A stretch of 63,625 nt of DNA, counting the filler. It is 11 parts of 11 records of this genome, joined end to end, with 100 filler letters (N's around TTAATTAATTAA, not from the genome) between each part and the next. Parts side by side here need not be neighbours in the genome. Positions count along the whole stretch, not along the records: positions 23,616 to 29,378 come from SRR31156797_191895; 10 more parts are not named here. One strand, 5' to 3'. Under the pieces are notes generated by a model. That model saw nothing but the letters and a program-made list of their open reading frames with translations. It did no database searches and was not told the DNA's origin. The translations under genes and the position numbers were made by a program. Of this stretch, positions 1 through 63,625 are shown in pieces. Within the stretch, counting starts at the first letter, position 1. Each line of letters starts with the position of its first letter.

Positions 1-44
1 AGTTTGGAAAGATTGGTCTTGGCTTCATGCATAATTACCTGCAT
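1..44 (-). CDS. Phd/YefM-family antitoxin, N-terminal fragment (runs off window edge)
   Basis: Minus strand reads MQVIMHEAKTNLSKL, the typical Phd/YefM N-terminus (xNMHEAKTxLSxL). RBS AGGAGA lies just upstream (50-55). Not in the ORF track. Confidence 0.7.
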   Translation of the reverse strand, partial: MQVIMHEAKTNLSK

Positions 45-150
45 AGGTTTCTCCTATTATAAAACTAACTAAGAAGTGGACTAAGTCAAATGGAATGAAA
101 ATTTCTTTTCTTTTTTTTGTCATATTTTATACTAATTTCGGAGAGTTTCC

Positions 151-1659
151 ATGAAGATGAAAAAAAGATATTTCGTTCCTGGTTTTCTTTTCCTCCTTTT
201 GGGCCTGACATCCTGCGGACTGTTGGAGAAATCGACAACCACTGTACGGTTTACCCTGCCTGCGGCAGCACTAGGGTCTGTTTCCGGTGGACCGGACGAA
301 GCATCCGGTGCGGCACGGAGCCTGGATGCCGGCGGCGCGAACCTCCTCTACGTCATGGACCTGATGGACAATGGGCGGACTTTCCGGTTTCCGGTTACCG
401 ATCGGAATATGGAGCTCATTCTGGACAAGGACGGGGTCTATCTCTTTTCCCTTCTGAATGTGCCGGAGGTCGGGGGAACGAATGGTACTACAACCACCGG
501 TTCCATCCGGTCTGTCTCCCCTAGGGATATCTCTGGAGCCGTCTCCACCCTCGGGTCCTTACGCATCATCCTCTCCGACCCCCTGCTGACCGGCGGGGCT
601 GAAAGTTTTTCCGGTCTTGATTCCCTGCCTCTGGGGATGGCGGCCGCCGACGAGGTGGAGCTGGGGGCCCTGACCGCCGGTGAGTCGACTTATAATTCCG
701 AACTGACCCTTCAGGAGGTCCTGGGATCCACCGGTCTTCCCTCCGAAGCTCTGGCCCGGATCAGCGATGCCGATGTGAAAAATCACGGGTTTAAGAATCC
801 GGATATCGACGGCAACGGGATCCTGGATGAAGACGAGGGGATTGAATGGCGGTTCTTTCAGCGTATAACGACTTTTATGGGATTCGATTATTATGATTTT
901 GATACGGGAGTCATGAACAGGGATTTCTCCAGTTTGGGGCAGGAGGTTTGGCTGCAGTTTGAAGGGAGTTTTCTGGAGGAAAATATCACGGGAGTAAATC
1001 TCATCGTCCCGGAATCGATCAATCTGCTTTTGAACGGGGAATCTGCCACTGAAGTTGAGGGCTGGGAAGGTTGGCTTTGGTTTCTCGTGCAGGATCACAA
1101 TAACGATGATCAGGTGGTCTCCACTCCCCCCTACAACGGGGATTTCATCCTCCGGGTTCCCGGGACACCGGAGACCGATTATCCGATCAACAATGTGGTC
1201 TTCAATGACAATACTTATGATTTCGACTGAAACCTGGTTCCTCTCCTTCGGATAAACAAGGGGACCGATGGTCTTTACGAATCTGTTGAGATTAAGTGGA
1301 CTGTCGTGGCGGAGGATAACACTGTGCCGGTGAGCCGGGAGTCGGTGGCGGAGTCGGGATTGATCTCTTCAGCCTGGCTGTTCACTTCTGTTGCCCACCC
1401 GGAAAGTCGTCGTGAGTATTTTGAGGGGCTTGGTTATTTTGATGAGAATCAAATCTCTGAGGGTGCTATCACAATCGGGGGAATCTATTCTGCTCTGGAG
1501 GGAACCGTCTATGACATCACCGAACTGGAAGCAACCGATGAAAATATTGGAAGTCATGTTATTCAAGTAATGGATATCAACGGGAATAAATTCCATTACC
1601 ATTTTTTCATCCCGGATGATATTTTCAATTGGGAATATGACCCTTTGGCGGATGACTAA
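151..1659 (+). pseudogene. Lipoprotein of about 502 codons interrupted by one in-frame TGA (1228-1230)
   Basis: Signal peptide with lipobox LTSC; DIDGNGILD Ca-binding-like motif. ORFs 151-1230 and 1306-1659 share a frame and the interval is open (NLVPLLRINKGTDGLYESVEIKWTV). Confidence 0.6.
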
Positions 1660-1668
1660 ATCTGGATC

Positions 1669-2595
1669 CTATCCTCGGAAACTTTTCCGGATTTTTTCAA
1701 AATCTCCCTCAAAAAAGACGCACTCCCTGATGCAGACCGAACACCCCATCGACTTCGTGAAAGGACCGATGCATTTCATATAATCGATGTGCTGTGGGTT
1801 CCCGTCCGGCTGTACAGGTTTTTCCTTATAGATGGCCCCGGCCGGGCATTTGCGGACGCATTTGTTGCACTTTTCACAGTAGTCGCCGATCCAGCCGAAG
1901 AGGTTCTCCCGGGCGGGGGGGAGATTCTCAATAGAGGTGTACACCACCGCCAGCCGCTGACTCGGGCCGGTTTGCGGGGAGATAAGAAGGCCGTGTTTTC
2001 CGATCCAGCCGAGGCCTGCCTCCTGGGCCAGGAGGGGGTAATTTGTGTCACCTCCCAGGGCCGCTCCCGCCTGAGCGGCATACCCGTTCCGACGTAGAAA
2101 GGCAGCCACCTTGTTGGAGGCATCTCCCAGGCGGTCGTAGATCCGCCAGACCTCCTGGCCTGCTTTGATCCCCGGAGCTTCTGCCATCCTCTCTTTGGCC
2201 ATGGGCATGGAAAGTACTATCGCGTGGGAATAGAGGACCGATTTATTCTTAAAGATCTGATCCCCGGAAACCTCGACAAAGCCGACATCATGGCAGCCGA
2301 TGCCTTTGGCATACCCAATCAACTCATCGACAAACCCTTCCTCCACCCGGGTTTTCGGCCGGGAAGGATTGTTTTTCAGGGAGCGGTAACCCTTAAACCG
2401 GCCCGTAACTGCGGGCACCAGCCAGGGGAGGATCCGGGGAAATTTGCGGATATGGTTTTTAGCATCCCCGTATTTAAAGATAAGCTCCGGAACGATAAGT
2501 CCGATACGGGAGCTGGAGCTGCTTTTCAGGAGCGGTGTTCCCGGCGCGACGTAATCCTCAGTGGATTTTTTAAGCATTCTTATGATTGGATTCAT
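1669..2595 (-). CDS. Reductive dehalogenase/epoxyqueuosine reductase superfamily 2x[4Fe-4S] protein (paralog B)
   Basis: AGLGWIGKHGLLISPQTGPSQR cobalamin-region motif; CEKCNKCVRKCP and C...GCSVCIREC clusters. Confidence 0.75.
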   Translation of the reverse strand: MNPIIRMLKKSTEDYVAPGTPLLKSSSSSRIGLIVPELIFKYGDAKNHIRKFPRILPWLVPAVTGRFKGYRSLKNNPSRPKTRVEEGFVDELIGYAKGIGCHDVGFVEVSGDQIFKNKSVLYSHAIVLSMPMAKERMAEAPGIKAGQEVWRIYDRLGDASNKVAAFLRRNGYAAQAGAALGGDTNYPLLAQEAGLGWIGKHGLLISPQTGPSQRLAVVYTSIENLPPARENLFGWIGDYCEKCNKCVRKCPAGAIYKEKPVQPDGNPQHIDYMKCIGPFTKSMGCSVCIRECVFFEGDFEKIRKSFRG

Positions 2596-3242
2596 TTCAC
2601 CTCTCCCGCACCGGGTGCCTTCATAAAGAATTCGGCCACACCGACCTGAATAATTGAAAATTTCATCTTGAGCCGACGGAGTGCTTCCTCCGGTTCGGCT
2701 TCTTTCATCAATACTCCCACAAGCGACTTCCTGAGGGACGAGGAGAGCAGATCCAGTATGATATTCCGGTTTTCATCGGATAAACCTCCCATCCCGGAGT
2801 TTATGAGGAAGTTACTGAAGTAGGGATGTTTAATCGCGGTTTTGCCGATCTCATCGTTGAAAAGGGTGCTTGCCCTGCTGCTTTTTCCAATCTGGTTCAG
2901 GAGCCTCAGGCGGGGAGAGCCCTGGTCAGAATGGCGGAGAATATCCATCTCCCTCTGTCCGATATGGAGGAGAAAATCAAAGACATTGGCGATCCCCTCC
3001 GGTGCCTCTCCGGTCCGGAAATCATCCTCTCCCAGAGCTCGTGTTGTTGCGATCAGATACCTCAGGGCATCTTCCTTGTCTTCGAAATACTGATAGAAGC
3101 TGCCCCGGGGGATTTCCGCCGCTACCACGATATTTTTGATCGAACACTCTTCCAGGGGAACCCGGGTGAACTCTGCGAAGAGGGCATTGTACACCCGGCT
3201 GCGTTTTTCTTCATCCAGATTAAACCAGGTTTCTTTCGGCAT
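2592..3242 (-). CDS. TetR/AcrR family transcriptional regulator
   Basis: MPKETWFNLDEEKR N-terminus and HTH SIKNIVVAAEIPRGSFYQYFEDKED; overlaps both neighbours (translational coupling). Confidence 0.9.
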   Translation of the reverse strand: MPKETWFNLDEEKRSRVYNALFAEFTRVPLEECSIKNIVVAAEIPRGSFYQYFEDKEDALRYLIATTRALGEDDFRTGEAPEGIANVFDFLLHIGQREMDILRHSDQGSPRLRLLNQIGKSSRASTLFNDEIGKTAIKHPYFSNFLINSGMGGLSDENRNIILDLLSSSLRKSLVGVLMKEAEPEEALRRLKMKFSIIQVGVAEFFMKAPGAGEVK

Positions 3243-4273
3243 TACTTTTTCTCCAGTTTTTTATAGAGTCCAGGATTTTGTGAAAAGGGACAGACGGCGA
3301 TACAGATGCCGCAGCCCATATGGGCGGAGAAGGATGTAAAACACTTCTCCCTGTCGAAGGCTTCACAGCGGTTTCTGATCCTCGGATTATTATAATCTAT
3401 GACCGGTTTGGGTTCATCATATATGGCTCCGGTGGGGCAGGAGCGGACGCATTTGCCGCATTTGGAACAGAAACTGTGGATCCAGTCATGAGCCGAGGAA
3501 TCTGTGAATTCGAAAAGAGGCTCTTCGAGAAAGATCGGGGAGATCCGGCATCGGGGACCGAAGGTTTTGGCAATCAGAAGACCGTGTCGACCGATGGCTC
3601 CGAGACCGGCCTTCTCCGCCAGGGGGATGTCATCCACCAGGCCGCCGAGGGGGTGGTTGGCCATACAGTTGATATTGTGGTTTTTCCGCAGCCATCGGGC
3701 GATGTCGTTGGTGGCGGCACCTAGGGAGTTGTAGACGGTGATGACTTCGATCCCCGCCTCCAGTTCCGGTGCTTTTTCGATCGCTTCCTTTTGCATCTCC
3801 TGGGCAAAGACCAGGGCATATTTAAATGGGATTGCCTTTCCTTCAAAAATATACTCCCGGGGCACTTCGGTAAAACCGACGATGACCCTGTGTTTTTCCC
3901 AGGCATATTCGATCAGTTCTTTCCAGAGTTTTGGGTCCTGGGTTTTGGGAGCCACCTTCTGCGGGTCGGTCTCTCCTGTTTCGGCTTCCGCTTTCCGAAG
4001 AAAATCCTCCATATCCGAATAATTCCGGCTTATATAGTTTTTCATGGAGGGCATGATTCGGACGAAGGTTTTCCCGAGCCTCAGCATTCCCCCGAGACCG
4101 TGGCCGTTCACCATGGTCTTCAGCCGGCTTTGTACGGCATAGGGTTTGTTTTTATATTCCGGGGTTGAAAGGTATTCAAACCCCTCCATCACCGATTTGT
4201 CACCGGCAAAATAGAATTTTTCAGGGTTTCTGGATAATCGCTTAATAAATTTAATCTCTGCTCTGCTGGTCAA
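3242..4273 (-). CDS. Reductive dehalogenase/epoxyqueuosine reductase superfamily 2x[4Fe-4S] protein (paralog A)
   Basis: AGLGAIGRHGLLIAKTFGPRCR; CSKCGKCVRSCP and C...GCGICIAVCP; TTG start with AGGAGG RBS. Confidence 0.75.
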   Translation of the reverse strand: MTSRAEIKFIKRLSRNPEKFYFAGDKSVMEGFEYLSTPEYKNKPYAVQSRLKTMVNGHGLGGMLRLGKTFVRIMPSMKNYISRNYSDMEDFLRKAEAETGETDPQKVAPKTQDPKLWKELIEYAWEKHRVIVGFTEVPREYIFEGKAIPFKYALVFAQEMQKEAIEKAPELEAGIEVITVYNSLGAATNDIARWLRKNHNINCMANHPLGGLVDDIPLAEKAGLGAIGRHGLLIAKTFGPRCRISPIFLEEPLFEFTDSSAHDWIHSFCSKCGKCVRSCPTGAIYDEPKPVIDYNNPRIRNRCEAFDREKCFTSFSAHMGCGICIAVCPFSQNPGLYKKLEKK

Positions 4274-4290
4274 CGTGTGCCTCCTGATTT

Positions 4291-4342
4291 ATGACACGTG
4301 TCATGTGTGGGAGAGTGTAATGTGACACGTGTCATTTGTCAA
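4291..4342 (-). promoter_or_regulatory. Sigma70 promoter overlapped by two palindromic operators (probable TetR sites)
   Basis: -35 TTGACA (4342-4337), 17-bp spacer, -10 TACACT (4319-4314). Perfect palindromes ATGACACGTGTCAT (4291-4304) and TGACACGTGTCA (4323-4334). Confidence 0.85.
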
Positions 4343-4420
4343 GGGAGAAACCTCAGATCATCAGGTGGATAATTGAGTTTCCCTTCCTATAGCAGGGGTT
4401 TCATTGTTCGGTTTGAACTG

Positions 4421-5890
4421 CTAATTAAAATGGATATCGATCATAGACAGAAATAATCCTTCTCCGAAATCAGATAGACTTGTCGGTCCACCGGAGCTGT
4501 CGATCTCTATTCGAATGGACTCATCAATATAATTATCCAGGGCGACCAGAAAGGTCGCCGCTCTGGGCCAGGGCCCGGAGGTTCCATCGTACTCTACAAG
4601 TTTTGCGGTCATCACTTCTGCACAGGAGGATAAAATCCCTGCCGCCGGAGAGGGGTAGACCGGATCGTCTGAAGGGTGCATGTCGATGTAGAGTTCCAGG
4701 CTGTCGACCAGACCGGATACAAATTCGTAGTATTTATTGGACCCTGAATCGGCGATCAGGTCGATGGCCGTTGCAAGGCTTTCGGGCAGGAGGGAAAAAA
4801 TCTCTTCCCAGTCACTCTCATGGGCCATATCGGCAATGGCACAAACCCCTTCGGTGAGAATTTGGGCTGCATTATAATAATTATCCCAGCTCCCGTCCTG
4901 CTGATATTCATTGAGCATTTCCATGGCTATTGCCAAAAGGCTATCCATCTGAGTTTCTAAAAGGGATGAGGTCGGTATCATTTCAGACAGAGCCTGCTCC
5001 GCAGCCCAGCTGAAAAGCATACCGGCAGTCCCGTGGACAATGACCTCCTCATCTTCCATAGCATCCAACAAGCCATTGATCCGGGCCTGGGCGATGTCCA
5101 GGTCCGAAATATCGGTGACATAAAATCCGGGATCTCCACCTGGAAGGAGTTCCGGGGGTTCCAGGGGTTCATATATCGGAATTGAGGATGTGTCGAGTCT
5201 CTTAAAAATCATTTCCTCTTGTATTGCTGCAAGCCTGGATGGCGGGATTTCTATTGTTTTAAAAGTATCATGGAGCACATTGGCCATTTGACCGGCCCCC
5301 AGTCTAATCGTTCCCAGGGCGCCATCACTTGACTTTCTGCTATAGTCAACCGCCCCTTCGAGAACAAATGCCTCTTCGTGTCCCCAGCCTGGATTTATGA
5401 CCATCCCAAAATCGGTCCTTGGCTGGGCTGCCCCGCCCCTCTCCTCCGTCAGAAGCTCTGCTACAGCAGGGATCCGGGGAATCAGGGAGGAATAAATGGT
5501 GTAGAAAAGAGCTTCCAGGGCGGATTCCTCAGAAAATTCCTCCTTTTCCGATGCCAGGGTGACGATGGTTTCGGCAGCAGACTGGTAGATACAAAGGTAC
5601 TGGCCTTCCGGGATTTGATCCTCCTCAAGCGTCCACTCTCTGGCGGCTGATTCCGCTTCATTAAGAATTCGGATGACATCTTCGGTGGTAAATCCTGCAA
5701 TGGTGTCCCCGAGTTTAAGGTTCCGGTTGTTATTTTCATTTTCCCCGATACGGCTCAGGAGGGATTCTTCCATTTCATCCAGAAGTGTAGCAGTAAGAAC
5801 AGAAATTGTGCCGCCTTCATCAGGGCCGCAGGAAATGAAAAGGAAAAGGCAGAGTGCAAGGAGCAGGAGAATGGTGGTTGGCTTTCTCAA
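4421..5890 (-). CDS. Acidic lipoprotein, unknown function
   Basis: Signal peptide MRKPTTILLLLALCLFLFISC with lipobox; 489-aa ORF; no recognisable domain. Confidence 0.7.
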   Translation of the reverse strand: MRKPTTILLLLALCLFLFISCGPDEGGTISVLTATLLDEMEESLLSRIGENENNNRNLKLGDTIAGFTTEDVIRILNEAESAAREWTLEEDQIPEGQYLCIYQSAAETIVTLASEKEEFSEESALEALFYTIYSSLIPRIPAVAELLTEERGGAAQPRTDFGMVINPGWGHEEAFVLEGAVDYSRKSSDGALGTIRLGAGQMANVLHDTFKTIEIPPSRLAAIQEEMIFKRLDTSSIPIYEPLEPPELLPGGDPGFYVTDISDLDIAQARINGLLDAMEDEEVIVHGTAGMLFSWAAEQALSEMIPTSSLLETQMDSLLAIAMEMLNEYQQDGSWDNYYNAAQILTEGVCAIADMAHESDWEEIFSLLPESLATAIDLIADSGSNKYYEFVSGLVDSLELYIDMHPSDDPVYPSPAAGILSSCAEVMTAKLVEYDGTSGPWPRAATFLVALDNYIDESIRIEIDSSGGPTSLSDFGEGLFLSMIDIHFN

Positions 5891-5972
5891 TTAAAGGTCC
5901 TCGTTAATGATTAATGTCCAGTTGTAAATAAAGCTTAGTGGATTAAAACCGGGGAAACAAGAAAATCAGTTG

Positions 5973-6009
5973 AAAAAAAAACCGATCCGGCCGAAGGCCT
6001 GATCGGTTT
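5973..6009 (-). terminator. Intrinsic terminator of the FKBP gene
   Basis: Hairpin AAACCGATC-CGGCC-GAA-GGCC-T-GATCGGTTT with a 9-A run on the + strand (U-tract on the - strand). Confidence 0.8.
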
Positions 6010-6034
6010 CTATAAATTAAAAGTAATTCCGGAA

Positions 6035-6331
6035 TTAGAATTCCAGCAGCTCCACCTCGAAGACGAGGAAAGCGTTGGCGGGAATAACTCCCGGGTAGCC
6101 TCGCTCGCCGTATCCCAGCTGGGGAGGAATAATCAGAAGCCGTCTTTCGCCCTTGGTCATGGCCATCAGAGCTTCGTTCCAGCCTTCGATCACCTGACCG
6201 ACATTAAAGGTTGCCGGAGCACCCCTGTCGATTGAGGAGTCGAACTTGGTTCCATCCAGAAGGGTTCCTGTATAATGAACGGTGACAGCCTGGCCCATCT
6301 TGGGAGAGTTTCCACCTTCGCCCTCTTCCAT
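6035..6331 (-). CDS. FKBP-type peptidyl-prolyl isomerase, 5'-truncated by contig end
   Basis: VTVHYTGTLLDGTKFDSS, VIEGWNEAL, GYGERGYPGVIPANAFLVFEVELL. Confidence 0.93.
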   Translation of the reverse strand: MEEGEGGNSPKMGQAVTVHYTGTLLDGTKFDSSIDRGAPATFNVGQVIEGWNEALMAMTKGERRLLIIPPQLGYGERGYPGVIPANAFLVFEVELLEF

Positions 6332-6431
6332 NNNNNNNNNNNNNNNNNNNNNNNNNNNNNNNNNNNNNNNNNNNNTTAATTAATTAANNNNNNNNNNNNN
6401 NNNNNNNNNNNNNNNNNNNNNNNNNNNNNNN
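6332..6431. other. Artificial contig linker (first of ten)
   Basis: N-run/TTAATTAATTAA/N-run, 100 nt, stops in all six frames. Recurs at 13170-13269, 18342-18441, 23516-23615, 29379-29478, 34637-34736, 40603-40702, 45809-45908, 52014-52113 and 57324-57423. Confidence 0.99.
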
Positions 6432-6515
6432 ACCCCCGAAGAGATCGAAAACAACGAGAAGGTCCAGGAAATCTATACCCTGAGCCGAGACGCAAGAGAC
6501 GCCCATCATGCCTGA
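6432..6515 (+). CDS. C-terminal fragment of a LivG-like branched-chain ABC ATPase
   Basis: Reads [15 protein letters not shown]...HHA*, the typical LivG C-terminus; overlaps the start of the LivF-like gene. Confidence 0.65.
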
Positions 6516-8664
6516 ACCGCTGCTGAACATCGAAGGTCTCGACGCCTATTACGGGAAAAGCCATATCCTGCAGGACGTCCATCTGAAGGTCTACCCGGGA
6601 GAACTCATTGTTGTTGTGGGGCGAAACGGCATGGGCAAAACCACTTTATTGAAGTCTATCATGGGACTTCCCCCCCTGATCCGGAAAGGATCCATTTCCT
6701 TAAACGGCTATGAAACCATTTCAATGCCCACCCATGATGTTACAAATCTGGGGATTGGGTATGTCCCCCAGGGGCGCATGCTTTTTCCCTCTTTATCCGT
6801 GGAAGAACACCTTCGGTTTGCCTGGCGCCAGAGTGGTGCCAATGACCGCTGGTCACCGGACACTGTTTTTGATCTCTTTCCCGAATTGAAAAAACGGGCA
6901 GCCATCTCGGGGACCCTTCTCAGTGGGGGGGAGCAGCAAATGCTCGCCGTGGGGCGCGCCCTGGTGACAAACCCGCTGCTTCTCATGATGGACGAACCGT
7001 CGGAAGGGCTCTCCGTCGCGGTCATTCAGCGTGTGGAAGAGATCTGCCGCCATCTCAGTGAAAGCGGTATGTCGATCCTGCTGGTAGAGCAGAATATCGA
7101 TATGGCGCAAAATCTGGCCCAGCGCGCCTATGTGGTCGTCAACGGTCAGGTTGCCCGTGAAGTGGACGCATCCACCCTGGCGGCGGACCGGACAATATTG
7201 CAGCAGTCCCTGGGCGTTTCCACCGGGACACCCGATCAACCGGCCGACGAACCGGAGCGGTCCCAAGAGGAGAGCATCGCCGCAGACACCGATGCCGAAT
7301 CGCTTGCAAAGTCCGTGGTCGGGGCGACCGCACCGACGCTGTGGAGCGGAGCCGGTGTCTCCGAGATGCAGGTTCCGGTAAAACTGCCGTCTGTCTCCTC
7401 GAAACGAAGAATCCCTTCAGCATCACCGCAAATCACCGTGGCCGACACCATCGACCGGGCCGCTTACATCGTAGGGACCTTCGACACCAAAGCCAAGGAT
7501 CTTCTCTTCATCAAATCCTGCCTGGACCGCCAGCGCATTCGGACCATCACGGTGGACCTCTCCACATCCCGAAAACCCTCTCCTGCCGCAGTCAGCCCCA
7601 CCGAAGTCGCCCGGTACCATCCGGACGGCATCGATGCGGTTTTCACCGGTGACCGGGGAACGGCAGTGGGCGGCATGGCGCAGGCATTTACAGGTTTTTT
7701 GGCCCAGCGAAACGACGTTGGCGGCATTATCTCAGCCGGCGGAACAGGAGGTACGGCCCTGGCAACACCGGCCATGCAAAGCCTGCCGGTGGGAATCCCC
7801 AAGGTGATGGTTTCTACGGTCGCCTCGGGAAATGTCAGGCAGTATGTGGGGCCGTCGGATATCTGCATGATCTATTCGGTAACCGATGTGGCCGGTATCA
7901 ACCGCATCTCCGCCAATGTTTTGTCCAACGCCGCCCATGCACTGGCCGGCATGATCGGATTCAAGCAGGAGGAGGACCGGACCCGACTGCCCGCCATCGG
8001 CCTCACCATGTTCGGGGTCACGACCCCTTGCGTGCAGGCGGTCACCCATGCGCTGAAAATGCGCTACGACTGCCTGGTGTTTCACGCAACGGGAACCGGC
8101 GGCCAATCCATGGAAAAACTGGCGGATTCGGGAATGTTGGAGGGGGTCATCGATGTGACCACGACCGAGGTGGCGGATTTTATCGTCGGCGGGGTCATGA
8201 GTGCCGGCGAAGATCGCATGGGGGCCATTATCCGGAGCCGGATCCCTTATGTCGGATCCTGCGGAGCGCTGGATATGGTCAATTTCCAGGCCATGGATAC
8301 GGTCCCCCAACAATTCAAGGGCCGCACCCTCTATGCCCACAACCCGCAGGTTACCCTGATGCGAACCACGCCTGAGGAAAACAGAAAATTCGCACGCTTT
8401 ATCGCCGGCAAACTGAATCAGATGCAGGGCCCCGTCCGCTTTTTACTTCCCCTTAAAGGGGTGTCGCTCATTGATGCCGCCGGCAAACCATTCCACGATC
8501 CGGCCGCCGACCGTGCGCTGTTCGAAACACTGGAGAGCGAATTCCGTCAGGGTCCGGACCGCCGATTGATAAAGCTCGACGTAAACATCAACGACCCGGC
8601 TTTTGCCGAAGCGCTGGCAGATAACTTTCTTGAAATCATCCCTTCCGGTTCAACCGGTCTTTAA
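6508..8664 (+). CDS. LivF-like ABC ATPase fused to a Tm-1-like ATP-binding (UPF0261) domain
   Basis: N-terminus: Walker A GRNGMGKT, signature LSGGEQQ, Walker B LLMMDEP. After an acidic linker, UPF0261 motifs [49 protein letters not shown]. Confidence 0.85.
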
Positions 8665-8681
8665 AGTAACAGGAGAACGAC

Positions 8682-9515
8682 ATGGCCCGATTCACCCGAC
8701 AACAGATTCTGGATCGACTCAACGCAAAAATTCGCAAAGGAGAGCCCATCATCGGCGGTGGCGCCGGCACCGGGCTCTCCGCCAAATGTGAGGAGGCCGG
8801 TGGTATCGACCTCATCGTCATATACAACTCAGGCCGTTACCGGATGGCCGGACGGGGCTCTTTGGCAGGCCTTATGCCCTATGGCAACGCCAACGAGATC
8901 GTTATGGAGATGGCCCGGGAAGTGCTGCCGGTTACAAAGGACACGCCTGTCCTTGCAGGGGTCAACGGAACGGACCCTTTTTGCATCTTCGACCATTTTC
9001 TTGATGAACTCAAAGCCATCGGGTTTGCAGGGGTCCAGAATTTCCCTACCGTAGGCCTCATCGACGGCAAATTTCGTCAGAACCTGGAGGAAACCGGAAT
9101 GGGGTTCGGTTTGGAGATCGACATGATCCGCATGGCCCATGAAAAAAACATGCTGACCACGCCCTATGTCTTTTCCGAAGCCGATGCCGTGGCCATGACC
9201 GAAGCCGGTGCCGATATCATCGTCTGCCACCTGGGCCTCACCACCGGCGGAAATATCGGAGCCGACACAGCCTTTACCCTGGATGACTGCGTGGATGAGA
9301 TCAACGCCTGGAGCACCGCGGCACTGAAAAAACGCAGAGATGTGATCATCCTTTGCCATGGAGGACCGATCTCCATGCCCGAAGATGCCCAGTACGTTCT
9401 CAAACGATGTCCGCAGTGTAACGGTTTTTACGGCGCTTCCTCCATGGAGCGTCTGCCCACCGAAAAAGCCCTTACCGCGCAGACCCGGACATTTCTCGAT
9501 ATCAAACGCAACTAA
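8682..9515 (+). CDS. TIM-barrel signal transduction / phosphoenolpyruvate hydrolase-like protein (Tm-1 C-terminal domain family)
   Basis: [63 protein letters not shown]. Confidence 0.9.
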
Positions 9516-9649
9516 TACCGGTATATTGGCAGTAAGAAAATGTTGTTGGCAAGGATAGAGGGAGAACGCTGTAGAATGAACACCGCGACGACCGAAAACA
9601 CCGGCCAAAAATATTGTCTTGATGCCGAACCAGTAACAGGAGGAGTACC

Positions 9650-11335
9650 ATGACTGTCTACGGATGGGTTATCCTGGTGGTCGTTATCGCCATCATCCTC
9701 ATCGCTGTGGGGATCTGGTTTATCCGGTCCTTTTATCGCCGATCGTCCAAGGAGATCGCTTTTGTCCGGACCGGTCTGGGGGGTCAAAAGGTTGTCATTG
9801 ACGGAGCAGCGTATGTCATCCCCATTTTCCACGACATTACGGAGGTCCATCTGAACACGCTACGGCTCTCCGTCGTCAGGGAAAATGAACGGGCCCTGAT
9901 CTCCAAAGATCGCATGCGTGTGGACGTTGCCGTGGATTTTTACATCCGCGTTCGCAAAGAGGAGGAGAGCGTCACCATCGCGGCCCAGACGTTGGGGCGA
10001 AAAACGGGCAGACCGGACGAGTTGCGTGAAATGATGGTGGGTAAATTTGTCGACGCCCTCAGAACGACTGCAGCGAGCATGGCCCTGGAAGATCTCCACG
10101 AACACCGGGCCAAGTATGTCCAAGCCGTGGGACAGGCCGTGGCGGACTCTTTGAAGAAAAACGGATTCGAGCTGGAATCGGCGAGTTTGATCGATTTGGA
10201 CCAGACCGATATGGAATACTTCAATCCGTCCAATGCGTTCGATGCCGAAGGTCTCACCCGGCTGACGGACGAAATCGAACAGCGCAAAAAGATGCGAAAC
10301 GATATCGAACAGGATACCCTGATCCAGATCCGGACAAAAAACCTCGAAACGGAAAAACAGAGCCTCGATATCGAACAGGAAAGTGAATTCGCCCGCCTGG
10401 AGCAGGAAAAAGTTCTGGAATTTCATAGGGCCCAGCAGCAGGCAGACCTCATCCGCGAAAGAGCGGAACGAAAACGGGAGTCCGAAATTGCCGATATCGT
10501 CGCCAAGGAACAGACGGAACAGGCGAGAATCGCTTCCCAGCGCCAGTTGGAACAGGACCGCATCGGGCAGCAGCAGGATATAGAAGCCATGGAGATCGAA
10601 CGGCGCAAAGCCATCGAACTGGCCGAGCACCAACGCAGCATTGCCATCGCCGAATCCTCAAAAGCTGAAACTTCGGCCCGCGCCGAGGCGGATGAGATTC
10701 GTGTCACGGCGATTTCCGCAGAAGAGGCGATCTTTACAGTGCGTGAAAAGGCGCAGGCGGACCGTAAAAAACAGGTAGAACTGATTCTGACCGCTTTGGA
10801 GGTGGAAAAGGACCAATTGCGTCAAAACAAGCGAATGGAGACGGAAAAAGCCGTAGCCGCCGAACAGGCGGAGATCGAACGCATCGCAGCGCAGGCTTTT
10901 GCAGATGCGCAAAAAACCAAGTCCGAAGCATGGCAGGTTCGAAACCAGGTGGAATCCGAGGGGATCCGCCTCAAGGCCGAGGCCAACAACATCGCAACAC
11001 CCGAGGCCCGGACATCCTCCTTGCGCCTGCGTCTGGTGGAAAAGCTGGACACGATCATTCGCGAAAGCGTAAAACCCATGGAAAAAATCGATGGTATCAA
11101 GATTGTCCATTTAGACGGCCTGACCGCTCCCGCAGCCGGCGGATCGTCACCATCGGATGGCGAGGGGGGGCTCACCGACCGCCTTGTAAGCAGCGCCCTG
11201 CGCTACCGGGCCCAGGCACCCTTACTGGATCACCTTTTGGGTGAAATTGGCATCGATGGGGGTGATCCGAGTAAACTCACCCATCTTTTGGGTGAACTGA
11301 AAAAGGAATCCTCCGGAAAAGGAAAGGAAAAGTAA
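9650..11335 (+). CDS. Flotillin / SPFH (band 7) family protein
   Basis: N-terminal TM helix, FVRTGLGGQKVV, FNPSNAFDAEGLT, long AE-rich coiled coil, KPMEKIDGIKIV flotillin tail; AGGAGG RBS. Confidence 0.9.
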   Translation: MTVYGWVILVVVIAIILIAVGIWFIRSFYRRSSKEIAFVRTGLGGQKVVIDGAAYVIPIFHDITEVHLNTLRLSVVRENERALISKDRMRVDVAVDFYIRVRKEEESVTIAAQTLGRKTGRPDELREMMVGKFVDALRTTAASMALEDLHEHRAKYVQAVGQAVADSLKKNGFELESASLIDLDQTDMEYFNPSNAFDAEGLTRLTDEIEQRKKMRNDIEQDTLIQIRTKNLETEKQSLDIEQESEFARLEQEKVLEFHRAQQQADLIRERAERKRESEIADIVAKEQTEQARIASQRQLEQDRIGQQQDIEAMEIERRKAIELAEHQRSIAIAESSKAETSARAEADEIRVTAISAEEAIFTVREKAQADRKKQVELILTALEVEKDQLRQNKRMETEKAVAAEQAEIERIAAQAFADAQKTKSEAWQVRNQVESEGIRLKAEANNIATPEARTSSLRLRLVEKLDTIIRESVKPMEKIDGIKIVHLDGLTAPAAGGSSPSDGEGGLTDRLVSSALRYRAQAPLLDHLLGEIGIDGGDPSKLTHLLGELKKESSGKGKEK

Positions 11336-11338
11336 CCC

Positions 11339-11779
11339 ATGGCAAAGGTATACCGATCCACCATACTCGATGCACCAGCGGACCGTGTCTGGCGGGACAT
11401 CCGGGACTTCAACGGTTTGGCCAACTGGCATCCGGCCATCGCCTTGAGCCGAATCGAAAACAGCCATCCTTCGGACAAGGTGGGCTGCGTAAGAAATTTC
11501 CAGCTCAAGGACGGCGGGAGAATTCGTGAAAAACTGCTCAGTTTGTCCGATTATGACTACACCTGCATGTATGCCATTCTTGAAAGCCCCATGGAGGTCA
11601 CCGACTATGTTGCGATATTGAGACTGCTGCCCGTTACCGAAGGCAACCGCTGTTTTATCGAGTGGTCGGCGGAATTCGACTGCCCTGCAGAAAAAACAGC
11701 CGACCTGATCGAAACGATCGGTGACGGCGTGTTCCAGGGCGGTTTCGATGCATTGAAGAAACGATACGGGAAACGATGA
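11339..11779 (+). CDS. SRPBCC (polyketide cyclase/dehydrase, MxaD-like) family protein
   Basis: APADRVWRDIRDFNGLANWHP...VGCVRNF...IREKLL pattern. Confidence 0.88.
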   Translation: MAKVYRSTILDAPADRVWRDIRDFNGLANWHPAIALSRIENSHPSDKVGCVRNFQLKDGGRIREKLLSLSDYDYTCMYAILESPMEVTDYVAILRLLPVTEGNRCFIEWSAEFDCPAEKTADLIETIGDGVFQGGFDALKKRYGKR

Positions 11780-13169
11780 GAACTACCGTACTTCGATCCG
11801 CCGTCATCGAAGCACCCATCGGGCGGGTATGGGCTGTCCTTCGGGATTTCAACAGCCACCTTTTGTGGCACCCGACCGTTACTGAGAGCCAGTTGGAAAA
11901 CGATTTGGACGGAGACGTGGTGGGCGGTGTCAGACGATTCACCCTGGACAGTGGTGTGGAACTCAGGGAACAGTTGCTGTACCACAGCGATGCCGCGCAT
12001 ACATACACCTATAGCATCCTTGACGCCCCTCTCCCGTTTTTCGACCATATCGCAACGCTGCGCCTCAAACCCGTTACAGACGGAGACCGAACGTTCCTGG
12101 AATGGCGTTCCCAGTACCGTACTTCAGATGATCGCGCGGCAGAACTCGAAGATCTTGTGGCCAATCAAATCTATGAGGCCGGAATCGCCGGATTGAGGGC
12201 CTATCTATTTGAAAAAAGCGCCCCATCGTCTCGATCGGTAAGAAAAACTGAAGCACCCTTCGGACCGGACATCCACAAAGGGGACTCTGTACCCAGCAAC
12301 GCCCTGGTCCTGGCGTCTTCCAGCAGCCGGGAAGAAGCCCTTTCCATGATTCAGGTGACTGTACCGCCGCCTAAAACCGGTCAGGTGCGGATTCGTCTGA
12401 CGGCCATCGGAATAAACGATTGGATTGCCGGACGACCTTCAAAAACGGAGCGATCGTGGTCACCGAGCATTGAGGGCGTCGGGGAGATTATCGATACGGG
12501 GTCTCAGGTCTACGGCCTGTTTCCGGGAGATCGTGTCGCTTATATCGACGACAGCTATGGTGCCTACGCCGAAATTCGGTGTGTCGATGCCGACGCCTGC
12601 ATTCCTCTGCCGGATGCTGTCTCCGATGCCCAAGCGTCCACCCTTTTTACGGGAATTTCGGCGCAATTGCTTCTAAACCGAATCTTCAAAGCGCCCCCCG
12701 GATCAACGATCATGCTCCAGAACATCTTCGGCGGATTGGGTCATATTGTCAGCCAGTGGGCCAAACCAATGGGGATAACCGTCCTCGGAACGGTGTCTTC
12801 AATTGACGAGGCCAGGTTCTCCAAAAGCCATGGTTGCGACTATCCCATCATCTGTTCGCAAGACGATACCGTCCGGAACGAAGTGATGCGGGTCACTAAC
12901 GGCAAGGGTGTGGACTACTGGCTTCACAGCAGCGGCCTCGAAGGCCTGGATACGGCTGTCACATCCCTTTCCCGTTTTGGGCATCTTGCCGTCATCGGCA
13001 TTCGGGACGGAGAGTCCATTTTGCTGGACATCGCAACCTTGAAATCACGATCCCTCACGGTTTCAACCCCGGTTTTATTAGATTACCTGGGCCATCGCCC
13101 CTACCTCCAACATAGCGGCCACAAATACTTTACGGCCATTGAAAGAAAAATAATCCAACCGGTTGTTGA
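11776..13169 (+). CDS. SRPBCC domain fused to an MDR-family quinone oxidoreductase-like domain, 3'-truncated
   Basis: N-terminal ~145 aa parallels the upstream SRPBCC gene. C-terminus has EGVGEI, PGDRVAY, GAYAE, GGLG and TNGKGVD MDR motifs. Confidence 0.8.
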
Positions 13170-13269
13170 NNNNNNNNNNNNNNNNNNNNNNNNNNNNNNN
13201 NNNNNNNNNNNNNTTAATTAATTAANNNNNNNNNNNNNNNNNNNNNNNNNNNNNNNNNNNNNNNNNNNN

Positions 13270-14857
13270 TCAGTCGGCTGAGCCGCCCGTTCTCGCGCGA
13301 GATCAGTTCCAGGTAGTCCGTCACCTGCTGCTGATCCCGGTAGTGGCCCTCCAGCAGCGTATCGACGAGAACGCGCATGGAGGCCAGCGGGGTCTTGAGT
13401 TCATGGGTGACGGTGGCGATGAAATCGTTCTTGAGGCGGTTGAGCTTGACCTGCCGGCCGATGGCTTTGGCGGCCACGGCGCCGAAGGTGAGAATGAGCA
13501 TGATGACCAGCGTGCCGGTCCAGGTGTACGTCGCAATGCGTTCCCCCGCCGCTCGGTCGAGTCCATCGCCTTCCTTGAAGAACAATTCGATCTTCCAGTT
13601 CGGAAAATAAGCGCCGATGGCTCCGGTCGCAAACGGTTCCTTTTCGGGCTCGGTGACCCCCATGACGAGTCGCCCGGCCTCATCCAGAATGCGGCAGTCC
13701 ATGTATTCGTTTTGAAACGTACCGGCAACTTCGGTGAGTATCGAGCGAATGGTGTCTTCTGAAATCAGGGCGAAATAGGTGCGCTGTTGCGATCGGTGAA
13801 CCAAGCCGTAGGCAGTCGGTTCCTCGGCGCTGAGGGGCTGGAGCCTGTCCGGCAGCCACGTTTGGAACGCGGCCGTATCGGGAAAACGATCGAACAGGTC
13901 GATCGAACGCTCCTCGGCGGCGATCAACTTGCCCAGTGACACCTTGTGGATACTGTGCCATTGTGTCTGGAGCCTCGGTATCTCCCGGATCAAATCGAAG
14001 GCCTTCTGAGCGACGAAGAGGTTCTGATCGGCAGTCAGTGACGCGCCTTCCTGGTTGGGCTGATACAGCATCGCTACGAGCTTGGGGAAGGTGGCTTCGA
14101 GCATGTCCTCATACTGCGCCCGATCTCGCACCCAACTCAGCATCAGCAGCCGGGCATTGGCGACGAGCGAAAGGATGCTTGCGTCCCCCGTCTCAGCCAG
14201 CGGAGTGAAGACCGCCTGCTGGCACACTTCTACGGCCTCGTCAATACGGTCGAGCTTGCCCAGCGATCGGCTCTGTCCAATCACGGCGGCCAGATAGCGA
14301 CGATCGTAGGCTTGATTCGATCGGGGATCGGGCTTGGGCCAGGCCAGTCCTTGCTTGAGCAGCTTGGCCAAGCGCCGGGGATCGGTGAGTGCCGACCGGG
14401 CGTGCTTCTCATAGCGCTGGGCCGCCTGGGCATAGTCGCGTTCGACGAACTCCAACTGCCAGGCATCGGCGAACATGTCGGAGTTTCCGTCTGTTCCTCC
14501 GGCGTCCTGGGTCAGGGCTGGATAGAGCGGTGCGCCGGAGGCGGCATAGATCAGAAGCCCGTCGCAACCGTTCTGCCCCGTCGCGGCGACGAACTCTCGG
14601 TAGGGGTGAACCTCCTCATCTTGCCCCAGCCGCTGGCAGCGTTCCATCCAGTCTTGATCAACCTTTCGTATTGTCGCGTCGAGTCGGCTCTGGCAGAGGG
14701 TGATCAGCTTCTGTCGGATCACCAGACGCTCGTTGTCGATGGCCTCGTTCATGAACCACAACAAGCAGACGGTGGGTAGTATCACTACCACGATTAGCAG
14801 CAATACCACCCACCGAAACTGGCCGTAACCTGTATTTGCCTTCGCTCTGCTTCGCAC
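13270..14857 (-). CDS. Membrane sensor histidine kinase (HisKA), 3'-truncated
   Basis: Two TM segments flank a large extracytoplasmic region; H-box KNDFIATVTHELKTPLASMR. Confidence 0.9.
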
Positions 14858-14889
14858 CAGTTACCTCAAAGCGGCTTTCGTCGCCGGCG

Positions 14890-17800
14890 TCATTTGCCGG
14901 CCAGCGCCGCAATTTCGGCACTGCCCAGCGCGTGATTGTAGAGGCGGACGTCATCGACGGTACCACGGAAACACACCATGTCTCTGGCATGTCTGCCGAG
15001 TTTCAGAGTCTCTGCTTCAGCATCCGGGGCGCCGGACGGATCGGAGTTCTCGGTCACCAGCGTTCCATTCTTGTAGGCCTTGAGATTCTCTCCGTCGTAT
15101 GTGGCGGCGAGATAGTACCACGTATCGGCCTGCAGCGTTCCGTAACTGGCCGCGTGCCATGTACCTGCGACGCAGAGAGCGGCGCCACCGCGAAATTCAT
15201 CGATCATATGGTCCCAGTTGATCTGATAGTTCTTCTCGCGATGAATGGGACCGGTCTGTTTGTCGTCCGAGGGAGCCGAAGGGCTCTTGACCCAGGCCGC
15301 AATGGTCCAGGTGGGCGAGTTCTCGCGGTATCCGGTCTCCAGGTAGTCGTCCTGGCCGTCAAATTCCAGGGCGCCGCCGATCTTGCCGCCGGACGGCTGC
15401 CATTTGGCGCCGTTGACCAGCTTGCCTGAGCGACCATTGCCCGAGGCGTCGCTGGCCTCGTTACCTTCCGCCTCGTCGAGCTTCCACCAGCCGACCAGGC
15501 CCAGCGGCTGGGCCGTGCCGAAGACGTTCGGATGCAGATAGGCATCATCCTGCGGCGCGTGCCACGCGAGCTTGGAATTGCGTTCACCTCCGCCGTCATC
15601 GTCGCTGACCTGCACGTCGAAACCAATGGGCTTGCCGGCCACTGGTTTCGTACCCAGCGTACTCCAGGGCAGCTTGATCTCGGCGCGGTAACCGCCATTC
15701 GTTTTGGCGAAGGCTGCTTCAACACCGTTCATGTTGTTGTGCTGCGATTCGCCGAGCACTGGGGAACTGGCATCCCAGCCGAAATGGTACTGGAAATCGT
15801 TGTCGTCGTAGCTGCCGCGCTTGCTGTTATCGGCGTCGATGAAGACTTCGACCATGTCGTCGAGCCAGAATTCCTCGGAATCGTTCTGGAGGTCGTCGTC
15901 GGTGACATCGACCAGTACGTACAGGTTGTTCTTGTCATACAGCGTCTTGAACGAGGCCGAACAGTCGTCTTTCGACGACGGCGCATCGTAGTAGCTCTTC
16001 TTGAGATCATAGGCCTGGGCCGTGGCCCAGCTACCATCCACGTTACCGTCGATCGTCGGTGCGGTCTTCGTCGGCGCAATGCCGGCGGCGGGGGCCTGAT
16101 CGCTCCAACTGCCTCCCTGGCCTCCGACCTGCTCCATGGCTTGCTGGATCTGCATGATCGTACCAAAGACCTGGCCGACCGGTGGGAGGTTGTCGGCGCT
16201 CAGCTTGATACCGAAACCATTCGCCTCCTCGTTGGTTTGCAGCCGGATGGTGGTCTTGGCGCTGGCCTTGGCCAGTTGGGCCGTCGCCTGGCGAATCTGG
16301 TCACCCAGTTCACCTTCCGGCAGGTCCGTGTTTTGAAGAGCGAACTGAATCACGCCGGCCAGGTTGAGCATCACGAGCTTGCTCGTCGTTTCCGGTAGGG
16401 CCTTCAGGGCGCCTTGCAGCGGACCGCTGTCGGCGCTCCCGGAGCCTTGTTTCATCGCGGCCGCGGAGGTCGTAATGATATCCGGATTGAGTGACAGGAC
16501 CGTGGTCTTGTTGGCTTGATCCATGTAGCCGAAGATCTTCTCGTCGTTGGTCAACGTGATCTCATACTTGCCGTCTACGGGGTCCGTCTCATTGGCGATC
16601 ATATTGGCCGCGTTGAGTACGGTCGTCAGAAGGTCACGCGTCTTCTGGGGATTGGTGCTGGTGATGCTCAAGCCAAAGGCCCTGGCTTGTGGCGGGATCT
16701 CCTGATTCGGGATCAGCATACTGCCGGTCGTTGGTACGGCGAACAGCGCGATCTGCTCGATATTGCTGAACAGATCGGCTCCGATATCGAGACTCGTCGC
16801 GTTTAGGATCTGCTCGCCGACCGCTTGGGCCTGCATGGTGTCCGGCCCTCCCAACGCCAGGGTCACCAACATAATCGCCTCCGACGGCACGGCCTTCAGA
16901 TCGGCTTTGTTCAAGTTCGGTGTGTGAATCATGTTGTAGGCGACGCAATTGTGCCCGGTCTTGAGATGGGCATTGGCCTCCACTGCGATGCCGGTTTCCT
17001 CGATCGACAGTGAGGCGATGATATCATCGACGTTCTTGAAATCGATGAGGCCGTTGGCCATGTGGATTTGCTGCGGAATGTCGTCGGGCGGGAGGACCTT
17101 CATCAGGCCCTGATAGGCTTCATTGACGTTGAGCCAAAGCGTCAGTGCGTTGCCTTGGCGGGCGCGCTTGCTGATCTTGGCGAAGGACTGGTTGGCGGAG
17201 GCCAAAGAGGGCCCACCCATCAGGCCTTTGTACCGCTTGACCGCGGTGGTGAGTTGCTCGATGGCCTGGGTTGAGGGACTGGCCAGGATGACGACCGTGT
17301 CATCATATGAGGCACCGCCGCCGTCGGCGAAGTGAACCGTCTTCATGCCCTCGATCGCCTCGGCCTGACGACCGGCCATGCCGAGCCCGGCCAGTAGCAG
17401 GCCACGCAGGATGTCACTCTGACCCGGATACAGTACCGCAATCACCGACGGGGGACCGTCGTTGGCGATCTCGGCCAGTCCGGTGACACCGATTCCCATG
17501 CCGCGGATCTTCTTGAACTCGGCCATCATGCTCGGGTTCATCAAGGCGCCAACCATATTGGCAGGTCCCATGTCGTTGCCGGACCACTGATTGCCTCCGC
17601 CCATCATGGCCAGCGGATTCTCGAAGGGCGTGCCCTTGAGCATGCTGAGGACGGTCTCGATCTGTTTTCCGGGACTGCCGATCTCCAGGTACATGATCGT
17701 TCCCGGAGGCATCAAACTGGCCGGGTCGGCATTACCCAGTTCGTCGAGCAAGGGCTTGATCTTTTCGATCAGTTGGGTCTGATCGCCGTGCTCGGCCACC

Positions 17801-18075
17801 AACTTGCTGAAGGCGGCTTTGGCCTCCATCTCGTTCTTCAGTTTGATGTGGCACATGCCCTGGCGATAGAGCGCCTGGGCCACGAGGTTGTCCTGAGCGG
17901 AGTCGTCATCGATAACCTCCTGGTAGGTCTTGATCGCCGCCGGCAGATCGCCTTCGACCTCTTCGGCGTACAGGCCTTCGCGCAGCAGCACGGACGCCGA
18001 CTTGGCCAGAATGGTCGAACTGGTCAAGGTCAGCAACAACAACAGCATTCTGGGTAGCGACATTCGCTTGATCAT
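14890..18075 (-). CDS. Secreted multidomain protein: TPR-like N-terminus, central domain of unknown function, CBM9-like sugar-binding domain, LamG/concanavalin domain
   Basis: ATG at 18075 with AAAGGAG RBS; signal peptide; AQALYRQGMC TPR; APTIDGNVD...YDKNNLYVLVDVTDD...IGFDVQVSDDD (CBM9-like); GLVGWWKLDE...WYYLAATYDG...DDVRLYNHAL (LamG). Confidence 0.82.
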   Translation of the reverse strand: MIKRMSLPRMLLLLLTLTSSTILAKSASVLLREGLYAEEVEGDLPAAIKTYQEVIDDDSAQDNLVAQALYRQGMCHIKLKNEMEAKAAFSKLVAEHGDQTQLIEKIKPLLDELGNADPASLMPPGTIMYLEIGSPGKQIETVLSMLKGTPFENPLAMMGGGNQWSGNDMGPANMVGALMNPSMMAEFKKIRGMGIGVTGLAEIANDGPPSVIAVLYPGQSDILRGLLLAGLGMAGRQAEAIEGMKTVHFADGGGASYDDTVVILASPSTQAIEQLTTAVKRYKGLMGGPSLASANQSFAKISKRARQGNALTLWLNVNEAYQGLMKVLPPDDIPQQIHMANGLIDFKNVDDIIASLSIEETGIAVEANAHLKTGHNCVAYNMIHTPNLNKADLKAVPSEAIMLVTLALGGPDTMQAQAVGEQILNATSLDIGADLFSNIEQIALFAVPTTGSMLIPNQEIPPQARAFGLSITSTNPQKTRDLLTTVLNAANMIANETDPVDGKYEITLTNDEKIFGYMDQANKTTVLSLNPDIITTSAAAMKQGSGSADSGPLQGALKALPETTSKLVMLNLAGVIQFALQNTDLPEGELGDQIRQATAQLAKASAKTTIRLQTNEEANGFGIKLSADNLPPVGQVFGTIMQIQQAMEQVGGQGGSWSDQAPAAGIAPTKTAPTIDGNVDGSWATAQAYDLKKSYYDAPSSKDDCSASFKTLYDKNNLYVLVDVTDDDLQNDSEEFWLDDMVEVFIDADNSKRGSYDDNDFQYHFGWDASSPVLGESQHNNMNGVEAAFAKTNGGYRAEIKLPWSTLGTKPVAGKPIGFDVQVSDDDGGGERNSKLAWHAPQDDAYLHPNVFGTAQPLGLVGWWKLDEAEGNEASDASGNGRSGKLVNGAKWQPSGGKIGGALEFDGQDDYLETGYRENSPTWTIAAWVKSPSAPSDDKQTGPIHREKNYQINWDHMIDEFRGGAALCVAGTWHAASYGTLQADTWYYLAATYDGENLKAYKNGTLVTENSDPSGAPDAEAETLKLGRHARDMVCFRGTVDDVRLYNHALGSAEIAALAGK

Positions 18076-18123
18076 GGTGCGCTCCTTTCCAAACAGGTTA
18101 GCAGAGAGCATTCGTTTTGTACA

Positions 18124-18162
18124 AGCGTAATGTGCCTTATCGGTGTTACCGATTTGTTACCG
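18124..18162 (-). promoter_or_regulatory. OmpR/PhoB-type direct-repeat box with candidate -10
   Basis: TGTTACCG at 18144-18151 and 18155-18162 (11-bp period); -10-like TACGCT (18129-18124); upstream of an operon containing a HisKA kinase. Confidence 0.55.
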
Positions 18163-18441
18163 GTGTGTCCTTTTTCGATGAATTTTGCGGGGGTGTGACC
18201 ACGGCGCCGTGTCACGGCGTCTCGATGCGTCTGAAATGAAACAGGATGGCTCCGCTCCGCGGCGTGCGGAATGTGAACGATCCCGAAGTATCGGCGCTGA
18301 GCCGCTCGTACGGCGCCGTACTGTGTCATGTGCCATCGGCCNNNNNNNNNNNNNNNNNNNNNNNNNNNNNNNNNNNNNNNNNNNNTTAATTAATTAANNN
18401 NNNNNNNNNNNNNNNNNNNNNNNNNNNNNNNNNNNNNNNNN

Positions 18442-18969
18442 AAAGCGCTTGTTTTATACTGCAGCTATACCGGGAATACCGAAAAGGCCGCCAGGGCCAT
18501 TGACTCGGGCCTGAGAGACGGCGGGCTGGAAACGACGCTCGTAAAATTTCAGGACGCCGCGAACGTTGATTATTTTGATTACGATCTCGTCTGCGTCGGT
18601 GCGCCATCGTATAGCTGGAGCGTACCGAAGCCGTTTAACGATTTTCTAAAAAACAAATTTGAAGAACACAAGAAAGCCGGCAAGGTCCTGCCCGGAAGTC
18701 CGCGCGTCGGCAAAAGCGCACTCGTCTTTTGTACGTATTCGGGACCGCATACAGGCGATGCCGAGGCGGTACCGGCCGGCTTATATATGGGGCAATTTTT
18801 TGACCACATCGGCTTTGACGTCGTGGACACGTGGTATATCCTCAGTGAATTCGTCGGGAATGAGGCATTCAGCACAAATGGGCGCATGGGCGATATCCGC
18901 GGCCTGCCGTCTGAAGCCGACCTTGACGAATTAAAAAACAAGGCGCGCCGCCTGGCGCTTAAGCTTTAA
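18442..18969 (+). CDS. Flavodoxin-like protein, 5'-truncated
   Basis: Frame is open from the contig start: KALVLYCSYTGNTEKAA (FMN phosphate loop), YDLVCVGAPSY. The ORF track shows only the last 60 aa. Confidence 0.85.
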   Translation, partial: KALVLYCSYTGNTEKAARAIDSGLRDGGLETTLVKFQDAANVDYFDYDLVCVGAPSYSWSVPKPFNDFLKNKFEEHKKAGKVLPGSPRVGKSALVFCTYSGPHTGDAEAVPAGLYMGQFFDHIGFDVVDTWYILSEFVGNEAFSTNGRMGDIRGLPSEADLDELKNKARRLALKL

Positions 18970-19122
18970 TAAAACCATCTTTACGACAGACAATTATGCT
19001 GTCATCATCCGGCTGATTAACGCTGTTGCCAAACGGGAATATCACCTATAAAAGCGGCATTAAACAGCGCAGCCGTGATCGAATTTGTCCAAATCCAAAT
19101 ATACGCCTTGAACATCGTGCAG

Positions 19123-19158
19123 AAGGCACAAAGCACCATGCGGGCTTTGTGCCTTTTT
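19123..19158 (+). terminator. Intrinsic terminator
   Basis: AAGGCACAAAGC-N9-GCTTTGTGCCTT followed by T-run. Confidence 0.8.
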
Positions 19159-19160
19159 GG

Positions 19161-19189
19161 TTGATTTATCGGCGATTTTAAGGTATGCT
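19161..19189 (+). promoter_or_regulatory. Sigma70/SigA promoter of the molybdo-hydroxylase operon
   Basis: TTGATT-17-TATGCT; AAGGAGG RBS before GTG at 19228. Confidence 0.6.
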
Positions 19190-19227
19190 AAAGTTAAACA
19201 ATCAGACTGTCCTAAGGAGGATTTATA

Positions 19228-19920
19228 GTGAGTCACGAAGAAACCGTTAAAAGCGTTTACGGCGGCGCGCCCGACGCTGGCGTCGCCTTCACGCACGAGT
19301 CGGCGTCGGCGCTTTCTACCAAGGCGATCAACGCCATGCCCGCGACCCTGAGCGAATTTCGCTGTCCGACATGTTCGGCCGTTTTTACTACCCTTGAAGG
19401 CTTAAGCAGCCACTGTGCCTCGGAGCACCCGGATTGCGTGCTGCCCGAGGTCGTAAATCTGCACATTAACGACCGGGACTGCCAGGTGCTTGTTGAGCCA
19501 CACTGGACGCTCCACCGCGCGCTCCAGTACCGCTTGGGTCTTACGGGCGCCAAGCAAATGTGCGACCGCGGCGTGTGCGGCTCGTGCACGGTTATCATGG
19601 ACGGCCGCGCCGTCCTGGCCTGCACAACGCTTGTCATGGAATGCGAGGGCAAATCGATCATGACGATCGAGGGCATCGCGTCCGAGCCGAAATGGAAGCC
19701 GCTCATTGACGCCTACTGCCGGTGGGACGCCATGCAGTGCGGCTACTGTACGCCGGGCTTTCTTGTCACGGCCAAGGCCCTGCTGGACAAAAACCCGAAC
19801 CCGTCCGAGGACGAAATCCGCGAGGCGCTCTCGGGCAACATTTGTATCTGCGGAACTTACCCGCGCCACTCCACGGCCATACTGGAAGCGGCGATGAAAA
19901 TGTCAAAGGAAGAGGTGTAA
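19228..19920 (+). CDS. Xanthine-oxidase-family 2x[2Fe-2S] subunit with an N-terminal C2H2 zinc finger
   Basis: CDRGVCGSC...C and QCGYCTPG...CICG; N-terminal FRCPTCSAVFTTLEGLSSHCASEH. Confidence 0.9.
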   Translation: MSHEETVKSVYGGAPDAGVAFTHESASALSTKAINAMPATLSEFRCPTCSAVFTTLEGLSSHCASEHPDCVLPEVVNLHINDRDCQVLVEPHWTLHRALQYRLGLTGAKQMCDRGVCGSCTVIMDGRAVLACTTLVMECEGKSIMTIEGIASEPKWKPLIDAYCRWDAMQCGYCTPGFLVTAKALLDKNPNPSEDEIREALSGNICICGTYPRHSTAILEAAMKMSKEEV

Positions 19921-19923
19921 TCT

Positions 19924-22287
19924 ATGCCCGATATTGCCGGAACAAACGGACAAAGAGAGGAGTTCCGGGTCGTCGGGAAGCGCAATCTCCCCGGCAAGCT
20001 GTCGTATGCCCTCGCGACGGGCGTCGCGAAGTTTGGCATCGACTATGTCGTCCCGGACATGCTCCACGCTAAATTTTTGAAAAGCCCTTATGCCAACGCA
20101 AAGGTTTTAAGCGTGGATACTGAAAAAGCCAGAGCCATCCCCGGTGTCGTCGATATCGTCACCTGGGAGGACGAGGAAATCAAGAACTTTAAAAGCTACG
20201 CCGAGCACTGGGGCCATCCGCGTCCCTGGCTCGATAATATTGCCGATCAGGAAGGAACGGAGGTCGCTGTCATCGTGGTGGCCGAAAGTGAGGAGCTCTG
20301 CGACGAGGCGCTGAGCGCCCTTGAGATCGAATGGGAGGTCCTCCCGCACGTCGTCGACATTCTGAAAGGCCGTGAAGACGACGCCTTTGTGATCCGTCCG
20401 TGGATCACGGAAGCGCCTACCTTCGGCCCGCCGGGCCGCGGCGGCGTCTCAAACCCGCCTAAAAAAGGCAACGTGTCGTATTCCAACACCGTACAGGGCG
20501 ACATTGAGGAAGGCTATAAACAGGCCGACCATGTCATTGAGTACGATTTATATCTGCCGCCCTTCGCCGCGCATATGCCCAACCCCTCCGGCTCTGTTGC
20601 CTGGTGGTCGGACGATTTTTATCACGGCGAGGGTAAGACGCTTCATATTGAAGGCGCCGTCCGCGAGCGGTACGCCATCAGCGCGATGTACAACATGCCG
20701 ATTGAAAAAACGGTCCAGGAAGGCCTTTTCATGGGCGGCAAATACTGTGACTGGGGTCTTCGCAAATCCCAGGAGATCACGCCGCTTCTCGCCCGCCGCG
20801 TCGGACGGCCCGTCCGGTGCATGAACACGCGCACCGAAACGTTTGACTTTATCATGAACGAGCGTTACATGCACATGAAGGTCGGTTACACGGACGAGGG
20901 GCTCGTCACCGTTGTTGACGACTATTCCATCGCCGACGCCGGCATCTGGGGCAGCTCGGCCTTCGGCCATGTGGGCGACCTCATACAGGGCCCTTACAAG
21001 ACGCTCAAATGCCAGAACATCCGCCAGCAGATGGAAATCGTTGATTCCAACCGCGGCATGATGTACGTCAGCGGCCAGCACTGCCCGTTTAACTGGGATT
21101 CCGGCACCATGGCGATTTACCTGATCGCCGAGGCGCTTGGAAAAGATCCCCTTGAGATCGCGCGGCTGAATCTGCACGGCCCGACATCCCAGAGCGACTC
21201 GAATCCTGTGCCCAGCTTCGAGCGCTGTATTGAAGCCGGCAAAAAACTGATGGACTGGAACTGGCATCGCGCCGGGACAAAAACGCTTCCCGACGGACGC
21301 CTGCACGGCATGAGCTTCCGGTATCAGATGTGTCCGCGCCACTCGGGAGCCAAATATAACGCTAAGCTGGAGCTTCGCGACGGTGTGGTTCATATGCCGA
21401 CGCAGGGGCCGCTGTTTGGCGTGTTCGCCGTTGAGTGCAACGCTATGGTCGCCGCCGAGGAGCTCGGCCTCGAGTACGAGGACGTCAGCATTGACTTTGA
21501 CTACCGTGAGAAATTCACACCCGTCGGCGGCGGCTCGGACGGCACAACGGCGTCCGCGTGGGTTATGAAGGAATGTGCCAACATCCTTAAGCAGCGCATT
21601 TTAGAGGCCGCCATTGATTACGCGGAAAATCCGCCCCCTCCCGGCGGCTTCGGCCCGCCTCCCCCGCCTCCCGGCCCGTTCAAGGGCTTAAAGCCCGAGG
21701 AGCTGGATCTCGTTGGCGGCCATGTCGTCGTCAAAGCCAACCCGGATAAAAAAGCGCCGCTGAAAGAATGCGTGCCGCAAAACCTGTTCGCCACATATTC
21801 CGGTAGGCCTCCCCTGTCCGTGTGGTCAACCGGTGAAATGGGCAAGATCCTCGACACGATGAATACGGCCTTCTGCGAGGTGGCTGTCGACCCGGAAACC
21901 GGCGAGGTGGAAATCCTACGCTTCGGCGTCGTGGCTGATCCCGGCAAGGTCCTGCGCCCGACCTCTCTGGAAAGCCAGATCGATCAGGTCATGTATTTCA
22001 GCCAGGGCTGCCAGCTGCTCGAAGATTTTATCTATGACGAGCGCACCGGCGTACGGCTCAATACGAATATGATTGAATATAAAAAACCGACGATGCTTGA
22101 CGTGCCGCCGGTCCAGAGCGAATTTCTCGAGACGCGCGCCGGCAACGCCGCTTATGGCGCCAACGGCATCAGCCATTCGCTGGCCAACACGCATCTTGTT
22201 ATCATCGCCATCCACAACGCCACCGGCGTCTGGGTGGACCCCCCGGCTACGCCCGACAAGGTCCTCAAAGCGCTCGGAAAGGCATAG
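19924..22287 (+). CDS. Xanthine-oxidase-family molybdopterin-binding subunit (divergent)
   Basis: MLHAKFLKSPYANAKV, EVAVDPETGEVEIL, NMIEYKKPTMLDVP, AIHNATGVW...PATPDKVLKAL. Confidence 0.88.
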   Translation: MPDIAGTNGQREEFRVVGKRNLPGKLSYALATGVAKFGIDYVVPDMLHAKFLKSPYANAKVLSVDTEKARAIPGVVDIVTWEDEEIKNFKSYAEHWGHPRPWLDNIADQEGTEVAVIVVAESEELCDEALSALEIEWEVLPHVVDILKGREDDAFVIRPWITEAPTFGPPGRGGVSNPPKKGNVSYSNTVQGDIEEGYKQADHVIEYDLYLPPFAAHMPNPSGSVAWWSDDFYHGEGKTLHIEGAVRERYAISAMYNMPIEKTVQEGLFMGGKYCDWGLRKSQEITPLLARRVGRPVRCMNTRTETFDFIMNERYMHMKVGYTDEGLVTVVDDYSIADAGIWGSSAFGHVGDLIQGPYKTLKCQNIRQQMEIVDSNRGMMYVSGQHCPFNWDSGTMAIYLIAEALGKDPLEIARLNLHGPTSQSDSNPVPSFERCIEAGKKLMDWNWHRAGTKTLPDGRLHGMSFRYQMCPRHSGAKYNAKLELRDGVVHMPTQGPLFGVFAVECNAMVAAEELGLEYEDVSIDFDYREKFTPVGGGSDGTTASAWVMKECANILKQRILEAAIDYAENPPPPGGFGPPPPPPGPFKGLKPEELDLVGGHVVVKANPDKKAPLKECVPQNLFATYSGRPPLSVWSTGEMGKILDTMNTAFCEVAVDPETGEVEILRFGVVADPGKVLRPTSLESQIDQVMYFSQGCQLLEDFIYDERTGVRLNTNMIEYKKPTMLDVPPVQSEFLETRAGNAAYGANGISHSLANTHLVIIAIHNATGVWVDPPATPDKVLKALGKA

Positions 22288-22296
22288 GAGGTAAAA

Positions 22297-23515
22297 ATGA
22301 AACCATTTAAACATAAAAACGCATCAAGCGTTGACGAGGTCTCCGCCGCTCTGGCCGGCGGGAATAACAGCCTCATCGCCGGTGGCACCGACCTGCTCGG
22401 CACGCTCAAGGACAACGTCCTGCCCGGTTATCCCGAGACGGTCGTCAACCTTAAATCCGTCCCCGGTCTTGAGTATGTCAAGGAGGACGGCGACACGCTT
22501 AAAATCGGCTCGATGACACGTCTTAGTGATATCGCCGCCGATCCCGTCGTTCAGGAAAAATACACGGCGCTCGCCCAGGCGGCCAAAAGCGCCGCCACGC
22601 CGAATATCCGCAATATGGCGTCCATCGCCGGCAATATCGCTCAGCTCAACCGCTGCTGGTACTTCCGCAAGCCGGACAACCGCTTCGACTGTATGAGAAA
22701 GGGCGGCAAGGAATGCTTTGCCATTCTGGGCGATAATCGTTACCATTCCATCTTCGGCGGCGCTAAGGTCAATCCGACGCCCTGCTCACAGGAGTGCCCG
22801 GCCGGCACCGACATCCCCGGCTATTTTGCCAGAATGCGCGCGGGCGACTGGGACGGAGCTGCCAGAGCTTTTCTGGCGCTGCATCCCCTGCCGATGATCA
22901 CGGGCCGCATCTGCGCCCACCCGTGCCAGAATGGCTGCAACCGCAACCAGACGGATAAAAGCGTCGCTATCAACAGCGTCGAGCGCACACTGGGCGACTA
23001 TATACTCGATAACTCCGACAAATTTTACGCGCCTCCCGAAAAGGAGACCGGCAAATCGGTCGCCATCGTGGGCTCCGGCCCGGCCGGCTTGTCCGCTGCG
23101 TATTTCCTGCGAAAGGCCGGCAACAAGGTCACGATTTACGACGTCAAGGAGGAGGCTGGCGGCATGCTGATGTACGCCATCCCCGCCTACCGACTGCCGA
23201 AGGATCTCGTCCAGCGCGTCGCCGACATTTTCAAGAAGATGGGCGTTGAGTTTAAGCTCGGAACGAAAATCGGTACCGACGTCATGCCGGAGGAGCTTGA
23301 GCGGACGTACGACAGCGTCCTGTACGCCACCGGCACATGGAAGCGCCCCGTCATGGGCATCGCCGGTGAGGATCTCACGGTATTTGGCCTGGACTTCCTA
23401 GTAGAGATCCAGAAATGGATGGAGGGCAAAATCGGCCAGGAGGTCTTCGTCATGGGCGGCGGAAATGTCGCCATGGACGTGGCGATGTCTGCCAAGCGCC
23501 TGGGCGCTAAAAAGG
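22297..23515 (+). CDS. FAD-binding subunit (PaoB/YagS-like with 4Fe-4S insert) fused to a GltD-like Fe-S/pyridine nucleotide oxidoreductase, 3'-truncated
   Basis: IAGGTDLL, IRNMASIAGN, RCWYFR...C...KEC; then PCSQECP, GRICAHPCQNGC, IVGSGPAGL, GGGNVAMD. Confidence 0.85.
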
Positions 23516-23615
23516 NNNNNNNNNNNNNNNNNNNNNNNNNNNNNNNNNNNNNNNNNNNNTTAATTAATTAANNNNNNNNNNNNNNNNNNNNNNNNNNNNN
23601 NNNNNNNNNNNNNNN

Positions 23616-23708
23616 GTGACCGGGTATCCCGACGGCAACTTCCGGCCCGGCTCCTGCGTCTCACGCGCTGAAATGACGGCTCTCATGTGCCGAATTGATC
23701 CCGTATAA
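23616..23708 (+). CDS. C-terminal fragment of an SLH-domain protein
   Basis: VTGYPDGNFRPGSCVSRAEMTALM, the SLH consensus. Confidence 0.75.
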   Translation: MTGYPDGNFRPGSCVSRAEMTALMCRIDPV

Positions 23709-23747
23709 TTAAACTATGTCATTCCGCTAGCGGCTTATTGAAGTTTG

Positions 23748-23794
23748 AATCTGTCCTCAGGTGCTGCCTAAAACACCTGAGGACAGATTTTTTT
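23748..23794 (+). terminator. Intrinsic terminator
   Basis: AATCTGTCCTCAGGTG-N10-CACCTGAGGACAGATT followed by T-run. Confidence 0.85.
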
Positions 23795-23927
23795 ACGCCA
23801 CCATTTTATCCGTACCGCCACCATTTTCACACCATTATTTTCCTTTTTTGTGTTTCCCGCCATTTTCCGACTGTTTTCTCACCTTCAACTTATTACACTA
23901 AAATTACTATTTCTTAGGGGTGATATC

Positions 23928-25589
23928 TTGAAGGCGACAAAAAAATTCATTATGATGGGCGTCTGCTTTGCCATCTTACTGTCCGTATTATCAATGCTGA
24001 CACAGCAGAAAGCGGAAGCGGCTGAATATAGATTCAATATGTCTTACATATATTTCGGCAATTCCACGAACTATACAAAGCTCGTGGACAGCACGCAGAA
24101 TTCGCTTGGCGAGGTATCCCCGAATTATTTTGGCCTCGACAAAAACGGTGATCTCGCGCTGACCGCTTCCGTCAGCATGGATTTTATTAACGATATGCAC
24201 GAGCGCGGCGTTACCGTCGTGCCGTATCTGACGAACGACTGGTCGCGTGCCGTCGGCAAGGCCGCTCTTAATAACCGGGACAATCTCGCCCGGGACGTTG
24301 CCGATGCCGTCGTACTTTACGAGCTGGACGGTGTCAATATCGACATTGAAAACGTTACTTCATCGGAGCGAGAGGCTTATGTTGAATTTACGCGCCTTTT
24401 AAGAAATCTCCTTCCGGATGGAAAAACAATCGCCGTTTCCGTTGCAGCCAATCCCTGGGGCCTCGATACGGGCTGGCAGGGCTCATACGATTACGCCGGT
24501 TTGGCTGAATACTGCGATTATCTGATGGTCATGACCTATGATGAGCATTACTACGGCGGACCGGCCGGCCCCATATCGAGCTACGATTATATCGACAAGT
24601 CCCTCAAATACGCTGTCAGCGTCGTACCGAAGGACAAAATCGTTCTTGGTCTCCCCTTTTACGGACGTATCTGGAGCGCAGACGGCAGCCATCCAAACGG
24701 ATACGGCGTGAGCAATACGATGATTGCTCAGCTTATAAACGATTACGGCGGTGTTGTCACAATCGACCCGGTCAGCCGCTCGACGCGCGCCGTCATTACC
24801 ATAGGCGAATCGGAGATTAAACCGGTCGTCGGCGGACAGGCTCTTGCGGCCGGGACGTATACCATCTGGTACGAGGGGGAAACATCCGTCAAGTCCAAGC
24901 TTGAGCTTGTGAATAAATATGATATCAAGGGTACAGGCAGCTGGAGCCTCGGACAGGAATCCGATAACACCTGGAATTACTACAAGCTCTGGCTCAATGA
25001 CTGTACATTCAACGATATTGAGAACAGCTGGGCCAAGGACTATATTCTCGAAGCCTATCTCAAAAACTGGGTTACCGGTTACAGCGCCGACAACTTTTCA
25101 CCCGACGAGCCGCTCACCCGGGCGCAGGCCGCCGTCATATTGGTCCGCCGCCTCGGACTGTCGCCCCAGCTGGAGCCGGCCTACCGGTTTGACGACTGCG
25201 TCGGCTACTGGGCGCAGGCATATCTGGAGACCGCCAGAAAATATAACATCATTCAGGGCATCGGCGACAACATGTTTAATCCCAACAAGCCCATTACGCG
25301 TGAGGAGATTGCCGTTATGGTTAATAATGTCCTCAAATATCAAAACACCTATGGAGACAGCCTGTATTCGGACGTAACACGCACCAGTAATCCCTGGTCT
25401 TACGACTCCATTGAGGCGCTGAGCGCCAACGGGATCATTAACGGTTTCCAGGACGGGACATACCAGCCCGGTAATACGCTCACACGTGCGGAGATGACGG
25501 TACTAGCCGCCACGATGCCGTCTATTGACAGCAGCACGCTCGATGTTGCGCCAGTCGTAAGCCCGAGCTCCTCCTACTATTTATATTGA
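23928..25589 (+). CDS. GH18 glycoside hydrolase with three C-terminal SLH domains
   Basis: Probable TTG start at 23928 after AGGGGTGA; signal peptide; DGVNIDIE, MTYDEH, LGLPFYG, WSLGQE; SLH repeats with TRAQAA, TREEIA, TRAEMT. Confidence 0.88.
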   Translation: MKATKKFIMMGVCFAILLSVLSMLTQQKAEAAEYRFNMSYIYFGNSTNYTKLVDSTQNSLGEVSPNYFGLDKNGDLALTASVSMDFINDMHERGVTVVPYLTNDWSRAVGKAALNNRDNLARDVADAVVLYELDGVNIDIENVTSSEREAYVEFTRLLRNLLPDGKTIAVSVAANPWGLDTGWQGSYDYAGLAEYCDYLMVMTYDEHYYGGPAGPISSYDYIDKSLKYAVSVVPKDKIVLGLPFYGRIWSADGSHPNGYGVSNTMIAQLINDYGGVVTIDPVSRSTRAVITIGESEIKPVVGGQALAAGTYTIWYEGETSVKSKLELVNKYDIKGTGSWSLGQESDNTWNYYKLWLNDCTFNDIENSWAKDYILEAYLKNWVTGYSADNFSPDEPLTRAQAAVILVRRLGLSPQLEPAYRFDDCVGYWAQAYLETARKYNIIQGIGDNMFNPNKPITREEIAVMVNNVLKYQNTYGDSLYSDVTRTSNPWSYDSIEALSANGIINGFQDGTYQPGNTLTRAEMTVLAATMPSIDSSTLDVAPVVSPSSSYYLY

Positions 25590-25687
25590 CTTTGCATCTG
25601 TGTTAATTAACCCCAAAACACGTGTTGATAATTTTATCCAGTTGCGGTATGATTTGTATAATATATCAGCGCAGCGGGGTGAGGATT

Positions 25688-26005
25688 ATGGAGCCAGCCG
25701 ATTGCCGGCATCAGCATATCGTCCAATTCAGATCGTTTATATTTGAAACCCCTTTGCGGGCTCAGGTTTGCGATCATTGCGGAAGTAATATTCGACTATG
25801 CTGGTTTTGGTGGCTACTGGGTGCGCTCATGAAGCTTCCGGGTCCGGTCTCGCTAATGGTGATTTTTTATTTCCGGCCGGGCTTTGTGATTGGAGGCCTG
25901 ATTTTCATTGCGGCCTGGGGCGGTGAGTACGTCCTGTTGTGGCTATTAGCCCAAAAAGGCCGTTATGTACTAAAGAAATCGCGTAAAAGCACCGTTAATT
26001 ATTAA
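25688..26005 (+). CDS. Small membrane protein with a putative Cys/His metal site
   Basis: ATG after GAGGA; CRH...CDHC followed by two hydrophobic segments. Confidence 0.5.
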   Translation: MEPADCRHQHIVQFRSFIFETPLRAQVCDHCGSNIRLCWFWWLLGALMKLPGPVSLMVIFYFRPGFVIGGLIFIAAWGGEYVLLWLLAQKGRYVLKKSRKSTVNY

Positions 26006-26023
26006 ACAGCCGCGCTGCTGCAG

Positions 26024-26233
26024 CTACCTCATAAGCAGGCGTGAGACAAAATAAAAAAGCACATCAGCGGATGAATCATCACTCCACTTCCGTGCCTTTT
26101 CACGTTTATACGCTTTTGGATTTTCCGGCTTTCTCGTAACCGGCTTAATGCTGCCCCAGGTCCGGCGCTGTTTTGCCATAAGCTCTCGCTTTTTGCGCTT
26201 GGACAGCTTCTCAAACGGTATGAATTTGTCCAT
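26024..26233 (-). CDS. Small basic protein, candidate alternative ribosome rescue factor (ArfA/BrfA-like architecture)
   Basis: 69 aa; K/R-rich first ~49 aa and hydrophobic tail VLFYFV; strong promoter and RBS; terminator inside the ORF. The confidence is for the gene being real; the function is inferred. Confidence 0.7.
   Translation of the reverse strand: MDKFIPFEKLSKRKKRELMAKQRRTWGSIKPVTRKPENPKAYKREKARKWSDDSSADVLFYFVSRLLMR
26048..26096 (-). terminator. Intrinsic terminator located within the 69-aa ORF
   Basis: mRNA GGCACG-GA-AGUGGA-G-UGA-(UGAU)-UCA-UCCGCU-GA-UGUGCU, whose last U begins a UUUUUUAUUUU tract ending about 20 nt before the UAG. Confidence 0.7.
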
Positions 26234-26240
26234 AATACAA

Positions 26241-26291
26241 TCCTTTCAATGTTACTGTCAACAATCTAACAGACGCCACGGCATTTGTCAA
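26241..26291 (-). promoter_or_regulatory. SigA promoter and RBS of the 69-aa gene
   Basis: TTGACA (26291-26286), 17 bp, TAGATT (26268-26263) with extended TG; RBS AAAGGA (26246-26241). Confidence 0.8.
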
Positions 26292-26341
26292 TCCGGCGCT
26301 TCGCGTCTTCCTTTACGACCTGTAATTTGTTCGCCTGCAGA

Positions 26342-26367
26342 TGGAACATAATAGACTTAACATCGTC
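26342..26367 (+). promoter_or_regulatory. Candidate ECF-sigma promoter
   Basis: TGGAAC-N16-CGTC upstream of the AAAGGAGG RBS of 26405. Confidence 0.55.
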
Positions 26368-26404
26368 TCATCCGTAACGACGAACGTCGATAAAGGAGGT
26401 TTAT

Positions 26405-27412
26405 ATGAAGAAAATTGTTGTATCCTGCCTGATGGCCCTGACACTGGCGCTCTCCGTCTTTACCGGCGCTTTGGCGGCCGGCAATGCGGAAAGCTACGAC
26501 GACATCACGGGCACATGGTATTATGAAGCGGCCGATGCTTATGCCTACCCGGAAGTATTTGGCGACAGCGGCCAGCTGAAGGCTGACCAGGACATTACGC
26601 GGATTGAATATGTCCGCCTGCTGCATAAGGCACTGGGCATCTCAATCAACTACTTTGCTGCAAACGATATCACCGACAGCTTTGACGATATGAAAAACGA
26701 CGACATTGGCGCAAACGAGCTCATCGACCTTGTAACCGTCGGAATCGTCGACGCGGGCGGCAGCTTTTCGCCCGACGCGGCGCTTGACCGCGAGGTCTTG
26801 ATTCACTGGACTATTGCCGCGCTGGATTACATGACCGGCGGAGACTACGCTATGATCATGATCATGCCGGCCCCGTTTGACGACGATGCGGATATCACAC
26901 CCGCGTATTCGGACGACATTGTTAAATCGGTCGTGCTCAATCTCATTAACGGCCGCGGCGACAATATGCTCTTCCCGAAGGACGGCGCGACGCGCGCGGA
27001 GGCTTTGACGGTTGTATACCGGCTGGCTTCCCTGCTTGAAACGCTTCAAAGCGACGTCACGGTTGACGCAACGGCAACGGTGACCGGCGACAAGCTCCTC
27101 ATGTCCCTCACGGTCCGCAACAACACGGATAAGGCTGTGACGATTAACTATACGAGCGGCCAGCAGTTTGATTTCAAGCTTTTTGACGCGGACGGCGAGT
27201 CGCTTTATACCTGGAGCGCCGACAAATCGTTTATGCAGGCGCTGAACGATATCGTCATTGAGCCGGGCGAGCAGCTCAATTACACGGAAATCCTTGACGG
27301 CGATGCTTTCGCAGCGATCAAGGACAGCGCATCGCTATTCAAAGCGTTCATCACCGGTACATCCGACGACTTTGAGATCAACACGGACGGCTATGAGGCT
27401 GTTATTAAATAA
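26405..27412 (+). CDS. Secreted SLH-domain protein with a C-terminal BsuPI-like (proteinase inhibitor) domain
   Basis: Signal peptide; SLH-like ITRIEY and ATRAEA; C-terminal VTINYTSGQQFDF...YTWSADKSFMQAL. Confidence 0.8.
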   Translation: MKKIVVSCLMALTLALSVFTGALAAGNAESYDDITGTWYYEAADAYAYPEVFGDSGQLKADQDITRIEYVRLLHKALGISINYFAANDITDSFDDMKNDDIGANELIDLVTVGIVDAGGSFSPDAALDREVLIHWTIAALDYMTGGDYAMIMIMPAPFDDDADITPAYSDDIVKSVVLNLINGRGDNMLFPKDGATRAEALTVVYRLASLLETLQSDVTVDATATVTGDKLLMSLTVRNNTDKAVTINYTSGQQFDFKLFDADGESLYTWSADKSFMQALNDIVIEPGEQLNYTEILDGDAFAAIKDSASLFKAFITGTSDDFEINTDGYEAVIK

Positions 27413-27434
27413 GCCTATCATTAACAAATGATAA

Positions 27435-27480
27435 AACCGGGATTATTCTCATTATTTTTGAGAATAATCCCGGTTGTTTT
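27435..27480. terminator. Probable bidirectional terminator between convergent genes
   Basis: Perfect 17-bp stem AACCGGGATTATTCTCA / TGAGAATAATCCCGGTT, A-rich before and T-rich after. Confidence 0.8.
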
Positions 27481-27617
27481 CATTATTTCCGATTTTTCGC
27501 CGGCTATATATTTCGTTAGCCGTTGTTTGTCCATTAAGAATATACCACAATTTCTCACAATCACAGACCGTTTTCTCATATTTGTCGAGAACCACGGCAT
27601 AATTTGCCACTTCATTC

Positions 27618-27959
27618 TCAGTGAAAGCCGCGGGACCCCAGGATATCCGAGACAATCCGCACAAAATTTTCTTCAGCGCCCCAGGAAAACCTGAAAAAGA
27701 CGCCCTGCCCGCCGCCCGCCCCGACGGCATCGACCAGGACTTCGGTACCTTTGCCGATGACGCAGATGGAGAGACTGGCACGGTTGGATGAGCGCATATA
27801 GTATTTTTCAAAAACAAGAAGGTCGTAGGTTATACCGTCAAAATTGCGGCTGATACGGTCAATGAGCTGGCAGCTCACTGCGCTGTTTTGGATCTCATTG
27901 ATGAGTATGGCGACAATCTCATGGGCACTGCCTGTGCCGGTCATGGATAAGCTGGCCAT
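27618..27959 (-). CDS. Conserved hypothetical protein (DUF6054-like)
   Basis: VFEKYYMRSSNRASL...GAGGGQGVFFRFSWGAEENFV; AAAGGA RBS. Confidence 0.75.
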   Translation of the reverse strand: MASLSMTGTGSAHEIVAILINEIQNSAVSCQLIDRISRNFDGITYDLLVFEKYYMRSSNRASLSICVIGKGTEVLVDAVGAGGGQGVFFRFSWGAEENFVRIVSDILGSRGFH

Positions 27960-27977
27960 TGAACCCGTCCTTTCTTA

Positions 27978-28832
27978 TTAACCCTGTCCCCTTTTGAACC
28001 GGCTTTCAATTGACCGATTGCCGTTCAATGGATCAATTCCCATGTCTTCAAGGATTGCGACCTCGTCGAGCGTACCGCTGCCCTGCGGGACGCCCCAAGC
28101 GCCGCAGTCGCTGCCGGAGGCGATCAATACGCCGCGCCCATACGCCTCCATGAGGACATTTTTCTGTGTTTCATGAATATGCCGCATAACCGTATCCGAA
28201 TACCGGCCGCTCCCGATTAGGTTATAGGCCGTGGCGCACGTCGGTACCCAGACGGCCCCCGTTTGCAGAAAATAATCAATGACGGAGCTGTCCGGCCAAT
28301 AGCCGTGCTCAATGCTCTTCACACCGTCCTCAAGCGCACTTTTAATATGGTCTGCGCCATTGACGTGGGCCATCACGGCAAACCCCTCGCCCTCGGCGAT
28401 CCGGACCGTTTCCCGAAGCTCCTCAGTGCCAAACACCGGACCCATGATCTCGCCGGTACCGTCAAAGTCCAGCATACCCGTTACGGTGATTTTAATAAAG
28501 TCTGCGCCGAGAGACGCGGCCTCACTGACCAGCGCGCGGTATTCGGCCATATTCTCAAAGCTCCTGCCGTACATGGCGCCGTAATAGCCTTTTTTATGGG
28601 TAATGAACACTGGGGTACGGTAATCGATGCCATATTCCCCGGCAATCTTTTTGGCGTAAGCCGATACCATATATTTATCGCCGCCGTCTCGGTAAAAGCC
28701 GATGCCGCACCCGGCGACCGTTCTTAAAGTCTCCTGAACGTAAGCCTTGTCAATGCCGTTTTTATGCCGGTTCATGGCGTCGGCATAGCTGACGCCGTCG
28801 GCGATAATGTGTCCGTGACACTCATAGATCAT
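27978..28832 (-). CDS. Amidohydrolase-family metal-dependent hydrolase
   Basis: ECHGH, GADFIKI, AVMAHVNG, SIEHG, SGSD motifs. Confidence 0.85.
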   Translation of the reverse strand: MIYECHGHIIADGVSYADAMNRHKNGIDKAYVQETLRTVAGCGIGFYRDGGDKYMVSAYAKKIAGEYGIDYRTPVFITHKKGYYGAMYGRSFENMAEYRALVSEAASLGADFIKITVTGMLDFDGTGEIMGPVFGTEELRETVRIAEGEGFAVMAHVNGADHIKSALEDGVKSIEHGYWPDSSVIDYFLQTGAVWVPTCATAYNLIGSGRYSDTVMRHIHETQKNVLMEAYGRGVLIASGSDCGAWGVPQGSGTLDEVAILEDMGIDPLNGNRSIESRFKRGQG

Positions 28833-29378
28833 AATGACAGTAACCCCTTGTCAACCAGCCACTCGACGCTGTGCCGGCTTTCCCGGACTTCGAGCGTCAT
28901 CGTCATGTCTGCCGGCCCCGCCAGCATAATACCCATCAGCGCCTCGACATCCATCTCGCCGTCGTCGAGCGCGTTGTGCGTATCGGGCCAGCCGTTGTTG
29001 TTGTGCAGATGGACATGCCCCAGATACGGCAGCACGGCCTTTGTCCAGTCCATCATCGTCAGACCTTTTTTTGTGATGTTGGCATGCCCGATATCAAGGC
29101 ACAGCCGAAAGCGCGGGTCGTCTACGCCCCGCACGATGTTGACAAGCATTTCGGGCGCGTCCTCCAGAACGTTTTCCAATACAATCGTGAAATCCTCCGG
29201 CAGGTCCTTCAAGTATTCGCGCCAGAACGCGACAGAGCGCTCTGTAAAGTATTCCGGGAAATAAACAAAAGGTATATAACCCGAATGGACAACCATCCGT
29301 TTGATTCCGTAACGCCGCGCCAGGCCAAAGGCCTGCGCGTACCGCTTTTTCGTGACGTCCAGCACAAGCGGGTCAATC
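28829..29378 (-). CDS. Sugar phosphate isomerase/epimerase (AP endonuclease 2 TIM barrel), 5'-truncated
   Basis: VVHSG, LENV, CLDIGH, HVHLHNN...DTH, TLE. Confidence 0.85.
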
Positions 29379-29478
29379 NNNNNNNNNNNNNNNNNNNNNN
29401 NNNNNNNNNNNNNNNNNNNNNNTTAATTAATTAANNNNNNNNNNNNNNNNNNNNNNNNNNNNNNNNNNNNNNNNNNNN

Positions 29479-30900
29479 GCGATCGAAATAGCCCATATAA
29501 ATGAATTGCGCCACCTGCTTGTAGGCCTCCTCGTCGAAATCGATTCGAGCCATCTGACTGAGGTCGGCGATGCCGACGGGATAGGGCAATTCCGTGTCAC
29601 GCCAGCGGTCCGTAGGAAACGTGGGGATGCCGTTGACGCCGCCCGCGGCGACGGCACGGAGGATGTGCGGATGCAGGATCGCGAAGCGGTTGGTGAACGT
29701 CCCCGAGGCGGAAAACCCGTGCATGAAGACCTGGTCCCGGACCGGTATGTGGTTACGCCGTAGCAAGGCCTGCGCATCTCGGATCATTTGGATCAGTTGC
29801 AGATCGATTCGTTTGAGCGGTCCCGACTCGACCAGGAGCGTATCCTCATCAAGCGAGTGCGTGTAGATACGCCATCGCTCCCGGGGCCGTGGAAAAGCAG
29901 GCACGAGCAGAGGGACATTGAGTTTCATTGCGATCTGACGGGTGTATGATCGCCGGGCCAGCCTTTCGGCCCTGCGGTCGTGTACCTCGAAGTCGTCGGA
30001 GGCGGTCCCGGTGTTGTTCATCTCCACGAGCAGGCGCGGATTCTGGCTGGAACTGACGGTGCGGGGGACGAAGAGATAGTAGGGGAAGTTGAAGCCTTTT
30101 TCGGGATCGGGAGCGATCTTGCGAAATCGGTCCGTGTGAAGATCGAACTGGACGCTGTCGGAGTCAACGGCCTCGATCCCTGGCTCTTCATTCGCGTCTC
30201 CCGCCCGTGGCTGTGTGGGCCTGCGTCTGCCACCAGGCTGGTCGCTCACCGTCCAGGTTTCGATGGCGGCTTCTTCACGGTAATCGTTCTTCCAGGCATA
30301 GGTCCATCGGTGGCCGGAATCCAGAGGGAAATAGCCGTCCGCTTCCGCTGGGACCTCGTAGCTCAGCAGCACCGCTTCGGTCACCATGCCGCTGGCATGC
30401 TCGTAGCGCAGGCGGACCAGGCCGATGCCCTGGGCGAACCAGAGGGTGCGTGTTCCATTGACGAAGGCATTGCCCGCCTCGGATTTAGTCTTCGCGCCGC
30501 TGATAACCGCTCTGAGTTTCAGCGCGTTGGGGAAGGTGCCGGCCGGCCCGGCGACGGTCTCGAAACCCTCGACCTGCGTCTGCGACCGCGCGTGCCAATC
30601 CCCGGCGCCGGTCCACGTGCTGGTCTCAGCCAGTGGGAATTGCAGCAGCTCCTGCGTCGGAGCGGCAAGGTACGAGATCAACGTGTACATGGGAACGGGT
30701 TCCCACGAGCGCCCACTGGTGGAGGGGAGGCTGCTTTTCAGCCCCGCATCCGTCTGCGAAACGTGAATGCTTCCCGTCGCCAGTCGCTTGCCGCTCTCGG
30801 TGGTCGTCACGGCATTGAGGACCATCTCTGCCGCTCCGGCTGCGACAGTCAGACGGATGATCAGAAGACTCAGGATCAGCAGCAAATGCATACTTCTCAT
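29479..30900 (-). CDS. Secreted two-domain protein with a C-terminal alpha/beta hydrolase, 3'-truncated
   Basis: Signal peptide; N-terminal domain with WFAQGIGLVR; nucleophile elbow GFSASG; GFNFPYYLFVP. Confidence 0.7.
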
Positions 30901-31395
30901 CTGAAAACCTCCTTTGGCGTCTCGCCCATTTTCGATAGCGTTCCGTGTCTGGCCGACATCTTAGCATGGTCCTCGGACGAAGACCAGGAAATGGACCCAT
31001 CCATGAGGGGTGGGCCCTATGTTAATAAGAGGCAGCCGACTCGCAGCCGGTAACGTCGCCGAGGTCGTAAAGGTCCGGTGTGGCAGGTGGTTATAGCCAG
31101 CCAACCGATCGGACACAGCAGAGATGGCGTATTCTCCGGAGATGGAAGGGGCTATCGCATTGTTTTCTTCCAAAAGACGGTGGGATGATACATAACCTAA
31201 TGGTGCGACCTGCCAATGCAGCACTGGGCGGTTCTGGCGTCAGGTGTAGCGTCCCGTGGGTCGGAAATCGACAGATCTGCCTATGTGATGTCCGGATAAG
31301 ATACCTGGCCTGATTGCGAGGTGTGGGTTCCGCTGTTGAACGAGTGGAGATTCGCTGAGTATAGAACTGTAGTGGTACATGGAAGAAGGTCAACT

Positions 31396-33498
31396 ATGCA
31401 AAGATCGCATATCGTAGCATTGTCTGTTTTGCTTGTTCTGACCGGCGCGAGTCTTGCTCGTGCGCAGGAGCGGATCACCGTGGTTCGTCGGCCGGAGGTG
31501 TCCCAGCGCAATGCCCACTATGTCAGCAACCGAGCCCCATTGGCGCCGAGCCAATGGATTCAGTTGCCCACCGGGGCCATCAAACCCAAAGGCTGGGTGC
31601 TGAAGTATTTGGAACGGCAACGGGACGGCCTGACCGGGCATCTCGGCCAGATCAGTGCCTGGCTGCAAAAGGATGGCAACGCCTGGCTCAGTGCCGATGG
31701 CAAGGGCCAGTGGGGTTGGGAGGAACTGCCTTACTGGCTCAAAGGCTACGGCGACATCGCCTATATCCTGAACGATCCGGACATGATCGCTGAGACCAAG
31801 GTCTGGATCAATGCGGTTCTCAAGAGCCAACGGCCCAACGGCGATTTCGGCCCGGACCAACGTTTCGACGATGGCACCCGGGATTACTGGGCCAACATGA
31901 TCATGCTCTTCTGCCTGCAGTCGTATCACGATCACAGCGGCGACGAGCGGGTGCTGGACTTGATGAGTCGCTACTTCAAATACCAGGCGACGGTCCCCGA
32001 CGAGGAAATGCTGACGCACTACTGGCAGCGGATGCGGGGCGGGGACAATCTCTACAGCATCTACTGGCTCTACAACCGCACCGGGGAGAGTTGGCTGCTG
32101 GACGTGGCCAGGAAGATCCACCGCAACACGGCCGACTGGAAACAGAAAGGCGATCTGCCCAACTGGCACAATGTCAATATCGCCCAGGCCTTTGGCGAGC
32201 CGGCCACGTGGTATCTGCAAAGCCACGATCCAACGGACCTGCAAGCGGCCTACGACAATTTCCACGAAGTACGGCGTCGCTACGGGCAGGTGCCCGGAGG
32301 CATGTTCGGAGGCGACGAAAATTGCCGGCCTGGCTACGATGATCCGCACCAGTGCATCGAGACCTGCGGCGTGGTTGAGCAGATGCTCTCGGACGAGTTG
32401 CTGCTCTGCATTAGTGGCGATCCGTTTTGGGCCGATCATTGTGAGGAGGTGGCGTTCAATACCTATCCCGCGGCGGTCATGCCCGATTTCCGCTCCCTGC
32501 GCTATCTGACGGGGCCGAATCACGTGATCAGTGACCAGAAGAATCACAAACCGGGCCTCGACAACGGTGGACCCTTCCTGATGATGAACCCGTTTAGCTC
32601 GCGCTGTTGCCAACACAATCATTCGCATGGCTGGCCCTATTACAGCAAGCATCTTTGGCTGGCTTCGCCGGACAACGGTCTCTGCGCTGCGCTTTACAGC
32701 GACAGCGAAGTTACGGCCAAGGTGGGTGACGGTACGGAAGTGACATGGACCGCAGAAACGCACTACCCCTTTGAGGAGCAGGTACGCCTGAGTCTGAAAA
32801 CACCCAAGCCTGTCACGTTCCCGCTGTATCTTCGCATTCCAGGCTGGTGTGAGAAGGCGACCGTGGCGATCAACGGAAATGCCACCTCGGCGCAGGGCGA
32901 ACCGGGTCGCTATTTTCGGATCGAGCGCACCTGGAAGACGGGCGATCGGGTCACACTCGATCTGCCGATGACGTTGCGCGTGCGGCGCTGGGAGCGGAAT
33001 CACAACAGCGCCAGCATCGACTACGGTCCGTTGACGTTCTCTTTGAAGATCGAAGAGCGCGTCGTCCGGTTCGACAGTGCCGAGACCGCGATCTGGGATT
33101 CCCGCTGGCAAGAGGGGGTCGATCGGTCCCAATGGCCGGCGTATGAGATCCATCCGGCCTCGCCCTGGAACATGGGGCTGGTCCTGGACGAAGCGGGGCC
33201 CGAGAAATCGTTCCGACTGCAACGGCGCCCCTGGCCGACAGACGATTTCCCCTTTACGCTGGACGCGGTCCCGCTGTCGCTGGAGGCCCAGGCCTGCGAG
33301 ATCCCCAATTGGCAACTCGACCGTCACGGCCTCTGTGACGTCTTGCAGGACAGCCCGGTCAAATCCGATCGACCGGCGCAGGCCGTGACCTTGGTGCCCA
33401 TGGGTGCCGCCCGGCTGCGCATCAGCGCCTTCCCGGTCATCGGTTCCGGTCCGAAGGCCCGGGAATGGACCGCTCCCAAAAGAGAAATCGAAAACTAG
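31396..33498 (+). CDS. GH127/GH146-like beta-L-arabinofuranosidase family glycosidase
   Basis: Signal peptide; WEELPYW, HNVN, IETC, RCCQHN, THYPF, LRIPGW, TLVPMGAARLRI. Confidence 0.85.
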   Translation: MQRSHIVALSVLLVLTGASLARAQERITVVRRPEVSQRNAHYVSNRAPLAPSQWIQLPTGAIKPKGWVLKYLERQRDGLTGHLGQISAWLQKDGNAWLSADGKGQWGWEELPYWLKGYGDIAYILNDPDMIAETKVWINAVLKSQRPNGDFGPDQRFDDGTRDYWANMIMLFCLQSYHDHSGDERVLDLMSRYFKYQATVPDEEMLTHYWQRMRGGDNLYSIYWLYNRTGESWLLDVARKIHRNTADWKQKGDLPNWHNVNIAQAFGEPATWYLQSHDPTDLQAAYDNFHEVRRRYGQVPGGMFGGDENCRPGYDDPHQCIETCGVVEQMLSDELLLCISGDPFWADHCEEVAFNTYPAAVMPDFRSLRYLTGPNHVISDQKNHKPGLDNGGPFLMMNPFSSRCCQHNHSHGWPYYSKHLWLASPDNGLCAALYSDSEVTAKVGDGTEVTWTAETHYPFEEQVRLSLKTPKPVTFPLYLRIPGWCEKATVAINGNATSAQGEPGRYFRIERTWKTGDRVTLDLPMTLRVRRWERNHNSASIDYGPLTFSLKIEERVVRFDSAETAIWDSRWQEGVDRSQWPAYEIHPASPWNMGLVLDEAGPEKSFRLQRRPWPTDDFPFTLDAVPLSLEAQACEIPNWQLDRHGLCDVLQDSPVKSDRPAQAVTLVPMGAARLRISAFPVIGSGPKAREWTAPKREIEN

Positions 33499-33526
33499 AA
33501 ACCAGCAGGATTGAAAGGATGTGTTG

Positions 33527-34636
33527 ATGAAGACGCAATCGTGGATATGGGTCATTCTCATGGTGCTGTCGGTTGGGCTCTGCCATGCCCAGAGTTGGCA
33601 ACCGGCCGCGGGGCCTCTGGATACTCCCTGGACGGGCGATGTCGCGCCGGCGCAGGCGTGGCCGGAATATCCGCGTCCGCAAATGGCCCGGCCCCACTGG
33701 ACGAATCTGAACGGTTTGTGGGATTACGCCATCGTCGCCAAGGATGCGGGCAAGCCTGCGGCCTGGAATGGCGAGATCCTGGTCCCGTTCGCGGTCGAAT
33801 CGGCGCTGAGTGGCGTCAAGAAGCCGGTCCTGCCTGAGCAGCGTCTCTGGTATCGGCGCTCGTTTGCCCGCCCGGCTTTGAAATCGGGCGAGCGGCTGCT
33901 ATTGCACTTCGGCGCCGTGGACTGGCAGTGCACGCTTTGGATCAATGGCACCGAAGCAGGCCAGCATACCGGCGGCTACGATCCCTTCACCTTCGACATC
34001 ACCGATCATGTCAAGGCCGGCGACAACGAACTGGTCCTGGCCGTGTGGGACCCGACCGACAAAGGCTATCAGCCTCGTGGCAAGCAGGTCCTCGAGCCTG
34101 AGGGCATTATGTACACGGCGGTCACCGGAATCTGGCAGACGGTCTGGCTGGAAGTCGTGCCTCAGAATCATATCGAATTCTTGAAGATCGTCCCGGATGT
34201 CGACCGTGGTCTCGTGGCCGTGACAGTCACGACCACCAGTTCCGCAGCGGTCGAGGTCAAGGCCCTGGACGCTGGGCTAGTCGTCGCCACCGAGCGGGGC
34301 AAAGCGGGGCAGACCATCAAGCTGGCCATTCCCTCGGCCAAACTGTGGTCACCCGATTCGCCGCACTTGTACGATTTGAAGGTTTCGTTGCTCCAGAACG
34401 ACCAACCGGTCGACGCGGTCGGCAGCTATTTCGGGATGCGCAAGATCGAGGTCGCCCCGGATGGCGATGGCCTTCTGCGGCTGAAACTCAACGGCGAAGT
34501 GCTCTTCCAATACGGCCCGCTCGATCAGGGCTGGTGGCCCGATGGCTTGTACACGCCCGCGACGGACGAGGCGATGCAGTACGACATTGCCATGACCAAG
34601 AAGTTCGGCATGAACATGGCCCGCAAGCACGTCAAG
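33527..34636 (+). CDS. GH2 glycoside hydrolase, 3'-truncated
   Basis: EYPRPQM, NLNGLW, LHFGAVD, HTGGY, TGIWQTVWLE, LWSPDSPHLY, LDQGWWPDG, RKHVK. Confidence 0.9.
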
Positions 34637-34833
34637 NNNNNNNNNNNNNNNNNNNNNNNNNNNNNNNNNNNNNNNNNNNNTTAATTAATTAANNNNNNNN
34701 NNNNNNNNNNNNNNNNNNNNNNNNNNNNNNNNNNNNCAAGTCAGGGCAAGACACGAGAAAGTTGACTTGGCCGAGTGATTTCTATTCGGACGTCGCAATT
34801 TCGCCTCTGACCCGTCATCAATCGGAGAATAAA

Positions 34834-35304
34834 ATGGCAGGAATCGTAGAATCGCGCATGAAGAAAAATGGGATCGAGCTTCTGGATGCGCCGACGCCGG
34901 TAGCCAACTATGTTCCCTACATACAAACAGGTAATCTCGTTTTCGTGTCCGGTCAGGGAACCCTGAGGAACGGCAAACTCGAGTACATCGGAAAGCTGGG
35001 TCGCGAGTTTAGCGTGGATGACGGGTATCAGGCCGCGCGCATCTGCGCCCTGAATGTGGTGGCGCAACTGAATAAAGCCTGCGGCGGTGATCTCGACCGT
35101 GTAACGCAGGTGGTTAAGGTCAGCGGGTTCGTCAATTCGATGCCCGATTTCCTGGACCAGCCCAAAGTCATCAACGGGGCCTCTGATCTTTTTGTTGAAG
35201 TGTTTGGCGACATCGGCCGTCACGCCAGATTTGCGGTAGGGACGCCCGTACTTCCGGGCGATATAGCCGCCGAGGTCGACGCTATTTTCGAAATCCGTCC
35301 GTGA
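34834..35304 (+). CDS. RidA/YjgF-family protein
   Basis: PTPVANYVP, LVFVSGQG, QPKVINGASDL, GRHARFAVG; ATG at 34834 after GGAGA. Confidence 0.9.
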   Translation: MAGIVESRMKKNGIELLDAPTPVANYVPYIQTGNLVFVSGQGTLRNGKLEYIGKLGREFSVDDGYQAARICALNVVAQLNKACGGDLDRVTQVVKVSGFVNSMPDFLDQPKVINGASDLFVEVFGDIGRHARFAVGTPVLPGDIAAEVDAIFEIRP

Positions 35305-35331
35305 CGCGACACCGCCAAGGGAGAAACAAGA

Positions 35332-36453
35332 ATGATCACACCACCGGCCAGAGTTGGCGACCCTGTTTCCGCCGTCGATACACCGGCTTTGATTGTCGAA
35401 CTCGCGGCAATGGAACGAAACATGGAGAAAATGGCAGAGTTTGCAAAGCGCAATAATGTGCGTATGCGGCCGCATGCCAAGACCCATAAATGCGCCATGG
35501 TCGCGCTCCGCCAACTGGCCTTGGGAGCCGCCGGGGTCTGTTGTCAGAAGGTTTCTGAGGCCGAAGTCATGGTGGCAGCGGGTGTGACCGATGTCCTGGT
35601 CAGTAACGAGATTGTCGGTGAAACCAAAGTCGCCCGGCTGGCGGCTCTGGCCCGACAAGCAAAAATCTCGGCGCTGGTCGATCATCCCGATATGGTCGCT
35701 GCCTACAGTGCTGCCGCCGAACGCTTTGGGTCCACGATTAGCGTTCTCGTTGAGCTTCATTCTGGCGGTATCCGCGCCGGCGTGCATTCGCCTGAAGCAG
35801 CGCTTGAGTTGGCGCGCTTGATTCATAAAGCGCCGAGTCTTGTTTTTGGCGGCCTACAGGCCTATCGCGGCCATGCTCAGCACATCCGCCCGTTTGAAGA
35901 TCGCCGCGAGGTCTCGGAAAAGTGGTGCACGAAGGTGGCCGAAGCTCGCGATTTTCTGGAACAAAATGGCTTTCCTTGCGAAAGCGTAACCGGCGTCGGC
36001 ACCGGCACCTGCGAGTTCGAAGCGACCAGCGGGGTTTACAATGAAATTCAGGTTGGCTCCTACGCGTTCATGGATGTTGAATATGGCTTGAACCGCGCCG
36101 TTGGGGGCGAGCTTGTTTCTGATTTTGAAAACAGCCTGTTTGTTGTCTCGACCGTGATGAGCAGCAATGTGCCGGATTTCGCCGTCATCGATGCCGGAAC
36201 CAAGGCAATGAACGTTAATAAGGAGATGCCGTGGGTGTGGAAGCGGCCGGGCCTTTCTTACGTGGGTAACGCTGACGAACACGGCGCCATCGAAATTTCA
36301 CCCGATGCCGATCCGGTGGCGTTGGGTGAACGCCTGTGGCTGGTGCCCGGCCACGTCGACCCGACGATCGGTCTTTACGACTGGATGGTCGGCATACGTG
36401 ACGGCGTTGTCGAAAGCGTGTGGCCCATCGGCGCACGCGGGGCTCTTTTGTGA
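35332..36453 (+). CDS. DSD1-family fold-III PLP enzyme (D-threonine/3-hydroxy-D-aspartate aldolase-like)
   Basis: DTPAL, RPHAKTHK (PLP lysine), LQAYRGH, EIQVGSY, DEHG, PGHVDPT. Confidence 0.88.
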   Translation: MITPPARVGDPVSAVDTPALIVELAAMERNMEKMAEFAKRNNVRMRPHAKTHKCAMVALRQLALGAAGVCCQKVSEAEVMVAAGVTDVLVSNEIVGETKVARLAALARQAKISALVDHPDMVAAYSAAAERFGSTISVLVELHSGGIRAGVHSPEAALELARLIHKAPSLVFGGLQAYRGHAQHIRPFEDRREVSEKWCTKVAEARDFLEQNGFPCESVTGVGTGTCEFEATSGVYNEIQVGSYAFMDVEYGLNRAVGGELVSDFENSLFVVSTVMSSNVPDFAVIDAGTKAMNVNKEMPWVWKRPGLSYVGNADEHGAIEISPDADPVALGERLWLVPGHVDPTIGLYDWMVGIRDGVVESVWPIGARGALL

Positions 36454-36479
36454 GAGACGACTGCCGGCAAGGTGAAGTC

Positions 36480-36517
36480 TTGACATGGTTTGGCCAACGC
36501 TGCAAAATATTTTGCAG
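36480..36517 (+). promoter_or_regulatory. Candidate promoter with palindromic operator upstream of the RpiR gene
   Basis: TTGACA (36480-36485); perfect 18-bp palindrome CTGCAAAATATTTTGCAG (36500-36517) over the -10 region. Confidence 0.6.
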
Positions 36518-36564
36518 GGGACAAAAAAAATGCACTAGCCCGTTTGTGCTGGTGGGTAGGGGCG

Positions 36565-37419
36565 GTGAATCTGACCGAAAGAATATCTCGCCACAAAGAT
36601 GACCTTTCTCGGTCTGACCTGAAGGTCGCCGAATATCTGACGCGCATGTATCCCCAGGGTCTTTTGGAAAACGCAACCACGCTCGGACGTATTGTCGGGG
36701 TAAATTCTTCAACGGTAACGCGGTTTTTTCGGAAGATCGGTTACGAAAGCATTCGCGAGGCCCGCCGCGAGGCAAGGGCCGAGGTTTCGTTCGTTATGAA
36801 TTCCCCGGTCGCCAAGTACCAGATGGCAGACAGGGCATCGGGCCGCACGCCAATTCAAAAAGTCGTGGAACATGAAATCGCTCTTATTCGGTCCACGTTC
36901 GACGGGGTTTCCAGCGACGCTATCGAGAAATTCATCGAATTGCTTCAGGACGACACACGATCCGTTTTCGTCATCGGCGCCCGAAAAATTCACACCCTGA
37001 GCTTTTATCTCTATTTTCAGCTTAACGCTGTGCGGGAAAACGTACACCTGATACGCCCCGACGAAAATTACCTGCCTGAATCCCTGTTGGATGCCAAGGC
37101 CGGCGATATTTTAGTGGCGTTCGATTTTCGCCGATATCCCACAATCATTCGGAAAACCGCCGAATTCTTCCGCGAAAACGATGGAAAGATCGTTCTTGTA
37201 AGTGATTCTCCGGTGGCGCCGATCAAGGGTTTGGCGGACATAAACTTCGTCGTTTCCACGAAGGGTGCGGCTATTTTCGATTCCCATACGTCCACTATCG
37301 CCCTGCTCAATGCGTTGCTTGGCGAGTACGTGAACGCGGTTGGCGAAAAGATAAAAGAGCGGCTTGCAAGAATGGAAAACGTAAACAGACACTTCAACAT
37401 TTTTACATGGCACGATTGA
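36565..37419 (+). CDS. MurR/RpiR family transcriptional regulator
   Basis: LSRSDLKVAEYL...STVTRFFRKIGY HTH and SIS domain (FDFRRY, VSDSPVAPI); likely GTG start at 36565. Confidence 0.9.
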   Translation: MNLTERISRHKDDLSRSDLKVAEYLTRMYPQGLLENATTLGRIVGVNSSTVTRFFRKIGYESIREARREARAEVSFVMNSPVAKYQMADRASGRTPIQKVVEHEIALIRSTFDGVSSDAIEKFIELLQDDTRSVFVIGARKIHTLSFYLYFQLNAVRENVHLIRPDENYLPESLLDAKAGDILVAFDFRRYPTIIRKTAEFFRENDGKIVLVSDSPVAPIKGLADINFVVSTKGAAIFDSHTSTIALLNALLGEYVNAVGEKIKERLARMENVNRHFNIFTWHD

Positions 37420-37468
37420 GACACTTTGGAGCTTCCGCAAAAGAAAATTCGAACGAAAGCGAGTACTT

Positions 37469-38578
37469 ATGGATTTAGCATTAACCGGAGGAAATCTAAT
37501 TGATCCGGCCACTGGAAAGTCCGGTAAATTTGATGTCGGCTTCACGGGCAACCGGGTTTCAGAGGTTGCCGGCAAGATCAATCCGGAAGCGGCGGCACGG
37601 GTTATCGACATTACCGGCAAGATCGTCGTACCCGGCTTGATCGACCTGCACACCCACGTCTACCACGGTGGAACGTCGCTCAGTGTCCATGCCGATAATC
37701 TGGCGCGCAAGGCAGGTGTGACGACCTTCGTTGATGCGGGAAGCGCCGGTCCCGGCAACTTCCTTGGCTTCCATGACCACGTCATTCAGCGTTCACGCAG
37801 CCGTATTCTGGCCTTCCTGAATATCTCGCACGCCGGAATATTCGGTTTCGACGTGGGGGTTAGTGAGTGTGCGGACCTTCAACTGTGTAGTGCCGTGAAC
37901 ACCGTCGAGCGGGCCAAGGAGTACGTGAATCGTATCATCGGGATCAAGATCCGAGTCATTGGCGTCAATGGGCTCCATGCTCTGGATATTGCCAAGGAGG
38001 CGTCGGAGAAACTGGCCCTGCCCCTGATGGCCCATATTGGCACGCCGCCGCCAATCGCAGCGCCTGTTTTGGACCGTCTCGGCGCAGGCGATATCCTGAC
38101 CCATTGTTTCAGACCATTCCCCGGCCAATGCTTAGACGGGACCGGGGTTGTTCGCAACCAAGTGCAGGCGGCTCGCGAAAGGGGCGTTGTTTTCGATACG
38201 GGCCACGGCCAGGGCGCTTTTTGTTTTGAAACGACCGGCAAGATGCTGGAACAGGGCTTCGAGCCCGATGTCATCAGCAGTGATGTGCACTGCGGCAGCA
38301 TCAACGGCCCCGCCCACAACCTGCTGCATGTCATGTCGAAATTCATGGCCCTTGGTATGAGCCTGGAAAAGGTCATTGAAAAAGCCACCGTAACAGCGGC
38401 ACGCGCCATCGACCAAACCGACCTGGGCCATCTGGGACCGGGGGCGCTGGGCGACGCCACCATCCTGCATGTGGAAGAAGGCAAATTCGAATACGTGGAT
38501 GTACTGGGTGAAACCATGACCTCCAACCAAAAGCTGGTTTGCGATGGCTTGGTGATCAACGGCGAATACTGGCAGTAA
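37469..38578 (+). CDS. Amidohydrolase/deacetylase family metallohydrolase (dihydroorotase-like)
   Basis: PGLIDLHTH, VDAGSAG, MAH, THC, DTGHG, ISSDVH. Confidence 0.88.
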   Translation: MDLALTGGNLIDPATGKSGKFDVGFTGNRVSEVAGKINPEAAARVIDITGKIVVPGLIDLHTHVYHGGTSLSVHADNLARKAGVTTFVDAGSAGPGNFLGFHDHVIQRSRSRILAFLNISHAGIFGFDVGVSECADLQLCSAVNTVERAKEYVNRIIGIKIRVIGVNGLHALDIAKEASEKLALPLMAHIGTPPPIAAPVLDRLGAGDILTHCFRPFPGQCLDGTGVVRNQVQAARERGVVFDTGHGQGAFCFETTGKMLEQGFEPDVISSDVHCGSINGPAHNLLHVMSKFMALGMSLEKVIEKATVTAARAIDQTDLGHLGPGALGDATILHVEEGKFEYVDVLGETMTSNQKLVCDGLVINGEYWQ

Positions 38579-38595
38579 TTTCTGGGAACTGAAAA

Positions 38596-39252
38596 TTGAA
38601 AAAACTGGCTTTGGTGCACACGGTTCCATTTCTGATTGAGGTTTTCAAGGGGCTGTTGGAGGCACGCTACTGTGGGCTCGAAAGTTTTCATATGCTTGAT
38701 GAAAGCCTGCTTGCCGATGCGCGGCGTGATGGCGGCATGACCCCCGCCATCATCCGCCGCATGATGGGACTGTGCACGCTGGCTCGGGACGCCGGGGCCG
38801 AAGCCATTCTTTTCACCTGCTCGGCCACCTCACCGGGGATCAATCCGGTCCGCCCGTTGATGGATGTTCCGGTCATGAAAATCGACGATGCGATGGCCGC
38901 CTTGGCGGTTCGAAGCGGCACCAGAATTGGCCTTTTGTGCACCAACCACGCAACGCAAGGCCCCAGCACCGATATTCTGCACGAACATGCGGCCATTGCC
39001 CAACGCGACATCGAAGTCGAATCGGTGGTCGACAACCAAGCGTTCGCCGCCCTGCGCGACGGCAACAAGAAAGGACACGACAACGCCCTGACCAGGGCCG
39101 CCGAAAGCCTCGCCATTAAATGCGACGTCATCGTTCTGGCGCAGGCTTCCATGGCTCATCTCGCCGTGGGGCTTTCCGAGAGCCTGAAGATACCGGTCCT
39201 CGAAAGCCCGTCGCTTTGCGTTGAAGCCCTGGCCAAAGAACTGAACGAATGA
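38596..39252 (+). CDS. Asp/Glu/hydantoin racemase superfamily protein
   Basis: LVHT, FTCS, KIDDAMA, VIVLAQASMA. Confidence 0.8.
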   Translation: MKKLALVHTVPFLIEVFKGLLEARYCGLESFHMLDESLLADARRDGGMTPAIIRRMMGLCTLARDAGAEAILFTCSATSPGINPVRPLMDVPVMKIDDAMAALAVRSGTRIGLLCTNHATQGPSTDILHEHAAIAQRDIEVESVVDNQAFAALRDGNKKGHDNALTRAAESLAIKCDVIVLAQASMAHLAVGLSESLKIPVLESPSLCVEALAKELNE

Positions 39253-39437
39253 ACTGATGCGGGATATTTGACATCGTTCAGAAAATGGCTCAGAAATATT
39301 GTTTGATTAGCATAAATTTTTTATGAAATATGCAGAAGGCACATTAACGCAGAAGGCACATTGAAGAGGAGCTAACCAAGGATTCGAAAGAGGTCCGCCC
39401 AATGTAGAAATTGTCCTCAAAAACAGTGGAGAGAAAA

Positions 39438-40602
39438 ATGAAATTTCTAAATTCTCGGTCACTACCTTTGAAGTCATTGGCTTTCGCCGCTCTGGCCATG
39501 ACAACGTCACAAGCTAGCGCTGATTCGGTCATTCGTTACGCGACGATCAGCGAACCGCCAAGCCTGGACATTCAAGTGGGCACGGCAACGATCGCGTCGA
39601 CCATCGCCATGCACATGTTTGAAACGCTTTATGCATTCGATGCGACCTATGCACCGAAGCCGCATCTTGTCGCCTCGGACACCATCAAGGATGGCGGCAA
39701 AACGCTTGTAATGCAGCTTCGCAAAGACGTGAAGTTCCACAACGGCAAAGGAATGACCGCCAAGGACGTTGCGGCATCCTTGACGCGTTGGGGCAAGCAT
39801 GGTTCGCGCGGCAAACTATTGCTGAAAACCGCCATCTCCATCGAAGCAACCGGCGAGTACGAAGTCACCATTAAGCTGCCCGCACCGAACGGTGCGTGGC
39901 GTAGCATGCTGGCCTTCCCCAATGGCGGACCGGTCATCTATCCGGCCGACATTGTTTCGAAAGCCGGCGGCGAACCGATTGCCAAAACAAATTACATCGG
40001 CACCGGCCCTTACAAGTTCAACGAATGGCGTCCGAACCGTTACGTCGAACTCGTTCGCTTTGACGATTACGCGGCCAACCCGGGTCCGGCCAGTGGCCAT
40101 TCCGGCAAACGCGACGCCGTCACCGACAAAATCCGCTTTATGCCCGTTCCCGACGTTGGAACCCGCGTCAGCGGTGTACAGGCTGGTGATTACGACTATG
40201 CCGAAAACATCCCCGGCGATCTATACGAAGATCTATCGAACGACAAGTCGGTTCGCATCCATCTTGGTGGCGCCCCGATCTTCGGTCTGATGTTCATGAA
40301 CTCGAAGGCCGGTCCACTTAAAGAAAACTTCGCCCTTCGCCGCGCCATTCAGACGGCTCTGAACAAAGAAGAGGCTCTGCGCATTTCCATCGGTCCCGAA
40401 AGCCTTTGGGCAGCCAATGGTTCGTTCTATCCGAAGGGCAGCGCCTGGTACACCCTGGCCGGCGCCGAAGCCTTCAGCGAAGGCAATGCTGAAAAAGCCA
40501 AGAAGATGGCCGAGGAAGCCGGGTATACGGGCGATCCCATCAAGCTTCTGGTTTCGACCAACTATCAATTCCACTATGACCAGGCGGCCGTTTTCACCAG
40601 CC
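39438..40602 (+). CDS. ABC transporter substrate-binding protein, family 5, 3'-truncated
   Basis: Signal peptide; EPPSLD, LRKDVKFHNG, IGTGPYKF. Confidence 0.9.
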
Positions 40603-40777
40603 NNNNNNNNNNNNNNNNNNNNNNNNNNNNNNNNNNNNNNNNNNNNTTAATTAATTAANNNNNNNNNNNNNNNNNNNNNNNNNNNNNNNNNNNNNNNNNN
40701 NNAATACAAGCCTTGACCTTCAGCCCATGAACAAACAGGCACTACACCACCCTGTCAGAACAAAAGGAGTAACTCAG

Positions 40778-43192
40778 ATGACATCCATGCATCAATCGGT
40801 CTATCGGGTATTAGCAGCCATCGCAATTCTGCCAACTGTGGTTCTCGCACAAGAGGTTGTGGTGGATAACGATGACGGTGCTCCCGCATATACCGAAACC
40901 GGGGCATGGTCGACCAGTGGTTCTACGGGATACAACGGCGGAACCTACCGCTACGCCACGGCAGGGACACTGAAATCCGCCACCTGGACGGCAGATCTGC
41001 CGGCTGCAGGAGACTATGAAGTCTTCATCTGGTACACACCAGGCTCCAATCGCTCGACCGGGGCAAAATACGACATCACGGCAGCAGACGGTGTCCACAC
41101 GGTCAACGTCAACCAGCGGGGTGGAGGATACACGTGGGATTCCCTTGGAACATTCAGCTTCAATGCCGGAAGCTGCTCCATCACGCTCGATGCGCAAGCC
41201 AGCACAGCTGATGGCTCTGTAATCGCAGACGCTGTTCGTTTCGGCGGAGAAAGTGGCAGCGATTGTTCAATCCTCACTGAGGCGGAAGTGTCCCCGGGTG
41301 TAACGCACACAGCGTATTCCTGCATGGCCCCACTTGCCGTTCACGTGCTCGAGTTTGATCTTGCGGATCCCCAGTACGAAATGGAAATGGGATTCTCCCA
41401 GGGCAAGCGGAACTACAGCAGCAATGAGGCAATCAGCACCATTGCTGCCCGATACGAGACATCGACGCAGCACGTTGTCGGTGCCATCAACGCTTCATAC
41501 TCCGAACCAGGCTTGAGCATCCTCGGCATGCTCGGCACGGGAGGAAACCTGATCAGCACACGCGACGACACCTGGTGGGACCAGCAGACCTACATGCTTC
41601 AACAGTCGGGTGAAGGCTGGATGGCCTCGGATCTGACCAGTGCCACCATGACTGCCAGTTTCGCGGAGGGTGCCACAGTACAGATTGACGTTCTCGATCT
41701 GCCATGCCCTTCAGGGCAAGTCACTCTCTTCACACCGGACTGGGATACCTCAACCCGCTCGACGGTGCAGGGACTGGAAGTGGTCATCACGGATGTCAAC
41801 TACCCATTGAGACCGAATAAAGATCTGGTCGGAACGGTGTACGAAATCCGAACCGGGACATCATCATTGAACAACTCGATTCCCGCCAACGGACTCGTCC
41901 TCGCCGCCGGACCTGGTGCAGAATCGGAGATTCTCCCACACGTGTCCATAGGCGAGCCGATCACCATCCGCTTCGACATGTCACCGGCCGAACTGGTCAA
42001 CATGAAACTGCTCTGTACGGGCAACGCCTGGATGGTCAAAGACGGCGCCCCCTGGCACGGTGGTGGTCCGGAAAGACATCCCAGAACAGTTCTCGCATGG
42101 TCCGGAACAAAACACTGGTTCGTCACCTTCGACGGCAGACAGTCAGGCTACAGCATCGGCGCCAACGTGGAGGAAATGCAGAACTTCCTGATTGACACCC
42201 TGCATGTCGACAACGCCGTAAATCTCGACGGGGGCGGCTCGACAACAATGGTGGTGGAAGGATTCGTTGTGAACTGCCCGTCAGATGGTGCCACTCCGCC
42301 ATGTACTGGATATGAACGCCTTCTGCCCAATGCACTCTTGCTGATCCGATCAGACGACCGCTCGGAATTGCCGATGAATGAAGAGTTTGCATCAACAGGC
42401 CCCTCCCTCGAATGGGATGACAAGTTCACGCAGAACCGTGTAACTCCATTCACACCTTCCGCACCCCAGGGAGATGGATACGCGTTGAAAGTATTGAATC
42501 CAGCCGGCGGATTCGAGACGGTCTCCACAGGCGATGCAGCCGATACCGATGGCAAGTTCAACGCAACTATTTTCTGCGAATACCGTCCCGACGTTGCAGC
42601 CGATGGCTTTGAACGAGTAGGGCTTTTTGCCCGAGACGACGGCAATGCCAACTTTGACAGCACAGAGTTCGGCGGAGGAAACGCCTACGCATTGACCTTC
42701 GACTCTCACGACGGACGCATACGTGCCGGCGTCATAGCAGACGGCATCTTCACCGATTTCCTGGAATCGACACCACTCTACATGGCCTCGGCCGCATGGC
42801 GTGATTTCAACATCAGCTGCAACCGCGACGAAATCACCTTCAGCGTGGATGACGTGATCATCGCTTCAGTAACGGACGCAACGCACTCCAACGGACGATG
42901 CGGAATCGGCTATCACGAGTATTTCAACGACAATAACAATGCCCATGGTGCCATGGTGGACAGACTCTCCGTCAACGTCTTTGTAAACTATGACTGGGAT
43001 GACGATGGCGACGTCGACTTAAGCGACTACATCTTCTTCGCAAACTGCATGGCAGGCCCCGGCCGCCCACCGTACGGCAGTCCGGGCTGGAGCGCCCAGA
43101 AATGCCTGAACAAATACGATGGCGACAACGATGGCGACCTGGACCTCAACGATTTTGTGACGATGTCCATCATACTGGGCAACGAAAACTGA
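40778..43192 (+). CDS. Secreted phosphodiester glycosidase (NAGPA-like) with an N-terminal golvesin/CBM-like domain and C-terminal dockerin-like Ca-binding repeats
   Basis: VVVDNDD...ADAVRF domain; GAINAS, RHPRT, DGRQ, AVNLDGGGST; DWDDDGDVDLSD and DGDNDGDLDLND. Confidence 0.82.
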   Translation: MTSMHQSVYRVLAAIAILPTVVLAQEVVVDNDDGAPAYTETGAWSTSGSTGYNGGTYRYATAGTLKSATWTADLPAAGDYEVFIWYTPGSNRSTGAKYDITAADGVHTVNVNQRGGGYTWDSLGTFSFNAGSCSITLDAQASTADGSVIADAVRFGGESGSDCSILTEAEVSPGVTHTAYSCMAPLAVHVLEFDLADPQYEMEMGFSQGKRNYSSNEAISTIAARYETSTQHVVGAINASYSEPGLSILGMLGTGGNLISTRDDTWWDQQTYMLQQSGEGWMASDLTSATMTASFAEGATVQIDVLDLPCPSGQVTLFTPDWDTSTRSTVQGLEVVITDVNYPLRPNKDLVGTVYEIRTGTSSLNNSIPANGLVLAAGPGAESEILPHVSIGEPITIRFDMSPAELVNMKLLCTGNAWMVKDGAPWHGGGPERHPRTVLAWSGTKHWFVTFDGRQSGYSIGANVEEMQNFLIDTLHVDNAVNLDGGGSTTMVVEGFVVNCPSDGATPPCTGYERLLPNALLLIRSDDRSELPMNEEFASTGPSLEWDDKFTQNRVTPFTPSAPQGDGYALKVLNPAGGFETVSTGDAADTDGKFNATIFCEYRPDVAADGFERVGLFARDDGNANFDSTEFGGGNAYALTFDSHDGRIRAGVIADGIFTDFLESTPLYMASAAWRDFNISCNRDEITFSVDDVIIASVTDATHSNGRCGIGYHEYFNDNNNAHGAMVDRLSVNVFVNYDWDDDGDVDLSDYIFFANCMAGPGRPPYGSPGWSAQKCLNKYDGDNDGDLDLNDFVTMSIILGNEN

Positions 43193-43220
43193 AAAGAAAA
43201 AGGGCAGCGAAGCTGCCCTT
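43193..43220 (-). terminator. Intrinsic terminator between convergent genes
   Basis: AAGGGCAGC-GAA-GCTGCCCTT preceded by an A-rich run on the + strand. Confidence 0.7.
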
Positions 43221-43247
43221 GAACCTTCAAATTTCATTCCGCGGTGC

Positions 43248-45659
43248 TTATCTTCGCCTGCCACCGCCACCACGTTTCCGCTGGCTGGGCTGACTCCGAT
43301 TCCCACTGCTTCGATTGCGGGACCGGTTATCCCGGTTTCGCGAACTCACTTTCTTATTCCCCCGGTCTCGAGACCAGGAATCACGATTGAGCTGCGACGT
43401 ATTGTTTTGACGACTGCGGTTATCCGCTTGTCGGTTCTGCTGATTTCTCGGTGTTGTCGGCTGCTTCTGCTCATCACGCTGCTGTGGTGTAGCCTTGCGC
43501 TGCGTGGGGCGTTGAGTTGCCCCACTGCGATTGGAACGATCCCAGTTCTCCGGCCGTACACGGCTCTGATCCCGGCTGTAACTTCGTTCGCCGGTACTCC
43601 GCCAGTCACGCGTCCGGTTGGAATGCGACTGCCAGCTGTTATCCTTTTCCCGCCGGTAAACCCGACCATCGCGCCCGGCAAAAACATCCCCACTGGAAGA
43701 CTGACGCATGGTTTTCCAATCATTAGCCCGCCTGTTCCCATCCCTGCTCCGATCCGAAGGTCTCCGGGTCCCATCAGTACGAGCAGCAAAACGGTTCCGA
43801 TTGTTACCACTCGCTACAACAGAACCACCCCAAGAATTGTAAGGCGTTGGTGACCACACATTCCCCCGGCTGCCACCAACAACCGTCCCCCTCGGACCCG
43901 ATACGTATCCCGCCCGGGCATATCGCCCCGTGACAGGATTGTATGCCGACACAAATCCTGCTGATCCACGAGGACCATACGCGTATGCCCCACGCGTGTA
44001 ACGCCCGGTTCTCGGATTATAGCGAGAAGCATAACCAGCCCCGCCATAAGGACCGTAATACCGGCAGGATCGAACATACCCGCCACGGCGATAACTGAAA
44101 TGTGCATGACACCCATATGAATAATAACACGGTGAATAACGCCAGCAGTACCAGTGATCATTACTGCTTCCGAGAGCATACCCAAGCGCCATACCAGCCC
44201 CGAACATCACAAGCCCGTTTGATACATAAGTTCCGCTGTAACCCGACGTATATCCAACGGTCACCGTTGTCGGCGTGGAATCGTAAACATAGACATACGT
44301 CACGTTATGGTACGGACTGCTGACAGGAATCGTATAAATCACCGTAGGAACATCCGTGCAAACCACGTACGGACCTGTCGCGACATTCGAGACAAACCAG
44401 ACTCCACTCTCGCAACAATAATACTTTTTGTTAACCCGAAGCACGGTGTAGGTCGTGTTGGCTCCATACTCAACACCCTGACTGCCTTCGATCACCTTGA
44501 ACTCGGGATCCCCTTCAAACGTCACTTCGACATTGACTTCCGTCTTCTGAACCGTCGCCTTCTGTGGAACACTCGCCTGGATCACGGCCTCGGCAGCCTC
44601 TGGCGTCCCAGGCACAGAGGCCAGCACACCCGCACTCGAATGATCCTCCGGAATGTTTGCAAACCCCGAAGGCAGATCCAGCGTCGCTGCTTTCCAGGGT
44701 CCTTCGAGCTTTTCCGAACGGAACCACCGACCGGCCACCAGGAAGTAATAGTTCCGGTCTTCCGAATTGAAGAACAAATCGCTGTCCGTATTCCCAACCA
44801 GCATAAGCTTCGTCCCGGGAATGGGAGTCATCTCGACATCCTCATTCGTTAGGATCAGCTCAGCAGGCTCCTTGCTGACAAAGACAGCCATCCCCTCGGC
44901 AGGAGGTTTCGCATTCACGTACTTCTTCACATCTTCCCAGTTCGCATCATCCGGAAGCTTCTGAAGATCCTTCGGAAGCGACGCAGCCGGCTCCCACTCG
45001 CGTTTGTCCAGATCAGAAGTAGTCAGCCAATGTTCCCCATTCAGAAGATAATACTTCGATTCCCCCGTCTCCATGAAAAGATCCCAGTTGGTGTTCGTCG
45101 CAAACAGCAGGTTGGTCCCCTCGACAGGCTTGAATACCGGATCCCCCATGAAAATAACGAGAATGGCAGGTGTTTCGCTGTAATAGATCGGTGGCGGATC
45201 CAGGTTCACCTCGACCTCGCGTGGCTCAACTTCTGAAACCGACATGTACGAAAGAACCCGATCCAGATCAACGACGATGAATTCCCGCTTCGGCAGAGCC
45301 TCACGCACATACCCCACCAGTCTGGCTGCTTCCTCAGCGTCTACTTCCGGAAAAGTAATAGTAGATTCCGGTTCCGTAAACAGAACGGTACGATCCGTCT
45401 TGTTCACCTGTGTTTTGGCTTTCAACTCGATCACACCCAAAGTTGGTTCTTCTGCCCCGGTTGGCTTGACAGAAATCGCCGCACGACACTCGAGCGTCTC
45501 CTGTTGATCCCACCCGTCGACCTGGGGCTGGAACAGAACGACCTCAGCATCAGCAGTCGTATGCTGACGCGGCCAGCCGAGTTCTTCAGCAGCCACCATG
45601 TCAGTTGCAAGGCAAAAAACACAAAGCAACATCAAAGCAATTGGAAATCTGGTATTCAT
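43248..45659 (-). CDS. Large secreted protein with repeated beta modules and a Y/G/R-rich low-complexity tail
   Basis: ATG at 45659 after AGGAGG; signal peptide; three repeats of the type F.PV.GT.L....NT..D; C-terminus rich in GY, R, N, S, Q. Confidence 0.75.
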   Translation of the reverse strand: MNTRFPIALMLLCVFCLATDMVAAEELGWPRQHTTADAEVVLFQPQVDGWDQQETLECRAAISVKPTGAEEPTLGVIELKAKTQVNKTDRTVLFTEPESTITFPEVDAEEAARLVGYVREALPKREFIVVDLDRVLSYMSVSEVEPREVEVNLDPPPIYYSETPAILVIFMGDPVFKPVEGTNLLFATNTNWDLFMETGESKYYLLNGEHWLTTSDLDKREWEPAASLPKDLQKLPDDANWEDVKKYVNAKPPAEGMAVFVSKEPAELILTNEDVEMTPIPGTKLMLVGNTDSDLFFNSEDRNYYFLVAGRWFRSEKLEGPWKAATLDLPSGFANIPEDHSSAGVLASVPGTPEAAEAVIQASVPQKATVQKTEVNVEVTFEGDPEFKVIEGSQGVEYGANTTYTVLRVNKKYYCCESGVWFVSNVATGPYVVCTDVPTVIYTIPVSSPYHNVTYVYVYDSTPTTVTVGYTSGYSGTYVSNGLVMFGAGMALGYALGSSNDHWYCWRYSPCYYSYGCHAHFSYRRGGYVRSCRYYGPYGGAGYASRYNPRTGRYTRGAYAYGPRGSAGFVSAYNPVTGRYARAGYVSGPRGTVVGGSRGNVWSPTPYNSWGGSVVASGNNRNRFAARTDGTRRPSDRSRDGNRRANDWKTMRQSSSGDVFAGRDGRVYRREKDNSWQSHSNRTRDWRSTGERSYSRDQSRVRPENWDRSNRSGATQRPTQRKATPQQRDEQKQPTTPRNQQNRQADNRSRQNNTSQLNRDSWSRDRGNKKVSSRNRDNRSRNRSSGNRSQPSQRKRGGGGRRR

Positions 45660-45908
45660 ACGGATCCTCCTGGGGGATAGACCACTGCTGTCAGTGGATC
45701 TGGGTGCAGAATGATTCTTTGAAACAAAACCTGTCCAATCCTTCAACGCGAAATGGGCAGGTCTTCTCTCAAGCCCACAACATAGTAGACCCCTTCACCA
45801 GGAATACANNNNNNNNNNNNNNNNNNNNNNNNNNNNNNNNNNNNNNNNNNNNTTAATTAATTAANNNNNNNNNNNNNNNNNNNNNNNNNNNNNNNNNNNN
45901 NNNNNNNN

Positions 45909-46550
45909 GGCGGCTACCCGGCGGGCGATGCCAAGCGGTTCGTCGGCAATGTCGGTAACGACGATGAATGCCGCACCCGCCTTACGTGCCGCCATCGCGA
46001 TCAGAACCCCGATCGGACCGGATCCGGTGATCAATACCCGTCGGCCCAATAGATTTCCCGCCCGCGTCACCGCATGGAGAGCCACCGACAGCGGTTCGGC
46101 GAATGCCAGTTTCTCGTGCCGGATGTCATCGGGTACGGTGTGGCACTGGCTCTCTGAGATAATAGGGGCTTCGCAGAACACCCCCTGGAGATGCGGAAAC
46201 CGAGCGGCACTGCCGAAAAAGATCATGCTCGAGCATAGGTTCTCCTGGCCACGGATGCAGAACTCGCAGCGCCGGCATGGGCGAGCCGGATTGACGGCGA
46301 CCCTTTGCCCAACACGGACTCGATCCACACCCGGACCGACCTCGATGACGTCCCCCGAAATTTCGTGACCCAGGATCATTGGTTCGCGCACCTGGAAATC
46401 ACCGACCCGCCCCTCGAAGTAGTAGTGAAGATCCGAACCGCAGATGCTCCCACGCCCTAATCGCAGCCGAACTTCGCCGTCGAACAGCGGATGATCTTCC
46501 TTCTCTTCGATCCGCAGGTCCTTGGCTTGGTGAAGCACGCAAGCTCGCAT
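45909..46550 (-). CDS. idnD: L-idonate 5-dehydrogenase-like zinc alcohol dehydrogenase, 3'-truncated
   Basis: ICGSDLHYY, ILGHE, CRRCEFC...C, FFGSAARFPH, EPLSVALHA, GSGPIG. Confidence 0.8.
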
Positions 46551-47027
46551 GTCCGTTTTCTCCTAGTTCCCACATTTGCCGGTATTGGCCACGGGTGATT
46601 GGCCGTCGTGAGTGCATCCCTCGGCGACGGTGATCTTGTCCGTGCCGACCCAACGAGCCAAGTTGGCTGAGTGCGTCGAGTAACTTTGCGCTGGTTCACA
46701 GGGTAGTGGGGGACCGCAAAACGCTGCCAACACGAAAACGATCTGGGATCATCGAAACAACTTATGGGGTTGGCGGCCCAGGATGGTTAGTGCCGCGCCA
46801 TCGATGGGACGGGACCAACTCACCAACCAAACCAATTGCAAGGTGACGGATTTTCATGGCTGGGCGATTTTATTGCCAACGTCGTGTTCAGCCGAAGGGC
46901 CATCACCAAATTGGATGACGCCAGAAGAAGAGCTTGTTGGCCCTTGGTTCGGAATCGACTCTATCATCATCGAAACCGATAAAGAGACTTTCAGAGTAGG
47001 TGGCCTGCCACCCCAGGGAGGGAACAC

Positions 47028-48236
47028 ATGCCCGAGTTAAAATTGGCGTCCCGCGTAACGCGGATAAAGCTCTCGCCGAGTACCGCCGCTGCAGACAGAG
47101 CCCGCGAGCTTCGAGCGGCAGGCCGCGACATTGTCAATCTCACAATCGGCGAACCGGATTTCGATACGCCGCCACACGTCAAGGACGCGGCGTGCCAGGC
47201 GATCATCCGAGGCGAAACCAAATATACTGGTGTTTCTGGTATCTTGCCTTTGCGGGAGGCGATTCGGGACAAGTTGAACCGCCGCACGGGGGTCGATTAT
47301 CCCCTCGCGAATATCACCGTAAGTAACGGCGGTAAGCTGGTCATTTTCGATGCCCTCCTGGCGACGGTCGGGACCGACGACGAGGTCATCATCCCCGCCC
47401 CCTACTGGGTCTCCTATCCTGACATGGTTCTCGCCTGCGACGGCTCTCCGGTCATTGTCCCGTGCAGCGAGAAGGATAGTTTCAAGTTGTCGGGATCGGC
47501 GCTTGAGGCCGCCATCACGCCAAAGACACGTTGGCTCATTTTGAATTCGCCGAGCAATCCCACCGGCGCGGTCTATTCGCGGGAAGAGTTGCAGGAACTG
47601 GCAGACGTCTTGATGCGCCATCCTCACGTTTGGCTGCTGACCGACGACATCTACGACGAAATCCAGTTCACGGGGGCCGAACTCGCCAGTCCCGTCTCGG
47701 TGGAACCCCGACTCGTTGATCGGACATTCCTCGTCAACGGAGTGTCGAAGACCTATGCGATGACGGGCTGGCGCATCGGATACGGGGCGGGGCCGGTGAA
47801 ATTGGTCGCCGCCATCAATACCTTGCAGTCACAAATGGCATCGTGCGCAGCTTCCATCAGCCAGGCGGCGGCCGTGGCCGCCCTGACTGGTGACCAGCAC
47901 TTCGTGGAGGCGTGCAGGAGCGTCTACCAGCAACGCAGCGCGAGGGCCGTCGAACTGTTCAATCGCATTCCGGGCCTGCACTGTCTGCCGGCAGCCGGCG
48001 CCTTCTATGTCTATCCGAGTTGCGAAGGTGTCATCGGCAAACGGACCCCGGACGGCAAGACGATCGAGTCCGATACGGACTTTGTCCTTTATCTGCTTGA
48101 GGCTGAGGGCGTCGCCGTCATTGCAGGATCCGCCTACGGGTTGTCACCCTACTTTCGAGTGTCGGTTGCCGTGGCCATCGAGACCATCGAGGATGGGTGG
48201 TCGCGTATTGCCCGCGCCTGTGCGGCGCTAACGTGA
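47028..48236 (+). CDS. Aspartate aminotransferase family (class I PLP)
   Basis: IGEPDF, PAPYWVSY, NSPSNPTG, DDIY, SKTYAMTGWRIG. Confidence 0.92.
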   Translation: MPELKLASRVTRIKLSPSTAAADRARELRAAGRDIVNLTIGEPDFDTPPHVKDAACQAIIRGETKYTGVSGILPLREAIRDKLNRRTGVDYPLANITVSNGGKLVIFDALLATVGTDDEVIIPAPYWVSYPDMVLACDGSPVIVPCSEKDSFKLSGSALEAAITPKTRWLILNSPSNPTGAVYSREELQELADVLMRHPHVWLLTDDIYDEIQFTGAELASPVSVEPRLVDRTFLVNGVSKTYAMTGWRIGYGAGPVKLVAAINTLQSQMASCAASISQAAAVAALTGDQHFVEACRSVYQQRSARAVELFNRIPGLHCLPAAGAFYVYPSCEGVIGKRTPDGKTIESDTDFVLYLLEAEGVAVIAGSAYGLSPYFRVSVAVAIETIEDGWSRIARACAALT

Positions 48237-48250
48237 AAGATACTAAGCCG

Positions 48251-49183
48251 ATGAAGCCGGAAATTCTCATTATTCCCCAAATGCTGGAACCCTTGTGCGG
48301 TGAACTGGCCAACCACTTCGTCGTCCACCGTTTCTGCGAAGGGGCAGATCAAATTGAGTTGAAGGCCCGTGCTGGGTTGATCCGGGGAATTGCTACGAAC
48401 GGCCAGTGTGGCGCTGGAACCGAACTCATTCGTTCCCTTCCATCGCTTGAGATTATTTCCTGCTATGGAGTCGGAGTGGACGCCATCGACCTTGGCACGG
48501 CGAAGAAACGGGGAATCGTGGTTACGACGACACCGGATGTCCTGACCGACGACGTGGCCGACATGGCTATCGCGCTGCTCCTCGCTTCCGTCCGTGAGAT
48601 AATGGCCGGTGACCGGTTTGTCCGCTCGGGTAAGTGGCTGGAAGCAGAGAAGCCTGTTGCACAACGCGTAGCCGGGAAGCGGCTCGGAATTCTTGGGCTC
48701 GGTCGTGTTGGCCGTGCGGTCGCGCGCCGGGCGGAGGCCTTCAGCCTGGACATCGCCTATCATGATCGGGAACCTGTTTCTGGAATGGCTTTTCCGTTCC
48801 ACGAGAACCTCGAAATGCTGGCCAAGGAATCAGATGTCCTGGTTGTGACCTGCGCGGCAACGCCGGAAACCAAAGGAATGGTTACCCGGTCCGTGATCGA
48901 GGGATTGGGTCCGACAGGAACCCTGATCAATGTGGCGCGTGGATCGATCGTCGACGAGGACGCGTTGGTCAGCGCTTTGCAGGAGAAACGCCTGGGCGCG
49001 GCGGCCCTAGACGTATTCGCCAGCGAGCCAATTGTACCGATTGCTTTGAGAGAAATGGACAATGTCATTCTTCAGCCGCATCACGGGAGCGGCACACACC
49101 AATGCCGCGAAGCGATGGCGGAATTGGTTATCAGAAACCTGCGGGAGCATTTACTCGGAAATGGCGCGATAACCCCTCTTTAA
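48251..49183 (+). CDS. D-isomer 2-hydroxyacid dehydrogenase
   Basis: GVGVD, GILGLGRVG, INVARG, LDVFASEP, PHHGS. Confidence 0.92.
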   Translation: MKPEILIIPQMLEPLCGELANHFVVHRFCEGADQIELKARAGLIRGIATNGQCGAGTELIRSLPSLEIISCYGVGVDAIDLGTAKKRGIVVTTTPDVLTDDVADMAIALLLASVREIMAGDRFVRSGKWLEAEKPVAQRVAGKRLGILGLGRVGRAVARRAEAFSLDIAYHDREPVSGMAFPFHENLEMLAKESDVLVVTCAATPETKGMVTRSVIEGLGPTGTLINVARGSIVDEDALVSALQEKRLGAAALDVFASEPIVPIALREMDNVILQPHHGSGTHQCREAMAELVIRNLREHLLGNGAITPL

Positions 49184-49205
49184 AGAGGAACCGGAAAGCC
49201 CGCCC

Positions 49206-50639
49206 TCAAATTCCACTGGCTTTGTACGCTTCGACGATCGCTTCGATCGCCAATATATACGCCGCTGTGCGTAGATCCGGAACTTCTGACCTACTGTGAA
49301 GAACGCTAGTCATTCTTCCGTACGCCGCGCGCATGATATCGTCCAAGCCGGAACGGACGAGGTCGATTTCACGGCTTCCTCGCATAAACTCCTCGAGCCG
49401 ACCAGCAGGAAAGGGCGAGCCCGTCATCGTCTCAAGCAATTCGACAATTTGTTGGTTTCGGCTCTCCTGGCGCCGCCTCTCCAGAAGTCCGAAACGGATA
49501 TGGCCCAGGTTCTTCACCCACTCGAAATAGCTGACCGTTACTCCGCCGGAGTTAACGAAAAGATCCGGGAGAATCGTCACGCCTTTTTTTCGCAAAATCT
49601 GGTCTGCTTCGAAAGTTACAGGTCCATTTGCCGCTTCAACAACCAAGGGCGCCTGAATCCTAGGCGCGTTTTTTGAAGTAATCACGTTCTCGATGGCGGC
49701 GGGTATTAGGATGTCGCAGGGCATCTCGAGAACACCGATACCGTTTTCGACATATTCGACACCAGAAAACCTCCGTACGCCACCGTTTTGCTTCATATGC
49801 CGATGGAGCGCTTCAACAGGGATACCGGTATCGCAGCACACCGCCCCATCATGCTCGACCACCGCCTGAATGATGCATCCATCCTCCTCGGAAAGAAACT
49901 TGGCAGCGTGATAACCAACGTTTCCCAGGCCTTGGATGATGACGCGCTTCCCGCGGAGGCTTCCGGACAACCCGGTGCGTTCTCGGTCGCAGTCATGGCG
50001 GAGGAATTCACGGATTGCATATTGAGTGCCGCGGCCAGTTGCTTCGATTCGACCACCCACGCCTCCGCGGGACAATGGTTTTCCGGTAACGCACGCGGCG
50101 GCATTGATGTCGAGCCGATTGAGCAATCTATATTCATCCGCAATCCATGCCATTTCCAATTCGCCCGTTCCCATGTCCGGGGCCGGAACATTCTGGCTAG
50201 GACCTATCAAATTCCGCTTGGCCAGTTCCTGTGTGAATCGACGGGTAATTCGCTCTAATTCGTGCATTTCCCACTTGTTGCGATCGATCTGAAGCGCTCC
50301 CTTGGAACCCCCAAATGGGATTTCCATCAACGCACATTTATAGGTCATCAGTGCCGCAAGGCCCTCAACCTCATCCTGGTCGACATGAGGGGAATACCGG
50401 ATTCCGCCTTTTGCAGGCTCGAAATGCTCGCTGTGAACGGCCCTCCAACCTGTAAAGCTGTACACGCGCCCACGTAGGCGAGCCCCAAAGCGCACGGTGT
50501 ACGTCAAATTGCAGGCCTTTATCCGCTCATTCATCCCGTCTTGCATCTCGCACTGTGCCGCGGCGCTTTCAAACATCTTGTCGACGCTTTCGAGGAGTGA
50601 ACTTTCCTGTGTGGTGTGCACGGTTTTCCTCCTAGGCAT
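49206..50639 (-). CDS. gdhA: Glu/Leu/Phe/Val dehydrogenase (glutamate dehydrogenase)
   Basis: KGGIRY, MTYKCA, PFGGSKG, PAPD, VTGKP, QGLGNVG, EAANGP, GGVTVSYFEW; start codon uncertain. Confidence 0.9.
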   Translation of the reverse strand: MPRRKTVHTTQESSLLESVDKMFESAAAQCEMQDGMNERIKACNLTYTVRFGARLRGRVYSFTGWRAVHSEHFEPAKGGIRYSPHVDQDEVEGLAALMTYKCALMEIPFGGSKGALQIDRNKWEMHELERITRRFTQELAKRNLIGPSQNVPAPDMGTGELEMAWIADEYRLLNRLDINAAACVTGKPLSRGGVGGRIEATGRGTQYAIREFLRHDCDRERTGLSGSLRGKRVIIQGLGNVGYHAAKFLSEEDGCIIQAVVEHDGAVCCDTGIPVEALHRHMKQNGGVRRFSGVEYVENGIGVLEMPCDILIPAAIENVITSKNAPRIQAPLVVEAANGPVTFEADQILRKKGVTILPDLFVNSGGVTVSYFEWVKNLGHIRFGLLERRRQESRNQQIVELLETMTGSPFPAGRLEEFMRGSREIDLVRSGLDDIMRAAYGRMTSVLHSRSEVPDLRTAAYILAIEAIVEAYKASGI

Positions 50640-50836
50640 TTCTCGGCGAAGCAAAATGGTGCTTTGGCTTCAATCAACAATGCGGCCTTTTCAGGCTCTC
50701 CCGTTGAAGAACGTTCTGACGATGGAAGTGGAGCAACCAGGAAAGGCTTACGACAATCACACTTGGCTCTCTAAGATTGATCGCGTATGGCGGCACCGGA
50801 TTCTCGTATGGGCATTGTCACGTTAATTGGCTGTCG

Positions 50837-51095
50837 GGCAGTGTCAGAGTAAAATGGCTTGAGGACGTTTGATACGCCCCTTAGCGTTCTCGGATGAGAA
50901 ATCCCTTCCGATACTTCAAGACATCGCCCGGGGTGATCCGCTTGGCCGTGTTGATGTATGTCCGGTTTCCGCTGTCGCAGCGACAGGTCGAGGGCTTGCT
51001 TCAAGAACGCGGAATTGACATCAGCTACGAGACTGTACGTGCCTGGTGGAACCGGTTCGGTCCGCTGTTCGCAGCCGAAATCAGAAATAAGCGGA
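50837..51095 (+). mobile_element. IS6-family element remnant (left end and truncated transposase)
   Basis: IR-like GGCAGTGTCAGA at 50837. ORF from 50894 reads NPFRYFKTSPGVIRLAVLMYVRFPLS...GIDISYETVRAWWNRFGPLFA; similarity is lost after about 67 aa and there is no DDE domain. Confidence 0.85.
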
Positions 51096-51620
51096 CAACG
51101 TCGAATTGTTCGTCACCGGCCAGCCGGTCAACGTGGTCGGCGGGGCCTGGGCACCCGCCACCGCCCCGTGGTCAACGCTTTTGACTGACCATGCCGCTGT
51201 CGTTCGAGGCGGTGTGCAGAATGTAATGGAGTGCCGTTTCGTCCTCCGGGGCGACTTCCTTGCTGAGGCCCTCGGCGATGCTGAGCATGGCAGTGGCGAC
51301 CGTGCCGGCCCACGCCTCGCGGTGCGAGAAATGGACGTGGCCGCAGCAGGCGCACGACTTGCGGATGGCATCCGACCAGTGCGGTCAGCTCGCGGGCCTT
51401 TTCAAACGTGGTTTCCTGCGTTTTCGGAATTGGTCCGCAGCGTGGGCCAAACCGGGCTGACCGTCGGCACCAGTTCATGTTGGGATGCGAAGAGACGACT
51501 GTCGATGGTTTCGGGTCCTCACAATCAGTTATTAGACCATCATCATTTGGAGTGTTGAGGTATGTTCTTGTTTGTTGCATGCCCTGGACTTGAACCTACG
51601 CACATGCCAAGAGGGCGTTT

Positions 51621-51851
51621 CCCTGGTGCGTAAGCGGTATTCCCTGTTCTTCGGTTTTGGGTCCCTGTTCCCTCAGAAAAATACCCTGTTCCGTCGAGTA
51701 GGGAATTTACGGAAATGTGGACGTGATTTCAGGAGATTGCGGCAGGTGGACATGCCAAAATGTGGCTGATTTAGAATTATTTCCCAGTAATTTCCCGTAT
51801 AACAGGGAATATCAACGGAGACGGGTTCGCGCCAGACTGCGTGTTCCACCA
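51621..51851. repeat. Phased CCCTGTT repeat array with tRNA-3'-like att core (probable integrative element end)
   Basis: CCCTG(G/T)T at 51621, 51642, 51663 and 51684 (21-bp period); inverted AACAGGGAA at 51801; then GGTTCG...CCACCA ending at 51851. Confidence 0.55.
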
Positions 51852-52113
51852 CCCACCCGGGGTGTTTTTACCCACCAATTCCCGCTCGGAGACGAATGGC
51901 GGAATTCAGCGGCTTTCAGGCCGTTCTTCACATTTGAAAGCTGCTTGGAGACGGTATCTCGCGCCCAATTGAGGAGATTTGCAGGTAAAGTCTCTGTTTG
52001 GCGTTTCGTGTCANNNNNNNNNNNNNNNNNNNNNNNNNNNNNNNNNNNNNNNNNNNNTTAATTAATTAANNNNNNNNNNNNNNNNNNNNNNNNNNNNNNN
52101 NNNNNNNNNNNNN

Positions 52114-52269
52114 ACCAGCGGCGCCTTCGCCAAGGAATGGGTGGGCGAATACCAGGGCGGCCTCAAGAACTTCAACAAAGCGTACGACGACGATCACAAG
52201 AGCCAGTTGGAAGACGTCGGCCGGACGTTGCGCAAGATGATGAAGTGGATCGAGGCCAAAGAGGTCTAG
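52114..52269 (+). CDS. ilvC: Ketol-acid reductoisomerase, C-terminal fragment
   Basis: Reads SGAFAKEWVGEYQGGLKNF...QLEDVGRTLRKMMKWI, the class I KARI C-terminus. Not in the ORF track. Confidence 0.8.
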   Translation, partial: TSGAFAKEWVGEYQGGLKNFNKAYDDDHKSQLEDVGRTLRKMMKWIEAKEV

Positions 52270-52272
52270 AGC

Positions 52273-52307
52273 ATTGATTAGGGATTATTGACGATTGACT
52301 ATTTAGA
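52273..52307 (+). repeat. Degenerate heptamer tandem repeat
   Basis: ATTGATT AGGGATT ATTGACG ATTGACT ATTTAGA. Confidence 0.5.
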
Positions 52308-52336
52308 GAGCCGGCATGAGAGCTAGAGGACGGCAG

Positions 52337-53128
52337 ATGACAGACAGCAGGACTTCGTTCAGGCTTGTGTCACTCTGTCTTCTGGCTCTCGCCGGCTCTT
52401 TCTTCTTTGGCGGCTGCTCGGCCGTCCCCGACGAGTTCGCTTACGCCAGGCTTTCCAGTCCCTATTACCAAACGCGTCTCGGCGCCAGCAGCACGCTCGA
52501 CGTGCTGGCCCAGACCGAGGCGGCGGACTATCAGTTCGAGCCCGATCACATCGGCAAACAACTGCTCAGCCAGAGCGACACCATGGTGGCCCTTTCAGGA
52601 CAGAACGCCGACGGCTTCAAGACCTGGGTCAACCTGGTCGTCTTTGACGAAGGCCGCATGACGGCCCGCCGCAAGTACTTCTTCTGTAGCGACGAGCGGG
52701 CCACCAACACCAACACGGAACCCTTGGAATCGCTGGTCGGTCGGGGCAGGGGCCTGTACTTCGACGCCCAACTCCTCCTGGCCCCGGAGATCCGCACGAC
52801 GCCGTACGCGACCGAAGAGGCCCGGCAAATCGCCATCGTCCGCTGGCTGGCGGATCAATTCAACGCCGACGTGCGCCGCCTGACCAATCGCGTCGACGAA
52901 CCGACCAACGCCAACGAACTTCTCGCTACGGCCGGGATGATGATGAACCAAACCTTCCAGGGCGTCCTGCTGACGCTGAGCAAATCGCCCGGCCTGGCCC
53001 GCAACCTCGCCGGCACCAATGGCGTCGCCTTTCCTCACATCAGCCTCAACGAAGGCCGCGTCCAAATGCTCGCCACCGACGACGCCGTCGCCCTCAAGAT
53101 CCGCGTCAACCTCCCCCTGACTCCCTGA
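52337..53128 (+). CDS. Lipoprotein, unknown function
   Basis: ATG after GAGGA; signal peptide ending FFGGC; GC3-biased coding. Confidence 0.75.
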   Translation: MTDSRTSFRLVSLCLLALAGSFFFGGCSAVPDEFAYARLSSPYYQTRLGASSTLDVLAQTEAADYQFEPDHIGKQLLSQSDTMVALSGQNADGFKTWVNLVVFDEGRMTARRKYFFCSDERATNTNTEPLESLVGRGRGLYFDAQLLLAPEIRTTPYATEEARQIAIVRWLADQFNADVRRLTNRVDEPTNANELLATAGMMMNQTFQGVLLTLSKSPGLARNLAGTNGVAFPHISLNEGRVQMLATDDAVALKIRVNLPLTP

Positions 53129-53146
53129 CCAGCCAAAGGCAAGACC

Positions 53147-53175
53147 TTGTTTCATTAGCATGCCCCTGCTATAAT
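53147..53175 (+). promoter_or_regulatory. Sigma70 promoter of the TA operon
   Basis: TTGTTT-17-TATAAT with extended TG. Confidence 0.7.
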
Positions 53176-53228
53176 GAGGACTTGGCGGCAACGACAATGA
53201 CCGGACCGTAACCAGAGGTGAATCAGCC

Positions 53229-53435
53229 ATGCAGCCGAGACCGACTATCAAACCGGAGTATATCACGGACGGCGAGGGCGAGAAGAAAGCCGTGATCTTA
53301 TCCATCGAGGACTACCAGGAACTGATGGAGGACATCGACGACCTGGCTGTCCTGGCGGAGCGCAGGGAAGAGCCGACGATTTCGCACGAGGACCTCGTGG
53401 CAGACCTGAAGCGCAATGGCTACCTATCGAATTGA
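53229..53435 (+). CDS. Type II antitoxin (RelB/Phd-like, acidic)
   Basis: 68 aa, YITDGEGEKKAVILSIEDYQELMEDIDDL; overlaps the toxin start. Confidence 0.8.
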   Translation: MQPRPTIKPEYITDGEGEKKAVILSIEDYQELMEDIDDLAVLAERREEPTISHEDLVADLKRNGYLSN

Positions 53436-53679
53436 ATGGAAGGCCTCGGCCCTCCGCGAACTCAAGCGAATCGACAAACAGACCGTGCCACGGATCATCA
53501 CAGCCGTGGAATCGCTGGCCAACACTCCTTATCCCGCCGGCGTCAGAAAACTCCAGGGCACCGAACACACCTACCGGATGCGTGTCGCCGACTATCGGAT
53601 CCTCTACGAAGTCTATCGCAGTTCCATCCGCATCCAGGTCATCCGAGTCCGGCACCGCAAAGACGCGTACCGGCATTGA
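53416..53679 (+). CDS. RelE/ParE family toxin
   Basis: YRIEWKASALRELKRI...P.P.GVRKLQG...YRMRVADYRILYEV...RVRHRKDAY. Confidence 0.9.
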   Translation: MATYRIEWKASALRELKRIDKQTVPRIITAVESLANTPYPAGVRKLQGTEHTYRMRVADYRILYEVYRSSIRIQVIRVRHRKDAYRH

Positions 53680-53731
53680 CACACCCCAGAGCCAACCCGC
53701 AACAATAGCCCCGCACCGGACCCTGGGAGTA

Positions 53732-53835
53732 TCGCCTTTCCTCGCATCAGGCTCGACGAAGGCCGCGTCCAGATGCTCGCCACTGAAGACGCCGTGGCGA
53801 TCAAGATCCGCGTCAACCTGCCGTTGACCCCGTGA
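53732..53835 (+). repeat. Diverged direct repeat of the lipoprotein gene 3' end (53025-53128)
   Basis: 104 bp, ungapped, 14 mismatches by manual count; includes the stop codon. Confidence 0.92.
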
Positions 53836-53974
53836 CGAGCACGGCGGTGGCCATGCCTCGATAGGCGCGGCCAATGTCACGCCTGGCGAACAACGCATTT
53901 GCCTTTCCCTCAGCCTCGACATATAACGAACCCTGTGAGACGTGACAGCGACGGGTTTGTTGAGACAGAGGCAT

Positions 53975-55381
53975 ATGAAAACGCACGAACTGATAGCGCT
54001 GGGGATTCCCAAGGGTCCGGTCGTGGGCCTGGTTCACGCGGGAATCAAACAATGGGCCCAGGCCTCTGAGGGCCCGGTTGGAAAATCGCTGCTGGTGGCA
54101 CGAATTGCGGATCTGGCCAGGCATCCGGAGAACTACCAGGAAGACGAGTATTTCGCCCCGGCGGCCAACCAGTTGCTGGAGATCGCCGAGTCGGAGCCTC
54201 CTTACGTCCCCCGCCCGGAACCGGCGGCCTATCGCCAGTGGGGGACGGATCTGGAGCCGGAGGCGATACGGCAGATGGAAAATGCCTGCCAACTGCCGGT
54301 CTCCGTCTGCGGGGCGCTGATGCCCGACGCCCATGTCGGCTACGGCCTGCCCATCGGCGGCGTGCTGGCCTCCGACAACGCCGTCATTCCGTACGCCGTC
54401 GGGGTGGATATCGCCTGCCGCATGAAGATGACCGTGCTGGATCTGCCGGTGACCGCCTTGACGGGGCAGGTCGATCGACTCAAGAAGGCGCTGGAGCGGG
54501 AAACTCGCTTTGGAGTCGGGGCCAGCTTTCAGCAGCGACACGAGCATGCGGTGATGGATGAAGACTGGTCGTTCAGCCCGGAGGTGAGCAAGCACAAGGA
54601 CAAGGCGTGGAACCAGTTGGGGACCAGCGGCAGCGGCAATCATTTTGTGGAGTTCGGGACCCTGACACTGGAACGCGACGATCTGGGTCTCGAGGCGGGC
54701 ACCTATCTGGCGCTGCTGAGCCACAGCGGCAGTCGGGGGCCGGGAAACCAAATCGCCACGCACTATAGCAAGCTGGCCCGGCAGGAACATCCGGAACTGC
54801 CGAAAGAACTGGCCTACCTGGCCTGGCTGGACATGAACAGCGAACCGGGACAGGCCTACTGGCAGGCGATGCAACTGATGGGGCGCTACGCCGCGGCCAA
54901 CCACGAACTGATCCACCGCGCGATCGCTCGGAACCTGAAGGCCGATGTGCGGCTGGACATCGAGAACCATCACAACTTCGCCTGGAAAGAGGTGCACCTG
55001 GGCAAGGAAGTGATCGTGCACCGAAAAGGGGCCACGCCCGCACCGGCGGGCAGGTTGGGCATCATCCCCGGTTCGATGGGAACCAGCGGCTACGTGGTCC
55101 GGGGCAAAGGACAGCCCGACTCGCTCGATTCGGCCTCGCACGGCGCCGGGCGCCGGATGAGCCGTACGCAGGCCAGAAAGACCTTCCGCTGGTCGCATGT
55201 GAAGAAGTACCTGGAAGAAAAGGGAATCCTCCTGCTCTCGGCAGGCCTGGACGAAGTGCCGATGGCCTACAAGGACATCGATCAGGTCATGGCCGCCCAA
55301 AGCGACTTAGTCGAGCCGGTCGCCCGTTTCGATCCGAAGATTGTCAAAATGGCCCCGCCGGGTGAGAGGCCGGAAGACTAG
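53975..55381 (+). CDS. rtcB: RtcB family RNA ligase
   Basis: MPDAHVGYGLPIG, VGVDIAC, LGTSGSGNHF, HSGSRG, HHN, HRKGAT, IPGSMG, SASHGAGR, DEVPMAYK. Confidence 0.95.
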   Translation: MKTHELIALGIPKGPVVGLVHAGIKQWAQASEGPVGKSLLVARIADLARHPENYQEDEYFAPAANQLLEIAESEPPYVPRPEPAAYRQWGTDLEPEAIRQMENACQLPVSVCGALMPDAHVGYGLPIGGVLASDNAVIPYAVGVDIACRMKMTVLDLPVTALTGQVDRLKKALERETRFGVGASFQQRHEHAVMDEDWSFSPEVSKHKDKAWNQLGTSGSGNHFVEFGTLTLERDDLGLEAGTYLALLSHSGSRGPGNQIATHYSKLARQEHPELPKELAYLAWLDMNSEPGQAYWQAMQLMGRYAAANHELIHRAIARNLKADVRLDIENHHNFAWKEVHLGKEVIVHRKGATPAPAGRLGIIPGSMGTSGYVVRGKGQPDSLDSASHGAGRRMSRTQARKTFRWSHVKKYLEEKGILLLSAGLDEVPMAYKDIDQVMAAQSDLVEPVARFDPKIVKMAPPGERPED

Positions 55382-55417
55382 CAGCACCGGCGGGGCCCGT
55401 CACTCGGGAGATGTTGC

Positions 55418-57323
55418 ATGAAAACTCATGTGTCGTATCTTGCCTTGGTTGCATTCGTCCTACTCGGTTTCGGCGTCCCTTCCGCAACGCTCGCACAGAC
55501 CGCGGAACAAAGCAACTCCGATGCCATCGCAGCGGCTCGTGGGCTGTTGGATCGTCTCTTTCCGGGCAGCGCACAGAGGGACGCGTTTGTCTTTGTTCAG
55601 ATCCCGGACCAGGAATCCCGGGATTGCTTCGAGATCGAGACGCGGGACGGGCAGGTCATCATCGGGGGCAACAACGCGGTCTCCATGGCGGTCGGACTGA
55701 ATTGGTATCTGAAATACACTTGTCATTGCCACGTCTCGTTTCGGGGGCGGCAATTGAATCTACCCGAAGCGCTGCCGGCCGTGCCTGCCAAGATGCGTCG
55801 CACGGCCTGGGCCCAGACGCGCTATTTCCTGAACTACTGCTGCTTCGGCTACTCGCTGCCCTTCTGGGATTTCGAGCAGTGGGAACAGCTCATCGACTGG
55901 ATGGCGTTGAACGGGATCAACGCCCCGCTGTCGGTCACGGGCGCCGAAGCGGTGTGGCAGGCGGTGTGTCGTCAACTGGACATGACGGAGGCCCAGATCG
56001 CCGAGTTCCTGGCCGGCCCGCCCTTTCTGCCGTTTCAATGGATGGGCTGTCTGGACGGCTGGGGCGGCCCCCTGCCCCAGACCTGGATCGCGCAACACGA
56101 ACAATTGGGCCGGCGCATCCTGGCCCGGCAGCGCCAACTGGGCATGACACCCGTCCTTCAGGGTTTCACCGGTCATGTGCCGGCCGTGGTGGCGCAGAAG
56201 GCGAAGGACGCCACCTCGCAAAAGGTCGAGTGGCTGGAATGGAAGACGCATCTCATGGACCCGTTGAGTCCGAAGTTTGCCGAGATCGCCCGGCTGTGGA
56301 TGGCCGAGCAACAGAAGCGTTTCGGATCGGACCACCTCTACGCGGCCGATTGCTTCATCGAAATGGTGCCCCCCCGAGGCGACCTGGAATACCTGGCGGA
56401 TCTGAGTCGTGCCATCTACAGCGGCATGGCCGCCAGCGATCCGGAAGCGGTGTGGGTCCTCCAGGGCTGGGCCTTCATGTACAATAGACAGTTCTGGACC
56501 CAGCCTCGTTTCAAAGCTTTTCTCGATGCGATTGAAAACGAGCGCATGCTGGTGTTGGATCTGTTCTGCGAATCGACTCCCATGTGGAACGTCACCGACG
56601 CGTTCTGTGGCAAGCCCTGGCTGTGGTGCAATATTCAGACCTTTGGCTGCCAGGTGAATATGGGAGGCGAACTGGACAAGATCGTCTCCGACCTCGATAG
56701 CGCCCGGCGTGACCCGAACCGGGGGCAATTGTCCGGGCTCGGCTTCGTCAACGAGGGACTGGACTACAATCCGGTGGTTTACGACCTGATGTTCGAATCG
56801 GCCTGGCGCGAGGAACCGGTCGATGTCACGGCGTGGCTGGATCAATACAGCCATCATCGCTACGGCGCCGCTCATCCGGCAGCGCAGCAGGCGTGGCACT
56901 TGCTCCATGCCCACGCCTATAACAAACGCCAGAGTGGTGGTTCCGTAATCGTGGCCAAACCGACACTGAAGCCGCATGCTCCCATCAGCAACGCAGCGCA
57001 GATGGCCGCGGCCTGGGAGCATCTTCTCAATGCGGCCGATCAATTCCACTCGGTCGATACCTACCGATTCGATCTGGTCCAGGTCGCGCGGCACTGCCTG
57101 TCCGGACATGCCAGTGACCTCCAGCGTCAAGTAGTCACCGCGCATCAAGAAAAGGACGTCGCGGCGTTCGAACGGGCGTCGCATCGCTTCCTGGACCTCC
57201 TGCGTGACATCGATACACTACTGGCCACGCGCGAGGAGTTCCTGTTGGGCCGCTGGCTCGAAGACGCCAAACGCTGGGGAGCCACCGACGCCGAGCAGGC
57301 GAGGCTGCAATGGAATGCCCGCC
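55418..57323 (+). CDS. GH89 alpha-N-acetylglucosaminidase, 3'-truncated
   Basis: Signal peptide; RYFLNYCCFGYS, WEQLIDWMALNGIN, GWGGPLP, LGMTPVL, WVLQGW. Confidence 0.9.
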
Positions 57324-57423
57324 NNNNNNNNNNNNNNNNNNNNNNNNNNNNNNNNNNNNNNNNNNNNTTAATTAATTAANNNNNNNNNNNNNNNNNNNNN
57401 NNNNNNNNNNNNNNNNNNNNNNN

Positions 57424-58367
57424 ATGATCATTGCACCGAGCAGCGCCTGTTGGAAATATTGGTTGATACCTACGACGTTCATCCCGTTGTCGAGCAGGCT
57501 CAGGAACAACGTTCCGAAGAAAACGCTAAGCACGCCACCCGTGCCGCCGGTCAAAGCCGTCCCTCCAACCACTACGGCCGCAATGGAATTCAATACGTAA
57601 GATGTTCCCACCACCGGATCGCCGCCGTAGCGGACGGAAGAGATGACGATACCCACCATTGCGGCGCAAACGCCGGAAAACATGAACGCCACATTCCGGG
57701 TCTTGACGATATCTGTACCGGACATCCAAGCCATTTTGATATTGCTACCGACGAAGTAAATATTTCGGCCGGTGCGCGTAAGTCGCAAAAATGCATATGT
57801 AAAAATTAGAGTTCCGAGGCCAAAGAGCAGGACATTGCTAACCCCCAGAAAAGAGCCATTGACGACGTCAAAGAAGCCATAGTCGTTGGGAGAGGCACTA
57901 ATTGGCCTGGGAGATACGAGATAGGCCAGGCTGGTGAAGATGCCGCCGGTGCCGAGTGTGGCGATAAAAGACGGAATCTTCACCCTTGTGAGAATGAGTC
58001 CGTTCACGTAGCCAAGAACCAAGCCTGTCGCCAGACAGATTGGGAACGCCCAGAATCCGACTTTATTTATAAGAAGGACAAACATTACGGAGACAAGTGA
58101 AATCGTACCACCAACGGAAAGGTCGATCCCTCCGATGAGGATGGCAAACATCTGACCCAATGCGACAATGAGTAGGATCGCGCCGAAACTCAAAATGGTG
58201 TTTACGTTGTATGGAGACAGGAAATTCTTATTTCCAATCGCCATTGCCAGCCCGACAATCAAAATCAATGCAATAGTGAGATGGATAGGTTTTAAATGGC
58301 GCACCATCCCCATCAAGACCTTCCGTCCTGTCTGTTGTCCGGCTTCACCACGCGGTTTCTTCGCCAT
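57424..58367 (-). CDS. Sugar ABC transporter permease (RbsC-like), 3'-truncated
   Basis: GGIDLSVG, IPSFIATLG, IAAVVVGGTALTGG. Confidence 0.92.
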
Positions 58368-58408
58368 TTAATTGTTCCTTTTGTTGTCTCCGATTTCCGG
58401 GAGCCTTC

Positions 58409-59947
58409 TCAAACGATCAGTTTGATGAGTTCCTGAGGGCTGGGCTTATGCCCGGAGGAAGATTCCAACTCGCCGACAAAGCGCCCTTCCCGCATGACGA
58501 GAAGACGATTGGCCAAACCGATATCCTCTTCCAGCGTATCGCACATGATGATCATCGCGATGCCGGACTTCGCAAACCTTCGAACAAGCCGGTAGACTTC
58601 GTCTTTCGCTCCGATGTCGACGCCCCGGGTCGGGTGATCCAGTATGAGCAATCGAACGTCGGAACTAAGCCATTTGGATAGAATGACCTTCTGCTGATTA
58701 CCGCCACTCAGGCCGGAGCAAGCCGAATTGATGGACGGAGTCTTTACCAGGCATTCCTTGACCCACCTCTCAGCATGGTCCTTTTCCATCTTGCCGTTGA
58801 TCAACCCCGCTTTCTTGAGCTTATCCAAGACCAGGTAGTTGATGTTGTCGGCGACCGTCATGTTGAGAGCCAGTCCCTCTTGTCTTCGCTCTATGGGAAC
58901 GTGCCCGATACCACTAAGAACTGCAGCCCTCGATGATCCATTGAGCGGTTTCTTGCCGTCGATCGTGACGCTTCCATTGTCGTATTTGTCGAGTCCAGCG
59001 ATGCATCTGCAGAGCTCTTCTTTCCCGGAGCCTACGAGGCCCACCAGGCTGACAATTTCGCCTTCATGAACTTCAAAGCTGAGTGGCTCAAATGCGCCTG
59101 CCTTTCCAATCTGCTCGACCTTGAATACGACCGAATCTCCCGGCACAAGCTGCTCATTTTCGCGAAAACGATCGCCCGAGAATTCGTGCCCCACCATGAG
59201 CTTTTCGACCTCGGAAGTCCTCACACCCGTTGTCGGCATGTCCGTGACATTTTGACCGTCCTTTAGAACCACAATGCGATCGCAGTTTTCGAGAACCTCC
59301 TGCAGTCGATGGGAAATGAAGATGATCGATGCGCTGCTCTTCAACTCGTTCAGAATTTCGAAGAGCCGTTCCGTCTCACCGTCGTTGAGTACTGTCGTCG
59401 GTTCATCCAAAATCACGATCGGATTCTCCGTACCGTACATCTCGGAAAGCCACAGCACTCGGGCGATCTCGACCATCTGTTTTGCCGCCGGCGTCAGAGA
59501 CGACACGGGAAGGTCGACATCAACGTCAATTTTCAATTGAGCGAGCAGGCGTCTTGCTTCTGCCGCCATTTTGCGTCGGGAAAGCGTTCCAAACTTCGAA
59601 AAAACGTGCTCGTGGCAGAGAAACAGGTTCTCCATTACCGAAAGATTCGGGATCAACGAGCCTTCCTGAAAGACCGCTCCTATCCCTTTCTCGATCGCGT
59701 CGGAGGTCCCCTTCACGACGATCTCCCGGCCGTTGAGCGATATATGCCCTTCGTCCGGTGGGTAGATTCCGATCATGATCTTCGTCAGGACGGACTTTCC
59801 CGCCCCGTTTTCACCGACCAAACCCAGGATCTCGTTCTTGCGGACCTCGAGGCCCACTTGATCGAGCGCAGTGACACCGGGGAATCGACGCGTAATGCCT
59901 TCCATTGAAAGGACCACGTTTTGGGCGGGAGAGATTGCTGTTTCCAT
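58409..59947 (-). CDS. Sugar ABC transporter ATP-binding protein (RbsA-like, two domains)
   Basis: GENGAGKS, ILDEPT, LSGGNQQK, LDHPTRGVD. Confidence 0.93.
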   Translation of the reverse strand: METAISPAQNVVLSMEGITRRFPGVTALDQVGLEVRKNEILGLVGENGAGKSVLTKIMIGIYPPDEGHISLNGREIVVKGTSDAIEKGIGAVFQEGSLIPNLSVMENLFLCHEHVFSKFGTLSRRKMAAEARRLLAQLKIDVDVDLPVSSLTPAAKQMVEIARVLWLSEMYGTENPIVILDEPTTVLNDGETERLFEILNELKSSASIIFISHRLQEVLENCDRIVVLKDGQNVTDMPTTGVRTSEVEKLMVGHEFSGDRFRENEQLVPGDSVVFKVEQIGKAGAFEPLSFEVHEGEIVSLVGLVGSGKEELCRCIAGLDKYDNGSVTIDGKKPLNGSSRAAVLSGIGHVPIERRQEGLALNMTVADNINYLVLDKLKKAGLINGKMEKDHAERWVKECLVKTPSINSACSGLSGGNQQKVILSKWLSSDVRLLILDHPTRGVDIGAKDEVYRLVRRFAKSGIAMIIMCDTLEEDIGLANRLLVMREGRFVGELESSSGHKPSPQELIKLIV

Positions 59948-59961
59948 GGGTTCCTACCGTG

Positions 59962-60993
59962 TCACTTGATGAAGCCCAACTTCTTGCGGTCGAGCGTGAG
60001 AGCCACAGCAACGATCAAGACCACACCGTTGACTGCGGCCTGGGCATATGGACTTACCGCCATAAGGACCATGCCGTTGTTGAGAGCGGCAAGGAGCAAC
60101 GCGCCGAAAAACGCATTCTTCGCCCCACCAAGTCCTCCCGTAAGAGCAACGCCCCCCACGACGACTGCGGTGATGACGGGAAAAAGAAGATTGAGGCCAG
60201 CCCGGGAAGTAGCGGTTCCCATGCGGCAGACAAGCAGCACCGCCCCTAATCCATAGAGGCAACCGGCTATCGAAAACGCAAGTATCTTTATTCTGTCAAC
60301 ATTGACGCCCAATTGATGGGCAAGAGCCTCATCGCCTCCGACCGCATAAAGGTGTCGCCCGGCGCGTGTCCTGTCTTCAAAAAACTGAATGATGATCGCA
60401 ATGCCAATCGCCACCAGGACAATATTGGAAATACCGAGGGGCTTGCCGTTGATGAAGGTTTGGATGCGCTCATCAAGCAGCCTGATGAGCATGGACTTGT
60501 TTATGTAGACGGCAATTCCGTACAAGACAAAACTCATTCCCAAAGTCGTAATGAAGGAGGGAATTCTTAGTTTGGTGTGCAATACACCGGTAAGGAGCCC
60601 GGCGGCCCCACCGATGGCGATGCTTATCGGCAATATCCAAAGGCCGACATCGTTGCTATTGAACTTGTTCTGGACAAGCAATCCGACGAAGACGGCACAC
60701 AGCGCGACGGTTCCCTGAAGAGAAAGGTCGATTCCACCGACCACGATCGTCAGGTGAAGGCCAATGGCCAAGATCGCAGGAATGGCGGCCAGACTGAGCA
60801 CGACCTGAATATTTGCCCAAGACAGGTTCTTTCCCTGGGTGCCAATAGCGAAAATGGTAATAACCAGTGCAATGGATATGAGTTGTGCCAAGATTCCGGA
60901 ACGGCGCAACAGGTTTCTGGCGACCTTGCCTACGGCTCCAGGCGAAAATCTATGCACAAGGGTAGGGTCAGTGATGCTTTCTTCTTGTTTCAT
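59962..60993 (-). CDS. Sugar ABC transporter permease
   Basis: GGIDLS, IPSFITTLG, AVVVGGVALTGG. Confidence 0.92.
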   Translation of the reverse strand: MKQEESITDPTLVHRFSPGAVGKVARNLLRRSGILAQLISIALVITIFAIGTQGKNLSWANIQVVLSLAAIPAILAIGLHLTIVVGGIDLSLQGTVALCAVFVGLLVQNKFNSNDVGLWILPISIAIGGAAGLLTGVLHTKLRIPSFITTLGMSFVLYGIAVYINKSMLIRLLDERIQTFINGKPLGISNIVLVAIGIAIIIQFFEDRTRAGRHLYAVGGDEALAHQLGVNVDRIKILAFSIAGCLYGLGAVLLVCRMGTATSRAGLNLLFPVITAVVVGGVALTGGLGGAKNAFFGALLLAALNNGMVLMAVSPYAQAAVNGVVLIVAVALTLDRKKLGFIK

Positions 60994-61054
60994 GAACAGC
61001 AATCCTTCCTATTGCACAGAACGCTGGCGCCATTTTGGGGTTGGGATTCGCGGG

Positions 61055-61086
61055 AAAAAATGGGGGGCGCTCACGGGCGACCCCCA
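61055..61086 (-). terminator. Hairpin with U-tract between the binding-protein and permease genes
   Basis: Minus strand TGGGGGTCGCCCGTGAGCGCCCCCCA followed by TTTTTT. Confidence 0.6.
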
Positions 61087-61153
61087 GCTGAGTCGGTATG
61101 TTTGCGGGTCAGGGAGAGAAAAGCTCCTGAATTCGTAGCCTAACCCGCAAAGC

Positions 61154-62200
61154 TTACTTAATCGCGGCAACCCATTTGGCGTAGAAGTCCGTAAGGTCAT
61201 ACTTTGGCATCGTCTCAATATTTTCAGCAACGAACTTCTTGACGTTATCGCGAGTGACTTTCACTCCGGGGATCAAAAATGCCCGGTATTTTGAGGGTGT
61301 TGCGGCCACGTCGAGCTTACCTTCCTTTGCCGCGAGCGCCATCATCAGGCCGAGCTGGGCTTGGTAGCGGGCGTCCTGATACTCCGTGGAGGCCATGAGG
61401 CCGTCCTCGACTGCGTCGAAGGCATCCGGAATGCCGTCGGTACCGGTGACCAGAATCTTACGAGCCATTCCGGCTTCTTTCAGAGCCGCAATAGCGCCGA
61501 TTGCCATGTTGTCATTGGCAGTCCAAACGCCATCCACATCAGGATAAGCCGCGAGGAGCTGTTTGGATATTTCGTAAGACTTGTTGGTGTCCCAATCGGC
61601 AGCCTCCCATTGGAGAAGCTTGACATCGGGATATTCCTTGAGCGCTTTTTGGAGCCCTTTAAAACGGCCAATCGCGGCGTTGTTGGAAAGCATGCCCTGA
61701 ATTGCAATGATTTTGCCTTTGTTCGGGACCTTGAACGTCTTGAAGAGCTCCGTGGCGTTGAAATACCCCTGCCCAATGGCGTCGAAACCGATATGAGCAA
61801 CCCAGTGGGGATAGCCTTCGACTTTGACGTCATCGGGCTTGTTCCACCAGTTGACCCAATAGATGCCGGCATCTTCCAGCATCTTGGCGATTGGAACGAC
61901 GTCAGGAGCCTCATTGGGATCGACGTTTACCACCATGTTGCCGCCGGTCTTCGCAATTTCGGCCTTCAAGTCGGCGAATTGCTTCTGGCTGTTGCCTTCG
62001 CTGCTTAAAATATCGACGGGTAAATCCAAGGCTTCGCCGAGTGCCTTTGCGCCTGCGGCGTAGTCGGCATGGTAGGGATTATCGAGTCCCCGGATCATAA
62101 CAACCAAGGTGGTCTTGTCCTCGGCATTGGCCTGAACAATGCCGGAAAGCATAACTGCCACTCCCGATAGCAACGCGCATATAATACTGGATATTTTCAT
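61154..62200 (-). CDS. Sugar ABC transporter substrate-binding protein (RbsB-like)
   Basis: Signal peptide; NPY, R.KG, ADW, ANDNMAIGA, TGTDG; AGGAGG RBS. Confidence 0.92.
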   Translation of the reverse strand: MKISSIICALLSGVAVMLSGIVQANAEDKTTLVVMIRGLDNPYHADYAAGAKALGEALDLPVDILSSEGNSQKQFADLKAEIAKTGGNMVVNVDPNEAPDVVPIAKMLEDAGIYWVNWWNKPDDVKVEGYPHWVAHIGFDAIGQGYFNATELFKTFKVPNKGKIIAIQGMLSNNAAIGRFKGLQKALKEYPDVKLLQWEAADWDTNKSYEISKQLLAAYPDVDGVWTANDNMAIGAIAALKEAGMARKILVTGTDGIPDAFDAVEDGLMASTEYQDARYQAQLGLMMALAAKEGKLDVAATPSKYRAFLIPGVKVTRDNVKKFVAENIETMPKYDLTDFYAKWVAAIK

Positions 62201-62289
62201 TTCTATTCACCTCCTGTGTTTGGGACATTGTCCAACAGACCCAAGGTCTGTTCAGAGTTTTATTGTGCAGTTCTAGTGCTGCACTCTCT

Positions 62290-63051
62290 CTATTGAGCGG
62301 TTAACCCTCCGTCGACAACGACTGCTGACCCAGTCATGAACAATGCATCATCCGAGACGATGTAAAGGATGGCCTTTGCGACGTCCTCGGCGGTGCCAAT
62401 TCTTTCAAGAACCTGCCAGGTTGCTTTGCTTTCGGCCGGATTTGCATCTGGACGATAGTGGCCGACCACGGCATCACCCATTTCGGTGTCGATCATGCCC
62501 GGGCAGACGCAGTTCACGCGTACATTGTAGGGCGCGAAATCCAGAGCCATGCTCCGCGTCAGATTGATGACGGCGCCCTTGGACGCCGCATAAGCCGACG
62601 CATCGGCAGCGCCGACCATCCCCGCCACGGAGGCAACGTTGGCAACAACCCCGCACTTTCTTTCAAGCATTGACGGGACGAATTGCTTTGAGACGAGAAA
62701 GACGCTCTTGATATTCGTATTGATGACCGCGTCCCAAGTCGCCTCGCTTAAGTCGACGGCGGTCCCCGGTCTCCAAATACCGGCGTTATTTACAAGGATG
62801 TCGATGGGTCCGAATTCGGCCATGATCGCTGTTGCGACTTGAGTAATTTCATCCGAATTGCCGACGTCAAGCTTCCGAAAAAAGCAGTTTCCGCCCGCAG
62901 CTTTAATCTCGGAACTGGTCGCATTACCTTTCGCCACATCAAGGTCCAGCAAGATAACCTGTGCCCCCTGCGCAGCGAGTTCCTGAGCTGTCGCACGGCC
63001 GATCCCGCTTGCCGCGCCCGTTACCACCGCCCTTTTTCCTTTCAACCTCAT
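62290..63051 (-). CDS. Short-chain dehydrogenase/reductase
   Basis: TGAASGIG, NNAG, S...YAASK, VCPGMIDT, VDGG; probable ATG at 63051. Confidence 0.93.
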   Translation of the reverse strand: MRLKGKRAVVTGAASGIGRATAQELAAQGAQVILLDLDVAKGNATSSEIKAAGGNCFFRKLDVGNSDEITQVATAIMAEFGPIDILVNNAGIWRPGTAVDLSEATWDAVINTNIKSVFLVSKQFVPSMLERKCGVVANVASVAGMVGAADASAYAASKGAVINLTRSMALDFAPYNVRVNCVCPGMIDTEMGDAVVGHYRPDANPAESKATWQVLERIGTAEDVAKAILYIVSDDALFMTGSAVVVDGGLTAQ

Positions 63052-63458
63052 AACTATTTCCTTTGCCTCGATAGTCGCGTCACAAATGCGATCCGACAAA
63101 TGGCCGGTACAGAAATGGTGAGACCGAAATCATTGGCGGCCGCCATGCCGTCGATGACGGCGTGCGCGTAGTCGTGACAGGCAATAGCGCGGGTCACAGC
63201 GCGATAATTGGGCACAGCAGGACGGCTGGTCAGTTCATCCTTGCGCCGTCGGTCGTAGGGGCCTCGGCCTATGCTGCGCAGTTCTCCGACGGCAGCAAGA
63301 CGCTGCAGGCCATTGTCGACGATGACGCGGCCACCAAGATCGGCAAAGTCGCCGCGCATCCGACCCAGATCGAGATCAACCGATGCGAGTATCCGGGAGC
63401 AAACGTCGACACTTTGCGCTAGAGCTGCCATTTCCAAAACATGCCACACCGCCAAGAG

Positions 63459-63478
63459 AAATGCAACATGTTACATTT
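63459..63478. promoter_or_regulatory. Palindromic operator candidate
   Basis: AAATGCAACA|TGTTACATTT, 20 bp with one mismatch, upstream of the SDR-ABC operon. Confidence 0.55.
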
Positions 63479-63625
63479 ATTTTGTGCGGTAGGCCCGGCT
63501 CGCCAACCTGGCGCGGTCGATATCAAAGAAGGCGCAGCCGCAATCGGCATTCTGCCGAACGGAAGATCCGCATCGTGCTTCCGACGTTTTTTTAGGAGGG
63601 ACCGATCGCTATTCGGGGTATCCGC

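Follow-up and report, generated by a model that had tools for sequence, protein, structure and literature searches.

To our knowledge, deliberately stop-less mRNAs that yield protein only upon failure of trans-translation are confined to the ArfA and BrfA families, and we know of no BrfA in Oscillospirales. As described in PMC6881298, brfA has 71 sense codons and a rho-independent terminator in its coding region, with a product of about 62 residues that is tagged and degraded unless SmpB is absent; BrfA recruits RF2 and is, by the same account, restricted to part of the Bacillaceae; compatibility across species is given there as low. In arfA, a stem-loop leads to termination or to RNase III cleavage, and a hydrophobic tail destabilizes the full-length protein, according to the review PMC8012679, which also expects more small RF-recruiting factors beyond the reach of homology searches. 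A Lys-His motif conserved in ArfA and BrfA is described as contacting 16S rRNA (PMC6881298). The window considered here, i.e., the whole stretch of 63,625 nucleotides that was analyzed, carries a small gene with a conserved hairpin and U tract inside its reading frame, and its comparison with these systems is the subject of this report.

A stand-alone gene of 69 codons

The initial annotation had described this gene as monocistronic, with a near-consensus promoter and a ribosome-binding site, and the sequence bears this out (Table 1). The peptide quoted there was reproduced on translation, the promoter reads TTGACA-17-TAGATT (score 10/12 at a spacer of 17 nt, plus the extended -10 element) and GAAAGGA precedes the start codon. 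These signals recur among related loci: 56 of 79 have a promoter scoring at least 10/12 no more than 110 nt from the ATG, against none of 76 control regions, the end of the -10 hexamer is mostly 23 to 33 nt from the ATG, and AAAGGAG-like ribosome-binding sites, of the strong type and at the right spacing, are common, occurring in most loci. In a further promoter-like site (TTGACA-18-TATTAT, 26261-26232 on the minus strand, 11/12), the -10 hexamer runs into the start codon. Because of this overlap the site is unable to serve the 69-codon ORF, and it could be a chance occurrence or else an internal or leaderless start.

Table 1. Features of the small gene and its neighbors, in positions of the window
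Feature	Position	Strand	Basis or remark
Nominal ORF, 69 codons including TAG stop	26024..26233	-	ORF reading and translation; SRR31156797_191895 part (23,616-29,378)
-35 hexamer TTGACA	26286..26291	-	Gene's own promoter; sequence and promoter scan
Extended -10 TGnTAGATT	26263..26270 (hexamer 26268-26263)	-	Sequence and promoter scan
Shine-Dalgarno GAAAGGA	26241..26247	-	7 nt ahead of ATG
Conserved protein core, codons 1-49, basic	26087..26233	-	Alignments A1 and A3
In-ORF hairpin, ORF nt 135-179, encoding residues ~46-59	26055..26099 (G-C core 26096-26058)	-	Fold, covariation
U6AU4 tract	26048..26058	-	Sequence
Tail codons and stop, unconserved, predicted missing from most transcripts	26024..26047	-	Tails unalignable
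Divergent upstream gene, SLH + BsuPI (proteinase-inhibitor) protein	26405..27412	+	Pfam
Convergent downstream ORF	25622..26005	+	Cys/His-rich N-terminal part, hydrophobic C-terminal half
GH18 chitinase-like protein, three SLH repeats	23850-25589	+	Pfam; convergent to the small gene

The upstream gene is divergent and the downstream ORF convergent; therefore, the 69-codon gene stands alone. The convergent ORF, for which neither Pfam nor NCBIfam holds a family, is conserved in only one of the 80 related loci compared (L001, 73% amino acid identity). It stops about 40 nt short of the hairpin, which may also act as its terminator. Synteny of the GH18-SLH and SLH-BsuPI genes with the small gene is limited to the Sporobacter/Papillibacter group, and the comparison of gene neighborhoods across related loci revealed no neighbor or operon conserved throughout the family. 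The two largest neighbor clusters were rejected, as they consist of the small gene itself and of its antisense ORFs.

A widespread family with a conserved core and free tails

A word-seeded search retrieved 271 proteins of 37 to 121 aa, all labeled hypothetical, with names that suggest Clostridiales/Oscillospiraceae. The exhaustive profile search extended this to 2147 representative clusters (E<=1e-3), 1126 of which pass E<=1e-10. In most of the 150 clusters listed, the match starts at residue 1 to 9 (proteins of 64 to 127 aa); in the others it starts as far in as residue 49. When one genome per species was scanned, 216 of 275 candidate stretches were confirmed as relatives, of which the best 80 were kept; together with the window, they make up the comparative set of 81. 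All of the 80 loci whose titles name a family or genus belong to Oscillospirales (Sporobacter, Papillibacter, Acutalibacteraceae, Caproiciproducens, Ruminococcaceae, and others), and the closest relative among those found, L001 from an uncultured Sporobacter, is 87% identical. Among the relatives of one carrier genome, G001, the gene is present in 33 of 121 and as a single copy in 32 of these 33; G014 gives two matches. Duplicates occur elsewhere as well: L071 holds two copies on the same strand about 830 nt apart (238-435 and 1065-1340), and three further assemblies have two copies on separate loci (L009/L022, L015/L024, and L025/L033).

The initial annotation had predicted a conserved N terminus and a variable tail, and 37 aligned members follow this pattern. 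High conservation spans residues 1 to about 50-58, with M1, K9, K12, W26, P31-V-T-R34, Y42, K46, and W50 invariant, and past residue 58 or so the tails, 0 to about 50 residues long, become unalignable. Of 60 columns, 9 are invariant and 13 nearly so, and the family consensus reads MEKFIPYEKLSKKKQRELxAxRRGxWGxxNPVTRKPENPKAYNRxKARKWSDDSxxxVPF. The residues from KARKW to VPF are largely set by the two stem arms of the hairpin, and, rather than being basic, the predicted product ends in an acidic or neutral stretch (WSDDSSxxVPF). As noted earlier for this locus, translation of the window gene yields neither GGQ nor KGKGS, the ArfA motif; the consensus also lacks GGQ. An AF2 model (mean pLDDT 72) consists of a short N-terminal turn, a helix at residues 12-24, an extended middle, and a second helix at residues 44-53.

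Database comparisons place this protein in no described family. Pfam, NCBIfam, a PDB sequence search, and the ESM Atlas gave no informative family match; at E<=1, Pfam (scanned with the 81 members) and NCBIfam gave nothing beyond noise, and a Foldseek search of the AF2 model against the PDB returned a single, meaningless match (E=6.6). A mobile-element reading was rejected on the scarcity of matches in such elements: plasmid records did not match the core, and among 50,697 phage records only two did, at 45-50% identity (MT839421.1, 4092-4238, and MT836245.1, 9726-9854). Both are short, unannotated human-faecal virome contigs, which may represent bacterial carry-over or a phage-borne copy.

From the start to the first stop codon, the ORFs of the window and the 80 loci range from 59 to 478 codons. 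We regard the longer proteins as accidental read-through rather than fusions because any Pfam domain is found in only 2 of the 120 listed, and the two domains (MutS_V and a methyltransferase) differ. These apparent fusions, P0327 (627 aa) and P0330 (L055, 530-1591), run into downstream MutS_V-domain and methyltransferase genes; the MutS_V case may reflect adjacency to a mutS-like gene on one 3.6-kb contig.

The hairpin within the reading frame

A hairpin followed by U6AU4 had been claimed to lie inside the ORF, about 20 nt before the stop codon. The distance from the end of the tract to the TAG (26026-26024) is 22 nt, and the 111-nt fold has a free energy of -36.3 kcal/mol (z = -3.4), equalled by none of 200 shuffles. 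The G-C core of the hairpin, GGCACG...UGUGCU, contains a single internal loop and a single bulge, which is why the automatic terminator scan omitted it; both the fold and the comparative data establish that it is real. RNAalifold, run on alignment A2 (ORF nt 127-200 of the window and the 80 loci), finds the same hairpin with compensatory changes at 12 of 12 pairs across the 81 sequences. Counting pairs directly, 95.6% of cells are paired and 65 have changed on both sides, values that no shuffle out of 500 matched on any of five measures, and sliding the partners by 1 to 3 columns lowers the pairing to 31-58%.

Conservation of the in-ORF terminator among homologs, on which the initial annotation made its reading depend, is extensive. 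Of the 81 sequences, 79 keep the hairpin at one position of the ORF, with 8 or more of the 10 outer stem pairs, the exceptions being L060, with 7 of 10 outer pairs and a fold in shifted register, and L052, which has no hairpin. At least six T's occur in the 9 nt past the last G-C-type pair in 69/81 and at least five in 76/81, and at least six T's are found in 2.4% of 2661 control windows from the same loci; five Papillibacter-like loci have TTTT or less past the stem. An in-frame stop at or ahead of the last G-C pair of the stem, which would have spoken against the earlier reading, is found in none of the 81 loci.

Downstream of the stem, stop codons are scattered and the frame is lost. Measured to its first base, the stop is more than 12 nt past the stem (up to 1265 nt) in 65 of the 81 loci, 10 to 12 nt past it in 2, and 1 to 9 nt past it in 14. 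These near stops are mostly at +5, in forms of 59-60 codons, and they fall inside the U tract; therefore, some terminated transcripts there may retain a stop. Gaps in the 45 nt past the stem break the frame (lengths that are not multiples of three) in 47 of 60 close pairs, defined by at least 85% identity over nt 1-132; this count is qualified by non-independence among the pairs and by rough alignment of the diverged tails. The window and L001 offer a direct case, in which a difference of a single T in the U tract (T6 versus T5) puts the two tails in different frames.

Ten weaker relatives from other genomes (L127 to L136) extend this picture in two directions. L131, L134, and L135 carry hairpins of unrelated sequence, each with a T tract behind it, at the corresponding point of the ORF, just past the basic core. 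In all three the stop comes after the T tract; L134 has it no more than about 10 nt from the stem, whereas in L131 and L135 it is more distant. The arrangement has thus persisted, or arisen anew, with different sequences, which speaks for selection acting on the design as such. Six of the ten (L127-L130, L133, and L136) belong to a divergent subfamily or are similar to it (for example, ...KQSKKAQKKYHAKQRGSWYGISPVTRTVPNGKAYDRN...); all six end at an ordinary stop and lack a hairpin in the ORF. Five of them have 55 to 59 codons and L133 has 78, and L130 carries a strong terminator past its stop. The script did not find the family motif in L132. The protein of this stop-type subfamily is about as long as the predicted nonstop product, and its existence, together with L052, implies that nonstop gating is not universal in the family.

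These data bear on a simpler explanation, namely, that the gene is an ordinary one for a small basic protein, with a terminator that reaches into the 3' end of the ORF to save space or to be shared bidirectionally, the functional protein arising from transcripts that retain a stop and tmRNA playing no regulatory part. Such an arrangement would account for the 14 loci with a stop inside the U tract, the weak T tracts at some loci, and the subfamily that stops normally after 55-59 codons. The 5' flank of the hairpin is rich in A, and in some groups (Papillibacter-like and Caproiciproducens-like) the convergent gene ends right at the hairpin, so that the element is able to terminate in the other direction too. 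However, a bidirectional role leaves its effect on the small gene's own transcript in place, and many loci have the hairpin but share no convergent neighbor. Ordinary genes have their stop ahead of the terminator as a rule, whereas 65 of the 81 stops lie beyond 12 nt past the stem, close relatives lose frame there, and distant clades place unrelated hairpins at the same ORF position. We therefore consider the ordinary-gene explanation unlikely.

Far less probable still, to the point of being hardly credible, is that the ORF goes untranslated and that a small RNA or leader is what has been conserved. Conserved structure in a short gene would suit such an element. Yet the ribosome-binding sites are strong and correctly spaced in most loci, the frame is open in 81/81, the invariant and nearly invariant columns of A3 attest to high amino acid conservation, and gaps are few ahead of the hairpin-encoded residues (A3 has 64 columns for proteins of at most 60 residues). 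The Rfam search gave no family above noise, the best being RT-3 with 14.8 bits against a cut-off of 40.5 bits.

Taken at the level of sequence and comparison, then, this is a conserved gene with an in-frame terminator and with a tail that is not under selection. A nonstop-mRNA architecture is very probable because the element is conserved and covaries, stop codons scatter past it, the tails drift out of frame, and the arrangement has recurred independently. In the window, we infer transcript 3' ends at about 26051-26049, which would give a stop-less mRNA and a product of about 60-61 residues. The RNA runs surveyed included none with the locus; contigs of three entries from one study share 0.27-0.33 of the sampled words. 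The initial claim of a nonstop mRNA, and hence of a tmRNA-gated protein, is strongly supported at the level of sequence; as a statement on the whole family it has to be narrowed in view of the 14 loci with stops in the U tract and of the ungated subfamily.

Putative function and relation to known rescue factors

The rescue genes of five carrier genomes indicate in which setting the small protein would act. Each of the five has one tmRNA above the Infernal cut-off, SmpB, an NFACT_N/RqcH gene, and exactly two RF-1-domain genes, read in G001 as RF1 and RF2; the RF-1-domain search found ArfB in none of them, and 120 of the 121 G001 relatives have two or fewer RF-1-domain matches. The tmRNA locus of G001 (L083) scores 158 bits with RF00023 by Infernal; ARAGORN reports no tmRNA there. 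Two RF-1-domain genes per carrier agree with the absence of ArfB from Firmicutes as stated in PMC6514570. A survey table in PMC11633108 covers 2633 Firmicutes genomes and has two entries of 5, which presumably stand for ArfB and ArfA/BrfA. Carriers with tmRNA and SmpB and without ArfB have what a nonstop-gated backup circuit needs.

A tmRNA-gated, release-factor-dependent backup rescue factor is the likeliest function, to which we assign a probability of roughly 55%; the assignment is by analogy because no similarity to ArfA or to PDB, Pfam, or NCBIfam entries was found. Weighing against it are also the acidic or neutral C-terminal end, the missing K-H motif, the limited occurrence of the gene (33 of the 121 G001 relatives), and the second copies in a few genomes. 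The circuit, for which we infer termination in vivo, tmRNA tagging, ribosome binding, and RF recruitment, might run as follows. A strong constitutive promoter would drive transcription of the gene for a basic protein of about 58-60 residues, and the transcript would end at the intrinsic terminator within its own frame, leaving an mRNA without a stop codon at whose 3' end translating ribosomes would stall. As long as tmRNA-SmpB works, the product would be tagged and degraded; once trans-translation is saturated or lost, untagged protein would build up. By analogy with ArfA and BrfA, its basic segments would then bind ribosomes with an empty mRNA channel, and recruitment of a class I release factor would bring about peptidyl-tRNA hydrolysis.

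The same evidence for a nonstop architecture also applies to a tmRNA-gated protein with a role other than release-factor recruitment, which we regard as a possible, clearly less favored alternative. Such a protein could report the failure of trans-translation to ribosome splitting or RqcH-MutS2 feeding, act in hibernation, or regulate RNA or DNA via its basic helices. The lack of detected homology to any Arf family, the acidic C-terminal end, the missing K-H motif, and the presence of RqcH in the carriers are all compatible with this, and the stop-type subfamily implies that the protein can be useful without gating. Conversely, the sole known genes with programmed in-ORF termination or cleavage, arfA and brfA, encode RF2 recruiters as far as PMC6881298 and PMC8012679 describe them. 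Size, charge, the lack of a catalytic motif, and the stand-alone position also suit the Arf class, and no conserved partner gene indicates another pathway. A stronger version of the alternative is more doubtful still: the family might be the first non-Arf-type user of a programmed nonstop mRNA as a sensor of trans-translation capacity, acting by a different route, which may be subunit splitting or hand-over to RqcH-MutS2, hibernation, or regulatory nucleic acid binding. If this sensor reading were true, nonstop gating would be a general regulatory principle and not a peculiarity of rescue factors.

We found no prior description of a clostridial or Oscillospirales factor of this kind in the literature. 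Members abound in Oscillospirales, a major group among the Clostridia of the gut and of anaerobic digesters; in the carriers of this order, ArfB was not found. If the backup rescue reading is true, the family would fill a gap in the clostridial ribosome-rescue repertoire, and a simple search rule for further factors of this type, i.e., a conserved in-frame terminator followed by an unconserved tail, would be validated. Direct testing is possible in cultured carriers, which include Caproicibacter fermentans EA1, Ligaoa zhengdingensis NSJ-31, and Oscillospiraceae LBM23126.

Among the known systems, BrfA (YqkK) of Bacillus subtilis comes closest. In either case, an ORF of about 70 codons contains a rho-independent terminator (PMC6881298); here, the element is in frame and covarying, and the stops downstream of it are scattered. 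As far as BrfA is described, both products have about 60 residues (predicted in our case), are basic, lack GGQ, and have short N-terminal helices, and both are encoded by stand-alone genes in Bacillota hosts with tmRNA-SmpB and RqcH. The hosts differ, being Oscillospirales here and Bacillaceae for BrfA, and the conserved KH of ArfA and BrfA is absent from the family consensus. At E<=10 against all PDB chains, profiles A1 and A3 gave, between them, 0 matches and one irrelevant match (BRG1, E=1.3), a comparison to be read with the proviso that the presence of the chain of 6SZS, the BrfA structure (PMC6881298), in the searched PDB copy is uncertain.

ArfA, from Escherichia coli and other beta/gamma-proteobacteria, is likewise encoded by a short gene (72 codons, against 69 here) in which a stem-loop inside the ORF leads to a nonstop mRNA, and its C-terminal tail, too, is unconserved or hydrophobic and outside the active protein. 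There, RNase III cleavage adds to termination, whereas the element described here resembles a canonical intrinsic terminator. Homology was not found: hhalign of A3 against E. coli ArfA gave a probability of 0.5%, no ArfA family appeared in the Pfam scan of 81 members at E<=1, and, as a positive control, an ArfA query retrieved six ArfA chain sets from the same PDB copy. The distinctness from ArfA and BrfA put forward by the initial annotation is thereby supported.

ArfT of Francisella tularensis presumably falls in a Pfam family shared with stress-repeat proteins, and members of the small-protein family gave no match to such a family in Pfam at E<=1. As described in PMC8012679 and PMC6514570, ArfT is also small, charged, devoid of GGQ, and thought to be RF dependent, but it has about 40 aa and those accounts do not present it as nonstop encoded. 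ArfB (YaeJ) shares the role of a backup for nonstop ribosomes and a basic segment thought to probe the empty mRNA channel; unlike the small protein, it has its own GGQ domain, and the RF-1 domain PF00472 has no match in the family (Pfam, 81 members). Judged by sequence, the family thus falls outside ArfA, BrfA, and ArfB; it appears unrelated to ArfA and BrfA while sharing their genetic design, and, if the proposed function is true, it would represent a third independent invention of the ArfA/BrfA circuit.
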